A stretch of 60,802 nucleotides of DNA, counting the filler, from Dehalococcoidia bacterium (GTDB lineage: Bacteria; Chloroflexota; Dehalococcoidia; DSTF01; RBG-16-68-14): assembly GCA_040882355.1 (NCBI GenBank). It is 6 parts of 6 records of this genome, joined end to end, with 100 filler letters (N's around TTAATTAATTAA, not from the genome) between each part and the next. Parts side by side here need not be neighbours in the genome. Positions count along the whole stretch, not along the records: positions 31,241 to 60,802 come from JBBEBM010000034.1; 5 more parts are not named here. One strand, written 5' to 3'. Shown here one piece after another: positions 1 to 60,802 of the stretch. The notes under the pieces were generated by a model that had not been told where the DNA came from, searched no databases, and worked only from the letters and a program-made list of their open reading frames with translations. Every line of letters begins with the position of its first letter. The stretch's first letter is position 1. Made by a program: the position numbers and the translations under genes.

Positions 1-82
1 CGAGGCCCTCCAGCCTCGCCGCGACGAGCCTTTCCAGGCTCAGCTACGTTTGCTTGCAGCCGACGCAGTATATACTCGCGTC

Positions 83-1573
83 GTGGGTGACGCGACCCCG
101 CCCGAGCCCCCAGACGCATCGCAGCCGTTGCGCCGGGCGCGCCGCGCGCTCGACGACGCCTATCTGCGCGCCGACCGCGCGCTCGATACGGGCCAGGCGC
201 GGGCGTTCCGCCTGCTCTGGTTCTTCCTGCCCGAGACCTCGATCGCGCGGGAGCCGCGCTTCCAGCAGGTGCTCGCCTCGCGCTTCCTGTCGGACGCGGG
301 CCAGCAAGCGCTCGCCTACGGGGCGCTGATCGCGGTCGTGCGGAGCGGCGGCTCGGCGTTCGAAGCGGCGCTGGTCGGCGTGGCGACGGTGCTGCCGGCG
401 GCGGCGCTGGGACTTGTGGGGGGCGCTGTCGCCGACCAGTTGCCGAAGCGAGTGGCGCTGGCCGCCGCCTACAACCTGCAGGCGCTCCTCTGTTTCGTGC
501 TGCCGTCCGTGGCCGGCACGGAGCTGGTCGCGATCCTGGCGCTGGTCTTCGCGGTGAGCGCGCTCGGTCAGGTCTCCGGGCCAACCGAATCGTCCGTGCT
601 GCCGCTCGTCGCCACGGACAAGCAGCTCGCGAGCGCGGCGTCGCTGGTGAACCTGGCGTCGTCGGCTGGCACCGCGTTCGGGACGGCGCTGCTCGCGCCC
701 GTCCTGGTGCGAGCCTTCGGCGTCGACGTCGTCTTCTACGTCGCCGGGGCGCTGCTCTTCCTCGCCGCGAGCCGCGTCTTCGATCTGCCGGCCCAGCACG
801 ACGAACCGACAGGTCCTCTGCGCCGTCCGCAGGTGCGGGTTCGGGCGACGATCGTGTGGCTGCTGCGCCGGCCGGCCGTGGCGTCGATGATCGCGGTGGG
901 TGTCGTTTCTGGCACGGCGAACCTGGTAATTCAGATGCTGGCACCCCTCTACGTGGCGTCGGTGCTGGGTCTGGACCCCGCGGAAGCGGTCTACGTCTTC
1001 GCACCGTCGGCGATTGGGCTGGTGACGGCGCTCGCCGTGGCGCCTGCCTTCATGCGCTGGCGAGGTGAGCGGATCGCGGCGCTGTGCGGCTTTGTGATCA
1101 CGACGGTCGCGCTGCTGTTGCTGGGCGACGCGGACGCGGCTGGCGCCGTGCTCGATCCGGTGAACCCGATCCGCCTCGTGGGCGTTGTCGGCATCGAGAT
1201 CGGCGAAGGGCTGCGCACTGCGGGCCTGATCGCGCTGTTCTTGGGCTTCGGCGTCTCCCTCACGACGACGTCGGTGCAGACGTATATCAACCGACGGGTG
1301 CCGCTGGTGTACCAGGGGCGGGCGTTCGCCCTGCAGAGCACGCTGAAGAACGGCGTGGCCATCGTCCCGCTACTCTCGCTGGGCGCGGCGGCGACGACGT
1401 TCGGCGTCGAGCGCGTGTTGCTGATCTCGCCGCTCGTGCTGCTGCTGGTTGTCTATGCGCTGATCCAGGTGAGCTTTCGCTTCACCGGCATCGCGGCGCC
1501 TTCGCACCTGGAGGTGGTGTCGTCGTTCTGGGAGGAGCCGGAGGAAGGCGAAGCGGACCTAGAGGAGACGTAA
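83..1573 (+). CDS. MFS transporter
   Basis: About 12 hydrophobic helices and an MFS motif A-like GAVADQLPKR. Start taken at GTG 83, 6 nt after TATACT (possibly leaderless); the ORF is open from TTG 50. Confidence 0.85.
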   Translation: MGDATPPEPPDASQPLRRARRALDDAYLRADRALDTGQARAFRLLWFFLPETSIAREPRFQQVLASRFLSDAGQQALAYGALIAVVRSGGSAFEAALVGVATVLPAAALGLVGGAVADQLPKRVALAAAYNLQALLCFVLPSVAGTELVAILALVFAVSALGQVSGPTESSVLPLVATDKQLASAASLVNLASSAGTAFGTALLAPVLVRAFGVDVVFYVAGALLFLAASRVFDLPAQHDEPTGPLRRPQVRVRATIVWLLRRPAVASMIAVGVVSGTANLVIQMLAPLYVASVLGLDPAEAVYVFAPSAIGLVTALAVAPAFMRWRGERIAALCGFVITTVALLLLGDADAAGAVLDPVNPIRLVGVVGIEIGEGLRTAGLIALFLGFGVSLTTTSVQTYINRRVPLVYQGRAFALQSTLKNGVAIVPLLSLGAAATTFGVERVLLISPLVLLLVVYALIQVSFRFTGIAAPSHLEVVSSFWEEPEEGEADLEET

Positions 1574-1611
1574 GGGTGTTTACGGGAACGCCCGTGCGCG
1601 ATTTCGCGTGT

Positions 1612-2412
1612 CTAGTGTGGCGGGCCGCCCATCTGCGCCATCATCGCGTCGACTGTTGCCTGATCAGGCCCGATGAAGGGTTCGAGGGCCGGGACCTTTG
1701 AAAGCGCCTTCATGAGATCGTCGGTGCGGCCATGGGCCGGCGGCAGGTGCGAGCTGAGGATGCTCGTAGGCTTGAGGTCCCACACTTCCTTCAACGCCTC
1801 ATCGAACTTGTGCTGATCGGCCATGGTGACCCAGGGGTGATTGGCCTGGTTCCAGATGTTGAATTTCTCCGCGAACTCGGCCTGCGGGACATCGCCGGCG
1901 TTGTCCACATGGGACGGGATGAACGAGCCGAACGCGTCTACTGAGAACAGCGCGCCGTTCGTCGCGTCGTACATGCCGATCGTCCCGGCTGAATCGAAGA
2001 TGGGAGTCGAGACGATGGCGAGATCACGGTCGCCGGCGCTGAAGCTCTGGCCGAGATTCACGCGAAACACGCGCTCCATCGGTACGTCAAACTCGCCGGT
2101 CAGCTTGCCGATCGTTGCCCAGTTCGCTACAAGTCGCGCGTTAGGCGCCGCCTCCAGTACCTCTTCGACATTGCCGCTGTGGTCGCGGTCCGCGTGGCTG
2201 AGGACGATCCACTTTAGTTCGACCGGATCGATCACGGACCGGAGGGTATCTAGGAAGGCATCCCGGTCGATAGGCGCGCAGGTGTCGAAGAGCACCGGCT
2301 CCCGCGCCTTGATCACGAAGGAGTTGATGGGGAGCAGCCCGAGGCCCGGGACGGGCGCGTACGAGGGAATGACGTGGGTGTCGTCGAAGGCGCGATAGGG
2401 GGTCTCGAGCAC
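1612..2412 (-). CDS. MBL-fold metallo-hydrolase (FprA/ODP-like diiron domain)
   Basis: SHADRDHSG (HxDxDH) motif, LFSVDAFG and C-terminal SSH; paralog at 60395. Confidence 0.85.
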   Translation of the reverse strand: MLETPYRAFDDTHVIPSYAPVPGLGLLPINSFVIKAREPVLFDTCAPIDRDAFLDTLRSVIDPVELKWIVLSHADRDHSGNVEEVLEAAPNARLVANWATIGKLTGEFDVPMERVFRVNLGQSFSAGDRDLAIVSTPIFDSAGTIGMYDATNGALFSVDAFGSFIPSHVDNAGDVPQAEFAEKFNIWNQANHPWVTMADQHKFDEALKEVWDLKPTSILSSHLPPAHGRTDDLMKALSKVPALEPFIGPDQATVDAMMAQMGGPPH

Positions 2413-2539
2413 TGTATGGGTCCTCTCTTGGGGATTGGGCGCCGTGACGGGCGCTCTCCTAGGCTAGCAGGGCTTTCCGTACGGGCAAGGGCCACTCGGA
2501 GCACAGCGTTGGTCCGCCAATCAAACGAGCCGTCGAGAG

Positions 2540-2902
2540 CTACATGTTGGGGAGCGCAGGCCCTTCCGCGCCGTCGTTCGGCGCGAAGATGCCCATCGCT
2601 CCGACGACCCGGTCGCGGGCGTCCCGGAGAAACAGCAAGCGGCCGGGAAAGCGCACGACGCGACCGTCCCGGCAGAGCACCGGGAGGTTGGCGGCGGGCT
2701 GATCGAGCTTTGGCGCGCCGCGGGCCACGGCATCGCTGAAGCCGGCCCAATGCCGCTCTCGATACGACTCGGGGACGATCAGATCGAGCGTCTGGCCGAT
2801 CGCGCTGGGCGCGTCGTAGCCGAAGAGCCGCTCAGCGCCCGGGCTCCAGACCCGGATGACGCCTTCGGCGTCGACCATGACGAAGGCATGCGTGTCGAGC
2901 AT
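2540..2902 (-). CDS. Stand-alone PAS domain protein
   Basis: DAEGVIRVWSPGAERLFGY...IGQTLDLIVPE is a PAS signature; no output domain. Confidence 0.85.
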   Translation of the reverse strand: MLDTHAFVMVDAEGVIRVWSPGAERLFGYDAPSAIGQTLDLIVPESYRERHWAGFSDAVARGAPKLDQPAANLPVLCRDGRVVRFPGRLLFLRDARDRVVGAMGIFAPNDGAEGPALPNM

Positions 2903-2921
2903 CGGTGGGCCTACAGAGGGG

Positions 2922-4097
2922 CTACGGGCCGCTCGACGGCTGGGGATGGGCGGCGGCGTGGTCCTGGATCGCCTTCACCACGGCCTGCTGGCCGGCGCTG
3001 CCGAGTCGCGCCTTGTTCGCGCGAGTCCACTCGTTCGAGCGGTCGAGCCAGGTCAGGCTGTCCTGGAACGCGGGCATCACGTAGCGCGCGAAGAGCTCGT
3101 AGCTGTGCAGCGTCTTCTCGCGGTCGGCCCATTCGTGCGCCAGGCCCAGGAAGCAGCCGAAGCCGCCCGATAGCTCCTGCACGCGCTTGATGCCGGCGAT
3201 AGCGCTCTCCGGCGTGCCGATGAACATCCCGAACGCGCCGTCCTCGGCCAGCGTGCGGCCCGATTCGACTTCGGTTCGGAAGGGCGCGCCGAGCGTGTTG
3301 ACGAAGTAGTCGTTGTTCCATGCCTTCATGCCGACCATCACGTCCTGAATCGCCTGCTCCTTCGTCTCAGCGAGGTGGAAGGGCGCAACGACGCGCCACC
3401 GGCTGCGGTCGGGCGCCGGTTGCCCGGCCTCATGCGCCGCTGTCTCGCAAAAGCCCCACTGGGTAGGCATCGCCATCAGCCCCTCCTCCGAGTACAGCGC
3501 CACGGAGAGCACACCCACGCCATGCTTGCCCGCGCACGACATGCCCGCGGGGCTGATCGTCGAGGCGACGGCGACGGGCAGCGGGCGCTGGACGGGCTTG
3601 AGCTGGAGTTGCGCCTCGTGCAGATCGAACCAGTCGGTCTCGCAAGTGACCGGCTCGTCGTCGTTGAGGAGGCGCATGATGATGCCGAGCGATTCGTCCA
3701 TCATCTCGCGCTGGCGTGTCGATTCCAATCCGAGGAAGGACGCGTCGGCGGCGAGCGCGCCCGGTCCGACGCCGAGCATCGCCCGGCCGCGGGTTAGGTG
3801 ATCGAGGAGGACAATGCGGTCGGCGACGAGGAACGGGTTGTGGTAGGGCAGGCTGACGACGCCCGTACCGAGGCGGATGCGCTGCGTGCGCTCGCCGGCG
3901 GCGGCGAGGAACACCTCGGGGCTGGCGCTGGTCTCCCAGCCGCCCGAGTGATGCTCGCCGGCCCAGACCTCGTCGAATCCGAGGTCGTCCAGCCAGGAGA
4001 TCAGGTCCAGGTCGCGGCGCAAGGCCAGCGTGGGGTTCTCGTCCTTGCGGTGGAACGGCGCCATGAAGATGCCGAACTGCATACGATAAGGCTGCAT
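2922..4097 (-). CDS. LLM-class flavin-dependent oxidoreductase (LimB-like)
   Basis: FGIFMAPFH, GFDEVWAGEHHS, IRLGTGVVSLPYHNP, LDHLTRGR. Confidence 0.9.
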   Translation of the reverse strand: MQPYRMQFGIFMAPFHRKDENPTLALRRDLDLISWLDDLGFDEVWAGEHHSGGWETSASPEVFLAAAGERTQRIRLGTGVVSLPYHNPFLVADRIVLLDHLTRGRAMLGVGPGALAADASFLGLESTRQREMMDESLGIIMRLLNDDEPVTCETDWFDLHEAQLQLKPVQRPLPVAVASTISPAGMSCAGKHGVGVLSVALYSEEGLMAMPTQWGFCETAAHEAGQPAPDRSRWRVVAPFHLAETKEQAIQDVMVGMKAWNNDYFVNTLGAPFRTEVESGRTLAEDGAFGMFIGTPESAIAGIKRVQELSGGFGCFLGLAHEWADREKTLHSYELFARYVMPAFQDSLTWLDRSNEWTRANKARLGSAGQQAVVKAIQDHAAAHPQPSSGP

Positions 4098-4189
4098 GAG
4101 CGCTCCTCTGCTTGCGGGGCGATGCTGCTGCCCATTGTACTAGCGCGCAGGTCAAATGTGTAGGCGAGCCATTGGCGGGCGCAGCCGGT

Positions 4190-4218
4190 TTGACAGGGAA
4201 ACGGGCGTGGTTTAGGCT
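4190..4218 (+). promoter_or_regulatory. Sigma70-type promoter for the TetR-hpt unit
   Basis: TTGACA-17 nt-TAGGCT. Confidence 0.65.
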
Positions 4219-4268
4219 TAGCGTGTCGGCACGTCTGTTCGCGTTTCGGCAGATAGCGAGGTTGGACG

Positions 4269-4913
4269 CTGGTTACCGTTCGAGCGCAGCCCGAAACCAA
4301 GACGCCCCGTCGATCCCGTCGCGGCCCGCTCACGCGCAAGCAGATCCTGGATGCGTCTCTTCGCCTCTTCTCCGAGAAGGGCTTCGCCCGCACCAGCGTG
4401 CGCGATATCGCCCAGGCGGCCGGCATCACGGACGCCGCGATCTACTACCACTTTGCTTCCAAGCGGGACCTCTTCGAAGCGCTCTTCGAGGAGCGCGGCA
4501 TTACCTCCGCGCTGAGCGAGCTGGAGCACTCGACGCCCACGCTGCCGCTCCTGCCGACGCTGACGAACATCGCGGTCGCGGCGCTCAACATTATGCAGCG
4601 TAACCGCGACTTCATGAAGGTGCTCTACGGCGAGGCGGTCGGCGAAGACGCCATCGCGACCGAAGACTATCGTCTCGTAACGGAGCGCTGGCGCAACGCC
4701 GAGGCGCGCATCCTGCTGGAGTTCATCGGGCGGGGCGAGCTGCCGCCGATCGACGTCGATACCACGGCGCGACAGCTCGTCGTGCTCTCGATCGGCGTCT
4801 TCATCGACGATCTGATGGCGGGGGAGGATCACAACGGTCCAGAGCCATCGCCCGAGCTAGCGGCGCGCATGCGGAGCGCGGTCGAACACTTCGTGCGGGG
4901 ACTCCAGACCTAG
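4269..4913 (+). CDS. TetR/AcrR family regulator (probable CTG start)
   Basis: The HTH TRKQILDASLRLFSEKGFARTSVRDIAQAAGITDAAIYYHF extends upstream of the GTG at 4398. In-frame CTG at 4269 follows a GAGGT RBS. Confidence 0.85.
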   Translation: MVTVRAQPETKTPRRSRRGPLTRKQILDASLRLFSEKGFARTSVRDIAQAAGITDAAIYYHFASKRDLFEALFEERGITSALSELEHSTPTLPLLPTLTNIAVAALNIMQRNRDFMKVLYGEAVGEDAIATEDYRLVTERWRNAEARILLEFIGRGELPPIDVDTTARQLVVLSIGVFIDDLMAGEDHNGPEPSPELAARMRSAVEHFVRGLQT

Positions 4914-4918
4914 CAGCG

Positions 4919-5848
4919 ATGAGCGCGAAGGCGGATGACGACGGGCCGGCCGCAGGCGCCGAGCCCGTTCGCTTTGCCCATAACAGCGAGGAGGAGTTCG
5001 CGCGCCTGCTCGACTTCTACGGCCTGGCCTGGGAGTACGAGCCTCATTCGTTTCCGCTGCGGGAGGAGGACGGCCGCATCCTGGAGGCGTTCACGCCGGA
5101 CTTCTACCTGCCCGACCTGAACATCTACATCGAGTTGACGACGCTGAAGCAGAGCCTCGTGACCGAGAAGCACCGGAAGGTGCGCCGCTTCCAGAAGCGC
5201 TACCCGGACCTGGAGGTGAAGCTCCTCCATCGCGCCGACTACCTGACCTTGCTGGCGAAATACGGCTTTGGGCCGTTTTCCGAGGTGGAAGTGGCCGGCA
5301 TTCACGAGGTGTTGATCAGCGCCCCCGAGATCGAGCGTCGTGTCGCCGAGCTGGGCGGGCAGATATCCCGCGAGTACACGGGCCGCGAGCCGTTGCTGAT
5401 CGGCGTGCTGCGCGGTGTCACCTGTTTCATGGCCGACCTGATCCGACACGTTTCGCTGCCGCTGGCGATCGACTATATGGCGATCTCGTCGTACGAGGGT
5501 GCCGAAGGCGGCGCGGTGCGCATCGTCAAGGACCTGGAGGAGCCGCTCGCCGGCCGTGATGTGCTCGTCGTCGAAGACATCGTCGATACCGGGATGACGT
5601 TGAATACGCTGTTGGATGGGCTGCGCCTGCGCCACCCGGCGAGCCTGAAAGTGTGCGCGCTGCTCGACAAGCGCGCCCGCCGGCTGGTCGACGTGCCGAT
5701 CGACTACGTGGGTTTCGAGATCCCGGATGAGTTCGTCGTGGGGTACGGGCTGGACTTTCGCCAGAAGTTCCGCAATCTGCCGTTCATCGCCACCCTGAAG
5801 CGCGACTGGCTGCGCTCCCGCGAGAAGACAAGCAGCGACCCCGAGTAA
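4919..5848 (+). CDS. hpt: Hypoxanthine phosphoribosyltransferase with an N-terminal PD-(D/E)XK-like domain
   Basis: C-terminal VLVVEDIVDTGMTL and EFVVGYGLD (HPRT); N-terminal WEYEP...FTPDFYLP...YIELTT. Confidence 0.88.
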   Translation: MSAKADDDGPAAGAEPVRFAHNSEEEFARLLDFYGLAWEYEPHSFPLREEDGRILEAFTPDFYLPDLNIYIELTTLKQSLVTEKHRKVRRFQKRYPDLEVKLLHRADYLTLLAKYGFGPFSEVEVAGIHEVLISAPEIERRVAELGGQISREYTGREPLLIGVLRGVTCFMADLIRHVSLPLAIDYMAISSYEGAEGGAVRIVKDLEEPLAGRDVLVVEDIVDTGMTLNTLLDGLRLRHPASLKVCALLDKRARRLVDVPIDYVGFEIPDEFVVGYGLDFRQKFRNLPFIATLKRDWLRSREKTSSDPE

Positions 5849-5970
5849 CCTTCTCCCGCGTCTCCGGTTTCACCCTCCACCGACTTTCCCCTCCGGCCCC
5901 CCTTGCGGGAAGCCCTCGGCTCGTATCGGCTTCGTCCACCGGTCGCCCGGTTGTCAGCCACTCGGGGTCG
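5836..5970 (-). ncRNA. Candidate structured small RNA
   Basis: 11-bp perfect terminal stem (5836-5846/5960-5970), internal GCGA- and GCAA-capped hairpins on the minus strand, and a consensus promoter directly upstream. Confidence 0.55.
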
Positions 5971-5976
5971 ATCACG

Positions 5977-6005
5977 AGACTATCACCAGCCACCTGAGTT
6001 GTCAA
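5977..6005 (-). promoter_or_regulatory. Sigma70 promoter with extended -10 for the ncRNA candidate
   Basis: Minus strand TTGACA-17 nt-TAGTCT with TGn before the -10. Confidence 0.7.
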
Positions 6006-6114
6006 GATGTAATCGGTCGAGTTGCACAAGTTCTTTTTCTCGCGAGAGCGCGGCCTTCGCCTGGTCCGGCTGATGCACGAGGCGCCACCATTCTAGCTGC
6101 ACCCAACAGCCCTC

Positions 6115-6188
6115 TTGACACGCTTGGGCCGAACGCCGATACTGGTAGCAGTGCTATTCTAGCAAGTCCTAAGTTTAGCAATCGCAGA
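6115..6188 (+). promoter_or_regulatory. Promoter and operator-like TAGC/GCTA repeats of a ferritin-like gene
   Basis: TTGACA-17-GATACT followed by TAGCAGTGCTA, CTAGCAAGTCCTAA and TTAGCAATCGCA; resembles 43335-43364. Confidence 0.6.
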
Positions 6189-6204
6189 TAGCGAGGAGGC
6201 TCTC

Positions 6205-6833
6205 ATGGCTATCGAGCAAGACACGATGCGAATGCTGAAGACAGAGTCCGCTGAGGCGGCGCCCGTCGACCTGAGCTGGCTGGACCTGAACCAGGCGTGG
6301 GGCATGCAGGCCAAGCCGGGCAAGCGCGGTCTTACGCTGGACGAGATCAACGTCGGCGAGTACGGCCCGCCCGGAGACGAGGCACACGAGCTCACCTATC
6401 ACGCGCGCGGCGCCGCCAAGCGCGAGGGCGTGCCGCGCACCGGCTACTACCTGGAGAAGAAGGCAGACGTCTGGTCGGACAACGCCACGATGTTGTACGA
6501 GGAGGCGGTGCAGCGCCAGTGGTCGTCCGCGACGGACATTCCTTGGGAGAAGATGGAGCCGCTGCCGGACGACATCGAGCGGGCGATGTGCCAGCTCTGC
6601 ACCTTTCTCACCGAGGTCGAGTTCATCGCGGGCGACACGCCGGGCCAGTGGGTGCCCAAGATCAGCAACGAGCATTTTGAGACCAAGCTCTTCCTCTGCA
6701 GCCAGATAATCGACGAAGCGCGTCACCTGGACGTCTTCCGAAAGCGAGCGCTCGCCAACGGGGGCGGCCTGCTCCAGTCCAGCCCGACGTCGTCGCTGCG
6801 CACGATCATCAACGCGCGCGACTTCACCGAGAT
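6205..6833 (+). CDS. Ferritin-like diiron protein, 3' end truncated by contig end
   Basis: FLTEVEFIA and DEARHLDVFRKRA; close paralog of 42203-43288. Confidence 0.85.
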
Positions 6834-6933
6834 NNNNNNNNNNNNNNNNNNNNNNNNNNNNNNNNNNNNNNNNNNNNTTAATTAATTAANNNNNNNNNNN
6901 NNNNNNNNNNNNNNNNNNNNNNNNNNNNNNNNN
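6834..6933. other. Artificial contig linker (also at 13377-13476, 19454-19553, 25346-25445, 31141-31240)
   Basis: N-run + TTAATTAATTAA (stops in all six frames) + N-run, always 100 nt. Confidence 0.98.
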
Positions 6934-6934
6934 G

Positions 6935-9900
6935 GGGTGGGCGACCCGTGCCGAGTCGTCGCCGCTCAGCCAGGTCGAGCGCCTGCGGGCAGGCGTCGCG
7001 CGGTTCGCCCGAGCGGCCTGGGGCGTCGTGCCCGTCGCCGCGCGCGTGGTAGTCGTTGCGGTGCCGGTGCTGACGGTCCTTTGGGGCCTCGCCTACTTCA
7101 ACATCTACTCGCGGCCCGTCACACGCGTCGAGGCCTCCGAGTGGATCTACGAGAACATCCCGGAAGGCGCCGTCATCTCCGGCGAAGGCTGGGACGACCA
7201 GCTCCCGGTCGGGCTGCAAGGCATCGGCGACATCAGCCGTTACCCGGAGATCGTCGGGTTCGCCAACTTCGACGTCGATAACGAGCAGAAGATCAACGGC
7301 GATGACGGTCTCGTCGAAGACCTCGACAGGGCCGAGTACATCATCCTTAGCAGCAACCGGCTCTCCGGCACGATCCCGCGCGTGCCTGTGAACTTCCCCG
7401 TCACGTCGCGCTACTACGAAGCGCTCTTCAACGGGGAGCTCGGCTTCGACCTCGTCGCGAAGTTCACGTCGAACCCGGAAGTGCTCGGCGTCTCTATCGA
7501 CGATACCGGCGCCGAGGAGGCCTGGACCGTCTACGACCACCCGCCGGTCCATATCTTCCACAAGACTTCTGACTACAGCCACGACCGCACCGTCTCCGTC
7601 CTGGGCGCCGACGGCTTCCAGGACGGCCTTGGCCTGACGCCTGTTGACGCGGGACGTAACGGCCTGCTCTTGCGACCGGACGCCCTGCAAGAGCAGCAGG
7701 AGGGGGGCACCTTCAGCGACATCTTCGACGAAGATAGCCTCACGAACGACGCTCCGCTCTGGACCTGGCTCATCGCCGTCGAGCTGATCTCGCTCGCCGC
7801 GCTGCCGGGCGCCCTGTTGCTCTTCCGCGCCCTGCCCGACCGCGGCTACCTGCTCGCGAAGCCGCTCGGCTTCCTCGTGCTCGCCTGGCTCGTCTGGCTC
7901 GGCGCCAGCATCGGCGTCGTCGACTTCACCCGCGGCACGATCACCATCGCGCTCGCGCTCATGCTCGTCGCGGGGGGCGTGATCGCCTACCTGACGCGAG
8001 ACGACCTGCGCGTCTTCGTCCGCGAACACTGGCGTTCGATCCTGTCCTGGGAGGCGTTGTTCCTGGGCGCGTTCGTCGTCTTCTACATTGTCCGCCTCAA
8101 CAACCCGGACCTCTGGCATCCGGGGCGCGGCGGCGAGAAGCCGATGGACTTCGCCTACTTCAATGCCGTCACCCGCAGCACGTCGATGCCGCCCTACGAT
8201 CCGTGGTTCGCCGGCGGCTACATCAACTACTACTACTTCGGTCAGTTCCTCGCCGCGACGGTCACGAAGTTCACCGGCATCATGCCCGAGGTCGCCTACA
8301 ACCTGGCCGTCCCGCTCTTCTTCGCGCTCGCCGTCGGCGCGACGTACTCGCTCGTCTTCAACATGACCGAAGCCGCCCGTCGCTTCGTGCGCCGCCGCCC
8401 TGAAGGGACGCGCATCGGCCCGCGCGGGCCTGTGCTCGCCGCGTTGGGCGCCGTCTTCATGGTGATGATCGCCGGCAACATGGGCGGCGCCGACCAGCTC
8501 ATCGCGAATTTCTCCGCGATCTCGCCCTGGCACGTGCCCGTACCGGTGCTCGGTGGCGCCGTCTCGACGCTCGGCGGCATCAAGGCGATGATCTTCGACG
8601 GCAAGGACCTCAATCTCCCGACCGACTGGTACTGGGGCCCCAGCCGCATCATCGAGTCGCCCGACCCGGCCGGCCAGCCTTCGCCGATCACGGAGTTCCC
8701 GTTCTTCACCTTCCTCTTCGCCGACCTGCACGCCCACATGATGGCGATCCCCTTCGCGGTCACGGCGCTCTCCGTCTCGTTCGCGGTCGTCCTCAACGCG
8801 ACGCGTCTCCTGCGCGAACGCGACGCCTTCCGGCGCTGGGCGGGCTGGGGCCTGATCGCTGTGCTAGCGCTGGTTATCGGCGCACTGCGCTGGATCAACT
8901 CGTGGGACTACCCGCCGTTCCTGATGATGGCCGTTGCCGCCATTGTCATCGCCGAGCGCTCAGCGGAGGGACGCTTCTCCGGCGCGATGTGGGGCCGCGC
9001 CGTGCTTCGCGCCGGGGTGCTCGTCGTGCTCACGATCGTGCTCTTCCTGCCGTTTCAGTCGAACTACGAGCTGCCGGCTACCGGCTTCCACCGCCTGCTC
9101 GACCGCCAGACGACGCCCTTCCATCAGTACGTCGCCCACTTCGCGCTCATGCTCTTCCTCGCGGGCGGCTTCGTCGCCTTCCTCGCGATGCGCGCGGCGC
9201 GACGCGTCGGTCGAGGCGGCTTCATGTGGCGTCTCGCAGCGTGGTTCGCGTGCGTCATGGTCGTGGCGACGCTGGCTGTCGCCCTCGTCGGTACCTTCGT
9301 CGACGCCGCAGGCCTGCCCTTCACCGTCACCGGCCTCACCGGCGGCGACTTCCTCCGCGACACCTGGTCGGCCATCCTCGAGCCGCTTCCCGGCCCGGAT
9401 CTCGTCGACGCCTCACCCGACGACCAGGGCGATCGCTTCGGCACGCCGGTCGTCGCCTTCGCGATCTTCGGTCTGGCGCTGATCGGCCTGCTCGCGTGGA
9501 TGAGCCGTAATCGCCTGCGCGGCGACGGCCCGATCAAGCTGTTCGCGCTCAGCATGCTTGCCGTCGCGCTCGTCCTCAGCGCCGGCGTCGAGCTGGCCGC
9601 GCTCGACGAGGACATCCAGCGCATGAACACCGTCTTCAAGTTCTACCTGCACACCTGGGTGCTCTTCGCCGCTGCTGCCGCTTTCGGTGGCTGGTACATC
9701 TTCGACGCTGTCCGGCCGCGCGTGTCCGTCCGCCTGCCGAGGTGGAGCGTGACCGGCTACCTGGCGCGTGGCTTCGCTGTGGGCGCCGTCGCGCTCGCGT
9801 TCGCCGCGCTGGTCTATCCGATCGTCGCGACGCCGCGGCGTGTCCAGGACCGCTTCGAGAACGAGGGCGCGCTCCACCCGCGCACCGACGATGGCCTCGC

Positions 9901-10381
9901 CTATATGCTCAGCGCCGTCTACCAGGACGAGAACGGCCCGCTCCGCCTCGCCGACGACTACGGCGCGATCAAGTGGATGCGCGACAACGTGGACGGCTCG
10001 CCGACGATCATGGAGGGCACGACGCCCAACTATCGCTGGGGGAGCCGCTTCGCCATCAACACGGGCCTGCCCGCAGTCGCAGCGTGGGACTATCACCAGA
10101 AGCAGCAGCGCGCCATGTTCAGCACGCTCATCGACCTGCGCAGGGAGGACGTCAAGCTCTTCTACGACACCACCGACGAGCCCGACGCCCAGCGCATCCT
10201 GAGGAAGTACGACGTCCAGTACGTCATCGTCGGCGACCTGGAGCGCGGCTACTACACCGAGGCCGGCATCGCCAAGCTGGAGCGCGGTCTAGGCGGCATG
10301 CTGCAGCTCGTCCACACCTCGGGCAACACCCAAGTCTACGAGGTCGTGCAGGGGGCGGCTCTGGTTTCCACCAGCCGCTAG
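6935..10381 (+). CDS. DUF2298 / Chloroflexi YYY membrane protein (GT-C-like), 5' end truncated
   Basis: [58 protein letters not shown]. Confidence 0.9.
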
Positions 10382-10604
10382 TGAAACGGGTCCCTTTAAC
10401 TCAAAGCGCAGCAAACAGTCTGGTTGCTGGTCGCTGGTACGCGTACTCGCCACACGATCACGCTCTCTCGTGGGCTTTACATGGGCAGGGCGGGGTGATG
10501 GCGTGACCCGATTCCATGAGTCTTCCAGGGCGCCCTGGTGCCCACCACGGCCTTGGCTGAACGGCCGTGGTTTTCCTAGGTTGAGGCTTGGACCTTATGA
10601 CATC

Positions 10605-11060
10605 TCATATTGGACGAGGCCTTCTCATATAGGCATGCACTTCGCCGTAGCAGAAGGGGAGGAGTCCCTCGAGATCGCGCTCCGAGTTGTGCTCGATGTC
10701 CTCCCACTGGCCTAGCTTGCTAGTCCATCTTCCGCTTGGGAGCTGCAACGCGGCGTGGCTAGGGCCCTCGATGGGATGAACATAGATCGCTCTCCTCTCG
10801 TAGCCTTCCTCGAGAGTGCCGTCATGGCAAACGCTGTATCCCCTCGTTGCGAAGGCATCTATGAATGACTGGATGTCGCCATCGTCTCGTAGGGCGCCGG
10901 GAGGCCAATACTGAGTCGGCCACCACCAGCCCGTGTCTTCGCCTGCTGCCCAAGCGATGCAATTGTACTCGTCGGACTCCTCGCTTGTGATCCGATGGTT
11001 ACTTCGTGACAGGGAAGGAAAGGCCACCAATCTGGCAGAGCGGAGCTTGTGGTGGCTCAT
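10605..11060 (-). CDS. Hypothetical protein with Cys/His papain-like motifs
   Basis: YNCIAWAAG...HAALQLPSGRWTSKLG; ATGA overlap with the upstream ORF; lower GC than flanks. Confidence 0.7.
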   Translation of the reverse strand: MSHHKLRSARLVAFPSLSRSNHRITSEESDEYNCIAWAAGEDTGWWWPTQYWPPGALRDDGDIQSFIDAFATRGYSVCHDGTLEEGYERRAIYVHPIEGPSHAALQLPSGRWTSKLGQWEDIEHNSERDLEGLLPFCYGEVHAYMRRPRPI

Positions 11061-11509
11061 GCTGCGATGTGGCCACGACTGGCGCCCCAGCGGAGCCAAG
11101 CGGCCTTCATCGAAGGTATGTTTCCGGCTTCCTCATCAGCCACTGGCGACTCGTTCGTAATCGCTCGCAAAGCCCAGTACCATTGTCCGCCGCGCTCTTG
11201 TAGTTCTTTCAGGATCAACGGGATCGCGGGCGCGCCCAGCCCGATGATCCTCTGATACGCCGGGTGCATTGCTATCTGCCTCGGCGAGGACAAGTGTCCT
11301 GTTTCCTCGTACCATCGATTCGCTAGGCCTTCGAATTCGTCGTGTAGAGGATCAGATTTCCTGAAACCGGGCAAGCGCAGAGTTCCCGCTGTTGTCTCCA
11401 TGGCGACATGGAGAATACCAACGGCGTTTTTCCCGGCAGGCGAAATGTGCATTAGCACGGGGGCGGTCCCGCGAGTGTGGCGCGAGTCAACTAGCTTCGG
11501 CATTTCCAT
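11057..11509 (-). CDS. Conserved hypothetical helical protein
   Basis: WYEETGHLSS...MHPAYQRIIGLG...WYWALRAIT; coupled to the downstream gene. Start uncertain. Confidence 0.7.
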   Translation of the reverse strand: MEMPKLVDSRHTRGTAPVLMHISPAGKNAVGILHVAMETTAGTLRLPGFRKSDPLHDEFEGLANRWYEETGHLSSPRQIAMHPAYQRIIGLGAPAIPLILKELQERGGQWYWALRAITNESPVADEEAGNIPSMKAAWLRWGASRGHIAA

Positions 11510-11805
11510 CCCCTGTATCAGCGCCCTTCGTTGTGAACGTCGTGTTTGGATCCGACCGCAGTTCCTCAGCGATCGCTAGCCGCGCGTTGAGCCAGTCGCG
11601 CAACGACCGGGCCACGTCCAGAGACATGATGGCCTCTACCTCGATCTCGCGTATCCATTGGTTAGATGGATTCGGCTCTTGCTCTCGAGCTATCTTCGCG
11701 GCAACGTCAAGGACAAAAAGGGTGGATTCGGGAGGCTTGTTGTGTTCCGAATACAGCGCCATGTAGACGTTCAATTGTGGCGTGATGCCGCCATATGCTC
11801 CGTCG
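11487..11805 (-). pseudogene. 5'-truncated conserved hypothetical gene (DUF3467-like)
   Basis: DGAYGGITPQ...YSE...REIEVEAIMSLDVARSLRDWL; the N-terminus is replaced by an antisense fragment of another gene. Confidence 0.5.
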
Positions 11806-11906
11806 CCGCGGGAGTGGTCATCGCGTCGCAACAAATCGTCGCTGAGCTCGGCGGCACGGTCTTCCTGGGCGAGCTGGGCCTCGACGGCACCGTGCGGCAC
11901 GCGCGC
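11802..11906 (+). pseudogene. Internal fragment of a YifB/ComM (Mg-chelatase-like) gene
   Basis: VAAGVVIASQQIVAELGGTVFLGELGLDGTVRHAR matches the GELxLDGxVR segment; no start or rest of gene. Confidence 0.6.
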
Positions 11907-12235
11907 CCTGCCACCTCCCCCTCCGCGGTCTCCCAGTCGCGCCCTACCCTAGAGGCGACAACCCGGCGAGGGCCTGCGCCCCAAGTGCGGGGGCTCGAGA
12001 TTCGCACGCCAAAGGGAGATCCTGCCATGACGGCCAGAAAAGGCCATTTTGCAAAACGAACTGCCATCTTTCGGGGAACTTGCCCTCAAGCAGCGCGAAA
12101 GGGCGGAGGGGCCTTGACCCGCGACCCCTGACCCTCGACCCGGGCGGTGCGGGGATCCGGGGAGACTCCTTGACATATCGACCCGCACACCGCACCATAC
12201 CAAGGCACATCTCGATTCCCGAAAGGAGCGCACCC

Positions 12236-13357
12236 ATGGCAGAGAAGGGTAAGGCCGCCGTCTTCCTCGGCCCCGGCAAGGGCTACGAGATCCGCGAGTT
12301 CGACGTACCCGACCCGGAGCCCGAGGCGATCGTGATCAAGGTCTCGATGGGCGGCGTCTGCGGCTCCGACCTGCACATCTGGCGCGGCGACTCGCCTGTC
12401 TTCGCCGCCATGGCCGGCCAGGTCGTCGGGCACGAGATGACGGGGCGTGTCGCGAAGCTGGGCGCGAACATCAGCACCGACTCGCTCGGCCAGCCGCTCA
12501 AGGAAGGCGACCGGGTCTGCTACGCCTACTTCTACCCCTGCTATCGATGCTACCAGTGCAACAAGGCCGAGTACTCCGCCTGCCCGACGAAGCTGCTGCG
12601 CATGGGCCCCAGCGTCAGCCAGTTCGCCGGCGCCTACGGCCAGTACTACTACCTGAAGCCCGGTCACTGGGTGTTCAAGGTGCCCGATGAGCTCACCGAC
12701 GAAATGGTCACGCCCGTCAACTGCGCCCTCTCGCAGGTCACCTTCGGCCTGCGCCGGGCCGGCCTCCAGATGGGCGACACCCTGGTCGTCCAGGGCGCCG
12801 GCGGCCTCGGGACGAACGCCTGCGCCGTCGCGAAGGAGATGGGCGCCGACCAGGTGATCGTCATCGATGGCGTGCCGGGCCGGCTGAAGCTGGCGAAGCA
12901 GTTCGGGGCCGACCACACGATCGACCTGAACGAAGCGAGCACGCCCGAAGCGCGCGTCGCGAAGGTGATGGAGCTCACCGGCGGGCGCGGCGGCGACGTC
13001 GTCGCGGAGCTCGTCGGGCTGCCCGCCGCCGTGCCCGAGGGCCTGGCGATGACGCGCTCCGGCGGCACCTACCTGGAGATGGGCAACATCAGCTTCGGCT
13101 CGTCCGTCGCCATTGACCCGTCGAGCCTCGTCTGGGGCACGAAGAAGATCGTCGGCGCCGTCATGTACGACCCGTGGGTGATCCCGGAGGCGCTCGACTT
13201 CCTGGTGCGCACAAAGAACAAGTACCCGCACCAGGAGGTCGTCTCGCACGACAAGTACAAGCTGGAAGACATCAACAAGGCCTTCGAAGAGGCCGAATGG
13301 CAGCGCGACGGCGCCAGCGCCACCAAGGTCCACCGCGCCGTCATCATCCCGGACTAG
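12236..13357 (+). CDS. Zinc-binding alcohol dehydrogenase (MDR family)
   Basis: VCGSDLH, GHE, CxxCxxC...C structural zinc site, QGAGGLG; AAGGAG RBS. Confidence 0.92.
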   Translation: MAEKGKAAVFLGPGKGYEIREFDVPDPEPEAIVIKVSMGGVCGSDLHIWRGDSPVFAAMAGQVVGHEMTGRVAKLGANISTDSLGQPLKEGDRVCYAYFYPCYRCYQCNKAEYSACPTKLLRMGPSVSQFAGAYGQYYYLKPGHWVFKVPDELTDEMVTPVNCALSQVTFGLRRAGLQMGDTLVVQGAGGLGTNACAVAKEMGADQVIVIDGVPGRLKLAKQFGADHTIDLNEASTPEARVAKVMELTGGRGGDVVAELVGLPAAVPEGLAMTRSGGTYLEMGNISFGSSVAIDPSSLVWGTKKIVGAVMYDPWVIPEALDFLVRTKNKYPHQEVVSHDKYKLEDINKAFEEAEWQRDGASATKVHRAVIIPD

Positions 13358-13526
13358 CATTGCTTGTGGGACAGGCNNNNNNNNNNNNNNNNNNNNNNNN
13401 NNNNNNNNNNNNNNNNNNNNTTAATTAATTAANNNNNNNNNNNNNNNNNNNNNNNNNNNNNNNNNNNNNNNNNNNNGCGCTGTATCCCAGACGTTAACTT
13501 GACACCAGTCGTGTTGGTGGGTTACA

Positions 13527-13539
13527 TGAATGACATTCA
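13527..13539. promoter_or_regulatory. Palindromic operator, probable TetR autoregulation
   Basis: TGAATG-A-CATTCA perfect palindrome between TTGACA (13499-13504) and the TetR start codon. Confidence 0.6.
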
Positions 13540-13542
13540 GCT

Positions 13543-14157
13543 ATGCCTGCCACCACCCCTCCGATCACCAGCGAAGAACGGCGCAAACGCCAGAAATCGG
13601 CCCGCCGCGAGGCGATCCTGAGCGCCGCTCGCAAGGTGTTCGCCCGGAAGGGCTTCGATGGCACCACTATCGCCGACGTAGCCCGCGAGGCGGGCGTGGC
13701 TTCGGGAACCGTCTATCTCTACTACCCCTCGAAGCTCGATATCTTCGCCGCCCTCAACGCGCTTCTCTTCACCGTCATCAACCATGCGTTGCAGGAGGCG
13801 CCCGCGCCGCCTGACCTTCACGGCGGCACTCGCGCCCGCATCCACGGTGTCTTCGACGCGTGTAGCGAGCACCGCGACCTCCTCCGTCTCGTCTTTCTCA
13901 ACCCGGATCCGCGCACAGAGGTTGCCCGCAGCATGCGCAAGGCGGACGAAGAACGCCTCCGGCCGCTTGCCGAGCTGCTGGGGACAGGCATGGAAGCGGG
14001 CGTCGTCCGCGAGGGCGACCCCATGCTCCTGGCGCGGATGATCACCGGTCTGGTGACGTACGCCTTACACCTCTGCTTCGTCCAGTCGGATGGCCGCGAC
14101 GTGGAGGCTTACGAAGAAACCGTTACGCAGATGGTGATCGGCGGACTCACGCCGTAG
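13543..14157 (+). CDS. TetR/AcrR family regulator
   Basis: REAILSAARKVFARKGFDGTTIADVAREAGVASGTVYLYYPSK. Confidence 0.92.
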   Translation: MPATTPPITSEERRKRQKSARREAILSAARKVFARKGFDGTTIADVAREAGVASGTVYLYYPSKLDIFAALNALLFTVINHALQEAPAPPDLHGGTRARIHGVFDACSEHRDLLRLVFLNPDPRTEVARSMRKADEERLRPLAELLGTGMEAGVVREGDPMLLARMITGLVTYALHLCFVQSDGRDVEAYEETVTQMVIGGLTP

Positions 14158-14224
14158 TAGCGTGCTGAGCGAAGTCGTTCCGGGCGCCTCGCGAGGCGCC
14201 CGGAGTCGTACGTGGGACAGCAAC

Positions 14225-17200
14225 CTACTCGTAGCGGAGCGCCTCGGCAATCGGGACGCTGGCTGCCTGGCGGGACGGGACAAGCGTCATCAGCAGCGTG
14301 GCGGCCAGCGCGAAGACCCCAATCGTGGCGATCTGTGCCCAGGGGATGATCACCGCGGTGATGCCGCTCGTTTCGAACTCCTCGCTGGTAAGCAGGAACG
14401 TCGCGAGCAGCACGGCCAGTCCAATGCCGGCCGCGACGCCAAGCAACGAGATAAACAGCGACTCGATGGCGAAGCTGATCGCGACCGCTCCGCGAGTGAA
14501 GCCGACCGCCCGCAGCATGCCGATCTGCTGCCTGCGCTCGACCACGGAGCGGAAGGCAACGACACCCACCGCCGCAATCCCGACGAAGAGTCCGAGCCCT
14601 GCGAAGGCCTGCATCAAGTAGAAGAAGCTGTTGAATAAGGCTGAGTCCTCTTCCCTGTCCTTCTTGAGCGAGCTCGCCTGTGCGCCGCTCGTAAGCAACG
14701 CCGACTCGATGTCCGCTGCCACGGCTTCTGCCTGATCCGGGTCCGCCAGGCTCACATAGTAGTTGCTGGACTCTGCCTCGCCGAACACCCTGTTGACCAT
14801 GTCCAGGCTCGTGATCAGCCCGAAGAAGCTGGAGGACGGATCGCCGCCGCCGCTCGCGCCGGTGTTGAGGATGCCGATTACCTGCACCGGCTCCGTGTTG
14901 CCGCTGGCGCTATCGCGTACCTCGAGCGTGATCGAGTCGAACGTCGTCACGTCAGGTTCGAGCCCCTTCATTCGGAAAAAGTCGCCAGCGCCGAAGTCGA
15001 AGAAGTCGCCGCCGAGGGACAGGACATCGATGACGGCGAGGCTCGGCTGCTTCGCGATCGCCTGCCAGACCTCGCCGTCGTTGGCGTAGCCTTCGGCGCG
15101 CGCCTGGAGCGGTAGCGTAGTGTGGTCGAGGAAGGGTTCGTTCGCCCCCTTCACCATATAGACCCTGAACTCCTCGTCGTCAGTGCAGTCCACTTCATCC
15201 GGTTGGCACAGCTCCGCGCCGAAGAGCGTCGCTATGCCGATGGACCCGATGGCATCGAAGTCGCTCGTGTCGGCTGGCTCCTCACTGGTCTCCAGCGCCT
15301 CCTCAAGCCCTCCGGCGAGCGGATTGTTGGAGTTCTCGCGCACCTCGACCTCCCAGCCGCCGAAATTCTCATCGTTCAGGAAGACCTGGTCAAAGTTCGT
15401 GTTCATCATCGACATCATGGTGAGCGCAAACACCACGAGCGCGATCATCGCCAGCGTCATGCCGGTGCGGAACTTGCTCGCCAGCGGGTACGCCACGGCC
15501 ATGCGAAACGCCGGCAGCAGGCGGCCCAGGCGGTTGCCGGCCAGGCTGACCACGGCCAGCAGTAGGTCGGCGTTGTAGACCAGCACGTAGCTGGCGGCGG
15601 CGACCATCATGATCCCGCTGAGCACAAAGAGCTCGGGGCCACCGTTGAGGTGCGTGAGCCCTGGCACGCGTCCACCCGCCGCGGCCGCCCAGAAGATCAG
15701 CAGAAAGATGCCGATCGCAGTAAACGACAGCCGCTCCGGCAGGCGCGCCTGTCGCGAAAGCATGCCGGCCGCGAAGCAACCGATGCCCAGTCCCAGGCCG
15801 AACAGAAAGGCGCTGCTGGCCGGAAATGCTACCCAGATGAAAAAAGCGGCTACCGGGATCAGCAGCAGCGCCACGATCAGTCCGCGACCGCTCGGGCGCG
15901 CCGTGGGCTCCGGGATATCGCGAATCGCCCGCACGATATTGAGCCGGCTCACGCGCCACGAGGAGAAGCTGACGGTGAGAAACGTCAGCACGACTCCTAA
16001 GGAGTACGAGATGATGAGGCTGCGCGCCGAGACGTACGGTTCGATGCTGAAGCCGGCGTCGGTGCCTGCAAACACCTGCGCCAGGACTCCGACGAGGGCG
16101 AACGCGACCGCCACTCCCAGCGCGACGCCCACAAGCGCCGAAATGAGGTTGTAACCCATGCCCTCCGATAGGAAACTCTCCACCAGGTGCCAGCGCTTCG
16201 TGCCCAGCGCCCGCGCCATGCCCAGTTCCGACTTCCGTTCAGCGGCGAGCATGACGAAGATCATAACGATGAGCAGGATGCCGGCGGCGATCGAGAACAT
16301 GCCGAAGATGAGGAAGAACGTCATCATCGCATTGCCCGCAAGCTCGGCCTGGTCCAGGCTCTCCGCCTTGGTCACGGTGATTCCGAGTTGAAGGTTGTCC
16401 TGCTCGACGATCTCCTCGATCCGCGCTTCGACATCGTCGGTCCGGGAGACGCCCGTGCGGGTGTCTCCCGTGTTGGAGATGAGGATGATATCGATCTCGT
16501 CCGGCCTGCTGAACATTTGGCGGACTGTAGCGAGGCCTGCGACCATGCCCTCGTTGTCGTCGCCACCAAAGGAGCCGCTGATGCCCCGGTCCTGCACGAT
16601 AGCGGAAACCTCGATCGGATAAGGTTGGTTCTCATAGCGGACCGTGAGGATGCTCCCGGTGACGGTATTCAGTTCGTCGGCGAGACTCTTGTTGATGAAG
16701 ACTTCGTTTGCGGTGACATTCGTGCCCACGGGCAACCCCATGTCCTCCGCCAGCGCTTCGTCCAGCGTCACGGTCTCCCGCCCTAGCGCGGCCACGTCCA
16801 GGAGGTTGCCCTGGTCGTCGGTGAGGTCGGGGAAGCTCTCGAGACGGGTCTCGTCCAGGCCGAGGAAGTTCACGCTCGGGGCGCTCTGTCGTTGCTCCGG
16901 GTCGATCACGACGACGTCTTCCGCGATCGCCGGCATCCTCCCATCGATGATGTCCTCGTCGCCCTTCAGCTCCTCATCGAGGGTCTCGAACGCGGAGAGG
17001 GGGATGCTCACGTCTGGTGCCGGTGTATCGCCCTGGCTCTCAAACGCCACGAATTCGTCGACGTGGCCAAACAGCCGGTAGATCTCTTTGGTCACGCTGT
17101 GGTCGACGGTGTCACCGGTCGCGAACGCTGCTGAGATGATCAGCGTGCTGAGCATGAGGCCAACGATGATCAACACCGTCTGCGCAAGCCGGCGCGGGAT

Positions 17201-17332
17201 GTTTCGCACGCCTATGGCGAACATGATCCGGTGGCGCAAGACGACATACACAACCGTGCAGAGGCTGATGCCCAGCAGGATGAGCATCGCCACAAGGACC
17301 GCGTTCATGGAGAGGCCGAAGAGGCTGTCCAT
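14225..17332 (-). CDS. FtsX/MacB-like ABC transporter permease (two repeats)
   Basis: Two FtsX motifs (ERKSELGMARALG, ERRQQIGMLRAVG) with large extracytoplasmic domains. Confidence 0.9.
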   Translation of the reverse strand: MDSLFGLSMNAVLVAMLILLGISLCTVVYVVLRHRIMFAIGVRNIPRRLAQTVLIIVGLMLSTLIISAAFATGDTVDHSVTKEIYRLFGHVDEFVAFESQGDTPAPDVSIPLSAFETLDEELKGDEDIIDGRMPAIAEDVVVIDPEQRQSAPSVNFLGLDETRLESFPDLTDDQGNLLDVAALGRETVTLDEALAEDMGLPVGTNVTANEVFINKSLADELNTVTGSILTVRYENQPYPIEVSAIVQDRGISGSFGGDDNEGMVAGLATVRQMFSRPDEIDIILISNTGDTRTGVSRTDDVEARIEEIVEQDNLQLGITVTKAESLDQAELAGNAMMTFFLIFGMFSIAAGILLIVMIFVMLAAERKSELGMARALGTKRWHLVESFLSEGMGYNLISALVGVALGVAVAFALVGVLAQVFAGTDAGFSIEPYVSARSLIISYSLGVVLTFLTVSFSSWRVSRLNIVRAIRDIPEPTARPSGRGLIVALLLIPVAAFFIWVAFPASSAFLFGLGLGIGCFAAGMLSRQARLPERLSFTAIGIFLLIFWAAAAGGRVPGLTHLNGGPELFVLSGIMMVAAASYVLVYNADLLLAVVSLAGNRLGRLLPAFRMAVAYPLASKFRTGMTLAMIALVVFALTMMSMMNTNFDQVFLNDENFGGWEVEVRENSNNPLAGGLEEALETSEEPADTSDFDAIGSIGIATLFGAELCQPDEVDCTDDEEFRVYMVKGANEPFLDHTTLPLQARAEGYANDGEVWQAIAKQPSLAVIDVLSLGGDFFDFGAGDFFRMKGLEPDVTTFDSITLEVRDSASGNTEPVQVIGILNTGASGGGDPSSSFFGLITSLDMVNRVFGEAESSNYYVSLADPDQAEAVAADIESALLTSGAQASSLKKDREEDSALFNSFFYLMQAFAGLGLFVGIAAVGVVAFRSVVERRQQIGMLRAVGFTRGAVAISFAIESLFISLLGVAAGIGLAVLLATFLLTSEEFETSGITAVIIPWAQIATIGVFALAATLLMTLVPSRQAASVPIAEALRYE

Positions 17333-17334
17333 TG

Positions 17335-18075
17335 CTAGCTTCCCTTCAGACGCTCTTCATCGACGATCAACCCGTCCACCATCTGTACGATGCGGTGCGT
17401 GCGCGCGGCGACACCGCGGTCGTGGGTGACGATGACGAAGGTCTGGCGGTTCGTTTCATTGAGATCGCACATGAGGTCGATGATCTCCTGGGCGTTCGCG
17501 CTGTCCAGGTCGCCCGTCGGCTCGTCGGCCCAGACGATGGCCGGATCGTTTACGAGCGACCTGGCGATGGTGACGCGCTGCCGCTGGCCGCCGGAGAGCT
17601 CGCCGGGTCTGTGCGTCGCCCACTCAGCGAGGTGGACGAGCTCAAGCGCCTTGATCGCGCGCTGGCGCCCGGCCTTCGCGCCTACGCCAGACACCAGCAG
17701 CGGAAGCTCGACGTTCTCGACGGCCGAGAGCACGGGCAGGAGGTTGTAGAACTGGAAGACGAAGCCCATCCGCTTCGCCCGGTATTCGGAGCGGGCGTTG
17801 TCGGACATGGCGTTGATGTCGACGCCCTCGATAAGCACGCGCCCCTCGTCGATGACGTCGAGGCCGCTCAGGCAATTGAGAAGGGTAGTCTTGCCGCAGC
17901 CGGACGGGCCCATGATCGCTAGCATCTCCCCGCGTTGCACGCTGAGCGAGACCCCGCGCAGCGCCCGCACCTGCACCTTACCGGTGTCGTATGTCTTGAC
18001 CAGGTCCGACGCCGCAATGACGGTTTCGTCGACGCTCGGTTGGGCGGTGGGGGGCTGCGGAGTTGTGGTCGTCAT
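17335..18075 (-). CDS. ABC transporter ATP-binding protein (LolD/MacB-like)
   Basis: [30 protein letters not shown]. Confidence 0.95.
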
Positions 18076-18203
18076 GGGACCTCCTTGCGTGAGGCGTCCT
18101 TGCAGGCTACCGAACAGCGAAGCGCGAGGTCAAAGCGCCCGACCGAGAGCGACCGTGCGGTAAGAAGCGCATGGTAGAATGCGCGCGAGCCACGGAGGGC
18201 GCC

Positions 18204-18734
18204 ATGACCGACGAAGCGACCACGCCGCCGCCAGACGAGCGCGCCAGATCGGAAAAGCCGGAGGCGACGATCAACGCCCAGAGCGCGCTGCGTCTGCTGC
18301 TGGTGCTGCTGGCGATATGGACCTTCTTCTCCGGGCTGGCCCTCACCTTCTTTCAGGATGCCGCGGCCGCCACCATCGGGGGTGGGCTGGGCGGTGGCGA
18401 GGGATCGGCCGCTCAGCGCCTGCTGGGCGTGCAGTTGCTGGTGCTGGGCCCCGTGTACGGGATGCTTGCCTGGGAGCCGCAGCGTTTCCGCCCGCTCCTC
18501 TGGGCGCCGTACGCGGCCCAGGGAGGCATGGTCGCGGTCACGCTCTTCGACATCGCCAGCCGCGACCGCGACTTCTCGGATGGTGTCCTGCCGCTCATCG
18601 TCGCGACGTTCTTCTTCGTGATGCTGGTCTACGTGACGTTCGCCAGCCAGCGACAGGAACCAGAGGACGAGGCGGATGTGGTTGCGCCGCCCGAAGGGGG
18701 CGAAGGGCCGCCAGAGTCCGCGCCAAGCACGTAA
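18204..18734 (+). CDS. Hypothetical membrane protein (about 4 TM)
   Basis: Four hydrophobic segments; GGAGG RBS before ATG 18204. Confidence 0.7.
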   Translation: MTDEATTPPPDERARSEKPEATINAQSALRLLLVLLAIWTFFSGLALTFFQDAAAATIGGGLGGGEGSAAQRLLGVQLLVLGPVYGMLAWEPQRFRPLLWAPYAAQGGMVAVTLFDIASRDRDFSDGVLPLIVATFFFVMLVYVTFASQRQEPEDEADVVAPPEGGEGPPESAPST

Positions 18735-18743
18735 GAGGCCGAG

Positions 18744-19295
18744 ATGCCGACACGCGACGAGTACCTGCAGCAGCCCCCGCCTGAGCGGCTCTCCCGCCTG
18801 GCGCGCACGCCGGACGATCTTGCTGCGGCGATCGATGCGCAAGGCGATGCGACCCTATCGCGGCGATCCGCCTTCGACGGCTGGTCGGCCAGGGACGTCA
18901 TCTGCCATCTGCGCGATGTCGAGGAGCTGAGCATTCTCCGCTTTCACCTCATGCTGGCGTCGGACGACCCGAAGGTCTTCGTCGTTGGCGCCCCGCCGCC
19001 CGATGGGGAGCGCTGGGGCATCGGCGGCGACGTGCCCTTCCCGCTCGACCCCGAGCGCTGGGTCGAGGAGCGGCAGTATGACCGCAGCGACGCGGCGCTG
19101 GCGCTCGCGGCGTTTCGCCGGCGGCGGGGCGAGGCCCTGGCCTTGCTCGACAGCCTCTCGCCCGGGCAGTGGCAGCGCGGCAGCATCCACCCGGAGCGCG
19201 GTCGCATCACCTTCGAGGAGTGGACCGCTGGCATCGCCTCGCACGACGACAATCACCTGGAGCAACTTCGGCGGGCGTTAGCAGCGCAGAGCTAA
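18744..19295 (+). CDS. DinB family protein
   Basis: WSARDVICHLRDVE ... HDDNHLEQL His triad. Confidence 0.88.
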   Translation: MPTRDEYLQQPPPERLSRLARTPDDLAAAIDAQGDATLSRRSAFDGWSARDVICHLRDVEELSILRFHLMLASDDPKVFVVGAPPPDGERWGIGGDVPFPLDPERWVEERQYDRSDAALALAAFRRRRGEALALLDSLSPGQWQRGSIHPERGRITFEEWTAGIASHDDNHLEQLRRALAAQS

Positions 19296-19308
19296 CGAAC
19301 GGTCACCG

Positions 19309-19452
19309 CTAGCTATTCGTACTCAGTCGCCCTTTCGCCCACCGCCCCGCTTGTTCCGCTGCCTTCGAGAGCAGCTCGCCTGCCCGTTCGATCGCGTCCT
19401 CTGGTGAGGCCAGGTCGGGCGTAAGCGCGACGACGGCGTCGAACTGGCCGGC
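19309..19452 (-). CDS. 3' end of a probable glycerate kinase (partial, contig end)
   Basis: FDAVVALTPDLASPEDAIERAGELLSKAAEQ resembles the GlxK C-terminus. Confidence 0.45.
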   Translation of the reverse strand, partial: AGQFDAVVALTPDLASPEDAIERAGELLSKAAEQAGRWAKGRLSTNS

Positions 19453-19553
19453 CNNNNNNNNNNNNNNNNNNNNNNNNNNNNNNNNNNNNNNNNNNNNTTA
19501 ATTAATTAANNNNNNNNNNNNNNNNNNNNNNNNNNNNNNNNNNNNNNNNNNNN

Positions 19554-19927
19554 CGCTCGAGCTGATCGGCGATGTTGCGGGCGACCAGGTAGGCGTCCAG
19601 CTCCGGCATGCGGATCTCGCTGATATTGACCCGGATCCGCTTTCCGGTGAGCGTCTCGATCTCGTTCCGCAGCTCGTCCACCTTCTGGCCACCGCGGCCG
19701 ATGACGATGCCCGGCTTGGCCGTGTGGATCGTAACCGCCACCTGGTTCGCGTTGCGGTCGATCTCGACCTTCGAAACGCCGGCGTCGCGCATGCGCTTGC
19801 TGATGAACTGGCGGATCACGAGGTCTTCCTGCAGGAGCTTGCGGTAGCCGGTGTCGGCGAACCACTTGCTCTGCCAGTCGTAGATCACGCCGATGCGGAA
19901 GCCGGTCGGATGTACTTTCTGTCCCAC
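19554..19927 (-). CDS. rpsC: 30S ribosomal protein S3 (3' end truncated)
   Basis: [14 protein letters not shown] domain [12 protein letters not shown]. Confidence 0.97.
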
Positions 19928-19928
19928 G

Positions 19929-20267
19929 CTATCCCTCTCGTTCGTCCACGATGATCGTAATGTGGCTAGTGCGTCGCTGGTAAGGATGTGCCCGGCCACG
20001 CGGCGCCGCTCGAAAGCGCTTCAAGCGCCGGGCGTCGCCCGCGTAGGCGCGCTTGACGTAGAGGCTGCCGGTGTCCATGGCGTAGTTGTTCTCCGCGTTG
20101 GCCGCGGCCGACTTGACGATCTTCGCGACCATCCGCGCGTGCGGCGATACCATGAACTGCAGCGTCCCGAGCGCGTCCGGCACGGACTTGCCGGGGAGAT
20201 GCTCCAGCACCAGCCGCACCTTGCTGGGCGCGACCCCGGCGAATCGATGGGTAGCTTTCACCTCCAC
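19929..20267 (-). CDS. rplV: 50S ribosomal protein L22
   Basis: [10 protein letters not shown]...RGRA...RTSHITI; S10 operon order. Confidence 0.96.
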
Positions 20268-20270
20268 CGG

Positions 20271-20561
20271 CTACGTCCTCCGCACCTGTGTCGTGCGCTC
20301 AGAACGGCCGGTGTGGCCACGAAAGTGACGCGTCAGGGCAAACTCACCCAGCTTGTGGCCCACCATGTTCTCGGTGATGAAGATGGGCACGTGACGGCGG
20401 CCGTCGTGCACGGCGATGGTTAGCCCCACCATCTGGGGCATCACCGTGCTGGACCGCGACCAGGTCTTGATCACAGCGCGGTCGCCGGAGCGGCGCACGG
20501 CCTCCGCCTTCTTCAGCAGCTTCGGGTCGATGAACGGGCCCTTCTTCGTTGAGCGTGACAT
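20271..20561 (-). CDS. rpsS: 30S ribosomal protein S19
   Basis: SRSTKKGPF...MVGHKLGEF. Confidence 0.98.
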
Positions 20562-20576
20562 AGCTAATCCGATGCC

Positions 20577-21404
20577 TTACGCATTGCGCCTGCGAACGAT
20601 GAACTTGTCCGATGGCTTCCTACCGCGCGTACGATAGCCCATAGCCGGCTTGCCCCAGGGCGTCTTCGGGCCCGCCATGCCGACGGGCGCCTTCCCTTCG
20701 CCACCGCCGTGCGGGTGCTCGCGCGGGTTCATCGCCGCGCCGCGTGTCTGCGGGCGGCGTCCCTTCCAGCGCGAGCGCCCGGCCTTGCCCAGCTTGATCA
20801 GGCTGTTCTCCACGTTGCCGACTTGACCGATAGTCGCCACGCAGCGCGACGAGACGCGGCGCATCTCGCCGGACGGCAGGCGCAACAGGCTCTGCTCGCC
20901 CTCCTTGGCGACGAGCTGGGCCGACGCGCCGGCGCTGCGCACGATCTGCCCACCACGGCCAGGCTGCAGCTCGACGTTGTGCACCACCGACCCGGAGGGC
21001 ATGTTGGCCAGCGGCATCGCGTTGCCGGGCTTCGGCTCCGCCTCCGGGCCTGCCTCGATGACGTCTCCGACTTTCAGGCCGGCCGGCGCCAGGATGTAAC
21101 GCTTGTCGCCGTCGCGATAGTGGATCAGCGCGATGCGCGCCGTCCGGTTCGGATCGTATTCGATCGCGGCGACCTTGCCGGGCACGCCGATCTTGTCGCG
21201 CTTGAAGTCGATGTCGCGCAGGCGCCGCTTCGCACCACCACCGCGATGGCGGACCGTCAGGCGGCCCTGGTTGTTCCGTCCCGCCTGCCGCTTCTTGGCG
21301 GCAGTCAGGCCACGCTCCGGGGTCTTCTTCGTGACCTCCTCGAAGGTGAAGCCGGTCATGCCTCGACGGCCGGGGGAGGTGGGTTTGAATTGCTTCGTTG
21401 GCAT
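20577..21404 (-). CDS. rplB: 50S ribosomal protein L2
   Basis: [22 protein letters not shown]. Confidence 0.98.
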
Positions 21405-21413
21405 CGTTTGCCT

Positions 21414-21710
21414 CTAGATCCCCTCGAAGAAGGATATCTTGTCGCCCTCGACCAGGGTGACGATCGCCTTCTTCCAGTCACGAGTGCGCGTGACGCGGCG
21501 GCCGGAGCGCCGGCTCTTGCCACGGACGTTCATCGTGTTCACCTTCTCCACGTGTACGTCGAACGCCATCTCCACGGCGTGCCGGATCTGCTGCTTGTTC
21601 GAGCGCGTGTCCACCTCGAAGGCGTACTTGTTTTCGCCCGCCAGGATCGTCGCCTTCTCGGTGATGAGCGGCCGCACGATGATCTGGTACGCGTGGATCG
21701 ACTTATCCAT
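21414..21710 (-). CDS. rplW: 50S ribosomal protein L23
   Basis: PLITEKA...WKKAIVTL. Confidence 0.97.
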   Translation of the reverse strand: MDKSIHAYQIIVRPLITEKATILAGENKYAFEVDTRSNKQQIRHAVEMAFDVHVEKVNTMNVRGKSRRSGRRVTRTRDWKKAIVTLVEGDKISFFEGI

Positions 21711-22377
21711 CAGCGCTCACCTCCGGCCGCGGCGCGCGTCGCTTGCCCGCTCGTTCGCCGCCCCAGAGCGCCTCGGCAACGCGCACGGCGTCCTCCGTCA
21801 TGAGCAGCCCTCGGTGCGCGAGCAGATCGAGCACGTTCAGGTACGATGCCGGCAGCCAGGCCACCTTCGGCAGGTTGCGCGCGCTCAGCTTCACGTTGGA
21901 GTCGGGCTGAGCCGTGACGACCAGGGTCGAGCGTTCGAAGCCCAGGTTGTCGAGCACCGTACCCATCTCCCTGGTGCGCGGCTGCTCCATCGCCAGGTCG
22001 TCGATCACCTTGAGCGAGCCGTCCGCGGCCTTTGCCGAGAGCACCGAGCGGATGGCGAGCCGGCGCATGCGCTTCGGCAGGTCCTGCCGGTAGCTGCGCG
22101 GTCGCGGGCCGAAGGTGATACCGCCTCCACGCCGGTGAGGCGCCCGGATGCCGCCCTGACGGGCGCGACCGGTGCCCTTCTGCCGGAAGAGCTTCTTCGT
22201 GCTGCCCCTGACTTCGCCGCGCGTCTTCGTCTTGTGCGTTCCCTGGCGCTGGTTGGCGCGATGGGCAACAAGCGCCTGGTGTACCAGAGCACGGCGCGGC
22301 TTGAGCCCGAAGACGAGGTCGTCCACCTCGATCGTCTTCACCTTCGCGCCCTGCCTGTCGCACACGTCCAACTCCAT
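21703..22377 (-). CDS. rplD: 50S ribosomal protein L4
   Basis: [15 protein letters not shown]...[11 protein letters not shown]. Confidence 0.97.
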
Positions 22378-23188
22378 CACGACTTGGCCTCGGCCTCGGC
22401 GGGCTCCGCAGGCGCGTCTTCGCCGCTTTCGGGCGCTTCTGCCGTGTCCTCGACCGCGGGCGTCTCTTCGGCTGGGGGCGCCTGCTCCGCTTCAGCAGCG
22501 GGCGGCGCTTCCTCGTCTTCAGCAATAGGCGTCTCAGCTTCGACAGTCACCTTCCGGTCACGGGCGACCTCAAGCGTCTTCTTGGCATACCGGATCTTGA
22601 GCAGGCCGTTGCGCGCGCCCGGTACGGCGCCCGCGACGAGAAGCAGGCCGCGCGCGGCGTTGCTCTGCAACACCTCCAGGTTGCGCACCGTCACCCGCTC
22701 TGCGCCCATGTGGCCGGCCATGCGCATTCCTTTGAAGACGCGGCCCGGCGTGTTCCCCGCGCCGATGGCGCCGGGCGCCCGGTGCCGGTCCGACTGGCCG
22801 TGCGTCTTTGGACCTCCGGCGAAGTGGTGGCGCTTCACGCCTCCGGCAAAGCCTCGCCCCTTGCTCGTACCAGTTATGTCTACTACGTCGCCTTCCTGGA
22901 AGATCTCGACACCAACGCGCTCCCCGACCTTGTGCTGGCCGGGATCGTCGACGCGGACTTCGCGCAAGTGGCGGAGATCGCCCAGGCGCTTCAGGTGGCC
23001 GCGCATCGGCTTGTTGAGGCGCTTCTTCGCGCCGAAGCCAAGCTGCACCGCCTGGTAACCGTCGGTCTCACTCGTACGGAGCTGTGTCACCAGGCAGGGC
23101 CCCGCCTCAATGACGGTGGCAGCGCGCATGCGGCCCTGCTTGTCAAAGAGCTGTACCATGCCCACCTTGCGCCCCAGCAGCCCCTGGA

Positions 23189-23192
<4 letters not shown>
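22377..23192 (-). CDS. rplC: 50S ribosomal protein L3 with acidic C-terminal extension
   Basis: [30 protein letters not shown]; Glu/Ala/Pro-rich tail. Confidence 0.97.
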
Positions 23193-23497
<305 letters not shown>

Positions 23498-23498
23498 G

Positions 23499-25345
<1,847 letters not shown>

Positions 25346-25445
25346 NNNNNNNNNNNNNNNNNNNNNNNNNNNNNNNNNNNNNNNNNNNNTTAATTAATTA
25401 ANNNNNNNNNNNNNNNNNNNNNNNNNNNNNNNNNNNNNNNNNNNN

Positions 25446-25591
25446 AACCGTTTCCGGAAATCCGCCGCCATGTGCGCATGGTGGGCGGGTCCCGCGTGCG
25501 GTGCTTTCGTTTCGGTCTCCTTCTTGGCGAGATCGTCGTGGGCCGGCTCAGTTTTTGGCTTGTCCTGTGTTGCGTGATCATGTCCCTTCAC
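25446..25591 (-). CDS. N-terminus of a heavy-metal (Cu) P1B-type ATPase (partial)
   Basis: His-rich leader ending HHAHMAADFRKR, typical of CopB-like ATPases; copper-gene context. Confidence 0.6.
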
Positions 25592-25797
25592 TGCGGGTCT
25601 CCTGTCATTAGTTCGACAACGCCTTGGCCTGCTGCCTCACGCACGCATCGGCAATACGCACAGTCGCAACCCTCGCGACACTCGTGGGCTGTCGCACTGG
25701 CCTGGAGGCGCGCCGCGTGCGCTCGCGCGAAGGGATACATCAGCGGCGTCCACCAACAACCGTAGTAGTACCCCCTGCCCTGAGAGGCGCCGCGTAA

Positions 25798-25887
25798 GTA
25801 GAGGGCGAAGTTATATGCCTGCTCATCCTCGACCCAGGTCACCCCGAGTGGAAGCGGCGTGCCCTCAGCGGCCGTCCAGTGACCCAT
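25798..25887 (-). pseudogene. 5' fragment of a glycogen debranching enzyme (isoamylase/GlgX-like)
   Basis: EGTPLPLGVTWVEDEQAYNFALY, after which similarity is lost. Confidence 0.6.
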
Positions 25888-26156
25888 CACCGGGCCGGCT
25901 GCCGTTTGGAGCGCGGACCGGCGCGGCGACCAGACGGCGCACCTTCCGATTGATCTAGGGGTGTCTTTGCGCGTGCCGCGAGCACTTCCCGCTCCGCCGC
26001 CAACCAATCCTCGATCTCGAATCCGAAGATGCGGCCGCGGTCGCAGTAGCGGTAATAGGCGCGCAACGTGATCTCCTGCCGCAGGGGTTCATCATCCGCC
26101 GGTACTGACTGGCCGGCTCCGGCTCGACGCTTGGTCACGCTCGTTCGTGTAGTCAT
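25887..26156 (-). CDS. DUF2934 domain protein
   Basis: EITLRAYYRYCDRG...EDWLAAEREV. Confidence 0.8.
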   Translation of the reverse strand: MTTRTSVTKRRAGAGQSVPADDEPLRQEITLRAYYRYCDRGRIFGFEIEDWLAAEREVLAARAKTPLDQSEGAPSGRRAGPRSKRQPAR

Positions 26157-26263
26157 CGTTCTCCTTCCCGCCTTCCATTCGTGTCGCCAAATTGTGTCGT
26201 CAGCCGCTCATTCGACGATGATCTTTCCTGGCGTCATGGCGTTCTCCCTGGGTGGTTTTCTTC

Positions 26264-26527
26264 CTACCGGGCCCCCGGTGCACTAAAGACGTTGTACAGC
26301 GGCACCCAGATCAGCGCGACATACCACCCGTAGCCGTAACTCTCCACGAGACCGAGCAAGAAGCTCGACCAACTAATCCAGGTGAAGCCTGGGAGCAGCG
26401 CCTGCCAGCTCCGGTACATGGCCATTTGCGGAAATACAAGGTCGAATGCCACGCACAACACAAACGTGATGGCCAGAAACAGACTCGTGGCATGGCCAAA
26501 CGCCACCAACGAAAGACTGTGCTTCAT
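26264..26527 (-). CDS. DUF5676-like small membrane protein
   Basis: LLPGFTWISWSSFLLGLVESYGYGWY; typical of copper islands. Confidence 0.75.
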   Translation of the reverse strand: MKHSLSLVAFGHATSLFLAITFVLCVAFDLVFPQMAMYRSWQALLPGFTWISWSSFLLGLVESYGYGWYVALIWVPLYNVFSAPGAR

Positions 26528-26817
26528 CGGACACCTCCCGCGACCGAAGCGTACTGGTCCGGATTTGCTTCGAACTTATCCAGACAAGCCCGGGAGCAGA
26601 GACGATAGCCGCGGCCTTCGTACATCTTCGTGTAGCCCTGCCCCGGCGCCACGTCCATGCCGCACACGGGATCCCTGGCAGACGTGCCTTGCTCGTGCCC
26701 GGCGTGCTCGCCCTGGCCACGGCCGCCATGGCCGTGCACCATGTGAGCTCCGCAACCGAAGCGCATCATGAAATAGAACAACGCCGCAAAGAGCAGGAAC
26801 GTGCCCAAACCCTCCAT
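26524..26817 (-). CDS. YHS/TRASH domain protein with His-rich linker
   Basis: FGCGAHMVHGHG...DPVCGMDV...LCSRACLDKF. Confidence 0.85.
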   Translation of the reverse strand: MEGLGTFLLFAALFYFMMRFGCGAHMVHGHGGRGQGEHAGHEQGTSARDPVCGMDVAPGQGYTKMYEGRGYRLCSRACLDKFEANPDQYASVAGGVR

Positions 26818-26888
26818 AGCCGTCCCCCTTTCCTCACGTTTGCTTCTGCGAATCCATTTTCATCACCCCGTCCTCGAATCCCTGGCTT

Positions 26889-27110
26889 CTATTTGCGAAG
26901 GTCCGTCAGCCTGCGCTCGTATTCCTCCCGGTCGACCTCGCCGCGCGCGTAGCGTCGCTTGAGGATCGTTTCCGGTGAGTCCTCTCCGCGTGGTGGCGAC
27001 GGCGATCCGGCTGCCCGAGCAATGGCCCAAACGAGGAGCACCAGCAGGCCGAGCCCGACAATCCACCACAGCCACATCCAACCCATGTGAGCGCCGTATC
27101 CTGTCCACAT
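26889..27110 (-). CDS. SHOCT domain membrane protein
   Basis: TM helix followed by ETILKRRYARGEVDREEYERRL. Confidence 0.85.
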   Translation of the reverse strand: MWTGYGAHMGWMWLWWIVGLGLLVLLVWAIARAAGSPSPPRGEDSPETILKRRYARGEVDREEYERRLTDLRK

Positions 27111-27208
27111 GTCATCTCCTTTGCACGAGCGATCGACCTCTGGCCGTTCAGACGGTGTGCCTTCGCGTCACGTAGTGGACCGGATCGCGCAGGAAGTGCT
27201 CCCGGCAG

Positions 27209-27397
27209 GTTGAGGATCGGCACCCCCGAGCGCAGCAGCTCCGACACGCCGCCGCCGTACGGGGTGGCACTGACATGGAGCACCCGGGCGCCTCGAAGAT
27301 CTTCCGCGTGTCGCACGAGATCATCGAGCACGGCGTCCGGCGCGACGCCTCGGTACGCGCTCAGCGAACGCAGTCCGACATCGACGAGCTCGAGCAT
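27209..27397 (-). pseudogene. 5' fragment of a trehalose synthase (TreT-like glycosyltransferase)
   Basis: LRGARVLHVSATPYGGGVSELLRS, truncated after about 63 codons. Confidence 0.7.
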
Positions 27398-27574
27398 CGC
27401 AGTCCTCCCAACGCATCGGGTGAGCTGTCGGACGAGCGGGCCAACGACATGCTGATGTTCAAAGGCGGACGACAGGTGCTGGATCCGTTGCGTTCGACAA
27501 GCTCGGTATCCCGTTGAGGGCAGATCATATGGGCCAAGTGGTACGCTGCGTGATTTTCTCGATTCTGTTCCCGC

Positions 27575-28486
27575 CTACGGTTTCGGCGGGTAGGCGGCCA
27601 GATACACGAGGGCTGCGCTGATCTCCGCTGGGGTCAGGTAGGGAAAGACTGGCATTTTCGGCGGCCCCATCATCGGCATCATCATGCGTGACGACCCGTC
27701 GCGGACCTTGGCGATGACCTCGCCGACCGTCGCCTCGGCTCCCAGGCTGGCCAGCGAAGGAATGTTCTCGCGCAGCATCATCTGGCCCATCATCCGGCGC
27801 CCCATCATCCGGCCGACGCCGGGGCCCGTCGCGTCGTGACAAGTGCGGCAGGTCCCCTTGACCAGGAGCTCGCCGACGCGCGCCGCCGGCACGGTCAACA
27901 GCTGGTCCGTTAGGCTGGCGTCCGGCACACGCGAAAGCTTCTCGAGGTGGCCGACCAGCGCGCCGACCTCATCGGCGTGCAGGTGGTCAAAGGGTGGCAT
28001 CTTCTCTCCGCCGTTCCTGAGACGCGCGCGGAGGTCCCCTTTGGCGCTGGCCGCGATCTCCTCCAAGAAGGCTTCGTCAACGGGCCTGCCCTTCTCGCGG
28101 AACTGCTGCACTAGCCAGGCCGCGGAAGTACCTTGGACCGGGCCGAGGAGCGAATTGATCTCCGGTGGCGAACCGGCGCCTTCCGGTCCGTGACACGCTT
28201 GGCAGCTCAGCCGGTACAGATCGGCGCCGGCCAGCGTAAACGGCTGCTTCGGTCGAGTGGCCAGGTTCGGCTCGCGCCGTTCCGAGGGGGGCGCTGGTGC
28301 TCGGCCTCCCATCCGTCCCAGCGCCGTGGCGTCGACGGCCAGCCCATGGCGTTTCAGCCAACTTGCCCCGGCGACCGCCGACACACCAGACAGGTCCCCA
28401 GAGACCGCCGGGCCAGGCGCGCCGCAGCCGAAAGTCGGCAGGGTCGTAGCCGCGAGCGCGATTGCACGAAGAGCGGTCCGTCTCAT
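27575..28486 (-). CDS. Diheme cytochrome c lipoprotein with Met-rich inserts
   Basis: CQACH and CRTCH; lipobox TFGC; ATGA overlap with the upstream gene. Confidence 0.8.
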   Translation of the reverse strand: MRRTALRAIALAATTLPTFGCGAPGPAVSGDLSGVSAVAGASWLKRHGLAVDATALGRMGGRAPAPPSERREPNLATRPKQPFTLAGADLYRLSCQACHGPEGAGSPPEINSLLGPVQGTSAAWLVQQFREKGRPVDEAFLEEIAASAKGDLRARLRNGGEKMPPFDHLHADEVGALVGHLEKLSRVPDASLTDQLLTVPAARVGELLVKGTCRTCHDATGPGVGRMMGRRMMGQMMLRENIPSLASLGAEATVGEVIAKVRDGSSRMMMPMMGPPKMPVFPYLTPAEISAALVYLAAYPPKP

Positions 28487-28956
28487 CGCGCCGGCGGAGC
28501 GCTCGGAGCCGGCGGCGTTGGCGGACGGGGGGTCCCCAGCACTTCCAAATAGGCCACCAGCGCATCGATGTCGCCAGCGGCGACCGTCCGGCCCCGAGGC
28601 GGGCACTGCGGCGATCGACCGACGGCGGCGCTCCCGCCCTCGATGATCTGCCTCCAGTACGACGGTTCATGCTCCTTGAGCGATTCGCGGAAGTTGGGGG
28701 GCTGCGGATCGAGATTGTACGCGTTCTGGCCGTCACCTTCGCCGGCCTCACCGTGGCACGTTGCGCAGTAGTGAGCGAACAGCCGCTTGCCGTCGGTCTG
28801 TACGCGCGTCAGGCCTTCTTCCTGATCGTGCCGCTGAAACACCTCCGTCACCGGATCAGCAGGGGGCTCCCCGCGCGCGCGGCGGCAGGCCGTCCCTCCG
28901 ATCAGGACGCCCGCAAGGATTACGAGCGCGCTCGTCGCCCGAATGGCTGCCGTCAC
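28483..28956 (-). CDS. Monoheme cytochrome c lipoprotein
   Basis: CATCH; lipobox GTAC; GTGA overlap with the upstream gene. Confidence 0.8.
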   Translation of the reverse strand: MTAAIRATSALVILAGVLIGGTACRRARGEPPADPVTEVFQRHDQEEGLTRVQTDGKRLFAHYCATCHGEAGEGDGQNAYNLDPQPPNFRESLKEHEPSYWRQIIEGGSAAVGRSPQCPPRGRTVAAGDIDALVAYLEVLGTPRPPTPPAPSAPPAR

Positions 28957-30953
28957 GGATTCCTCCCGGCGCTGGCGGTGGTGAGCGTCATCAGGTACGT
29001 CACCAGATCGCGTACTTCTTCCGTCTTGAGGCCGTAATCCGGTTGAAGCGTGCCAGGCTTCCACGTGTCCGGCGCCGACAGCCACGCGTCGATCCACCCG
29101 GGCTTGAGCCGGCGTCCCGTGTCGCTCAGGTCTGGACCGATGTAACCACCGCTGGTGCCGACGATGTGACAGCTCCGGCAGCCGAGCGAGGCGAACAGCC
29201 GCTCGCCCCGCCGCGCCGCGTCAGCGTCCACCTGAAACGGACCTTCGAGCGCATCGTCGATGAACACGGTCGAGAAGTACTCCGCGAGCGTGCGCGCCTC
29301 CTCGGCGGTCATCTTGAAATTCGGCATCCGCTCCTCGATGTCCACACGGACCGCGCCAGGGTTCTGCAGATAGCTCACGAGGTATGCATGCTGGAGCTGC
29401 GATCCGATCCTGTCGAGCGGCACGGTCGACAGCGTGCCGCCAAAGCCGCGTACCTGGTGGCACGAGAGACACCGGTAACGGTTGACAAGGGCCCCGAAGG
29501 CACCCTGCGGTTCGTACGGCTCTGGCCGCGGCGCGTTGGTCACGCGCGAGGCGGCCAAGTCTCCCTTCCGGATGCTCAGGAGTCCGAGGACGATCGAGGC
29601 GGCGTCCAGCTCGGTGAACGCGTAGGTCGGCATGCGCGACTGCTCGGTGAGCTTGTCCGGCTCGCGCACCTTCAGGAACAGATAGCTGGGCAGTGTCGGA
29701 TTGACCGCCTCGCCTTGGAATTCCTCCGGCTCGACCGCCCGGTCACCGCTGCCGACCAGGCTCGGCCCGATCTTCGGCAGATCTTCCATTCCCGCGAAGC
29801 GGTGACAGCCGTAGCACCCGTGTCGAATGAATGCTTCGCGACCCTGCTCGAGGAGCGCCGGATTCTGGTATCTGACGTCGGGGGCGGCCCCCGATCGCCC
29901 GGTGTCGACGCCGACCAGTTCTTCGGTCAAGTACGCCACGAGGTCGCGGATCTCGTCGTCGGTGAAGCGATAGCGGAGCATCAGGGTGTCGGGCTGGTCG
30001 CGTGTCGGATCCTTCAGGAAGCTGAAGAGCCATTCCCGGCGGACTTTGTTGCCAACAGCGGACAGGTCGGGGCCCAGGGTGCCGCCGCGGCCGTCGATCA
30101 TGTGGCAGGTCACGCAGCGCGCCTCGCCAAACAGGATCCGACCACGCGACCCGTCCGCCGTTTCCCAATTGACAGCGGAGGAGTCGAGCGGCGCGACTGC
30201 GCGCTGGGCGGCCAGAAAGGCGCTCAGGCCCGCGATCTCGTCCGGCGGAAGCCGGAAGTTCGGCATGCGGGCCTGCGCAAGGTAGTCGCGTGGATTCGCC
30301 AGCCAGCCGTCGATCCATCCCGGCTGCAGCTTGTAGCCCACGCTTTCCAAACGGGGCGCGCGTACCTCCTCGCGGGAGAAACCCGGAATGTCATGGCACG
30401 CGGCGCACCCGGCGCGGGCGATGTGCTCGCGCCCGGATGTCAGCCAGAACGCCTGCGGCACCACACGCTGGCGGTGACAGCTCCCACAGTTGGCCTCGAT
30501 GAGCTGGCCCGCTCGCACCGGCTCGGGCCAGTACGGGATCTCACCATGCGCCGCGTCGCGGTACGTGGTGGCTTCTCCCTGTCCGCCGTGACAGATCGTG
30601 CAGCCATAGCGATCGGGGGGATGCGTCCGCATCCACGCGCCCGGGTGCGTGGCAAACGGCTGCGGTGCGTCCGCGAAGGATGGATCGTCCACACCCAGAT
30701 GGCACGTGGTACACCGATCGACCCTGTCGAGATCGGTCAGCCAGATCTGTCGGATGCCGCCGACTGGCGGCGCCAGGCTGAGCGCGTGTGGGTCCTTTAC
30801 CTCGCGCTCGAACCGCCTGAACTGCGCCTGCGTGGTGCGCCACTCGGCCAGATATTCCTGGAAGAACACCCAGGCGAAGATCGCCAGGAAGGCGACACCC
30901 AGCGCGGCGAACACGGCGTGCATCCGCGTGGGAGCAACCTGCGGTGCCCGCAT
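28953..30953 (-). CDS. Membrane-anchored octaheme cytochrome c
   Basis: Eight CxxCH motifs (CTTCH, CTICH, CGSCH, CAACH, CVTCH, CYGCH, CLSCH, CRSCH) and an N-terminal TM helix. Confidence 0.9.
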   Translation of the reverse strand: MRAPQVAPTRMHAVFAALGVAFLAIFAWVFFQEYLAEWRTTQAQFRRFEREVKDPHALSLAPPVGGIRQIWLTDLDRVDRCTTCHLGVDDPSFADAPQPFATHPGAWMRTHPPDRYGCTICHGGQGEATTYRDAAHGEIPYWPEPVRAGQLIEANCGSCHRQRVVPQAFWLTSGREHIARAGCAACHDIPGFSREEVRAPRLESVGYKLQPGWIDGWLANPRDYLAQARMPNFRLPPDEIAGLSAFLAAQRAVAPLDSSAVNWETADGSRGRILFGEARCVTCHMIDGRGGTLGPDLSAVGNKVRREWLFSFLKDPTRDQPDTLMLRYRFTDDEIRDLVAYLTEELVGVDTGRSGAAPDVRYQNPALLEQGREAFIRHGCYGCHRFAGMEDLPKIGPSLVGSGDRAVEPEEFQGEAVNPTLPSYLFLKVREPDKLTEQSRMPTYAFTELDAASIVLGLLSIRKGDLAASRVTNAPRPEPYEPQGAFGALVNRYRCLSCHQVRGFGGTLSTVPLDRIGSQLQHAYLVSYLQNPGAVRVDIEERMPNFKMTAEEARTLAEYFSTVFIDDALEGPFQVDADAARRGERLFASLGCRSCHIVGTSGGYIGPDLSDTGRRLKPGWIDAWLSAPDTWKPGTLQPDYGLKTEEVRDLVTYLMTLTTASAGRNP

Positions 30954-31020
30954 CAGCCCTTCCTCCCGACGTGGTCCGTGGCCCGTTCACCAGTCATACC
31001 CTGATAGCTCCCGTTGCCTC

Positions 31021-31140
31021 CTACTGGGTCCAAGGCCAGACCCATGCCCAGTTGGGCCCGCGAAAGAACGTACCGACCAAGGTCAGGAGGATCATGATCG
31101 ACGCGACCGCGGCAAAGAGGCCGTTGGCCCAACGCCGCTC
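31021..31140 (-). CDS. C-terminus of a cytochrome b subunit IV-like protein (partial)
   Basis: LLTLVGTFFRGPNWAWVWPW; lies directly upstream of the multiheme cytochrome. Confidence 0.6.
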   Translation of the reverse strand, partial: ERRWANGLFAAVASIMILLTLVGTFFRGPNWAWVWPWTQ

Positions 31141-31241
31141 NNNNNNNNNNNNNNNNNNNNNNNNNNNNNNNNNNNNNNNNNNNNTTAATTAATTAANNNN
31201 NNNNNNNNNNNNNNNNNNNNNNNNNNNNNNNNNNNNNNNNC

Positions 31242-32048
31242 GTCCACAAGGACTACCGTCGCCAGGGCTACGGCGATCAGGTGCGGAGCCTCGGCTGGGC
31301 CGCCGGCGCGTCGCGCCCGAGCGTGACGCAGTTCGACTACATGCGCTCGCAGAACTTCACGGTCGTCAACTGGTGGAAGAAGTACAACCCGTCGTTCTTC
31401 GACGACGTGCCGGAACGCGAGGGCGACGTGCCCGGCATCTCGGTAACGGCGCTCCAGTACCCGCGCCGCGCGTTCGACGGCGACGCGACGGGCATCCGGA
31501 AGGCGCGCCGCGAGGACATCGCGCGCTGTGTCGCGCTGATCAACCGCACGCATCGCGGGCACGACCTCTTCCGCACGTACAGCGATGGCTTCCTGCTGGA
31601 GCGGCTGGGCGACGGCTACTGGGGCGCGCACCTGGACCCGTGGATGCCGTCCGAGCGCACGCCGCAGGTCTACGGCCTAGATAACCTCTACGTGCTGGAG
31701 GAGGACGGCCGGGTCGTGGCGTGCGCCGGGCTGTGGGACCGCGGGCGCGACATCCGCGACGTCTGGCGGCACACGAAGACCGGCGAGTCGAAGACGATCG
31801 AGACGACGGCGGTGCTCGACATCGGCTTTGCGCGGGGGCATGAGGCGTCGCTCGCGCGGCTGCTCGCCTACCTGATCGGCGAGGCCGACCGCCTCGGCCG
31901 CGACTTCCTGACCGTGCCGCTCGACCCGTTCCCGAAGGTCGCCGCGCTGCTCGAGCGCTTCGAGCCGGTGCCAGAGGTGCGCGCCTTGCGCTGGGGCCTG
32001 CGCGAGCCTGCGATCACGAAGCCGCATACGGACCTGGTGTACTGGTAA
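31242..32048 (+). CDS. GNAT-family N-acetyltransferase-like protein (5' end truncated)
   Basis: VHKDYRRQGYG acetyl-CoA-binding motif A, plus a second GNAT-like repeat. Confidence 0.65.
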   Translation, partial: VHKDYRRQGYGDQVRSLGWAAGASRPSVTQFDYMRSQNFTVVNWWKKYNPSFFDDVPEREGDVPGISVTALQYPRRAFDGDATGIRKARREDIARCVALINRTHRGHDLFRTYSDGFLLERLGDGYWGAHLDPWMPSERTPQVYGLDNLYVLEEDGRVVACAGLWDRGRDIRDVWRHTKTGESKTIETTAVLDIGFARGHEASLARLLAYLIGEADRLGRDFLTVPLDPFPKVAALLERFEPVPEVRALRWGLREPAITKPHTDLVYW

Positions 32049-32052
32049 GTCG

Positions 32053-32841
32053 ATGAATCACCAGCACGGCACGTTCAGCGGTCGTGGAGGCCTCTCGCTC
32101 TACCACCAGCGGTGGCTGCCGGACGGCGACGCCAAGGCGGTGCTGCTGATTGCGCACGGGTACGCAGAACACAGCGGGCGCTACGGGAACGTCGTCGACT
32201 ACTTCGTCCCGCGCGGCTATGCGATCTGGGCGCTCGACCATCGCGGGCACGGGCGCTCCGAAGGCGAGCGGGTCTACATCGAGACGTTCGACGACTACGT
32301 GACCGACCTGCGGACGTTCTTCGAGATGGTGCGCGACGCGAACGCGGGCCTGCCGGTATACCTGATCGGGCACAGCATGGGCGCGTTCATCGCGACCGCG
32401 TACGCGGCGAAGCATCAGGACGACCTGACCGGCCTCATCCTTTCGGGCGGCGGCATCGGCACCGGGCGGCGGCCGACGAGCGCAGGCCCGAGCCAGATCG
32501 ACCTGTCGACGACGCTGAGCCGCGACCCGGCGGTCGGCGAGGCCTACCGGACCGACCCGCTGGTCTTCCACGGCACGCCGCCGGAGAGCCGTCGCGAGGC
32601 GATGATGGCGTTCTGGAGTGAGCTGCGGGACATGGCGCGCGCGATCACCCTGCCGGTGCTGATCGTCGCGGGCGCGGCCTCGCCGCTGGGCGACGGGCCG
32701 GGCAGCGAGCGACTGTTCGAGACGGTGTCGTCGGAAGACAAGACCCTCAAGCTGTACGACGGCTTGCTGCACGAGATCTTCAACGAACCGGAGCGGGAGC
32801 AGGTCTTCGCCGACATGGAGGCATGGCTGGCGAGCCACTGA
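32053..32841 (+). CDS. Alpha/beta hydrolase (lysophospholipase/monoglyceride lipase-like)
   Basis: HGYAEHSGRY, DHRGHGRS, GHSMG, HEIFNEPE. Confidence 0.92.
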   Translation: MNHQHGTFSGRGGLSLYHQRWLPDGDAKAVLLIAHGYAEHSGRYGNVVDYFVPRGYAIWALDHRGHGRSEGERVYIETFDDYVTDLRTFFEMVRDANAGLPVYLIGHSMGAFIATAYAAKHQDDLTGLILSGGGIGTGRRPTSAGPSQIDLSTTLSRDPAVGEAYRTDPLVFHGTPPESRREAMMAFWSELRDMARAITLPVLIVAGAASPLGDGPGSERLFETVSSEDKTLKLYDGLLHEIFNEPEREQVFADMEAWLASH

Positions 32842-34226
32842 CCACCGTGGACGCGGCCCGACTCGATCAGCTCCTGCAGTCCGCCGGTCTCGAGTTGCCC
32901 GAAGGCGCGTCGATCCACGTTACTGGCGAGGACCCTGTATTCGCGACGCGTTTCCCCATCGGCGAGCTGGCAGCGTCGGCGCTCGCCATCTGCGGGGCAC
33001 AGGCGGCGCGGCTGTGGGAGCTGCGCGCCGGCAAGGGCCAGGCCGTTCGCGTCGACGTACGCGCAGCGGCGGCGTCGCTGCTGAGCTTCGCTTACCTGCG
33101 CATCAACGGACAGGCGCGGGAGCGGGAGGCGGCGCGCAACCCTTGCGTCGCGCTCTACGAGTGCGGCGACGGTCGCTGGATCCACCTGCACGGCGCGCAC
33201 CCCAAGCTCCGTGACGCCACGCTCGACGTGCTGGGCTGCGAGTTCGACCGCGAATCGATCGCCGCCGCCGTACGACGCTGGAACGCGCAGGAGCTGGAGG
33301 ATGCGCTGGCCGAGCGGCTGACCTGCGGCGCGATGGTTCGCACGGCGTCGGAGTGGCTGGAGCACGAACAGGGGCAGGCGCTCGCCGGCAAGCCTTTCGT
33401 GGAGCTGATCAAGGTTGGCGAAAGCGAGCCAGAACCGCTCGCGGCCGGCAGCGCGCCACTGTCAGGCGTGCGCGTGCTCGACCTGACGCGGGTGCTCGCG
33501 GGCCCGACGTGCGGACGAACGCTGGCGCAACACGGCGCGGACGTGCTGCACATCTCTTCGCCGCACCTGCCGAGCTCCGAGCTGTTCGACATCGACACGG
33601 GCCACGGCAAGCGGTCGGCGTTCGTCGACCTCGACGAGCCCGACGGGCCCGAGCGGCTGCGGTCGCTGCTCGGTGGCGCGGACGTCTTCATCGATGGCTC
33701 TCGTTCGGGTGCGCTCGAGCGACGCGGGTTCGGTCTGGATGACGCCGTCGCGCAGCGGCCGGGCCTGATCGTGGTGTCGATCAACTGCTACGGCCACGAA
33801 GGGCCGTGGGTGCGGCGCCCGGGCTGGGAGCAGCTCGCGCAGAGCGTGGCTGGTATCGCCGCAGCGCAGGGAACGCCGGAGCGCCCGCAACTGCTGCCGG
33901 CGGCCGCGTGCGACTACACGACGGGCTACCTCGCCGCGTTCGGCGCCATGGCCGCGCTCGAACGGCGCGCGAAGGAGGGCGGGAGCTGGCACGTGCGCAC
34001 GTCGCTGAGCCAGACCGCGATGTGGATCGAGCGCCCTGGCGCTCGCTGCGATCCGGCGTCGGCGAGCGGCGTCGGCGACCCGAGCGACCTGCTGATCGAA
34101 TCGCAGACGCCGTTCGGCGTGGTGCGCCACCTGCGACCGGCCGTCGAGCTGCCGGAGAGCCCGGCACGCTGGGAGCGGCCCACCGTGCCGCACGGCTTCG
34201 ACGAGCCGGCGTGGGCGGGCTCGTAG
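32823..34226 (+). CDS. Family III CoA-transferase (CaiB/BaiF)
   Basis: PLSGVRVLDLTRVLAGP, HGKRSAFVDL, ACDYTTGYL. Confidence 0.9.
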   Translation: MAGEPLTTVDAARLDQLLQSAGLELPEGASIHVTGEDPVFATRFPIGELAASALAICGAQAARLWELRAGKGQAVRVDVRAAAASLLSFAYLRINGQAREREAARNPCVALYECGDGRWIHLHGAHPKLRDATLDVLGCEFDRESIAAAVRRWNAQELEDALAERLTCGAMVRTASEWLEHEQGQALAGKPFVELIKVGESEPEPLAAGSAPLSGVRVLDLTRVLAGPTCGRTLAQHGADVLHISSPHLPSSELFDIDTGHGKRSAFVDLDEPDGPERLRSLLGGADVFIDGSRSGALERRGFGLDDAVAQRPGLIVVSINCYGHEGPWVRRPGWEQLAQSVAGIAAAQGTPERPQLLPAAACDYTTGYLAAFGAMAALERRAKEGGSWHVRTSLSQTAMWIERPGARCDPASASGVGDPSDLLIESQTPFGVVRHLRPAVELPESPARWERPTVPHGFDEPAWAGS

Positions 34227-34250
34227 GGGCGTTCAATTGAACGCCCCTAC
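34223..34250. repeat. GTAG-type REP palindrome
   Basis: GTAGGGGCGTTCAATTGAACGCCCCTAC, a perfect palindrome overlapping a stop codon. Confidence 0.85.
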
Positions 34251-34303
34251 ATTACGTCTGCTCACCTGAGCGGCATCGATGCGGCGAGGCTTTTCGGGCC
34301 CGG

Positions 34304-34651
34304 CTACCGTTGAGGTGCGTGCGAGGGTGCCAGAAACGAGCCGTCCGCCGCGCGAGGGACGGGCAGCGTTGCGAGGATGGCGTCGCGGTTGAGCGGACCG
34401 TAGAGGTGCGGGTAGATGCGGTCCGGGTCTTCGTAAACGATGCGCGCCCGCACTTTCGTGGTGTCGATCACGAGCACCAAGTAGCCGCGCAGGTCGTCCT
34501 TGTAGTATCGGTTGGCGGTCTGGACGACGTGGTCGATACCGTCGGTGCAATGAATGAAACCGTCCTGCTCGAAGGCCTCCGGAACGTACGGTTCCCTTTC
34601 GTCCGTGCTCTCGAAGTAGGCGGCGGGGACAAGATGGAAGGTCGTGGCCAC
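34304..34651 (-). CDS. DUF952 domain protein
   Basis: DGFIHCT...YPHLYGPLNRDAI. Confidence 0.88.
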   Translation of the reverse strand: MATTFHLVPAAYFESTDEREPYVPEAFEQDGFIHCTDGIDHVVQTANRYYKDDLRGYLVLVIDTTKVRARIVYEDPDRIYPHLYGPLNRDAILATLPVPRAADGSFLAPSHAPQR

Positions 34652-34652
34652 C

Positions 34653-36500
34653 TCAGTCCGCCGTCTCCGCGTCCACATCGGCCACGGCGGTGAGCTCGCC
34701 GGGGCGGGCGGAGTCGGCGAGGGCGCGCATCTGCTCGACCGTCGCCTCCAGCTCTTCGACGGTGCGCGCGGGCGCTGAGCAGGCGGTGCCGTAGCAGACG
34801 TAGGCGGCGGGCGATGGCTCCGATGGCATGGCGAGCGACGCGAGGCGGTCCCCGTCGCGAGAGGGATCGAGGAGCTGGACGGCGCGGTCGGGCACACGCA
34901 GCCAGAGCGCGGCGCGGTGGAGCGCGCCCAGAGCATCGCCCGGCCCGACGAGCTTGACGTCGGCCGGCGGATGGAGGAGCGTGTCGACGGCGCGGGCGTA
35001 CGCCGCGGCGAAGTGGCCCATCCCCTGGTGCTGCCCAGCGAAGTGCGCGAGCGTTCGCTCGGCGGTCTCGGCGTATCGGCGCTCGTGCGTGAAGCGCTCC
35101 AGGCGGAGGAAGAGCAGCGCGGCAGCGGCGTTCTCGTTGAGCGGCTTCTGGCGCATGTCGAGGCGGCCGAGCGAGTCGTGGCCGCGCGACGTGTCGAAGA
35201 AGCCGCCGCCCGCCTCGTCGGCGAAGCGCTCTTCGAGCAGCGCGGCGAGCTCGAGCGCGCGGTCGAGGTGGGCAGCATCGCCGGTGCCCTCGTAGGCGTC
35301 GAGCAGGGCGTGCGCGGTCGTGACCTGGTCGCCGAGCAGGCCGAGCTGGTGCGGCTCGCCATCGAAGTAGCGGTACATGCCTTCGCCGGCCGAGCGCATG
35401 CGCTGCCAGAGGAAGTCGAGGGCGCGCAGGGCGCGGTCGCGCAAGGCGTCGTCGTCGAGCGTCCACGACGCTTCAAGGTAGGCCGACGCGGCGAGGGCGT
35501 TCCAGCTCGTGTAGACGGTGCGGTCGACGTAGGGCGCCTCGCGGGCGGCGCGGGCTTCGGCGTCGAGTGCGTAGAACTCCTCGTCGGCGTCCTGGCTGCC
35601 GTAGAACGCGCCCGTCTCGGAGTCGCTGAGCCACGCATCGAGGTACTCGATAACCCGGCGCGCGACTGCAGCGTGGGCGTCGTCGCCGGTGAGTCGATAC
35701 AGGCGGAGGACGTTTCGCAGGAGGAGGGCGTTGTCCTCGAGCATCTTCTCGAAGTGGGGGACGCTCCAGTCGCGGTTCGTGGCGTAGCGGAAGAAGCCGC
35801 CCCAAACGTGATCGAAGACGCCGCCGCCCGCCATCTTCTCCAGCGTCTTGCGCGCCATGTGGAGAAGGTCGGCGTCGTTGCGGCGAAGGTGGGCGTAGAG
35901 GAGCAGGTCGATGGCGTCGGTGTGAGGGAACTTGGGCTGCTGGCCGAAGCCGCCGTGGACCGGGTCGTACACGTCGTTGATCGCCGCGACGACGTCCTGC
36001 AGCACCTGGTCGTTCAGCTCGCCTTCGCCGCCCATTCCCTCGACGGCGGCGCGGCGGCGCTCGCGCAGGTCGGTCACCTTCGCGCCGATCTCGTCCTTGT
36101 TCTCGCGGTAGTACTCGCTGAGCTGGTCGAGCACCTGGCGCATCTGATCGGGCGGGACGTAGGTCATGCCAGCGAGCACCTCGCCGTCGGGGGTGAGGAA
36201 GGCGGTGGTGGGCCACCCGCCCATGTTGTAGCGGGCGTTGATGTCGGGGCGCTGGTCGTTGTCGACGCGGACGGGCACGAAGCGCTCGTTGATCGCCTGG
36301 ATGATCTGCTCGTCGGAGTAGGAGGTCTCGTCCATGACGTGGCACCAGTGGCACCAGACGGCGGAGATGCCGAGGACGATCGGCTTGTCGTCGCGCTGAG
36401 CTTCGTCGAAGGCCTCCGGGCCCCACTCGCGCCAGCGGATCTCGTGGGCGCGGTTGGGCCGGGGCGAGAAATGGAACCGGGGGTGTTGGTCTGAGGCCAT
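34653..36500 (-). CDS. Thioredoxin-domain DUF255 protein (YyaL/SPATA20-like)
   Basis: WCHWCHVMD, GGWPTT, PHFEKMLEDNA. Confidence 0.92.
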   Translation of the reverse strand: MASDQHPRFHFSPRPNRAHEIRWREWGPEAFDEAQRDDKPIVLGISAVWCHWCHVMDETSYSDEQIIQAINERFVPVRVDNDQRPDINARYNMGGWPTTAFLTPDGEVLAGMTYVPPDQMRQVLDQLSEYYRENKDEIGAKVTDLRERRRAAVEGMGGEGELNDQVLQDVVAAINDVYDPVHGGFGQQPKFPHTDAIDLLLYAHLRRNDADLLHMARKTLEKMAGGGVFDHVWGGFFRYATNRDWSVPHFEKMLEDNALLLRNVLRLYRLTGDDAHAAVARRVIEYLDAWLSDSETGAFYGSQDADEEFYALDAEARAAREAPYVDRTVYTSWNALAASAYLEASWTLDDDALRDRALRALDFLWQRMRSAGEGMYRYFDGEPHQLGLLGDQVTTAHALLDAYEGTGDAAHLDRALELAALLEERFADEAGGGFFDTSRGHDSLGRLDMRQKPLNENAAAALLFLRLERFTHERRYAETAERTLAHFAGQHQGMGHFAAAYARAVDTLLHPPADVKLVGPGDALGALHRAALWLRVPDRAVQLLDPSRDGDRLASLAMPSEPSPAAYVCYGTACSAPARTVEELEATVEQMRALADSARPGELTAVADVDAETAD

Positions 36501-36576
36501 CGGGCCTCCTTTCGTGCGTGGAGTGATAAGGGAAGTCTGCGGTTAGTTTATCACAGGGTTGGCCTGTCAACGGATC

Positions 36577-36618
36577 GACGACAGATGACGGATGACGGAT
36601 GAGGGATGAGGGATGGCG
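36577..36618. repeat. Heptanucleotide tandem repeat (GATGASG-like x6)
   Basis: GACGACA GATGACG GATGACG GATGAGG GATGAGG GATGGCG. Confidence 0.75.
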
Positions 36619-36650
36619 GTCGGGGTGTCATTTTGCAAGCAGCGACATCT

Positions 36651-36706
36651 GTAGGGGCGGGTTTCAAACCCGCCCCTACGACCGTGGCGACAGGCTGAAG
36701 CCTGTC
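36651..36706. repeat. REP palindromes
   Basis: GTAGGGGCGGGTTTCAAACCCGCCCCTAC and GACAGGCTGAAGCCTGTC. Confidence 0.85.
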
Positions 36707-36723
36707 CCGCGATTCCAGGGCCC

Positions 36724-37485
36724 TCACCCCAGCACCTCCAGGTAGACCGCCTCCGTCTCCTTCGTCGGGTCGGTACCGAGGTCGGCGGCGAGGAGGTCGC
36801 GCAGGCGGTGGTAGGAGCGGACGGCTTCCGCCGGGTTGCCGGCCAGGGCGTGCGCGCGCATGAGGAGCTGGTGAGCGGTCTCGCGGTAGGGGTCGACGGA
36901 GAGGGCTTCGTCGGCGGCCTCGACGGCGAGGAGAGGCTCGCCCGACGCAAGCCAGATGTGCGCAAGACACTCCAGCGCCCGGACGCGCTGGCGCTCCAGC
37001 TTGCGACGCTGGGCCTGCACCCAGGGGCCTTCAGCGCTCGAAAGGAAGGGCCGCGCAGCGATGCCTGCCGCGACCGTGGCCGGGCCGAAGGCGCGCTTCG
37101 GCTCGCCGGCGCGCAGGGCGCCCTCGGCGGCGTCGAGATACGACGCGCCGGCCTCCAGATCGACCCAGGCGTCGCCTGGCAGGTGGAGCTGGTACTGACC
37201 GAACTCCTGCGAGATGGCGATGCCCCGCGCCCGGAGCTCGTCGCAGGCCAGGAGGCGGCGCAGGCGGCTGACGAGGGCGCTGAGCGACGTCTGCCAGGCG
37301 GGCGGCGTCTCCTCCGACCAGAGGATCGCGGCGAGCTCCTCGCGCGGGAGCGGTCGCGCTCGCTCGCAGACGAGGTAGGCGAAGAGGACGCGGTCCTGCT
37401 GCCCGCGGAACTGTCGCTCGCGGACGATGAGCTCGCCCCCAGCTTCGAGCGCGACGCGTCCGGTGAGGTAGATGCGGGTGTCCAT
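36724..37485 (-). CDS. SARP/BTAD transcriptional activator
   Basis: N-terminal wHTH (REELAAILW...SRLRRLL) and BTAD (DPYRETAHQLLMRA...LGTDP). Confidence 0.88.
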   Translation of the reverse strand: MDTRIYLTGRVALEAGGELIVRERQFRGQQDRVLFAYLVCERARPLPREELAAILWSEETPPAWQTSLSALVSRLRRLLACDELRARGIAISQEFGQYQLHLPGDAWVDLEAGASYLDAAEGALRAGEPKRAFGPATVAAGIAARPFLSSAEGPWVQAQRRKLERQRVRALECLAHIWLASGEPLLAVEAADEALSVDPYRETAHQLLMRAHALAGNPAEAVRSYHRLRDLLAADLGTDPTKETEAVYLEVLG

Positions 37486-37557
37486 GTGCGCTGCCAATCG
37501 AATGCCAAACGTCGGGCAAGGGCCGCCTGCTAGTATAGCGCCGGAAAGGAGGCTGAC

Positions 37558-37710
37558 ATGGCCAACAGATCGATCAAGTGCCCGTGCGGGTGGAGCGTGA
37601 CGGCGGAGGACGACGAGGAGCTGATCCGGCAGGTGCAACAGCACGCGAAGGAGGTGCACGACCAGAACCCCTCGCGGGAGGAGATCCTGGCGCTGGCGCA
37701 GCCGGAGTAA
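37558..37710 (+). CDS. DUF1059 small metal-binding protein (50 aa)
   Basis: CPCGWSVTAEDDEELIRQVQQHAKEVH; AAGGAGG RBS. Not in the ORF track. Confidence 0.85.
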   Translation: MANRSIKCPCGWSVTAEDDEELIRQVQQHAKEVHDQNPSREEILALAQPE

Positions 37711-37731
37711 GACTGCATCTTAGCGCGACGT

Positions 37732-38015
37732 GTAGGGGCGTTCGATTGAACGCCCCTACGACCTTTCGCCTCGCCGCGGGCGAGATGCTTCGCCTGGGCG
37801 CGAAATGAGCAAACCGGTCGTCCCTAGCGGGGCCGCGAGATGCTTCGCTTCGCTCAGGATGACAAAGGGGGCATCCACCTGTCCCGAAGCGACACTAATG
37901 CACGTGGGCTTGGGCGGGTTTGAAATCCGCCCCCAACGCGAGCGCACAGCCGTGCGCCGCTACATCGCCGAGCCTGGAAAGGCTCGGCTACGGCCGACAG
38001 GCTGAAGCCTGTCCC
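37732..38015. repeat. Cluster of REP and other short palindromes
   Basis: GTAG REP at 37732-37759, AGATGCTTCGCTTCGCTCAGGATGACA element, GGGCGGGTTTGAAATCCGCCC, GCCGAGCC/GGCTCGGC, GACAGGCTGAAGCCTGTC. Confidence 0.75.
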
Positions 38016-38032
38016 GCGGAGAGAAGGATCGG

Positions 38033-40885
38033 CTACTGGTTGGTGAGCTCGGCGAGGCGCTGGAGGAGGCGCTCGACTTCGGCGATCTCGTCGCCGTAGG
38101 TGGCGAAGTCGCCGTTCTGGAGGGCGGTCTGGGCGCGCTCGAAGGCGTCGTTCGCCTGTTGGATCAGCGTGGCGACATCGTCCGAAGGGACAGCGGTGGC
38201 TGCTGCGGTCGAAGTCGGCTCAGGCGTCTCGCCGGGGCCGGGTGTGGCGGTGGGTGTCGTCGGCGTTCCGCCGTCGGCGACGGGCGTGCTGGGCGGCGCC
38301 TGGCCGAGGACGACCTCGAGCGCCCGGGCGAGCGTCGGTTCCATCGCAATGTTGTTACCATTGGCGACCACGACCCGCTTGAGCTCCGGGAGCTGCCCTG
38401 CCGTGGCCTGGAGGTAGATCGGCTCGACGAAGAGGTTGCCCTCGCCGATCGGGATCATCAGCAGGTTGCCGCGGATCACCTGGGAGCCGGACTGGTTCCA
38501 GAGGCTGAGCTGCGCGGAGATCTGCTCATCCTGGTCGATGAAGGACTCCACCTGCGAGGGCCCGAAGACGGCCGAGCCGGTCGGGAAGCGGAAAGCGAGG
38601 AGTTTGCCGTAGTTGTCGCCGTCAGAGCGGCCAGCCATCCAGGCGATGGTGTTGTTGCGGTTGGCCGGGCGGAAGGGCAGGATGAGGGCGAACTCTTCCT
38701 CGGCCTCGCCGGGCAGACGCATGATCACGTAGTAGGGCTCCACCGTCTGCTCCTGGCCGATGAAGACTTCGGTTGGAATGTCCCAGATGTCCTCCCGGTT
38801 GTAGAGGACGCGCGGGTCCTGGATGTGGTAGGCGCTGTAGAGCTCCGCCTGGATGAGAAAGAGCTGCTCGGGGTAGCGCAGGTGGGCACGCAGCGCGTCC
38901 GGCATTTCGTCGGGCGTGAACAGGTCGGGATAGATCTTGTCGTAGACGCGGGCGATCGGATCGGTCGGGTCAACCAGGTAGAACGTGAGCGAGCCGTCGT
39001 AGGCGTCGATGGTGACCTTGACACTGTTGCGGATGTAGTTGAGGCCGCCGCTGCGAGTTGAGTACGGGTACTGATCGGTCGTGGTGTAGGCGTCCTGCAC
39101 CCAGACTAGGCGGCCGTCAGCGACGACGAGATAGGGGTCGTGGTCGAGGCGGAGGAAGGGTGCGATGGCGTCGACGCGCTGCTGGATGTTGCGCCGGTAG
39201 AGGAGGCGGCTGTCGTCGTCCAGGGCGTCGCTGATGAGCAGATTGAAGTCGGAGAGCTCCCAGGAGTAGACGAAGCGGCGAAGGAGCGAGTTGAGCTTGA
39301 TGCCACCATCACCATCGAAGCGCGTCTCTACGACCTCATCGTCACCGGTGGGGTAGTCGAACTCGTCTTCGGCTGAGCCGACGATGACGTAGTGGTCGGG
39401 CATCTCGCCGAAGTAGATCTGGGGAACTTCGACATCCACTTTGCCGGCGACCGGGATGTCCTTCACGTAGAGTTCAGGCAGCCCCTCCTGCACCACTTCG
39501 TTCACGGGCACGACCGTGAGGCCATACCCGTGCGTGAACTGGAGGCGGCTGTTCACCCAGGTCTGCGCGTTGACCGGCAGCTTGCCTGGGTTGAGCTCGC
39601 GGGCGGCGAGCATCACTTGACGCAACTGGCCATCGATCATGTAGCGGTCAACATCGACGTTCAAGAAGTCGTAGAGAGGGCGGATGGTCTGGATCTGGTT
39701 CAGCGTCTGGAGAAGCGGGCGGTGGTCCCAGAGGCGAACATTCGAGATCGTCTCTGGATTGGCGGCGATCTCCTCAGCGGTGACGAACTCGCGGGCCGGA
39801 AACGGCACCTCCTCGATCTGATCGAGACCGTAGGCGGCGCGCGTGGCCTCGATGTTGCGCTGGATGTACTCGCGCTCCTTGGCGAGCTCGTTCGGCTCGA
39901 CGGAAAAGCGCTGGACCGTCGCCGGGAAGATCAGGCCGCCCGCGACGCCGGCGACGGCCCAGACGACGGCGGCGCCGATGGGCAGGATCAGCAGGCCGCG
40001 CCGCACTGCCGCGATCAGGATGCAGACCGCCGTGAGCGCGCCGAGGCCCATCAGGGCGTAAGTAACGGGCACCTGGGCGTGAATGTCGGTGTAGCTGGCC
40101 CCGAACGCCGCGCCCCTGTCCGAGAAGACGAGGCCGTAGCGCCCGAGCCAGTAACGCCAGACGAAGAGGCCAATGGCCGCGACGAGCAGCAGCGAGACCT
40201 GGATGCGCGCTGCGCGCGAGGTCTCTGCGTCGAAACCGGAGAGCAGCATGCGAAAGGCGTAGAGCCCGCCGACAGCGATTGTGGTGATGATGACCGCGGC
40301 CAGCGACCAGCCCTGGATGAAGTTGAGCGCAGGCAGTTGGAAGACGTAGAAGCCGATGTCTCTCCCGAACGCGGCGTCCTTGATGCCGAACGACTCGCTG
40401 TTCATGAAGAGGAGGATCCTGTTCCACTGCCCCGCCGCCTGCACACCGAAGATCACCGACAGGAAGAGCGCCGCCGCGATCGTGACGACGAGGACAACGC
40501 GCCGCACGGCGTGCGGGTCGACATCGCCGAGCATGGCGACCGGCTCCGATGTGCCCTCGGGAGCGAGTCGAAGGGCGATGAGGACGTTCACGCCGAAGAA
40601 GGCCAGGAACACGCCCGCGCCCGCGAAGAAGAGCCAGACGCGCGTGACGATGCGCAGGCGGTAGACCGAAAGGTAGTCGACGCTGTCGAACCAGAGCCAG
40701 TCGGCGTAGATGTTCTTGAGGATGCTGGCGACGATGAAGACGACCAGCAGGACCAGGAGCGCCGTCGCCCAGCGGAGGAGGCCGCCCGGGATGCGGAAGT
40801 TAGGCCGTCGACGGAAGCGGAAGGGGCCGGGCGGCGGGCCCAGGTCCTGGCCTTCCTCGGACGGACCGGTGTTGAAGAAGGTCAC
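38033..40885 (-). CDS. UPF0182 family membrane protein
   Basis: DWLWFDSV, NVRLWD, FTHGYG, NYIRNSVKV, GSQVIRGNLL. Confidence 0.93.
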   Translation of the reverse strand: MTFFNTGPSEEGQDLGPPPGPFRFRRRPNFRIPGGLLRWATALLVLLVVFIVASILKNIYADWLWFDSVDYLSVYRLRIVTRVWLFFAGAGVFLAFFGVNVLIALRLAPEGTSEPVAMLGDVDPHAVRRVVLVVTIAAALFLSVIFGVQAAGQWNRILLFMNSESFGIKDAAFGRDIGFYVFQLPALNFIQGWSLAAVIITTIAVGGLYAFRMLLSGFDAETSRAARIQVSLLLVAAIGLFVWRYWLGRYGLVFSDRGAAFGASYTDIHAQVPVTYALMGLGALTAVCILIAAVRRGLLILPIGAAVVWAVAGVAGGLIFPATVQRFSVEPNELAKEREYIQRNIEATRAAYGLDQIEEVPFPAREFVTAEEIAANPETISNVRLWDHRPLLQTLNQIQTIRPLYDFLNVDVDRYMIDGQLRQVMLAARELNPGKLPVNAQTWVNSRLQFTHGYGLTVVPVNEVVQEGLPELYVKDIPVAGKVDVEVPQIYFGEMPDHYVIVGSAEDEFDYPTGDDEVVETRFDGDGGIKLNSLLRRFVYSWELSDFNLLISDALDDDSRLLYRRNIQQRVDAIAPFLRLDHDPYLVVADGRLVWVQDAYTTTDQYPYSTRSGGLNYIRNSVKVTIDAYDGSLTFYLVDPTDPIARVYDKIYPDLFTPDEMPDALRAHLRYPEQLFLIQAELYSAYHIQDPRVLYNREDIWDIPTEVFIGQEQTVEPYYVIMRLPGEAEEEFALILPFRPANRNNTIAWMAGRSDGDNYGKLLAFRFPTGSAVFGPSQVESFIDQDEQISAQLSLWNQSGSQVIRGNLLMIPIGEGNLFVEPIYLQATAGQLPELKRVVVANGNNIAMEPTLARALEVVLGQAPPSTPVADGGTPTTPTATPGPGETPEPTSTAAATAVPSDDVATLIQQANDAFERAQTALQNGDFATYGDEIAEVERLLQRLAELTNQ

Positions 40886-41027
40886 GCAGCATCTCCGCTG
40901 GACGCTTGCCGGCAGCTTGGCACGATCGGGCTAGACATCACGTCCAGCGTATAGCAGCGGGACGTGGGTAACAATGAGGCCGCCCCAACGTCCGGAGCGG
41001 CCTCGAATCTGTTCTTGGTGCGAAGGG

Positions 41028-42128
41028 CTACGGATTTTCGATGACGTCCTTGAAGGCGGGAATGAGCGTCTCCGCCCGGTTGTAGACGCTCGCCGCTTCC
41101 AGCGTCTGCAGGTAGCGGTCGAGCTGGTGCTTTCGCAGCTCAGCGAAACGCTCCTTGCCCTGCTGGACAGTGTCGCCCAGGGCGAGGATAAACGCCTCGC
41201 GGAAGGGCTTGTCGCGGCGGAGGTCGGCGGCGTACATCGCCTCGCCACGGTTGAGCCAGACGTCAACCCGGGCGCGGTTGACCGGGTCGTGGCGGATGTA
41301 ATGCTTGAGGTGGTCGACGCCGTACGCGAGATGGCGGCGCAGGTCGTTCGCGGTGTTTTCGAAGAGCTGGCGGTCGGCCTGCGAGCGGCCGAGGCGGTCG
41401 CCCCACTCGCACAGGCCGAGGAGGAACGAGCCACGCAGGATGTTCACGTAGGAAACATACTCGGAGAACTTGAACGCCGCGTACACCGTGCGATGCATGA
41501 AGCCCGGCTGCTGGACACCCAGCCCGCCGCCGTTCGAGAGGGCGCGCTTGCGAAACGCCTCGCAGTGGCGGGCCTGGTCGAACGTCTGCGTCGCGAGATA
41601 GAGCTTGACCTCGTGGTAGCCGTAGGAGATCTCCTTCAGCCAGCCCATCAGCACCTGGTTGGAGTTGTACTGCTGCTCGGAGATGTTGGTGCAGATCTGG
41701 TCGAGCGCCGCCTCGACGTGGTCCGCCAGCGGCTCGATCGAGCCCCAGGAGACATCTGTCGCGGGCACCCATCGCTCGCGGATGGCGAGCTCGTAGAGGT
41801 CGGCGGCGTTTTCGGCCCAGACCTCATGCTTTTCGTAGATGGTGTAGGGCGCCAGGAGGCCGCGCCGGTCTTCGGGGGCGGGCCAGGCGCCGCGGGGTGT
41901 GTCGTTCTGGTAGGGCCAGTGGTCGGGCGCCCAGCCGTAGGAGCCGGCGTCGGCGAGACGGAGCGTGAAGCCTTCCGGGCCGAGGTCCTTCGGCAGAGGC
42001 GGGCGCTCGGTGGGCGCCTTCGCCCAGCCCATGTCGAGCGGTGGCGGCTGGAACCCAGACGGGACCTGCGGTCGCGGAGGCGTCTCCGGCTGCTCGTCCT
42101 GTTTCTCGTCCGTCGTAGTGTCTGGCAT
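41028..42128 (-). CDS. Ferritin-like protein with degenerate diiron ligands (putative beta subunit)
   Basis: Homologous to its upstream neighbour, but ExxH motifs read DQARH and DLRRH. Confidence 0.8.
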   Translation of the reverse strand: MPDTTTDEKQDEQPETPPRPQVPSGFQPPPLDMGWAKAPTERPPLPKDLGPEGFTLRLADAGSYGWAPDHWPYQNDTPRGAWPAPEDRRGLLAPYTIYEKHEVWAENAADLYELAIRERWVPATDVSWGSIEPLADHVEAALDQICTNISEQQYNSNQVLMGWLKEISYGYHEVKLYLATQTFDQARHCEAFRKRALSNGGGLGVQQPGFMHRTVYAAFKFSEYVSYVNILRGSFLLGLCEWGDRLGRSQADRQLFENTANDLRRHLAYGVDHLKHYIRHDPVNRARVDVWLNRGEAMYAADLRRDKPFREAFILALGDTVQQGKERFAELRKHQLDRYLQTLEAASVYNRAETLIPAFKDVIENP

Positions 42129-42202
42129 CGGTCTACTCCTTAGAGAGCATGACGGCGAGCGAAGTCGCCGTCATGCGTGGCTTCTGCTACGTCCCCGGCG
42201 CG

Positions 42203-43288
42203 CTAGTTGCGCGGCGGATCGATGAACGCGCGCACACGCTCCGGCAGGCGCTCGCGACGGTCGCCCAGGCCGACGACGTCGAGGCGGTGCATGTACTCGT
42301 TGAACTGGCGCCGGCGCACAGCGAGCAGCTTCTGGTAGCCGTCGTTGAGCTGCGCCTCGCTCTTGCCGCCGCCGAGCAAGATGGCGAGCGCCTCCGTGGT
42401 GTCACCGCCGCCGGTGAGGCCGGCCTGGTTCGGCGTGGAGCCGACCTGGCCCTCCATGCGGTCCAGGTAGGTGTGCACCTCTTCGCGGCGCTCCGGCTCG
42501 GTCTCCAGCAGGTGCTTCATGTGCATCACACCGAAGGCGACGTGACGGCTCTCGTCCTGAGCGGCGAGGCGGAAGATGCGCTTGTCGACCTCGCTGTGGG
42601 CGATCAGCTCGCCCATGCGGAAGAGCGACTGCACGAAGCCTTCGCCGACGAGGTGGAGGCTGGCGGTCATGTCGATGAAGCTCTGCGCGGTGAGCAAGCC
42701 GACAGCGCCCGGCCCGGCCTGCAGCAAGCCGATGCCGTTCGCGAGCGCGCGCTTGCGGAAGACGTCCAAGTGACGCCCCTCATCCATGATCTGCGTGGCG
42801 AGGAAGAGACCGACCTCGAAATACTCGGCGGCGATGGCGGGGGCGAACTTGCCGGGCACATCGCCGGCGATGAACTCGACCTGGGTAAGGAAGGTGCAGA
42901 GCTGGGACATTGCCAGCTCCAGGTCCTCGTCCAGCTCGGGCAAATCGCCCCAGGGGATGTCGGTCGCGGAGCTCCACTGGCGCTGGAGACCTTCCTCATA
43001 GAGCATCATCGCGGAGTCCGACCAGGACTCCGACTTGCTGTACCAGTGGGCGCCGATGTTCTGGGCGTCGGCCCGGGGGGCGGAGCCGCGCATGCGCCCG
43101 CTCTGGTTGGTGGTCATGTCCGGCGGGTTGCCGTAGGAGCCAACGCTGATCTCCTCTAGCGTGAGCCCGCGCTTCCCTGGCACGACGCGGAGGCCGCGTT
43201 CGGCGGCGGGCTGCTCAATCCAGGAGAGGTCGAGATCTTCGCCTCCGGGCTCTTTGCGAAGCTCTTGCAGGATATCCGCCTTGGTCAT
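42203..43288 (-). CDS. Ferritin-like diiron protein (putative catalytic alpha subunit)
   Basis: E(QVEF)...DEGRH...E(VGEG)...DESRH complete carboxylate-diiron ligand set. Confidence 0.85.
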   Translation of the reverse strand: MTKADILQELRKEPGGEDLDLSWIEQPAAERGLRVVPGKRGLTLEEISVGSYGNPPDMTTNQSGRMRGSAPRADAQNIGAHWYSKSESWSDSAMMLYEEGLQRQWSSATDIPWGDLPELDEDLELAMSQLCTFLTQVEFIAGDVPGKFAPAIAAEYFEVGLFLATQIMDEGRHLDVFRKRALANGIGLLQAGPGAVGLLTAQSFIDMTASLHLVGEGFVQSLFRMGELIAHSEVDKRIFRLAAQDESRHVAFGVMHMKHLLETEPERREEVHTYLDRMEGQVGSTPNQAGLTGGGDTTEALAILLGGGKSEAQLNDGYQKLLAVRRRQFNEYMHRLDVVGLGDRRERLPERVRAFIDPPRN

Positions 43289-43334
43289 AACAGGCCTCCT
43301 TGATTCGAAGCTAAGCGCGTGTGTCAGACGGTAC

Positions 43335-43375
43335 TAGGCAGTGCTTAACTTAGCAAACGCTAAGGAACTTGTCAA
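43335..43375 (-). promoter_or_regulatory. Promoter with palindromic operator
   Basis: Minus-strand TTGACA-17-TAAGTT (extended -10) overlapped by TTAGC-N4-GCTAA (43350-43363). Confidence 0.7.
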
Positions 43376-43398
43376 GAGGCCGGCCGTGCGAATGTTGG

Positions 43399-44178
43399 CT
43401 ACTTCTGGACCGTCGTGCCGGTCGCAGCTTCGCCTCTGAGGAGGGCGCGGAGGGCGCCCGCTTCGCGCCCATCGATGATCGAGGCGGGCACGCCCGCCTC
43501 GTTCGCGCGGAGAGCAGCCTCCACCTTCGGGATCATGCCGCCGGCAACAGTGCCGGCCGCGATGAGGCCACGCGCCTCCGCTGCGCTCAGGCGCGGCTGG
43601 ACGGCGCCCGCAGCGTCCATGACGCCGGGCACGTCGGTGAGGAAGACGAGCCGTTCTGCCCCGAGAGCGGCGGCGACTTCGCCGGCGGCGGTGTCGGCGT
43701 TGATGTTGAGGAGCTGCGGGCGGACCGCCTCGCCTTCGACCTCGACAGCGATGGGCGCGAGGACGGCGACGACGCCCTGCGCGACGGACTCGAGCGGCTC
43801 GACGTTGACGGCGACGATCTCGCCGACGAAGCCGAGCTCCGGGTCGAAGCGGCGGGCGCGGAGGATCGCGACGTCCGCGCCGGAGAGGCCGCAGGCGGGC
43901 GCGCCGCGCGCCTGCAGCTCGGTGACGAGTCGCTTGTTGACGAGACCGGCGAGCACGGCGACGACGACCTCGAGGGCGCGCTCGTCGGTGACGCGCAGGC
44001 CGCGCACGAAGCGCGACTCGACGTCGTGGCGCTCGAGCCACTCGCTGATCGTCGCGCCGCCGCCGTGGACGACGACGAAGCGCATGCCGTCCGCGTGCAG
44101 CGCGGCGATGTCGTCCAGGGTGGTGTCGTGGCGGCCGAGGGTGCTGCCACCGATCTTGAGGACGGTGAGTGGGGTCAT
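43399..44178 (-). CDS. argB: Acetylglutamate kinase
   Basis: VLKIGGS, VVVHGGG, GLRVTD, NINADTAA, GGMIPKV. Confidence 0.95.
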   Translation of the reverse strand: MTPLTVLKIGGSTLGRHDTTLDDIAALHADGMRFVVVHGGGATISEWLERHDVESRFVRGLRVTDERALEVVVAVLAGLVNKRLVTELQARGAPACGLSGADVAILRARRFDPELGFVGEIVAVNVEPLESVAQGVVAVLAPIAVEVEGEAVRPQLLNINADTAAGEVAAALGAERLVFLTDVPGVMDAAGAVQPRLSAAEARGLIAAGTVAGGMIPKVEAALRANEAGVPASIIDGREAGALRALLRGEAATGTTVQK

Positions 44179-44209
44179 GGCACCCGTGCTTCCGGGTAGC
44201 GTGGCGGTC

Positions 44210-44311
44210 GTAGGGGAGGCCCTTTAGGCCTCCCGCGACGGGCCTCATGGCGCGGCGTTGGCGCGGTTAACGCCGGCCGCAGCGTTGGTGGCGGCCTGAA
44301 GGTCGCCGCTA
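44210..44311. repeat. REP palindromes inside the arg operon
   Basis: GTAGGGGAGGCCCTTTAGGCCTCCCGCGAC (same subtype as the IS target) and GGCGGCCTGAAGGTCGCCGCTAC. Confidence 0.75.
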
Positions 44312-44346
44312 CCTGTCGCTCCACGAAGGTGATCGACATCGCGCCC

Positions 44347-44772
44347 CTACGCTTCGCTCGGGATAGCACCGACCTGCTGCATCAACCCGAGCTGGTCGGA
44401 GACCTCCCACTCCTCGACAACCCGGCCGTCCCTGATGCGGTAGATGGCGATCTGCCTGACGGAGATGCGCAGGCCCGTAGGTGGCATGCCGAACAGGTCG
44501 CCGTCGTGGGTGCCGGTGAACGTGAAGCAGCCGACGACGCGGTCGTCTTCGGCGACCAGCTCATCGACGGAGATGCGCAGGTCCGGGAAGCCTGCAAGGT
44601 ACGCTGCGATCGAGTCGCGGACGGCATCCCGGCCGCTCGGCGCGCCTTCGGCCGCGGTGCGCAGGACGTAGTCGGGCGCAATGAACTCGTCGACGGCGGC
44701 CAAGCGCCGCTTGTTGAAGATCTCGTCTTCCATGCGGCGGACGAGGGCCTTGTTCTCATCAGCCTGGGTCAC
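44347..44772 (-). CDS. SnoaL-like ester cyclase family protein
   Basis: ENKALVRR...AGFPDL...GTHDGDLFGMPPTG...DQLGLMQQVG. Confidence 0.9.
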   Translation of the reverse strand: MTQADENKALVRRMEDEIFNKRRLAAVDEFIAPDYVLRTAAEGAPSGRDAVRDSIAAYLAGFPDLRISVDELVAEDDRVVGCFTFTGTHDGDLFGMPPTGLRISVRQIAIYRIRDGRVVEEWEVSDQLGLMQQVGAIPSEA

Positions 44773-44836
44773 GGCTCACTCCCCTGGCCTCTGCTTGGGC
44801 GTCGGCCTGAAGCCCGACCCGCGAAGAGGGGACGGC

Positions 44837-46054
44837 TCACGTCGTGTACTCGGCGTTGATGCGCACGTACTCCGGCGTGAGGTCGCAGCCCCAGGCGGTG
44901 GCGCTCGAGTCGCCGAGCCCGAGGTCGACGCGGACGTGGACCTCGCTGCGGGCGAGCGCCTGCGAGAGCGCGGGCTCGTCGAAGGGAAGCGGTGTGCCCG
45001 CTCGAAAGACGTCCACGTCCTGGATGGCGATAGCGAGGCTGTCTTCGCGCACGTCGGCGCCGCTGTAGCCGACCGCGACCATGACGCGCCCCCAGTTCGG
45101 GTCATTGCCATAGACGGCGGCCTTGACGAGCATCGACCCGACGACCGCCTTCGCGGCAAGGCGGGCGTCCGCGACGCTGACCGCGCCATCGACGCGCACT
45201 TCGAGCAGCTTGCTCGCGCCCTCGCCGTCGCGGGCGAGCTTGCGCGTGAGCGTCGCCGAGACGTGCTCGATCGCGGCGCTCACGAGTGGGAGCGCCGGAT
45301 GGCCGGACCCGATCGTCTCGCCGCCGGCCGCGCCGTTCGCCATCAGCAGCACCATGTCGTCGGGGCTGGTGTCGCCGTCGATGTAGAGCTGGTTGAACGA
45401 CGCGTCGACGGCCTCGGTGAGCAGCGAAGGCAAGAGAGTGGCGTCGATGGGCGCGTCAGCGGTGAGGAAGCCGAGCATGGTCGCCATGTTGGGGTGGATC
45501 ATGCCCGAGCCCTTCGCGCAGCCACCGACGGTGTAGGTCGTATCGCCCCACTGGAAACGGACGGCGCACTGCTTGGCGACGGTGTCGGTGGTCATGATGG
45601 CGTGAACGAACGCATCGCCGCCATCCTCGGTCACGATAATGCGAGGGACGCCGGCGCGCACGCGGTCCATCGGCATGAACCACCCGGTGACGCCCGTGCT
45701 GGCGATGACGACGTCCTCCGTTGCGACACCGAGCTTCGCCGCGCTGAGCTGCGCCATCTCAAGGGCGTCGCGCTCGCCTTGCTCGCCGGTGTAGGCGTTC
45801 GCCACGCCCGAATTGGCGATCAGCGCCTGCGCGTAGCCGTCGGCGAGGTGGCGCTTCGAGACGTGAAGCGCGGCGCCTTGCAGGCGAGCCGTCGTGAAGA
45901 CGGCGGCGGCCGGGCACCGCTCGTCGGAGGCGAGGAGGGCCAGGTCGAGGCGGCCGGGCGTCGTGTCGCGGATGCCGGAGCCGGTTGCCCCAGCACGGAA
46001 GCCGCGCGGGGTGGTGAGGGTGCCGTCGGGCACGTCGAGGAGCGACGCTTCCAT
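44837..46054 (-). CDS. argJ: Bifunctional ornithine acetyltransferase/N-acetylglutamate synthase
   Basis: IMTTDT, KGSGMIHPNMATML, DGEGASK, DPNWGRV, YVRINAEYTT. Confidence 0.96.
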   Translation of the reverse strand: MEASLLDVPDGTLTTPRGFRAGATGSGIRDTTPGRLDLALLASDERCPAAAVFTTARLQGAALHVSKRHLADGYAQALIANSGVANAYTGEQGERDALEMAQLSAAKLGVATEDVVIASTGVTGWFMPMDRVRAGVPRIIVTEDGGDAFVHAIMTTDTVAKQCAVRFQWGDTTYTVGGCAKGSGMIHPNMATMLGFLTADAPIDATLLPSLLTEAVDASFNQLYIDGDTSPDDMVLLMANGAAGGETIGSGHPALPLVSAAIEHVSATLTRKLARDGEGASKLLEVRVDGAVSVADARLAAKAVVGSMLVKAAVYGNDPNWGRVMVAVGYSGADVREDSLAIAIQDVDVFRAGTPLPFDEPALSQALARSEVHVRVDLGLGDSSATAWGCDLTPEYVRINAEYTT

Positions 46055-46056
46055 GC

Positions 46057-47085
46057 TCAGGGGTAGAGGGCGAGCCCGCCCAACCCGGCGGCCTCTGGCA
46101 GGCCGAGCATCAGGTTGAGGCACTGCACTCCCTGGCCCGCGCCGCCCTTCATCAGGTTGTCGAGGGCGCTCACAATGACGAGGCGGTCCGTGCGGGCGTC
46201 TACGGTCGGGTAGACGAGGCAGTCGTTCGTGCCCAGCGTCTGCTTGGTCGAAGGCGGCACGTCGACGACCCGAACAAAGATCGACTCGCGATAGAAGTCG
46301 CTGAACAGCTCGCGGACGCGGGCGGTCGGGTCGGCGCCGAGATCGGCACCGGCGCGCAGCGAGGCGTAGGCGGTGATCAGGATACCGCGGCTCATCGGGA
46401 TCAGATGCGGAACCATGGTGACGCGCGGGGGCGGCGCCTCCCAGAGCGCACCCAGCTCCTGGACGATCTCCGGCAAGTGGCGGTGGCCGTCGAGCGCGTA
46501 GGCGCTGACGCCCTCGTTCGCCTCGGCGAAGTGGTAAGGGAGGCCAAGCGTGCGGCCGGCGCCCGAGATGCCGCTCTTGCTGTCGACCACGACGTCCGGC
46601 TCGACGAGGCCGGCCTTGAACGCGGGCGCGAGCGCGAAGACGGCGGCGGTCGAGTGGCAGCCGGCGCTGCCGACGAGCTTCGCGCGGGCGATCTCGTCGT
46701 GGCGGAGCTCAGGCAGGCCCATGACGGCGCTCGCGAGCAGCTCCGGCGCCGGGTGCGCGCCGTACCAGGCCTCGTACTCCTCGATGCGGCGCAGGCGGAA
46801 ATCGGCGCTCAGGTCGACTACGGGCAGGCCGCGCTCGATGTAGGGCAGGAGCTGCTCGGCGGCGGCGGCGTGCGGCAGGGCAGAGACGACGGCGTCCACC
46901 TCACCAAGCTGCTCTTCGACGTTCAGGCCGAGGGGGCCGAGGTGCGGGAAGACGTCGCCCAGCGGCTTGCCGGCGGCGCTGCGGCCGGTGACGGAGACAA
47001 GTTCGATGTCGGGGTGGGCGTGGAGCAGCCGGGCGGCCTCGGCCCCCATATAGCCTGTGACGTTAAGGATGCCGGCTCGGAACAC
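46057..47085 (-). CDS. argC: N-acetyl-gamma-glutamyl-phosphate reductase
   Basis: TGYMG, DLSADFRL, GCHST, SGISGAGR, HRHLPEI, DNLMKGGAGQ. Confidence 0.95.
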   Translation of the reverse strand: MFRAGILNVTGYMGAEAARLLHAHPDIELVSVTGRSAAGKPLGDVFPHLGPLGLNVEEQLGEVDAVVSALPHAAAAEQLLPYIERGLPVVDLSADFRLRRIEEYEAWYGAHPAPELLASAVMGLPELRHDEIARAKLVGSAGCHSTAAVFALAPAFKAGLVEPDVVVDSKSGISGAGRTLGLPYHFAEANEGVSAYALDGHRHLPEIVQELGALWEAPPPRVTMVPHLIPMSRGILITAYASLRAGADLGADPTARVRELFSDFYRESIFVRVVDVPPSTKQTLGTNDCLVYPTVDARTDRLVIVSALDNLMKGGAGQGVQCLNLMLGLPEAAGLGGLALYP

Positions 47086-47202
47086 GGTTGCGCCTCGGGT
47101 GATGAGATGAATGGAGTATATCGGATGCGAGGGAGAGGTTGTAGGGCGCTGCGCTATACTGGCGCGATTCGAAGCGGGCATACACAGGCGAGGAGGCCGA
47201 CG

Positions 47203-48147
47203 ATGGAGTATCGAAATCTGGGTCGTTCGGGGTTGCAGGTGTCGGTGGTGGGTGTGGGCTGCAACAACTTCGGGCGGCGCTGCGACGTGGAGCAGACGGC
47301 CGCGGTGGTGAACAAGGCGCTGGAGCTGGGTGTGACGCTGTTCGACACGGCCGACATCTACGGGCCGCGCGGGCTGTCCGAGGAGTACCTGGGCAAGGCG
47401 CTCCAGGGCCATCGACGGGACGCGGTGATCGCGACGAAGTTCGCCGGGCCGATGGGCGAGGGGTCGTTGTGGGGCGGGGCGTCACGGCGCTACATCGTCG
47501 AGGCGGTGGAGGCGAGCCTGCGCCGGCTGGGCACCGACTACATCGACCTCTACCAGATCCACTTCCCGGACGCGCGCACGCCCATCGAGGAGACGATGCG
47601 CGCGCTGGGCGACGTGGTGCGCCAGGGCAAGGCGCGCTACATCGGGTGCTCGAACTTCGCGGGCTGGCAGATGGTGGAGGCGCAACTGGTCGCGAAGGCG
47701 GGACACCTGTCGCCGTTCATCTCGGCGCAGAACCAGTACAACCTCCTGGACCGGCGCATCGAACGCGAGCTGGTGCCGGCGGCGAACGCGTACGGCCTGG
47801 GTGTGCTGCCCTACTTCCCGCTGGCGAGCGGCTTCCTCACGGGCAAGTACCAGTCGGGCCAAGCGCCGCCCGAGGGCACGCGGCTGGCCGGGGCCGGGCC
47901 GATGGCCGACCGCATCCTCACGGAAGGGAACTTCGAGACGCTGGCGAAGCTGTCGTCGTTCGCGGAGCAGCGCGGCCGCTCGATGGTGGAGCTGGCGATC
48001 GGGTGGCTGGCGAGCCAGTCGCACGTGGGCAGCGTGATCGCCGGCGCGACGAAGCCGGAGCAGGTGGAGCAGAACGTCTCGGCCGGCGAGTGGCGCCTGA
48101 CGCCGGAGGAGCTGGCGGAGGTGGATAGGGCTACGCGGCGGGAGTGA
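47203..48147 (+). CDS. Aldo/keto reductase
   Basis: LFDTADIYG, IATKF, SLRRLGTDYIDLYQIH, PLASGFLTGKY. Confidence 0.94.
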   Translation: MEYRNLGRSGLQVSVVGVGCNNFGRRCDVEQTAAVVNKALELGVTLFDTADIYGPRGLSEEYLGKALQGHRRDAVIATKFAGPMGEGSLWGGASRRYIVEAVEASLRRLGTDYIDLYQIHFPDARTPIEETMRALGDVVRQGKARYIGCSNFAGWQMVEAQLVAKAGHLSPFISAQNQYNLLDRRIERELVPAANAYGLGVLPYFPLASGFLTGKYQSGQAPPEGTRLAGAGPMADRILTEGNFETLAKLSSFAEQRGRSMVELAIGWLASQSHVGSVIAGATKPEQVEQNVSAGEWRLTPEELAEVDRATRRE

Positions 48148-48165
48148 GCGAGCTGGCGGTCTTTG

Positions 48166-48621
48166 CTAGCGGCGCAGCGCCGATTCGGGATTTCCGTCGC
48201 CGACGAGAAAGAACTCTCCCTTTCTCGGAACCTTGCCGAAACGCTCGTCGCGCTGGAGGGTACCGAAGACGGTCCCGTAGTTGAGCCTCGCCTTCTCTGG
48301 ACTCTTGAACTTACCGGCAGCAGTCAGGATGTCTACTAGTTCACGCACGGTCGCGGACCCACCCCTGGCCTCCATGATCTGTTCGGCCATGTCAGCGATT
48401 GTTCCACTCAGTCCTCCGATAAGCGGCAGCTGCTCCTCAGGTGTCCTCGGCAGGTCCATCACTTGCCGATAGACCGCCAGTGCTTGGTCGTACAGACCGA
48501 GCTCTTGGCGAATTCGGGCCCGCTTCTCTTCGGCCTCCTTGATTATCTCGTCTAGCGAGGTCAAATCCTTCCTGAGGTCGCTCGTTGCCTTGATGACACG
48601 GCTAATGAAGTCATCATTCAT
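48166..48621 (-). CDS. Coiled-coil plus winged-helix hypothetical protein
   Basis: Heptad N-terminus; TIADMAEQIM...TVRELVDIL...YGTVFGTL...F wHTH; lower GC. Confidence 0.65.
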   Translation of the reverse strand: MNDDFISRVIKATSDLRKDLTSLDEIIKEAEEKRARIRQELGLYDQALAVYRQVMDLPRTPEEQLPLIGGLSGTIADMAEQIMEARGGSATVRELVDILTAAGKFKSPEKARLNYGTVFGTLQRDERFGKVPRKGEFFLVGDGNPESALRR

Positions 48622-48642
48622 TGGTACACTTCCCAGTCCAGA

Positions 48643-48717
48643 TGGTAGCATGTCATGGCCATGCATGTCAATGTATAGCTGAATGGGATTGACAGTCATG
48701 GTGCCACCTGCTACGTT
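48643..48717. promoter_or_regulatory. Divergent sigma70 promoters
   Basis: Minus TTGACA-18-TACCAT; plus TTGACA-17-TACGTT. Confidence 0.6.
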
Positions 48718-48776
48718 GACGAGAGCAGCCGCCGAACCCGATACTTCATACAGGGAAGCGAAAGGGGTATCGGACA

Positions 48777-49088
48777 ATGGCCGCGAACGGGCGACTGCCG
48801 CTGACCTTGGAGGGTATCGAGAGTGCGCTCGCTCGAACGCGTGCGGGGCACAGGAGAGAGTACTTGGCGTCCCTGCGGAAGCGTGTCGCTGCGTTTGAGG
48901 AACGTTACAGTCTCCCGTCCGACCTGCTACGCGAGGCTCTATCCGCCCACAGGCTCCGGGAGAACCTGGATGTTGTCAAGTGGCTCCATGCTTACGACAG
49001 TCTTGTGAGCCTCGAGCATGAGCGAGGCGAAGCACGGCTGGAACACACTGGAGGACTACCTCCACGTTCTGCAACACGTCGTCGATGA
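48777..49088 (+). CDS. Putative antitoxin (TumA-like)
   Basis: LRKRVAAFEERYSLPS...DVVKW pattern; overlaps the downstream DUF6516-like gene. Confidence 0.55.
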   Translation: MAANGRLPLTLEGIESALARTRAGHRREYLASLRKRVAAFEERYSLPSDLLREALSAHRLRENLDVVKWLHAYDSLVSLEHERGEARLEHTGGLPPRSATRRR

Positions 49089-49452
49089 CGACCCATTCGT
49101 AATCTCCCACTCGCTGTCTATTGATCTTTCCGCGGAAGCCGGTGACATCTCCGGGGACGTACTCTGTCACGGAGATATCATCCTCGACGTGACTAAGCAC
49201 TTCGAGATCCTGGAGTATGCAGACCAGCGATACGCTCGAACAGCCCGGTATTCGTATCACGCGAGATACGAAGGCGGTGATGACATCCTACGCTACGACA
49301 ACGCGCATGCCGACGACACAACCGGCCACAGCACCACTCATCACAAGCATACATTCGATGGCGACAGCGAGATGATCACTGACGTGAGGGAGTTCGACTG
49401 GCCTCACTTGAGCGAAGTGCTTGCTGAGCTTCGTGGAATAGTGTGGCGGTGA
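49018..49452 (+). CDS. DUF6516/TumE-family putative toxin
   Basis: YSYHA...ILRYDNAH...HHKH. Confidence 0.75.
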   Translation: MSEAKHGWNTLEDYLHVLQHVVDDDPFVISHSLSIDLSAEAGDISGDVLCHGDIILDVTKHFEILEYADQRYARTARYSYHARYEGGDDILRYDNAHADDTTGHSTTHHKHTFDGDSEMITDVREFDWPHLSEVLAELRGIVWR

Positions 49453-49471
49453 TGCGATCACCGCCATCTCC

Positions 49472-49570
49472 TCACGCCACCACGCCCACCACGCCCGCGA
49501 CGCCATCCACTTCGATCAGGGTGCCGTCCGGGAGGCGGCGCATGGCGTCCGGGACCGCGAGCACGGCCGG
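49472..49570 (-). pseudogene. Diverged duplicate of the 3' end of the 50706-52286 gene
   Basis: PAVLAVPDAMRRLPDGTLIEVDGVAGVVGVVA* versus PAVLAVPDAMRRLQDGALIEVDGAAGVVRVVA*. Confidence 0.9.
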
Positions 49571-49595
49571 GAAACAACGAGGGGTGACGGCTGAA

Positions 49596-49978
49596 CTAGC
49601 GTACGACCCGAAAGTACGTTTCACCGATTTCGATGAGGAGCCGCTTATCCCTGCGCTTCTGGACCTGCGCGAATTCAAACTCGATCCACTCTATGAGATC
49701 TTCGGCCCGTCGGCGCCCGTTTGCCTCGCTGCAGCGGAAGCTGATGCGGCCCAAGCGTCGGAAGCGCCCCCTGATACCCGCAGGAACACGCGCGGCGAGA
49801 CTCTTGAAATCCTTGTCCCATGTCACAACGATTGCGGCGAGCTCGTCTCCTACCTTGGCGATGACGGGATCTGGGGTGCCCGCGGGGAAGAGGTCGCGGA
49901 CGAGACGAACTTCGTGGCTGCGTCCTCGAAGAAGTCCGTTACGGATGCCGGGACGTTCTCATCGATGAGCAGCAGCAT
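49596..49978 (-). pseudogene. Frameshifted DUF5615/VapC45-like PIN toxin
   Basis: MLLLIDENVP...DFF, then after a 1-nt shift near 49927, GRSHEVRLVRD...TPDPVI...IVVTWDKDF. Confidence 0.75.
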
Positions 49979-49993
49979 CGCCGCACTCCATAG

Positions 49994-50641
49994 CTAACCC
50001 GCCCGTTGCCGACTGCGGCGTTCCTCGTAGGCTATCGCTGCTTCCACGTCCTTTGGAGTGAGGCGGGGGTAATCTCGAACTATCTTCCTTACGCCGTATC
50101 CTGCCTCGTGAAGGTTCCATACCGCGGAAGTCGGAATCCTCGTGCCAGCCAGGACGGGGGCATTGTGAACTACGTAGCGATTCCTTACGACCCTACCCAG
50201 GTCCCCGTCGCTACGCTCCCTCAGACGGCTGGCTGCCTCTCGCATTTCATGGGCGATTTCTTCCATCGCAATCGGCAGTACTGGCTGACCTAGCGGCCAA
50301 GCGCCCATCCTGGCTCCGGTGCGAGGGTCGTCAAAGTACACGTGCCTGCCGCCTACGTAGAACGTGAGACTCGCCCAGGGACTCTCCCTTCGCTTCTTCA
50401 GCCAAGCACCCACCCGTCGGAGCTCCTGGAGAGGGACCCCGTGCTGGTTTCGAAGGATCGCGATCGTGCGCAGGCCGACTACATCTCGGAAGGAGTAGAC
50501 CCTACCGAAGGCACGGCCGCGATCCCCGTCCGTGTATTGGGGCGCAAAGAAGCTCGTGCGATCCCAATACGCGAGCTGCCGTCGGGACAGCCCCGTTAGC
50601 CGGCAGACATGCTCCGAAGCGAAGGCTACGATTTCGTCCAT
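49994..50641 (-). CDS. MerR-HTH plus DUF433 antitoxin (VapB45-like)
   Basis: VCRLTGLSRRQLAYWD...RVYSFRDVV; PVLAGTRIPT...DYPRLTPKDVEAAIAYE. Confidence 0.85.
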   Translation of the reverse strand: MDEIVAFASEHVCRLTGLSRRQLAYWDRTSFFAPQYTDGDRGRAFGRVYSFRDVVGLRTIAILRNQHGVPLQELRRVGAWLKKRRESPWASLTFYVGGRHVYFDDPRTGARMGAWPLGQPVLPIAMEEIAHEMREAASRLRERSDGDLGRVVRNRYVVHNAPVLAGTRIPTSAVWNLHEAGYGVRKIVRDYPRLTPKDVEAAIAYEERRSRQRAG

Positions 50642-50705
50642 GGGAAAGGCACCACGCTCTCAATGCCATTCTGCCACGGATGCCTGACTTGTGCCACCAG
50701 GTTCC

Positions 50706-52286
50706 TCACGCCACGACGCGCACCACGCCAGCAGCGCCGTCGACCTCGATGAGGGCGCCGTCTTGCAGGCGGCGCATGGCGTCTGGGACGGCGAGGACGG
50801 CCGGAATGCCGTACTCGCGGGCGACGATGGCCGTGTGGCCGAGCACGCCGCCCACTTCCGTGACGACGGCGCGCGCGATGGCGAAGAGCGGCGTCCACGG
50901 CGGCTGGGTGACGCTGGTGACCAGTATGTCGCCGGGGCGGAGGCGATGCGAGTCGGCGAGCGTGGGCACGATGCGCGCCGGCCCGCGCACGACGCCGCTC
51001 GACGCGCCCAGGCCGCGCAGATCGCCCTTACGTTCGGGCTCGCGAGGCGTCGACGAATGGCCGCTGTCCAGCCCGACGGGCGGAGGCGCACCGATGTACG
51101 AAGGCGGCGTGATGCCGCGCCAGTAGGCCAGCTCCTCCTTGCGACGAGGGGCGGTCTCGGAGAGGGCGGCGCCGTTACCACGAAGGGAGCCGGTGATTTC
51201 GGCGGCGTGGAGGTGGAAGACGTCGTTCGGGTCGGCGAGCGCGCCCTGGGACATGAGGCGGCGCCCAGCGGCGAGCACGAGGCGGCGGGGCATCGTTTGG
51301 AGCCGCTGGTCGATGTAGTAGTTGTGGTCCTCTGACAGGATCGCCACGCCACGCGCAGCACTCTGCGCGTCTTCGAGGCGCTTGCGATCGTCGGGCGAGA
51401 GCTTCGCGAGCGTCTCCGCAAGGGCGGTCTCACGCTCCTCGGCAAGGCGGCGTTGCTCGGCGGGGTGGTCGTAGTCCTTCGCCTCGATGTAGGCGCGCAG
51501 CATGGTGAGCGGGACGGTGGGGCGCTCGGCCCACGTCGGGGCCGAGAAGTCGTCGCGCCAGCCGAACTCGTCGAGGTACGCGCGGAACGCTTCGAGGAAC
51601 GGCGCGGCGGCGGGGTCGGCCTCGAGGTCGGCGAGGCATTGCATGGCGGAGTCGCCGTCGACCGACGCGAGGCGCCCGGCGACGGCGGGCATCGTCTCGG
51701 CGAGACGCGCGAGACGCCAGAGCCCTTCGCCCGCCTCCACGCTCTTGTTGCCGTAGCCCTGGACGAGGCGCAGCGCGCTCAGGTCGTCGCCGCCGGTGAG
51801 CTCCTTGTACGTCTCGATGAGGAAGGTCATGCCGGTGTACCCGGGCATGATGGCGAGCGTATGCAGCTCGCCGGAGCGATGACGCACCTCGCGCAGGCGC
51901 TCGACCTCGCTGGCGAGCGCCTCGCTCGACAGCGCGTCGAAGTCGGTCGTGCGATAGTGATCGACGTAGCCAACGACCTCCGGCACGATCTCCTCGTGCC
52001 AGCGACGGGCGGCCTCGCGCAGCGACTCGACGCTGGCCGGCGGCGGGCCGGAGGAGCCGCCGGAGCCGGACGGCGCTCCCATCGGGAAGAACATGTAGTA
52101 GTTGGCGTACTTCGGCCGCGCGTTCCAGAAGCCGAACCCCTCCAGGAACGGGCAGAGGTTGACGTCGAAGTGGAGCGGCGGCACGGCGAACGGCAGGTGC
52201 TCGCGGTCGTGGCGCCAGCACGTCTCGGCGTCGGCCGGGTCGTCCCAGGTGACCGGGAAGTCGGGCGCTTCGTTCGCAACGGCCAT
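50706..52286 (-). CDS. PEP-utilising-enzyme swivel-domain protein (rifampin phosphotransferase / phenylphosphate synthase alpha-like, no ATP-grasp domain)
   Basis: C-terminal GGVLGHTAIVAREYGIPAV phospho-His domain; helical substrate-binding region with YLDEFGWR. Confidence 0.85.
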   Translation of the reverse strand: MAVANEAPDFPVTWDDPADAETCWRHDREHLPFAVPPLHFDVNLCPFLEGFGFWNARPKYANYYMFFPMGAPSGSGGSSGPPPASVESLREAARRWHEEIVPEVVGYVDHYRTTDFDALSSEALASEVERLREVRHRSGELHTLAIMPGYTGMTFLIETYKELTGGDDLSALRLVQGYGNKSVEAGEGLWRLARLAETMPAVAGRLASVDGDSAMQCLADLEADPAAAPFLEAFRAYLDEFGWRDDFSAPTWAERPTVPLTMLRAYIEAKDYDHPAEQRRLAEERETALAETLAKLSPDDRKRLEDAQSAARGVAILSEDHNYYIDQRLQTMPRRLVLAAGRRLMSQGALADPNDVFHLHAAEITGSLRGNGAALSETAPRRKEELAYWRGITPPSYIGAPPPVGLDSGHSSTPREPERKGDLRGLGASSGVVRGPARIVPTLADSHRLRPGDILVTSVTQPPWTPLFAIARAVVTEVGGVLGHTAIVAREYGIPAVLAVPDAMRRLQDGALIEVDGAAGVVRVVA

Positions 52287-52290
52287 CGCG

Positions 52291-53352
52291 CTACTCTCCC
52301 GCGTAGCCGGCGATCAGGTCGCCGACCTCTGAGGTCGACATGCCCATGCGGCCGGCGGCGAGCGACTCGATCTTGCCGGACGAGAGTGCGCGCTCGACGG
52401 CGCCCTCGATGCGGCGCGACGTGTCGTGTTCGCCGAGGCTCTCCATGAGCATCTGGACGGCGCTGATGGCAGCGACCGGGCAGATGACGTTCTGGCCGGT
52501 GTACTTGGGGGCGCTGCCGCCCATCGGCTCGAACATAGAGACGCCCTCCGGGTTGATGTTGCCACCCGCGGCGACACCCAGGCCGCCCTGAATCATGGCG
52601 CCCATGTCTGTGATGATGTCGCCGAACATGTTCTCGGTGACGATGACGTCGAACCACTCCGGGTTCTTGATCATCCACATCGACGTCGCGTCGACGTGCG
52701 CGTAGTCGCGCTCGATGTCGGGGTAGTCGGCCTCGCCCACCTCGTTGAACGTCCGCCACCAGGTGTCGTGGACGAACGTGAGGACATTGGTCTTGGCGCA
52801 GAGGGTGAGCTTCTTCGCGCGGTTGCGCGCGCGTGTGACGTCGAAGGCGTAGCGGATGCAGCGCTCGACGCCGAAGCGGGTGGTGATGTGGATCTGTGTC
52901 GAGACCTCGTGCGGCGTGCCCTTGTACTGGAAGCCGCCCATGCCGCTGTACAGGCCCTCGGTGTTCTCCCGCACGACGATGAAGTCGATGTCCTCCGGGC
53001 CCTTGTCCTTGAGGGGCGTGTCGACGCCCTTGTAGAGCTTGACGGGGCGGAGGTTGATGTACTGGTCGAGCTCGAAGCGGATGCGCAGCAGCAGGCCCTT
53101 CTCCAGGATGCCGGGCGCGACCTCGGGGTGGCCGACGGCGCCCAGGTAGATGGCGTCGAAGCCGCGCAGCTCGTCGAGGACGGAGTCGGGGAGGACCTCG
53201 CCGGTGCGCAGGTAGCGCTCGCCGCCCAGGTCGAAGTTGTGCAGCTCGTAGCGGACCTCGGTGCGGGCGGCGGCGGCCTCGAGCACCTTGAGGCCCTCGC
53301 GCACGACCTCAGGGCCGGTGCCGTCGCCTCCAATGACAGCGATGCGGTACAT
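52291..53352 (-). CDS. leuB: 3-isopropylmalate dehydrogenase
   Basis: [46 protein letters not shown]. Confidence 0.85.
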
Positions 53353-53730
53353 GGGATGTTCCTTTCTGGCGAGACGGGGCGTGTAGGGGGCGGGTCTCAG
53401 ACCCGCCCGGTCGGGCATGTGTGGTTCAGGCGCACAGTATAGCGAACGCGTCAGGTAGGGGGGGGGGGNNNNNNNNNNCTCGCGAGCCGCCCCTACGCTC
53501 CGACAGGCCGAAGGCTGTCCCACCGAATGGAACGTCCGCCTCCGATGGAGGCAGGTCGCGGGAGGCCTGAAGGGGCGATTATACCTTTGACACACCTTAG
53601 GCGGAAGCGCCCAATCTCGGCAAGATTCCTCCCGAAATAGTCGCCCCAACCCCTTGTGCTCTCGGAGATCGTGTGGTATCTTAGATCCGTAATGATCTTG
53701 GAGACGCGAGGGAGAAGGGAGGTGAACAGT

Positions 53731-53889
53731 TTGCCCAAAGCGCCAGCGAATGGGGAGCGCGAAATGGTGCACGTCCGGCTGGACGCCAAGCTCGTGCGCG
53801 CCATCGATCACCTGGCCGTTGATTGGCGACTGTACCGCAATGAGGCGATGGAACGACTGCTAAAGGAAGCAATCACCAAGTACGAGTGA
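53731..53889 (+). CDS. Ribbon-helix-helix (CopG/Arc-like) regulator, 52 aa
   Basis: MVHVRLDAKLVRAIDHLA...RNEAMERLLKEAI; GGGAGGTG RBS before TTG; promoter TTGTGC-17-TATCTT upstream. Confidence 0.75.
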   Translation: MPKAPANGEREMVHVRLDAKLVRAIDHLAVDWRLYRNEAMERLLKEAITKYE

Positions 53890-53892
53890 ACG

Positions 53893-53927
53893 CGAAACGG
53901 AGCGGGCATACACCCCGCTCCGTTTCG
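53893..53927 (+). terminator. 14-bp perfect hairpin between the RHH gene and the tRNA-like gene
   Basis: CGAAACGGAGCGGG-CATACAC-CCCGCTCCGTTTCG; no clear U-tract, so it may be a processing or attenuation stem. Confidence 0.45.
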
Positions 53928-53936
53928 GCAACCCGG

Positions 53937-54012
53937 GGGCAGGTGGCGAAGTGGAAACGCAGTGGATTCGCAGCCCACTATCGCAGGGGTTCGATTCCCC
54001 TTCTGCCCTCCA
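53937..54012 (+). tRNA. tRNA-like gene (Cys-like body, loop UUCGCAG, nominal anticodon CGC)
   Basis: Acceptor GGGCAGG/TCTGCCC, U73, encoded CCA, D arm GCG/CGC with GG, perfect T arm AGGGG-TTCGATT-CCCCT; A-C mismatch at the base of the anticodon loop. Confidence 0.8.
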
Positions 54013-54033
54013 GACTAGCTAGGACAGTATACC

Positions 54034-55026
54034 ATGACCGAGCCTAAGACGTTCCTGGAGATACTACAGTGGTCGCCAGCCCAGGCCCGCAAGTACCTAG
54101 AATCAGTGCGCTGGCCGGACGGCCCCGTATGCCCTAACGGGTGCGCCGCTGAGGTCTACCGCTTCGAGGCCAGGACGCGCCGCAAGACGGCGAACGGCGA
54201 GACGAAGGTACAGCCGACTCGCCATCTGCTCAAGTGTTCATCCTGCAAGCGCCAATTCAGCGCGACGGTCGGGATGATCTTCGAGGACTCGAAGGTGCCG
54301 CTCAACAAGTGGCTGGCCGCGATATACCTCATGTGCGCCAGCAAGAAGGGCATGAGCGCCCACCAGCTACACCGTATGCTAGGCGTCACTTACAAGACCG
54401 CGTGGTTCATGTGCCACCGTGTCCGCCACGCCATGAGCGACAAGAACGGCGCTCCCCTCAGCGGGATCATCGAGGCCGATGAAACCTACGTCGGCGGTCG
54501 CCCGCGTGGACACCCGAAGCACCGCTCTGGTCGCTCGCAGCGCGAGATACAGCGCCAGTCCTACAACGCCAAGACGCCGGTGTTCGGCATACTCGAACGG
54601 GGTGGCCGGGTCCGCGCGGTTGCAATGCCAGGGGTCAGCAAGACGAAGATTGAGCAGGCGTTCGCGGATAACGTCGATTTCGATTCGTCCGTCCTGGTCA
54701 CAGACGAAAGCCCGCTCTACGGCGACATAAAGACGCTGCTGCCTCATCGCACCGTGAAGCACTCTGAGGAGTACGTGACCGGCGATGGCATCCACACTCA
54801 AGGGATCGAGAATTTCTGGAGCCTGCTCAAGCGAGGGCTACACGGGACATTCCACCACGTCCGGCCCGCCTACCTCGGGATGTACGCGGACGAATTCGCG
54901 TTCCGCTACAACGCTAGGGAGATGAACGACGGCGAGCGCTTCGCTTCGGCTTTGGAGCAGGCTCAGGGTCGCCTGACTTGGTACGTGGGGCGGGCTTCTC
55001 AGGGGCCGTCTCAGCCAGCTTCTTGA
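54034..55026 (+). CDS. IS1595-family (ISXO2-like) DDE transposase
   Basis: Zn ribbon CPNGC...CSSC, HTH, EADETYVGG, LVTDE, HTQGIENFWSLLKR, YADEFAFRYN. Confidence 0.95.
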   Translation: MTEPKTFLEILQWSPAQARKYLESVRWPDGPVCPNGCAAEVYRFEARTRRKTANGETKVQPTRHLLKCSSCKRQFSATVGMIFEDSKVPLNKWLAAIYLMCASKKGMSAHQLHRMLGVTYKTAWFMCHRVRHAMSDKNGAPLSGIIEADETYVGGRPRGHPKHRSGRSQREIQRQSYNAKTPVFGILERGGRVRAVAMPGVSKTKIEQAFADNVDFDSSVLVTDESPLYGDIKTLLPHRTVKHSEEYVTGDGIHTQGIENFWSLLKRGLHGTFHHVRPAYLGMYADEFAFRYNAREMNDGERFASALEQAQGRLTWYVGRASQGPSQPAS

Positions 55027-55087
55027 TGGCTTCGCGGAACGTCAACGGAGCAAGGCTGACGCTCGTATCCTCGCGCTTCTTGGGCAT
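54914..55087 (-). CDS. Small basic protein antisense to the transposase 3' end (57 aa)
   Basis: MPKKREDTSVSLAPLTFREAIKKLAET; AAGGGG RBS-like sequence; overlaps the transposase by 113 nt. Confidence 0.45.
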   Translation of the reverse strand: MPKKREDTSVSLAPLTFREAIKKLAETAPEKPAPRTKSGDPEPAPKPKRSARRRSSP

Positions 55088-55172
55088 ATGTTTGAAACCC
55101 CTTGTTCGCGCACTCGCGTTGGCGCTTAGGCAGACGCTTGACTCTAGAAGCCAGATCGCCGATAATCTGGGA

Positions 55173-55491
55173 TTGAAACATAGAAACCCCGCGTGGGGTA
55201 GGGACACCCGTCAGCGAGGCTTCCGTTGATGTCAGCAATCACACGGTAGCACGGTAAGCGCGGTTGTGTCAATGACCCCTACCCCACGCGGGCAGGGGTT
55301 CTTTTTCGCCATTCTCCGGCGCGAGCCGGTTGACTGGGCACTTGCTCCAACAGGCGGGGTGGGTGCGTAGAAGGAGCTGGTGGCCCCGATGGGCCGTTCA
55401 ACTCAGGGGGCCACCAGCATTCAGAAAGGAGAGTGGGTCTGCCGTGAGTGTCGTTCACGGGATAGAACCCTGACCCCCTTCGGGGGGTCAG
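55173..55491. ncRNA. Structured non-coding region within the IS
   Basis: 16-bp perfect IR (55188-55203/55277-55292), 12-bp stem (55376-55418), 6-bp stem, 9-bp cUUCGg hairpin (55470-55491), and opposed promoter motifs. Confidence 0.45.
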
Positions 55492-55537
55492 TTTAGCACA
55501 CGCGATCAAGAGCGCAAGCAGCAGAGGAGCACCGCTT

Positions 55538-55822
55538 TTGCCGTTCCTACAAACTGACAAGACCTACCAATTCCGTGGCACCCAGTGGCACGCCGTCCCT
55601 GGCGTGTACGGGATCATGAACGCCAGCAAGCAGATGATCTACATCGGCGAGACGGAAGATTTCCAGCGCCGGATGCAGGAACACCAACAGGACTCGGCGC
55701 ACTGTATGCACCGATACAGCCCGGCCCTCGTGTGGGCAGAGGTCATTCAGGGCGGAGCCGAGCCACGTCGCCAGCGCGAGCGCCAGCTAATCGCTGAATA
55801 CGCTCCGCCGTGCAATGGTTGA
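55538..55822 (+). CDS. Minimal stand-alone GIY-YIG nuclease (94 aa)
   Basis: PGVYGI...MIYIGET...RRMQEH...RERQLI...PPCN; GAGGAG RBS. Confidence 0.85.
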   Translation: MPFLQTDKTYQFRGTQWHAVPGVYGIMNASKQMIYIGETEDFQRRMQEHQQDSAHCMHRYSPALVWAEVIQGGAEPRRQRERQLIAEYAPPCNG

Positions 55823-56039
55823 TCCTGGTCGGGTCATCTAACGACATCGCCCCGATCCCATCGAATCTGCCTGACTCGCGGATGAAAAACAACTCCAGGG
55901 AGTCAACAGAGACGATGGTGTATCGGGGCGATGTGCGCACCTTGACCCGTTGACCTGTCACTTGATCGGTATACTCGATAGGCCGCACGAATCCAGGTGC
56001 GCCCGCCAACTGCAATAACCTTCCTACCATCCACTTCAT
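55743..56039 (-). CDS. Hypothetical protein
   Basis: Open frame convergent with and overlapping the GIY-YIG gene; downstream of an IRR-derived TTGACA-18-TATGCT promoter. Confidence 0.55.
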   Translation of the reverse strand: MKWMVGRLLQLAGAPGFVRPIEYTDQVTGQRVKVRTSPRYTIVSVDSLELFFIRESGRFDGIGAMSLDDPTRINHCTAERIQRLAGARAGDVARLRPE

Positions 56040-56166
56040 CGACGGTAGTGTCGGCCTCCTGCTAAGGTTCAGCATAGGGAAATCCTCCAGGGTGTGTCAA
56101 AGGTATAATCGCCCCTGAAGGCCTCCCCTACACGCTAATCCGACAGGCTGAAGCCTGTCCCACAGA

Positions 56167-56253
56167 TCAGGGAACGACCGCGCTGGCGCTGCCGACGATG
56201 ATCTTCGTGCCGTCGACCTTCTCGACCCTGACCTCGCAAGCTCCGCGGCGGCG
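56167..56253 (-). pseudogene. Diverged duplicate of the 3' end of the MaoC-like gene
   Basis: RRRGACEVRVEKVDGTKIIVGSASAVVP* versus RRRAQCEVWVEKPDGTKIIVGTASAVVP*. Confidence 0.9.
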
Positions 56254-56283
56254 TGGTCGATACTACACCTGGAGCGAGATGAC

Positions 56284-56706
56284 GTGACGCTTAGACATCA
56301 ACCCGCATGGATTGAACTGATCTTCCTCGGGGGCAGTGTAGCGGGGTTGATCGGTGCACTGACGGTCCAGGTGTGGCTAGGTGCGGCCGCTAGCGGCCTC
56401 TTGGCTGGATGGTTTCTGCCTCGAGTTTGGGACGGGATTTCCGGCTTGAAACGAGGGTTGCCCTGGGAAGGCCGGGAGTTCGAGTTGACGTTCTTGCCAT
56501 CGCGCGCGCAGCAGTTTGCGATCTGCATGCCGTTCATGCTGGGCTACACGCTTTGGCGCATCGTGGACAGCGGCTGGCTCGGCGCTGCGATCAATGCCCC
56601 GTTCCTTGTGGGCTACGTGATCTGGTTCGTGCATGTGCTTCGCACGGAAGGCTGGTCCGGAAGCGGGCGCGGCGCTCACGGCGAGGAGGCGTCGCGGGAG
56701 GCCTGA
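56284..56706 (+). CDS. Hypothetical membrane protein (about 4 TM)
   Basis: Hydrophobic ORF with lower GC; its stop codon lies within a REP. Confidence 0.65.
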   Translation: MTLRHQPAWIELIFLGGSVAGLIGALTVQVWLGAAASGLLAGWFLPRVWDGISGLKRGLPWEGREFELTFLPSRAQQFAICMPFMLGYTLWRIVDSGWLGAAINAPFLVGYVIWFVHVLRTEGWSGSGRGAHGEEASREA

Positions 56707-56720
56707 AGGCCTCCCCTACA
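56691..56720. repeat. REP copy identical to the reconstructed IS target
   Basis: GTCGCGGGAGGCCTGAAGGCCTCCCCTACA. Confidence 0.9.
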
Positions 56721-56730
56721 ACCGCCGCGG

Positions 56731-57606
56731 TTAGGGGACGACCGCGCTCGCGGTGCCGACGATGATCTTCGTGCCGTCCGGCTTCTCCACCCAGACCTCG
56801 CACTGAGCGCGGCGGCGGGCGCCCTCAGTCGTGTACTCGCGGACGACGCCGCGACAGACGGCGGCGCCGTCGCCGCCCCAGAGGACGTTCACCAGGCGCA
56901 CGTCCATCCGTCCGCCCGCGAACCAGCCTTCGCCGAAGCGACGCGTCATCAGCTCGGAGAGGAAGCAGATCGGCATCATGCCCTGGACGACGATGTCCGG
57001 AAAGCCGAGCTTCTTCGCCTGCTCCGCGTCGTTGTGGTAGCTGACGCCGGGCGAGAACGTCTTGCACATGTCAATCGTCACCGTCTTTTCGAGCGGCTCG
57101 ATCACGTCGACGAAGTCGCCCTCGCCTACGTCGAAGCGACGGTCGGCCGACTTCTCGCGCTGCTTGTCGACGGCGAGCTGGTCCTGCTGCACCTCGAGGA
57201 GGAAGCTCTGGTGGGTGCGGCCGCGGCAGAGCAGGCGACCCTCAGGGCCAAAGACCTGCGCCTCGTTGACGACGTAATCGCGGTTGCGCTTGATGTAACG
57301 TTGGACGATCGTGGCCCGCGTCGTGACGGCGTCGCCGAGCATGATCGGCGCGAGGAGGTCCCACTCCTGTCGGGCGTGCAGGTTGCCGTAGACGTTCGGC
57401 AGGTACCAGCGCCCGAAGCGATAGATCTCGGAGTGGAGGATGAGGGCGGGAGCGACCGGTCCGCCGAACGGCGAGGCGCCGGTGTACCAGTCGTGGTGGT
57501 CGTCGACGCCAGCGGCGTACTCGGCGACGAGCTCAGGCGTGATGTCGTACTCGTGGGCGCCCAGGTCGAGCCCGACCGGTATCTCACCCTTCGCAATGCT
57601 CACCAT
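56731..57606 (-). CDS. Double hot-dog MaoC-like dehydratase
   Basis: SPFGGPVAPA...NLHARQEW; YHNDAEQAKKLGFPDIVVQGMM. Confidence 0.85.
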   Translation of the reverse strand: MVSIAKGEIPVGLDLGAHEYDITPELVAEYAAGVDDHHDWYTGASPFGGPVAPALILHSEIYRFGRWYLPNVYGNLHARQEWDLLAPIMLGDAVTTRATIVQRYIKRNRDYVVNEAQVFGPEGRLLCRGRTHQSFLLEVQQDQLAVDKQREKSADRRFDVGEGDFVDVIEPLEKTVTIDMCKTFSPGVSYHNDAEQAKKLGFPDIVVQGMMPICFLSELMTRRFGEGWFAGGRMDVRLVNVLWGGDGAAVCRGVVREYTTEGARRRAQCEVWVEKPDGTKIIVGTASAVVP

Positions 57607-57751
57607 GGCGCGGCCCTCCTCTCGTGGTGGGTGGATCGTAGCACACGCCTGTCAACGGATGCGAAACGGATTAGCGGATGCGATTCGACGCGCCCCAGCC
57701 GCCGACTTCGTCGGCGAGGGGGGNNNNNNNNNNGCGCACAACCGTGCGCCC

Positions 57752-58210
57752 CTACAATTGCGCCTCGCTACCAGGGCGGCGGATGGCGTCGAGGATGCGC
57801 TGGGACATCTCCTCGATCTGGTGGTCTTGGTCGTCGAGGTGCTTGAGGATCGGGCGGATGTGCTGGACGTCGATGCGCTGGAGCAGCTTCTCGACCAGCC
57901 GCTCTTCTTCGTCGAGCTTGGCCTCCTCGTCCAGGATGCCGGAGAGCATGCGGTCCTGGCTCTCGGTGATCCGGTTCGACGCGTTGCCGAGCAGGAAGAC
58001 CATGAGGAAGGTGACGATGGTGGTACCGGTGTTAATGATCAGTTGCCACGTGTTGCTGAAGTGGGCCGACGGCCCCAGCAGCGCCCACACGACGATGACC
58101 GAGAGGGCGCCGGCAAAGGCTACCGGTGTGCCGACGGCGTGAGACATGAAGTCGGCCACGCGTTCGAAGGGGCCGGACGTCTGATCTTCCAATGTGGGCG
58201 CGGTTTGCAT
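57752..58210 (-). CDS. Low-affinity iron permease (Fet4-like) family protein
   Basis: FSNTWQLIINTGTTIVTFLMVFL. Confidence 0.85.
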   Translation of the reverse strand: MQTAPTLEDQTSGPFERVADFMSHAVGTPVAFAGALSVIVVWALLGPSAHFSNTWQLIINTGTTIVTFLMVFLLGNASNRITESQDRMLSGILDEEAKLDEEERLVEKLLQRIDVQHIRPILKHLDDQDHQIEEMSQRILDAIRRPGSEAQL

Positions 58211-58224
58211 GATGATCTCTCTTT

Positions 58225-59202
58225 CTAGCTCTTCGCCTTCAGGTCCGGGCCGGGTTCTTCTCGTTGATGGACGAAGAGACCGCGCAAGAAGCGCCCCACC
58301 CTGTCGCGCAGGGGCGTGCCGGCGCCGCCGGGCGCCAGCGCTTCAGCGTACTCACCCCGGCGTAGCCTTGCGTACTCGTACGAGAGAGCGGCGCTGAACA
58401 GGAGGATGGTCGCCGAGAGGTAGGTCCACAGGAGAAAGAGCATGAGGGCGCCGAGCGACCCGTAGATGATGTCGTAGTTGTTGAACCGTGCCACGTAGAA
58501 CGCGAAACCGTTCTTGAGCGCCTCGAAGAGCAGGGTGGCGAGCAGGGCGCCCGGCAAGACCTCGCTGAAGGAAGGCGATACGCTGGGCACGTAGCGGTAG
58601 ACAAGCAGGAACACGCCGAACGTGAGGAGCGCCGGGACGGCAAGGGATGTCGTGGACCAGAACAGGGTCTGGTCGCCTGTAAGCGGTCCGATCACGTCGT
58701 GGCTCGTCTCTTGCAGGATACGCAACGCCGTCGTACTGGCGATCGACGTAGCGATGAACGCGCCGAAGCCGGCCACCATGGCTAGGTCCAGCAGCTTCTG
58801 CTGGACGATCGGCCTGGGCGAGCTGGCCCCCCAGGTGATGTTGAGCGCGCGGCGAACCGCGCCGAACATGGCCGACGCGGACCAGGCCAAGGCCAGCAGG
58901 CCGGCGATCCCGAGCGCTGTGCTGACGCGGCTGACGCCGTTCAGCGTGTCTGAAACGAACGTCTCGCCCTCCCCCTGCTCAAGGGGCGCAGCCGCTACGA
59001 TGCGGTCGATCACTTCCCGCTCTACGTCCGGGTCGCGGACGATGAAACCGAAGACGGCCGTGAGGAAGATAACCAGCGGCACGATGGAGAAGAGGATGTA
59101 ATAGGAGATGGCCGCAGCCAAGATCGAGCTGTTGTCGGCGCCGTACTTGCCGACCGTTCGCCTGGTGAGAAGCCAGAGCGTCTTCCAGCCGCGGGCCATC
59201 AT
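58225..59202 (-). CDS. YihY/virulence factor BrkB family membrane protein
   Basis: LAAAISYYILFSIVP...IYGSLGALMLFLLWTYLS. Confidence 0.92.
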   Translation of the reverse strand: MMARGWKTLWLLTRRTVGKYGADNSSILAAAISYYILFSIVPLVIFLTAVFGFIVRDPDVEREVIDRIVAAAPLEQGEGETFVSDTLNGVSRVSTALGIAGLLALAWSASAMFGAVRRALNITWGASSPRPIVQQKLLDLAMVAGFGAFIATSIASTTALRILQETSHDVIGPLTGDQTLFWSTTSLAVPALLTFGVFLLVYRYVPSVSPSFSEVLPGALLATLLFEALKNGFAFYVARFNNYDIIYGSLGALMLFLLWTYLSATILLFSAALSYEYARLRRGEYAEALAPGGAGTPLRDRVGRFLRGLFVHQREEPGPDLKAKS

Positions 59203-59284
59203 CGGGCGTAGTCCTGGCCCATACGTTCAGTGTCGCAGGGCGCATGAGGGGTGTCAAAAGCCGTGCCGCCCTGGCGAGAGACAT

Positions 59285-59313
59285 GTAGGGGCGGGTTTGA
59301 AACCCGCCCCTAC
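59285..59313. repeat. GTAG-type REP palindrome
   Basis: GTAGGGGCGGGTTTGAAACCCGCCCCTAC; exact reverse complement of 36651-36679. Confidence 0.85.
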
Positions 59314-59338
59314 GGGCGATTCGAACCAGAGCCGCGGG

Positions 59339-60280
59339 CTAGCCGCCGGCGGGCGCGGGCTGTTCCGCGGGGTTGGGGACGGCGCGCGAGACGAAGTCGA
59401 CGTCGAAGAGGGCGGGCTTGATCTGCTGCGCGATCTCTTCGGGCGTCCAACGGCCTTCCTTCTCCATCTTCTTCACGGGCTCCGGGATCGGGTACCAGCC
59501 GATGGTGCCGCCGTAGCACATGAAGATGTGGCCGTTGATCCACCAGGCGTCGTCTGTGCCGAGGTAGACGACCATGGGGGCGATGTCGTCAGGGTCCTGC
59601 AGCATGCTCACGGTCTGGTCGCGCTGGGCGAGGCCCTGCTCCTGACGCTTCTGGCGCGCCTCGTCCGACACCCCGCCGGTCATGCGCGTGAGCGCCGCGG
59701 GTGCGATGCAGTTCACCGTGACGCCATACTTGCCGAGGTCGAGGGCCGCGGTGCGCGTGAGACCGGCTATGCCGCCCTTCGCCGCCGAGTAGTTCGCCTG
59801 GCCGGTGTTACCGCTCAGCCCCGCGCCCGAGGTGAAGGTGATGAAGCGGCCTGAGCGCTGCTGGCGGAAGATGGTAGCGGCGGGCTTGAGGAGCGCGAAG
59901 GTGCCCTTGAGATGCGTCTGGATGACGGCGTCCCACTCCTCTTCGCCCATGTTGAAGACCATGCGGTCGCGGAGGATGCCGGCGACGGTGACGACGATGT
60001 CCAGCTTGCCGTAGGTGTCGAGGGCGGCCTTGATGATCTTCTCGCCGCCCTCCATCGTCGCGACGGACTCGTAGCAGGCGAGCGCCTCGCCGCCCTTCGC
60101 CTTGATCTCGTCGACGACCTGGTCGGCAGGGCCGCGGTCGTCGCCCGAGCCGTCCATCGCGACGCCGGGGTCGTCGACGACGACCTTGGCGCCCGCTTCG
60201 GCGAGGGCGATGGCGACGCCCCGACCGATGCCGCGGCCGGCGCCGGTGACGATCGCTACTTTGCCATCGAGCATGCCCAT
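59339..60280 (-). CDS. SDR family oxidoreductase
   Basis: TGAGRGIG, AGILRD, YSAAK. Confidence 0.94.
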   Translation of the reverse strand: MGMLDGKVAIVTGAGRGIGRGVAIALAEAGAKVVVDDPGVAMDGSGDDRGPADQVVDEIKAKGGEALACYESVATMEGGEKIIKAALDTYGKLDIVVTVAGILRDRMVFNMGEEEWDAVIQTHLKGTFALLKPAATIFRQQRSGRFITFTSGAGLSGNTGQANYSAAKGGIAGLTRTAALDLGKYGVTVNCIAPAALTRMTGGVSDEARQKRQEQGLAQRDQTVSMLQDPDDIAPMVVYLGTDDAWWINGHIFMCYGGTIGWYPIPEPVKKMEKEGRWTPEEIAQQIKPALFDVDFVSRAVPNPAEQPAPAGG

Positions 60281-60394
60281 GAGTGGAACCTCCTCAGTCG
60301 TTATGTCGCACGGCGCATGCTACCGAGTGGCTCCCGCCGCCGACAACCCCCATCTGGGGGGCGCGGCCTCCTCGACAACCACTGTCTGGCGGCG

Positions 60395-60802
60395 CTAGGC
60401 GCCGTTCGGTGGCGCTGGCGGCTCCCAGACGTACTGCTTCCCGGTAGCGATGCAGTGCATCAGCTCGTCCAGGTCGGGCTGGCCGGGCTGGGGCGGCGCG
60501 TCGCCGGAGGGGAGCTGGCGGATGATGTTGAACGCGTCAGCGATCTTCCCGCCGCGGATGGCCGGCGAATGGCAGGAGGCGATCACCTGGATGTCGAGCT
60601 TCTGGGTGCGGTCGACGTGCTGCTCGAACTTGGCCTGATCGAGCAGCTTGAACCAGGGGCTGTTCCAGCAGTTGAACATCGTGACGCCGCCCTGCCACGG
60701 TTCGGCATCCAGCTCGCTGATGTCGTCCATCGGCCCCGGCAGGGGCGTCGCGAACGAATCGACGGCCCAGTAGACGCCGGTGCGGTCGTCGTAGAGGCCG
60801 CG
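60395..60802 (-). CDS. MBL-fold protein (FprA/ODP-like), 5' part beyond the window
   Basis: YWAVDSFA...SPW...IASCHSP; paralog of 1612-2412. Confidence 0.8.
   Translation of the reverse strand, partial: RGLYDDRTGVYWAVDSFATPLPGPMDDISELDAEPWQGGVTMFNCWNSPWFKLLDQAKFEQHVDRTQKLDIQVIASCHSPAIRGGKIADAFNIIRQLPSGDAPPQPGQPDLDELMHCIATGKQYVWEPPAPPNGA

Follow-up and report, generated by a model that had tools for sequence, protein, structure and literature searches.

A segment of 2,540 bp at positions 53574–56113 of the window (the whole stretch of 60,802 nucleotides of Dehalococcoidia DNA that was analyzed) is an intact transporter insertion sequence (tIS) that belongs to the IS1595 family and has ends like those of ISNwi1. 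It combines a backbone shared with its closest relatives and a slot of variable content. We consider it probable that it has a small protein acting as regulator, an RNA acting as leader, a transposase controlled by an RHH protein and a tRNA, and a tRNA that works through its anticodon; the transcripts, promoters and processing steps of this scheme are those that we infer from the sequence.

The left terminal inverted repeat (53574–53596, + strand) reads GGCGATTATACCTTTGACACACC, begins with GGCGATTAT and contains an inward-facing TTGACA at 53587–53592, and the right one (56091–56113, − strand) repeats GGCGATTATACCTTTGACACACC with 0 mismatches. The ends thus pair at 23/23 positions, and no other match with up to 3 mismatches was found in the window (0 expected, 100 shuffles). 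The element is bordered by two identical copies of the target duplication CCTGAAGG, at 53566–53573 and 56114–56121 (8/8 bases duplicated). The inverted repeat seems to reach 37 nt because the target is itself palindromic (GGGAGG-CCTGAAGG-CCTCCC): the insertion point lies in the loop that closes a REP-like palindrome (a hairpin) in the genome of this uncultured Dehalococcoidia, and similar hairpins lie on both sides of the insertion (53499–53526 and 56139–56166). The GC content is about 60% in the element vs. 65–73% in the flanks. The terminal inverted repeats, the 8-bp duplication and a transposase with a Zn ribbon and a DDE_Tnp_IS1595 domain place the element in the IS1595 family, and its GGCGATTAT start agrees with the GGnnATTAT...TTGACA pattern common to its relatives; we take the ISNwi1 subgroup to be defined by ends beginning with GGnnATTAT, and the assignment to it is by the ends alone. 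The span 53574–56113 holds the RHH gene, the tRNA gene, the 57-aa gene, the structured RNA, the GIY-YIG gene and the 95-aa gene, at the coordinates given below for each, as befits a tIS, in which a single transposase moves passenger genes enclosed by one pair of IS ends (TnCentral preprint, 10.1101/2021.05.26.445724). In all these respects the preliminary description was borne out: it had proposed a 2.54-kb IS1595-family transporter IS with perfect 23-bp ends, an 8-bp duplication and an intact Zn-ribbon/DDE transposase, with about 60% of its length outside the transposase gene (1,547/2,540 bp, 61%).

One study provided 4 DNA runs whose contigs show the same insertion with both junctions unchanged, and neither an empty site nor a second copy was found in them, so that the element is present once as far as these contigs show; no source of RNA was listed among the 4 runs. 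The only joint across the element, from 53523 to 56140 (run X3, depth 2, side 24, 9 other letters between), was rejected as an empty site, since it connects the two flanking REP-like repeats and a true empty site would run from 53573 to 56114. Loose contig ends gather at the REP copies and around the conserved motif of the transposase rather than at the ends of the IS. Recent activity, as proposed in the preliminary description, is no more than suggested by the perfect ends.

The transposase gene (54034–55026, + strand) encodes 330 aa and is intact as judged by Pfam, NCBIfam and residue conservation. The protein matches DDE_Tnp_IS1595 (1.1e-36, 153/153 profile positions) and Zn_ribbon_IS1595 (1.4e-08) in Pfam and transpos_IS1595 (8.6e-65) in NCBIfam, and its residues D149, D224, E259, K266, R267, C33, C68 and C71 are invariant in 13 relatives, with C36 nearly so. 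Its identity is at most 70% to any match found and at most 43% to annotated plasmid copies; the best annotated relatives are named "IS1595 family transposase" and nothing further.

The window element was compared with 160 related loci (161 loci in total). An end pair matched at 18/22 positions or more, together with at least 7/8 duplicated bases, delimited 52 of the 161, and nearly all of these carry 1.0–2.6 kb past the transposase gene. In nine of the 52 delimited elements, among them the window element, L085, L082 and L003, the duplication is abutted by a contiguous stem of at least 4 pairs; when the flanks were shuffled 1,000 times, the mean number of such elements was 1.0 and never exceeded 5. 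IS1397 and ISKpn1 of the IS3 family insert into REP/BIME hairpin loops. The window element resembles them in that it, too, interrupts a repeated palindrome at its loop, its duplication covering the loop and the upper stem, but their transposases are of another family and, by the strict stem count, hairpin targeting is a trait of just that minority of its own clade.

The closest relatives share a backbone that consists of the Zn-ribbon/DDE transposase, inward-facing −35 boxes in both ends and a convergent gene for a small basic protein. To the right of it lies a slot whose content varies from element to element: in the window element it holds the structured RNA, the GIY-YIG gene and the 95-aa gene, and in the closest elements HNH, unknown ORFs, Panacea, NYN or KilA-N. 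The preliminary description had suggested that the whole combination might be a conserved regulatory or defence module rather than random cargo. The complete cargo combination was found in none of the 160 related loci, and a single conserved module is not supported. Nor did any protein match a known defence system in PADLOC; this search returned generic nuclease-domain matches without partners, namely the GIY-YIG protein of the window element to PDC-S14/HEase and the HNH protein of L082. What stands of the proposal is that part of the cargo is not random: the small antisense protein, the RNA/GIY-YIG pair and the habit of carrying tRNAs are conserved, whereas an RHH gene occurs in this copy alone and the cargo of the closest elements differs.

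The small basic protein of 57 aa (MPKKREDTSVSLAPLTFREAI...) is encoded at 54914–55087 on the − strand, by a gene that is convergent with the transposase gene and overlaps its last 113 bp. This small antisense ORF, already noted in the preliminary description, is present in 8/10 closest elements, with homologues in the equivalent place in L081–L085, L001 and L002. The protein has 131 homologues in the databases, in none of which it is covered by a family, and its gene shows 4–8 synonymous vs. 3–6 non-synonymous codon changes in 18 codons. Judged by sequence, the ORF encodes a real, uncharacterised protein. The small ORFs with the motif LKRMLxTPPKPHK of alphaproteobacterial relatives (38/52) were compared with this family by hhalign, which gave the expected 17 columns but a probability of 4.5%, too low to show homology. 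The 57-aa protein is probably the element's own regulator; its gene stands back to back with the promoter region of the cargo, which favors control of cargo or transposase transcription.

The next part of the element is a structured non-coding RNA of about 310 nt (55186–55493, + strand; z-score −5.39), in good agreement with the ∼320 nt of structured non-coding DNA proposed beforehand. Its parts are a long hairpin (∼55187–55297), a domain of several helices and a terminal GC hairpin (55477–55493). Its L085 counterpart, which likewise precedes a GIY-YIG gene, is ∼83–90% identical (83% over 250 nt), whereas the two transposases are 59% identical in protein. All 71 pairs of the fold, which was derived from the same two sequences that support it, are kept in both copies, although both partners differ in 3 of them and one partner in 9, vs. 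39–53% pairing for slid partners as a control; the long hairpin also keeps its outer stem. The many G-U pairs point to an RNA on the + strand. A promoter-like site, TTGACT-17-GATAAT (55138–55166, + strand; 10/12 in the scan), faces the RNA and the GIY-YIG gene; its register is not conserved in L085. Besides L085, no homologue of the RNA was found by blastn and nhmmer in 165 loci, and a search of 401 Chloroflexota genomes returned just two weak matches, 27–37 nt in length. Two of its motifs, 20 nt each, had 0 matches in viral contigs, and the spurious ORF that spans the RNA on the minus strand, searched in its stead, had 0 matches among 1.84 billion representatives. The tRNA was the sole Rfam match over 53300–56400 at E up to 1, with nothing for 55100–55540; T-box, riboswitch, group I or II intron, ribozyme and known IS-associated guide RNA were set aside since none had an Rfam match, and a type III toxin-antitoxin system (RNA plus nuclease) because the RNA has no tandem repeats. 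We propose that the RNA is a cis-acting leader that would gate expression of the nuclease.

This nuclease gene (55538–55822, + strand; TTG start downstream of GAGGAG) encodes a minimal GIY-YIG protein of 94 aa (Pfam 4.1e-11), in accordance with its first description. It has the motifs of the superfamily with the catalytic Arg, Glu and Asn, and G22, Y24, Y35, G37, R45, E81 and N93 are invariant in the 4 IS-borne copies, those of the window element, L085, L029 and L036, where GIY-YIG genes with all catalytic residues lie downstream of the transposase. We regard it as unlikely that the RNA and the GIY-YIG gene form a nested selfish cassette, a free-standing unit like a homing endonuclease that invades IS copies, rather than a cargo selected by the IS or a defence module. 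Such a unit would fit the differing placement of the GIY-YIG gene, which follows the small ORF in the window element and L085 and lies between transposase and small ORF in L029 and L036, and the N-terminus of the protein, which resembles intron-associated endonucleases (TIGR01453, 1.2e-05; PADLOC "HEase", 1e-4) and weakly matches the catalytic domain of I-TevI (PDB 1mk0, E 0.019), sharing with this type of enzyme, free-standing or intron-borne, the catalytic Y, Y, R, E and N. Unlike I-TevI, however, the protein is a catalytic domain alone, with neither linker nor DNA-binding domain; the RNA/GIY-YIG segment is not bounded by repeats or duplications, Rfam detected no intron, and in the searches above the RNA was found with the IS alone.

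The slot ends with a convergent gene on the − strand (55743–56030); its last 80 bp overlap the GIY-YIG gene, and its product of 95 aa belongs to an unnamed family (RTSPRYT...FF.RE.G.FDG). This had been described as a hypothetical gene; the gene is real, and its start was corrected to M16 (56030) by alignment of homologues. The protein has 15 homologues (51–74% identity) without a Pfam family, and relatives in two viral (phage) contigs. Its structure model is poor (pLDDT 61.7), with no Foldseek match to viral structures at E ≤0.001, and the Atlas gave weak leads only (0.88), to short integrase-family fragments. The protein was not found in 401 sampled Chloroflexota genomes, apart from 1 doubtful match. 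Beyond it, a promoter-like site TTGACA-18-TATGCT (56071–56100, − strand; 10/12 in the scan) reads inward with its −35 box within the right end, a layout found likewise in L082 and L085.

At the left end of the relatives, TTGACA is followed after 17–18 nt by a −10-like box and then by the SD and ATG of the transposase gene. The window element reads CCCAAT where the −10 box is expected, and appears to have gained ∼390 bp in the stretch that separates its left end from the transposase gene, with RHH gene, hairpin and tRNA. The RHH (CopG/Arc-type) gene (53731–53889, + strand) has a TTG start 8 nt downstream of GGGAGG and encodes 52 aa, with borderline membership of the RHH (CopG/Arc/MetJ) group (Pfam RHH_1, 20.7 bits vs. 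a cut-off of 20.5). Database searches returned one identical 52-aa protein and 2 homologues of 74–78% identity, one of them with PF01402, and no PDB match by sequence. The gene lies downstream of a pair TTGTGC-17-TATCTT with TG before the −10 box, followed by a palindrome AGATC-CGTAAT-GATCT (53654–53698, + strand); this pair was noticed by eye, its 8/12 being below the scan threshold of 9/12. The gene may encode a repressor, with the pair as a weak promoter of its own and the palindrome resembling an operator. A perfect hairpin of 14 bp (53893–53927, + strand; 100% complementary) starts 3 nt past the RHH stop codon, has no T-run after it and is absent from terminator predictions. RHH gene and hairpin are therefore present as first claimed, and none of the 160 related loci holds a relative of the RHH gene. 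The left-end −10 box seems degenerate, and the transposase is therefore probably expressed from an RHH-hairpin-tRNA-transposase transcript, which would be throttled by the RHH protein and cut at the tRNA.

The tRNA gene (53937–54012, + strand), initially described as tRNA-like, was confirmed by ARAGORN and by Rfam (RF00005, 49.1 bits, E 8.6e-09). It has the anticodon CGC, of the NGC alanine type, an encoded CCA, a 7/5 cloverleaf with a 5-nt variable loop, a Leu-type D-arm, an intact T-arm and an A31/C39 mismatch. Alanine identity follows in general from the G3:U70 wobble pair and the A73 discriminator, a rule that may not hold in this host. With G3-C70 and U73 in the ARAGORN drawing, the tRNA would lack alanine identity, and we do not see it as a housekeeping alanine tRNA. 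The tRNA of the sister element L082 likewise joins an alanine anticodon to U73 and lacks G3:U70, on a different body, and the D-arm GTGGCGAA.TGG.AAACGC is common to the tRNAs of the window element, L003, L086, L012a and L100. Thirteen of the 161 loci have tRNA genes, most of them irregular, within or just past the transposase gene. Of 26 tRNAs predicted by ARAGORN in the 161 loci, 17 fall in the element zones (386 kb in all) and 9 in the flanks (560 kb; binomial p 0.0099), a modest enrichment that becomes 15 vs. 9 without two overlapping, doubtful L086 predictions and in which 109/161 element zones are assumed, not delimited. The predictions tested all reach the Rfam gathering score (22 matches in the 20 loci submitted). 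The in-element tRNAs mostly have long variable arms and Pro, Asp, Asn, Ile or Gly anticodons. The relative L158 scored best with the tRNA-Sec model. The tRNA of the window element is probably one of a recurrent IS-borne class in which anticodon and body are discordant.

It is improbable, in our estimate, that these tRNAs are mere punctuation, an RNase P or 3′-processing signal that parts the RHH and transposase messages, or ends an antisense transcript in the relatives, while the anticodon drifts. The positions would suit such a signal: in the window element 9 nt separate the hairpin from the tRNA and 21 nt the tRNA from the transposase ATG, in L003, L086, L016 and L012 a tRNA lies 18–68 nt past the transposase stop on the opposite strand, and drift would yield mismatched identities. 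Nevertheless, UGG is kept in five diverged tRNAs and the alanine anticodon in the window element and L082 despite their differing bodies, and D-arm and anticodon arm are kept, beyond an acceptor/T minihelix. Anticodons that recur among diverged elements suggest selection on the anticodon, and in the reading that we favor the tRNA would act through it, either as a decoy or antidote to an activity aimed at anticodons or as a low-level missense decoder. We think it decidedly unlikely that the clade is "tRNA-armed" as a whole, with mismatched tRNA, universal small protein and leader as working partners and the tRNA serving as antidote or decoy for a tRNA-directed nuclease of the slot, as deliberate missense decoder, or as T-box-like ligand of the leader; if this last variant were true, expression of nuclease or transposase would be coupled to charging of the element's own tRNA. 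A duplex between tRNA and structured RNA was no better than with shuffled tRNA on either strand (−62.1 vs. a mean of −67.2; −67.2 vs. −63.9).

The least probable reading is that the cargo consists of random hitch-hikers, captured host or foreign fragments without function for the element, with a decaying tRNA and an incidental RNA: a full combination unique among 161 loci, cargo that varies even between the closest relatives, an RHH gene in this copy only and a pseudogene-like tRNA with its A31/C39 mismatch and missing identity marks would agree with it, but it is opposed by the coding-type divergence and the 131 homologues of the 57-aa ORF, by an RNA ∼83–90% identical between elements with transposases of 59% identity and with all 71 pairs kept, by the invariant catalytic residues of 4 GIY-YIG copies, by anticodons recurring in diverged elements, and by a tRNA of 49 bits with intact T-arm and encoded CCA.

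Members of the IS1595 family of the ISNwi1 type are reportedly transporter IS with passenger genes, as Siguier, Gagnevin and Chandler are said to have described in 2009. The window element is like such IS1595 tIS in its Zn-ribbon and DDE_Tnp_IS1595 domains, its GGnnATTAT ends, its 8-bp duplication and the passengers between its ends, and unlike them in the small protein, tRNA genes, RNA leader and hairpin-loop targets, which the accessible parts of the literature do not mention; our literature search found no published account of this pattern. Irregular tRNAs from soil metagenomes adjoin transposon-related and toxin-antitoxin genes, according to the accessible text of Mukai et al. (2017; PMC5389517) and a review (PMC7609411), whose authors proposed a link of these allo-tRNAs to transposable elements; IS1595 has 0 occurrences in that text. 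In the allo-tRNAs described there, as in the tRNA of the window element, body and anticodon disagree; they have an 8/4 or 9/3 branch and a long variable arm, whereas the latter is 7/5 with a short loop. Several tRNAs of its relatives do have long variable arms.

The accessible literature treats cargo-carrying IS1595 elements as ordinary ISs with arbitrary passengers. The window element and its relatives point instead to a fixed accessory set, made of a tiny unnamed protein, promoters in both ends and a variable slot, and to a clade that also habitually carries tRNAs with discordant anticodon and body. If these tRNAs are functional, transposons would spread translational recoding or tRNA-based protection, and the irregular tRNAs that Mukai et al. 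describe, in the accessible text, from soil metagenomes would have a genomic home.

The window contains exactly two copies of the 23-nt sequence GGCGATTATACCTTTGACACACC, in inverted orientation at 53574-53596 and 56091-56113, with none expected by chance, and both of these element ends are flanked by the duplication CCTGAAGG. The inverted repeat reported by a repeat finder reaches 37 nt only because the target itself is palindromic; the empty site would be GGGAGG-CCTGAAGG-CCTCCC (hairpin target site, GGGAGGCCTGAAGGCCTCCC). Two similar REP-like hairpins (GACAGGCYGAAGSCTGTC, 89% alike) flank the insertion at 53499-53526 and 56139-56166, so that the element sits within a cluster of REP-like palindromes, with a dehydrogenase gene on one side and a membrane-protein ORF on the other; its GC content is about 60%, versus 65-73% in the flanks. 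About 100 bp to the left of the element (53460-53478) a G-run precedes 10 masked N, and further N blocks are visible as XXXX within ORFs near 57700. The ends, duplication, genes and RNAs listed in the preliminary description are all present in the sequence as described.

Four DNA runs, all from a single study of sediment, contain the element, and no RNA run was among those found; contigs of the four span both junctions unchanged. Among these contigs, which rare variants could escape, none joins 53573 to 56114 as an empty site would, and none carries alternative flanks at the element ends. One contig of the run X3 links both GACAGGCYGAAGSCTGTC copies across 9 intervening letters, a joint that is probably another REP locus. 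Summed contig depth over 54284-54398 rises 2- to 10-fold in three of the four runs, with many loose ends; the rise falls on the stretch of the transposase gene that encodes the conserved SKKGMSAHQLHR...YKTAWFM, and the same sediment community is rich in other IS1595-type elements.

The transposase gene (54034-55026) is intact; its product covers the full DDE_Tnp_IS1595 profile (1.1e-36) and also matches Zn_ribbon_IS1595 (1.4e-08) and the NCBIfam model transpos_IS1595 (8.6e-65). Among 13 relatives, D149, D224, E259, K266 and R267 do not vary, nor do three of the Zn ribbon's four cysteines, and C36 is nearly invariant. Related loci were collected, 80 of them genomic (best identity 49%) and 80 metagenomic (best 59-70%, L081-L085), and elements were delimited by a script that looked on both sides of each transposase gene for an end pair starting with GG, requiring a match at 18 or more of 22 end bases and a duplication of 7 or more of 8 bases. 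This delimited elements in 52 of the 161 loci (window counted). Nine of them (the window element, L085, L082, L003 and five more) have a duplication that makes up the loop and upper part of the stem of a hairpin whose flanking stem runs uninterrupted for 4 pairs or more (mean 1.0 and maximum 5 in 1,000 shuffles), and several additional elements fit a hairpin target after a one-base shift. The 8-bp duplication is identical in the window element and L085. The target hairpin of L085 (GGACAGGCCTGAAGGCCTGTCC) is near-identical to GACAGGCYGAAGSCTGTC of the window.

Nearly all delimited elements have 1.0-2.6 kb 3′ of the transposase gene, showing that cargo is carried by the whole clade, and about 100 bp 5′ of it; the 460-bp left arm of the window element is unusual in comparison. 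When Pfam was applied to 73 larger cargo ORFs, most had no family, and the remaining families include Panacea (2), HNH (2), NYN, KilA-N, DUF5343, DUF1508, MtlR/DUF4145 and GIY-YIG/DUF7508; a PADLOC search of 20 proteins detected no defence system. The cargo varies between relatives, so the proposal of one conserved module was not borne out, and what holds is its weaker version, of non-random, partly conserved parts. The locus with the closest transposase (L084:2881-5621, 70%), 5′-truncated and abutting a UvrD/PcrA-like helicase gene, has a right end identical to that of the window at 22 of 23 positions and an unrelated 1.7-kb cargo. A recurrent layout was observed in alphaproteobacterial-type loci (L013, L029, L036 and others), in the order transposase, small minus-strand ORF LKRMLxTPPKPHK, divergent plus-strand ORF and right-end minus-strand ORF EIEITPAMIxAG; the divergent ORFs form one family (about 200-260 aa) in 13 elements, the right-end ORF occurs in 9, and no Pfam family was found for the ORFs of this layout.

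One conserved accessory part is a gene for a 57-aa protein, running on the minus strand from 55087 down to 54914, with homologues at the same position in L081-L085, L001 and L002. Ten elements have a transposase with 48% or more identity to that of the window; 8 of them have this gene, and the other two (L003, L086) have a tRNA at that position instead. Across 18 codons that fall almost entirely outside the transposase gene, each of the five closest relatives shows 4-8 synonymous and 3-6 non-synonymous codon differences, and the third codon position is the most changed in four of the five. A profile search returned 131 proteins, all named at most "hypothetical" and, one stray Pfam hit apart, without a family among them. 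Of the 52 delimited elements, 38 carry the differently placed LKRMLxTPPKPHK ORF; hhalign aligned a common motif of the two families with a probability of only 4.5%, and their homology is accordingly not established.

tRNAs recur as well. ARAGORN predicted 26 tRNAs in the 161 loci, 17 in element zones (386 kb) and 9 in flanks (560 kb; p 0.0099), the zones being the 52 delimited elements and, for the other 109 loci, an assumed range about the transposase gene, from -150 to +1800 nt; of the 17, two calls in L086 overlap each other and are doubtful. In every locus with predictions that was passed to Rfam, tRNA matches reached the gathering score (22 matches, 20 loci). The tRNAs located outside elements are ordinary, and most of those within them are irregular, with a long variable arm combined with a Pro (L003, L086, L012a, L100), Asp (L157) or Asn anticodon (L158, scoring best with the tRNA-Sec model), or with Ile and Gly anticodons (L090). 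The L086 transposase frame (232-1113) has an internal stop, and this decayed copy still has its long-variable-arm tRNA (UGG anticodon) 18 nt 3′ of the transposase gene.

The window tRNA (53937-54012; ARAGORN, and 49.1 bits in Rfam) is a normal 7/5 cloverleaf with encoded CCA, and its Leu-type D-arm is common to L003, L086, L012a and L100. Alanine identity is generally set by the G3:U70 pair and A73. The window tRNA has the anticodon CGC, yet G3-C70 and U73, together with an A31/C39 mismatch; that of the sister element L082, different in body, strand and position, shares an alanine anticodon (UGC), the lack of G3:U70 and U73. By these general rules, neither should be charged by AlaRS. That anticodons recur speaks for a role that depends on the anticodon, rather than for pure RNA punctuation. 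Irregular tRNAs close to genes of toxin-antitoxin systems and transposon-related genes, with a suspected link to transposable elements, have been described (Mukai et al., 2017, PMC5389517; review PMC7609411); IS1595 is not mentioned by Mukai et al.

Predicted promoters lie in both ends, where TTGACA has a -10-like box 17-18 nt after it. This box leads into the transposase SD and ATG at the left end of relatives, and into GGAGG and an inward-reading ATG at the right end. The left -10 position of the window is degenerate (CCCAAT), and the RHH gene (53731-53889, plus strand) is placed between left end and transposase, with a palindrome at its putative start site; its own promoter is a weak candidate (8/12, read by eye). 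This gene has a TTG start at 53731 with a good SD and a borderline Pfam score (20.7 vs 20.5 bits); database entries include a protein of 52 aa identical to its product and two homologues that are 74-78% identical, one of them with PF01402. After the stop of the gene comes a perfect 14-bp hairpin. A subterminal motif (CCTCCTGCTA / CCGCCTGCTA) about 50 bp inside the right end is conserved in the window (56040-56090), L082, L084 and L085. Its minus strand encodes M-x-x-S-R-R after GGAGG, and the L085 frame ends after 11 codons, leader-peptide-like.

The putative structured RNA 5′ of the GIY-YIG gene (55186-55493, plus strand) is shared with L085, with 83% identity over 250 nt (window 55261-55500), while the transposases of this pair are only 59% and the GIY-YIG proteins 28% identical. 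RNAalifold on the two sequences predicted 71 pairs, all kept in both; 3 of the changes in them are double and 9 one-sided, and lengths differ only in loops. A slide of the partners by 1-3 columns lowers the share of paired cells to 39-53%. The outer stem of the long 5′ hairpin is likewise kept, the fold is far better than that of shuffles (z -5.39), and the many G-U pairs point to the plus strand as the RNA strand. Resting on two sequences, this is suggestive of a conserved fold of the non-coding stretch, not proof.

The GIY-YIG gene (55538-55822; 4.1e-11) also has copies 3′ of the transposase in L085, L029 and L036, and G22, Y24, Y35, G37, R45, E81 and N93 are invariant among the four. For the convergent 95-aa ORF (56030-55743), the start was moved to M16 by homologue alignment; its protein has 15 homologues at 51-74% identity, without a family. 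Relatives in viral (phage) contigs are L164:590-850 and L165:3959-4363; one lies immediately 3′ of an amidase-like gene, with small holin-like membrane ORFs after it, and the other makes up the N-terminal portion of a protein of 134 aa in a RecT/exonuclease/integrase region.

In the favoured scheme, RHH, tRNA and transposase would be made as one transcript under RHH control, the RNA leader would gate the minimal GIY-YIG nuclease and the right-end promoter would drive the 95-aa gene. The TnCentral preprint (10.1101/2021.05.26.445724) defines tIS and restricts them to the IS1595 and IS66 families. Literature searches for ISNwi1, or for IS1595 with "tRNA-like", gave nothing relevant; the family-defining 2009 paper and ISfinder lay outside these searches and may note such features. 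We take the element to be a further member of the known tIS kind, the tRNA to be a recurrent passenger in its clade, and the clade to have an undescribed fixed accessory set, consisting of a small protein, a predicted promoter within each end and a variable slot often filled with nuclease or toxin-antitoxin-type genes.

Follow-up and report, generated by a model that had tools for sequence, protein, structure and literature searches.

A tRNA gene of tRNA-Cys descent with a rewritten anticodon loop inside an intact IS1595-family insertion sequence of a Dehalococcoidia bacterium

The window, by which we mean the whole 60,802-nucleotide stretch of Dehalococcoidia bacterium DNA analysed here, contains a 2540-bp element at positions 53574-56113. 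Its left terminal inverted repeat (IRL, GGCGATTATACCTTTGACACACC; 53574-53596, + strand) is a perfect 23-nucleotide reverse complement of the right terminal repeat (IRR, 23 bp; 56091-56113, - strand) and contains an inward-facing TTGACA that resembles a -35 box. Identical 8-bp copies of CCTGAAGG at 53566-53573 and 56114-56121 form the target-site duplication. Joined through this 8-nucleotide overlap, the 19-nucleotide flanks 53555-53573 and 56114-56132 rebuild a 30-nucleotide site that is present intact at 56691-56720, 580 bp from the element, with the palindrome GGGAGGCCTGAAGGCCTCCC as its core. The perfect inverted repeats, the duplication and the rebuilt site therefore identify a 2540-bp insertion into the loop of a dispersed palindrome. 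The element encodes a full-length transposase of 330 residues (54034-55026, +) with matches to DDE_Tnp_IS1595 (PF12762, 1.1e-36) and Zn_ribbon_IS1595 (PF12760, 1.4e-08), whose relatives align across residues 1-330. The DDE_Tnp_IS1595 domain, the N-terminal zinc ribbon, the inverted repeats and a duplication of 8 bp, the length expected for this family, place the element in IS1595. An initial annotation had described a tRNA-like gene at this locus as transposon-borne; the inverted ends, the target duplication and the intact paralogous target prove it, the tRNA gene lying inside the inverted ends of an intact insertion sequence.

From left to right, the element carries a ribbon-helix-helix (RHH) gene, a 14-bp hairpin, the tRNA gene, the transposase gene, a tiny convergent open reading frame (ORF), a non-coding stretch, a GIY-YIG gene and an ORF without a family. 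The convergent ORF (57 aa; 54914-55087, -) overlaps the 3' end of the transposase gene and is kept across the clade according to tblastn, with 57-73% identity in the related loci L081-L085 (E 1e-10 to 7e-15) and a weaker match in L002. The conserved non-coding stretch (55138-55310, +), common to L085, has a promoter-like TTGACT-17-GATAAT followed by a long-range 16-bp hairpin (55188-55203/55277-55292) and a T run. The small cargo gene with a GIY-YIG nuclease domain (55538-55822, +; Pfam GIY-YIG 4.1e-11) has relatives that are cargo of L029, L036 and L085, and the ORF without a Pfam family (55743-56075, -) lies downstream of an inward promoter-like site in the right end, TTGACA-18-TATGCT (56100-56071).

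The left part of this arrangement is also found in Logan contigs from four runs of one sediment study: one contig covers 53490-54367 with zero differences, and a contig from a second sample covers 53490-54737, again with zero differences from the window. A candidate excision product, a low-depth joint from 53523 to 56140 in run X3 with nine other letters in between and a shorter side of 24 letters, was rejected, being unlike an empty site and situated in repeats. Two short N runs, each preceded by poly-G, enclose the 4.2-kb piece with the element; they look like scaffold joins, so that linkage to the neighbouring leuB-type gene cannot be assumed. The window also contains, 4 kb upstream, TumE-toxin-like and DUF433/MerR genes.

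Between the left end and the transposase gene lies a compact module. Its first gene encodes a CopG-type RHH protein of 55 codons with a GTG start (53722-53889, +), recognized by Pfam RHH_1 at 20.7 bits against a cut-off of 20.5 (E 4e-4). Searches of the 160 related loci, of viral contigs and of 401 Chloroflexota genomes found no relative of this protein. The RHH gene has no toxin ORF beside it, the tRNA being the next feature; a type II toxin-antitoxin pair with an RHH antitoxin was rejected on the absence of such an adjacent toxin ORF and on an RHH_1 match that barely passes its cut-off. Three nucleotides past the RHH stop codon and nine before the tRNA stands a perfect 14-bp hairpin without a T run (53893-53927, +), which received no intrinsic terminator call. 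The tRNA gene follows at 53937-54012 (+), and its CCA end is separated from the transposase ATG at 54034 by a 21-nucleotide spacer (54013-54033, +) that contains the ribosome-binding motif AGGA and is homologous to the corresponding ribosome-binding region in related elements.

Comparison with those elements indicates how the module came to lie there. Transposase relatives reach 59-70% identity in metagenome contigs (L081-L085) and at most 49% in species-representative genomes. Four of these, L081, L082, L083 and L085, with 59-68% identity in the transposase, have the left end about 40 nucleotides ahead of the ATG; its TTGACA is followed, 17-18 nucleotides on, by TAGGCT, TATACT or TACACT. The left end is preceded by CCTAAAGG in L081, L082 and L083 and by CCTGAAGG in L085, and the design of inverted repeats plus 8-bp duplication recurs in L082 and L085 with CCTAAAGG or CCTGAAGG. 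Homology between the window and these relatives ends right after the left end and restarts in the 21 nucleotides past the CCA. This interruption therefore marks the RHH-hairpin-tRNA block, bounded at about 53598-54012 (415 bp, with the tRNA 3' end as its right edge), as an insertion that separates the left end from the ribosome-binding site of the transposase gene. By alignment with the related elements, the insertion removed the -10 box that they use for the transposase. No sigma-70-like site scoring at least 9/12 was found on the + strand from the left end to the transposase; an extended -10-like TGG-TATCTT can be read by eye at about 53674-53682. Entry of the module may have postdated the landing of the element, in which case the arrangement need never have supported transposition. 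The initial annotation had made its interpretation depend on tRNA-like sequences upstream of homologous transposases. Upstream of the closest relatives' transposases, ARAGORN found a tRNA in none of five loci (L081-L085), and Rfam, at E<=0.1, in none of four (L081, L083, L084 and L085), results that go part of the way against that interpretation.

The tRNA gene itself is the only one called by ARAGORN in the 60.8-kb window, as tRNA-Ala(cgc) at 53937-54012 (+), and it matches RF00005 of Rfam at 53937-54009 with 49.1 bits against a gathering score of 29 (E 1.7e-07 over the whole window). Its 76 nucleotides form an acceptor stem of seven pairs, GGGCAGG/UCUGCCC, with G.U at 7-66. This stem is joined by UG to the D arm GCGA-AGUGGAA-ACGC, which has A13.A22, and a single A leads to the anticodon arm GUGGA-UUCGCAG-CCCAC, where an A31.C39 mismatch is also marked by Infernal. 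A 6-nucleotide variable loop, UAUCGC, precedes the T arm AGGGG-UUCGAUU-CCCCU, which contains no mispairs; U73 and CCA are encoded in the gene. The geometry of acceptor and T stems is 7/5, and U8, A14, G18G19, A21, U33, a purine at 37, the T loop UUCGAUU and CCA are all canonical. The in-register anticodon at 34-36 is CGC, and GCA occupies positions 35-37; a register with GCA at 34-36 was rejected, being unsupported by any 5-bp stem. Sequence reading, ARAGORN and Rfam thus bear out each feature initially listed for the 76-nucleotide cloverleaf, and the described displacement of GCA by one base is likewise present.

The cloverleaf is assigned -24.6 or -26.0 kcal/mol, against -33.2 kcal/mol for a non-cloverleaf minimum-energy fold, so that the competing structure, which uses the strands of the D arm and the anticodon arm, is 7-9 kcal/mol stabler. 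The anticodon arm can also adopt an alternative fold with a perfect 5-bp stem, AGUGG/CCACU, and a 9-nucleotide loop. Sixty of 64 tRNA matches from two related genomes score higher in Rfam, which puts the gene in the lowest tenth. Pairing of the anticodon arm with the rest of the element was not significant (best duplex -21.1 kcal/mol; shuffled arms -18.8 +/- 2.3 kcal/mol).

The ARAGORN label would suit an ordinary host tRNA-Ala(CGC) that happens to stand beside an insertion sequence, and CGC isoacceptors are common in G+C-rich bacteria. NGC at 34-36, a tRNA-Ala feature, is present here as CGC; AlaRS does not read the anticodon. It has G3-C70 where tRNA-Ala is expected to have G3.U70, which the tRNA-Ala of Chloroflexota retains, and it has U73, C4-G69 and A20 in place of A73, G4-C69 and G20. 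Moreover, it lies inside the inverted repeats, and its nearest relatives are tRNA-Cys. The identity elements refute this explanation, whose probability we consider close to nil.

Against the published identity sets for Ala, Cys and Gly, as given in the available part of PMC9976931, the gene is mixed. According to that text, U73 by itself is enough to give minihelices Cys identity, with the anticodon as the second major determinant. Of the Cys determinants, the window tRNA has U73 and, among the bacterial acceptor pairs, G2-C71, with G-C rather than C-G at 3-70; GCA is absent at 34-36, where CGC stands, so that G34, C35 and A36 are missing in register. The Gly set is matched at U73, G1-C72, G3-C70 and C36 and fails at C2-G71 and C35, and the Thr determinants are matched in part. 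U73 occurs in Chloroflexota sets of Cys (3/3), Thr (17/17) and Gly (4/6), and hence is not unique to Cys. The claim of discordant identity elements accordingly holds: descent and U73 make the gene Cys-like, its in-register anticodon belongs to Ala, and G3.U70, A73 and G20 are missing.

Its ancestry was traced by similarity searches. Only three full-length matches were obtained from 400 Dehalococcoidia genomes, all of them tRNA-Cys(GCA) at 72% identity. The 401 Chloroflexota genomes gave no full-length match at E<=0.1, yielding T-arm and acceptor pieces and two partial tRNA-Cys matches; the longest partial matches were tRNA-Cys, and the 3' half is akin to tRNA-Tyr. This set includes the unpublished genome G349, whose 20-nucleotide T-arm match supports no claim. 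Among 61 ARAGORN tRNAs from fetched regions of two related genomes, tRNA-Cys was the best-scoring isotype (22 vs 18 for the next), and no exact copy of a 37-nucleotide stretch of the tRNA was found in viral contigs. Features that the window tRNA has in common with these tRNA-Cys genes are the D-arm design GCNA-AGUGGNA-ANGC, including A13.A22, as well as G15, the variable core UAUC, U73 and the CCA end. Because the only full-length matches are tRNA-Cys, the best isotype is Cys and the D-arm design is common to both, the window tRNA is judged to descend from tRNA-Cys.

Aligned with five tRNA-Cys, stems and anticodon loop behave differently. Standard pairs occupy 119 of 120 pair cells, the sole exception being 31-39 of the window, and compensatory double changes occur in the window tRNA alone at 3-70, 6-67, 12-23 and 28-42. 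The loop is CUGCAAA in all five tRNA-Cys and UUCGCAG in the window, with five of seven positions differing. It had been proposed that the parts read by processing enzymes are conserved and the decoding parts are not. This argument cannot rest on homologues, since none exist at that position; what does stand is the comparison with five to six tRNA-Cys, in which the stems are kept paired by compensation, the loop has five changes and only 31-39 is broken. We therefore read the gene, from its alignment and arms, as a structurally sound tRNA of tRNA-Cys descent with a rewritten anticodon loop.

Other members of this transposon group also carry tRNAs, at other places. The end motif of the window was found in 81 of 160 related loci, and both inverted repeats were located in 84 (81 by script, plus L016, L068 and L158). 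ARAGORN calls tRNAs in 18 of the 160 loci, to which Rfam adds a cut one in L001. A tRNA lies inside the delimited element in 7 of the 84 (L003, L016 with two, L048, L068, L082, L086 and L158) and outside it in L001, L009, L030 and L128; L007, L012, L044, L090, L097, L100, L120 and L157 were counted neither inside nor outside. All tRNAs inside related elements are downstream of the transposase, whereas that of the window is upstream; in most of them body and anticodon are at odds. As leads only, since tRNA bodies were assigned by crude alignment scores against Chloroflexota tRNAs, these genes include Leu-like bodies with a long variable arm and a UGG anticodon (L003, L100), an Arg-like body with U37 beside UGC (L082), an Arg-like body with an ACU anticodon (L016), and other mismatches of body and anticodon, namely Leu-type with UGG, GCC or GUC and Ser-type with GAU or AAG. 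The L048 tRNA has two non-standard pairs in its anticodon stem, and that of L158 matches the tRNA-Sec model at 49.6 bits (gathering score 47), with an allo-tRNA-like geometry and GUU. The remaining cargo of the clade is variable and often nuclease-like, comprising PIN, NYN, Schlafen/AlbA_2, HNH, GIY-YIG and DUF3800 proteins. The elements of L048 and L003 are single-copy in their own genomes, hence without sign of recent spread. It had been suggested that tRNA-like sequences might already have been noted in some IS1595 members: related loci do carry tRNAs, and a literature search returned no paper on tRNAs as IS1595 cargo.

The window gene may be nothing more than a tRNA-Cys that recombination captured together with its RHH neighbour; its anticodon loop would have begun to decay and its RNA would be of no use to the element, with read-through or a weak promoter accounting for transposase expression. 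Such a hitch-hiking relic would be in keeping with a unique gene that the closest relatives do not have at the same place, an RHH gene without relatives in any set examined, the broken 31-39 pair, the 6-nucleotide variable loop, the stabler alternative fold and the low Rfam score. It is harder to reconcile with the intact state of the other 19 stem pairs, of which four are preserved by compensatory changes specific to the window, and with the canonical U8, A14, G18G19, U33, purine 37, T loop and CCA. Furthermore, the damage is limited to the decoding loop, with a similar pattern in other IS1595-borne tRNAs, and the element looks recently mobile from its perfect ends and duplication. On balance, we consider a relic somewhat unlikely.

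We tentatively favour a different reading, possible rather than probable, in which the gene specifies a co-transcribed, processed and Cys-chargeable non-standard tRNA; all three properties are inferred from sequence. A promoter belonging to the module, probably under the control of the RHH protein, would give rise to one transcript comprising RHH gene, hairpin, tRNA and transposase gene. The acceptor/T-arm half, being intact, would be recognized by RNase P and the enzymes of 3'-end maturation, which would cut out the tRNA. An RHH message ending in a protective hairpin would remain, and the transposase message would begin with a 21-nucleotide leader. The supply of transposase would in this way depend on tRNA processing and be buffered by it. 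Once freed, the RNA would be stable and tRNA-shaped, and CysRS could charge it by way of U73, the Cys-type core and the GCA displaced to 35-37; normal decoding would not be expected. Several points count against this co-transcribed, Cys-chargeable tRNA. There is one copy and one module sequence, which leaves selection on the tRNA since its entry unsupported; transcription might stop at the hairpin ahead of the tRNA; and a consensus promoter for the module was not found. The stabler alternative fold, the low Rfam score, G3-C70 and the wrong in-register anticodon weigh on the same side.

If the RNA were charged and did decode, it would be a mobile mis-sense tRNA, accepting an amino acid from CysRS, ThrRS or GlyRS and reading GCG through CGC, with the RHH protein limiting the harm. 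U32/G38 and the weakening of pair 31-39 are unfavourable to decoding, and GCG is likely very common at 65-70% G+C, which would make such activity costly. U33, A37, the 7-nucleotide loop and the 7/5 geometry are nevertheless general features of a decoder, and mismatches of body and anticodon are repeated in related elements. In the available text of PMC5389517, some allo-tRNAs insert a "wrong" amino acid in E. coli, and mistranslating tRNAs occur naturally according to the part of PMC10404621 at hand. The same portion of PMC5389517 describes the closest precedent as charged without decoding, and the excerpt of PMC9976931 gives the anticodon, here wrong in register, as a major CysRS determinant. 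A mis-sense role is thus unlikely in our view. We find it quite unlikely that the module is an RHH-throttled mistranslation device, in which the tRNA would be charged by CysRS through U73 and the displaced GCA, GCG read as cysteine and tRNA release mechanically coupled to transposase expression, with IS1595 elements as a cross-phylum vehicle for tRNAs of swapped identity; if true, bursts of transposition and proteome-wide Ala-to-Cys error would coincide.

Phage tRNAs with altered anticodon loops have been reported to evade anticodon nucleases, and a tRNA-Cys look-alike with an altered loop might similarly absorb or resist such an enzyme, acting as a decoy or spare part. The PIN, NYN, Schlafen/AlbA_2, HNH and GIY-YIG cargo of related elements would be in line with this, as would the TumE-toxin-like and DUF433/MerR genes 4 kb upstream. 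The element itself, however, has no nuclease known to cut tRNA-Cys, the small GIY-YIG domain protein being its sole nuclease-type cargo, and a spare part would require a correct anticodon. We regard this role as very unlikely.

Transfer RNAs whose charging identity is at odds with their anticodon can alter the meaning of codons, and hence their presence on mobile DNA matters. The window case contributes in three ways: a mismatched tRNA is clearly placed within the ends of an insertion sequence that is itself intact; a cognate triplet at 35-37, previously reported for His-type RNAs in the sections of PMC5389517 available, occurs in a tRNA of Cys type; and a tRNA takes the place of the promoter of the transposase gene, so that an effect in cis on transposase expression can be tested directly. 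Mismatched tRNAs in related elements of several phyla (7/84) point to a recurrent link between IS1595 and non-standard tRNAs that is absent from the literature searched. The window case would connect tRNA processing, non-standard tRNA identity and transposase expression in a form open to direct testing.

Among known systems, the chromosomal tRNA-Cys(GCA) of Dehalococcoidia and Chloroflexota resembles the window tRNA at 72-75% identity and in the A13.A22 D arm, G15, U73, UAUC, the T loop and CCA. It differs in its invariant CUGCAAA loop, against UUCGCAG in the window, in U-A instead of A.C at 31-39, and in C3-G70 instead of G3-C70; the variable loop of the window is one or two bases longer. As a mobile element, the window case recalls the IS1595-family elements with passenger genes that Siguier, Gagnevin and Chandler reportedly described in 2009 as "transporter IS". 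Both have DDE_Tnp_IS1595 and a zinc ribbon, inverted repeats, an 8-bp duplication and variable cargo; the window differs by a tRNA cargo that lies upstream of the transposase, in place of the promoter -10. The tRNA-tufB operon of E. coli, a tRNA-mRNA co-transcript cut by RNase P, likewise places a tRNA immediately before a protein gene in the same orientation, with a short gap between the two. In the window, by contrast, the downstream gene is a mobile-element transposase, and its co-transcription with the tRNA is predicted.

The tRNA-ProX of Streptomyces is a natural mistranslating tRNA in which, as in the window, one amino-acid identity is joined to the anticodon of another (PMC10404621, available part). 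That system is chromosomal and has a dedicated synthetase paralogue, whereas the window element has no synthetase gene and decoding by its tRNA is doubtful. Term searches of two papers on mistranslation found no mention of transposons.

The irregular tRNAs of Mukai et al. 2017 (PMC5389517), a field reviewed in PMC7609411, both consulted as partial texts, offer the broadest comparison. In that report, allo-tRNA and other irregular tRNA genes lie near toxin-antitoxin genes, one irregular tRNA gene overlaps a transposon-related ORF, and His-type RNAs with GUG at 35-37 are charged by HisRS and do not decode; these His-type RNAs are the closest precedent, within the text available, for a cognate triplet displaced by one base. 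The window tRNA differs in its 7/5 geometry, against 8/4 or 9/3, in having neither G-1 nor an extra loop, in its Cys type, which is absent from section 16 of PMC5389517 as available, and in its position within IS1595 inverted repeats, in line with a transposase gene. Shared with the irregular tRNAs described there are a body that disagrees with the in-register anticodon, stem-weakening changes, a cognate triplet at 35-37 (GUG of His there, GCA of Cys here), and, in bacteria from soil or sediment, linkage to a mobile element and to a small gene of antitoxin type. The window case combines these two known kinds, irregular tRNAs and cargo-bearing IS1595 elements.

Between the transposase gene and the right end of the IS1595-family element lies a conserved non-coding stretch (window 55138–55310, + strand), which may represent a small RNA. 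It contains a promoter-like site (TTGACT-17-GATAAT), followed by a long-range hairpin of 16 bp, in which positions 55188–55203 pair with 55277–55292, and then by GGGGTTCTTTTT. The stretch is common to the window element and L085, a close transposase relative from a metagenome contig, with a few compensated pairs; a search of Rfam returned no matches to it. Additionally, each inverted repeat of the element carries an inward-facing TTGACA, located at 53588–53593 (+) on the left and within 56100–56071 (−) on the right. In the right-end copy, a spacer of 18 nt separates TTGACA from TATGCT, and this putative promoter would drive the ORF at 55743–56075 (−).

A 57-aa ORF beginning MPKKREDTSVSLAPLTFREAIKKL (window 54914–55087, − strand), to which no protein family was assigned, lies convergent to the transposase gene, whose 3′ end it overlaps. 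This ORF is retained in the five close relatives L081–L085 with 57–73% identity, and a weaker match was identified in L002 (E = 1.4e-04), another locus with a related transposase. Across the rest of the clade, its SLxPLxFxEAxxxL motif yielded only non-significant matches (E of at least 0.07).

Either CCTAAAGG or CCTGAAGG adjoins all five close elements analyzed (L081, L082, L083, L085, and the window element, at 53566–53573), and the motif is present as a direct 8-bp duplication in L082, L085, and the window. The shared motif and its duplication therefore suggest that these elements prefer CCTRAAGG targets within palindromic repeats. Immediately to the right of the window element, an 85-nt copy of the 3′ end of a MaoC-type dehydratase gene was observed (56169–56253 and 56733–56817, 85% identity), adjoined by the dispersed palindromes GGGAGGCCTGAAGGCCTCCC and TCCGACAGGCYGAAGSCTGTCCCAC. 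Approximately 4 kb upstream of this element, a patch of lower G+C content (about 60%) harbors two genes, one TumE-toxin-like and the other of the MerR/DUF433 type (49018–49452 and 49994–50641), which look like toxin–antitoxin-type genes. The 4.2-kb piece carrying the element is flanked by short N runs preceded by poly-G, around 53479 and 57723, which appear to be scaffold joins; in addition, 53490 is the position at which contigs of all four sediment sequencing runs start.

Other types of tRNA were identified at related loci. In L003, L086, L100, and L012, which belong to different phyla, the transposase adjoins a tRNA of 84–91 nt with a long variable arm and a UGG anticodon. A73 is present in the three assessed (L003, L086, and L100), and the bodies of the L003 and L100 tRNAs score as Leu-like. 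The 3.45-kb IS1595 element of L158 carries as cargo a tRNA (4065–4149, + strand) that matches the Rfam tRNA-Sec family at 49.6 bits, against a gathering score of 47. The acceptor stem of this tRNA is long, its T stem is short, and its anticodon is GUU, which makes it allo-tRNA-like.
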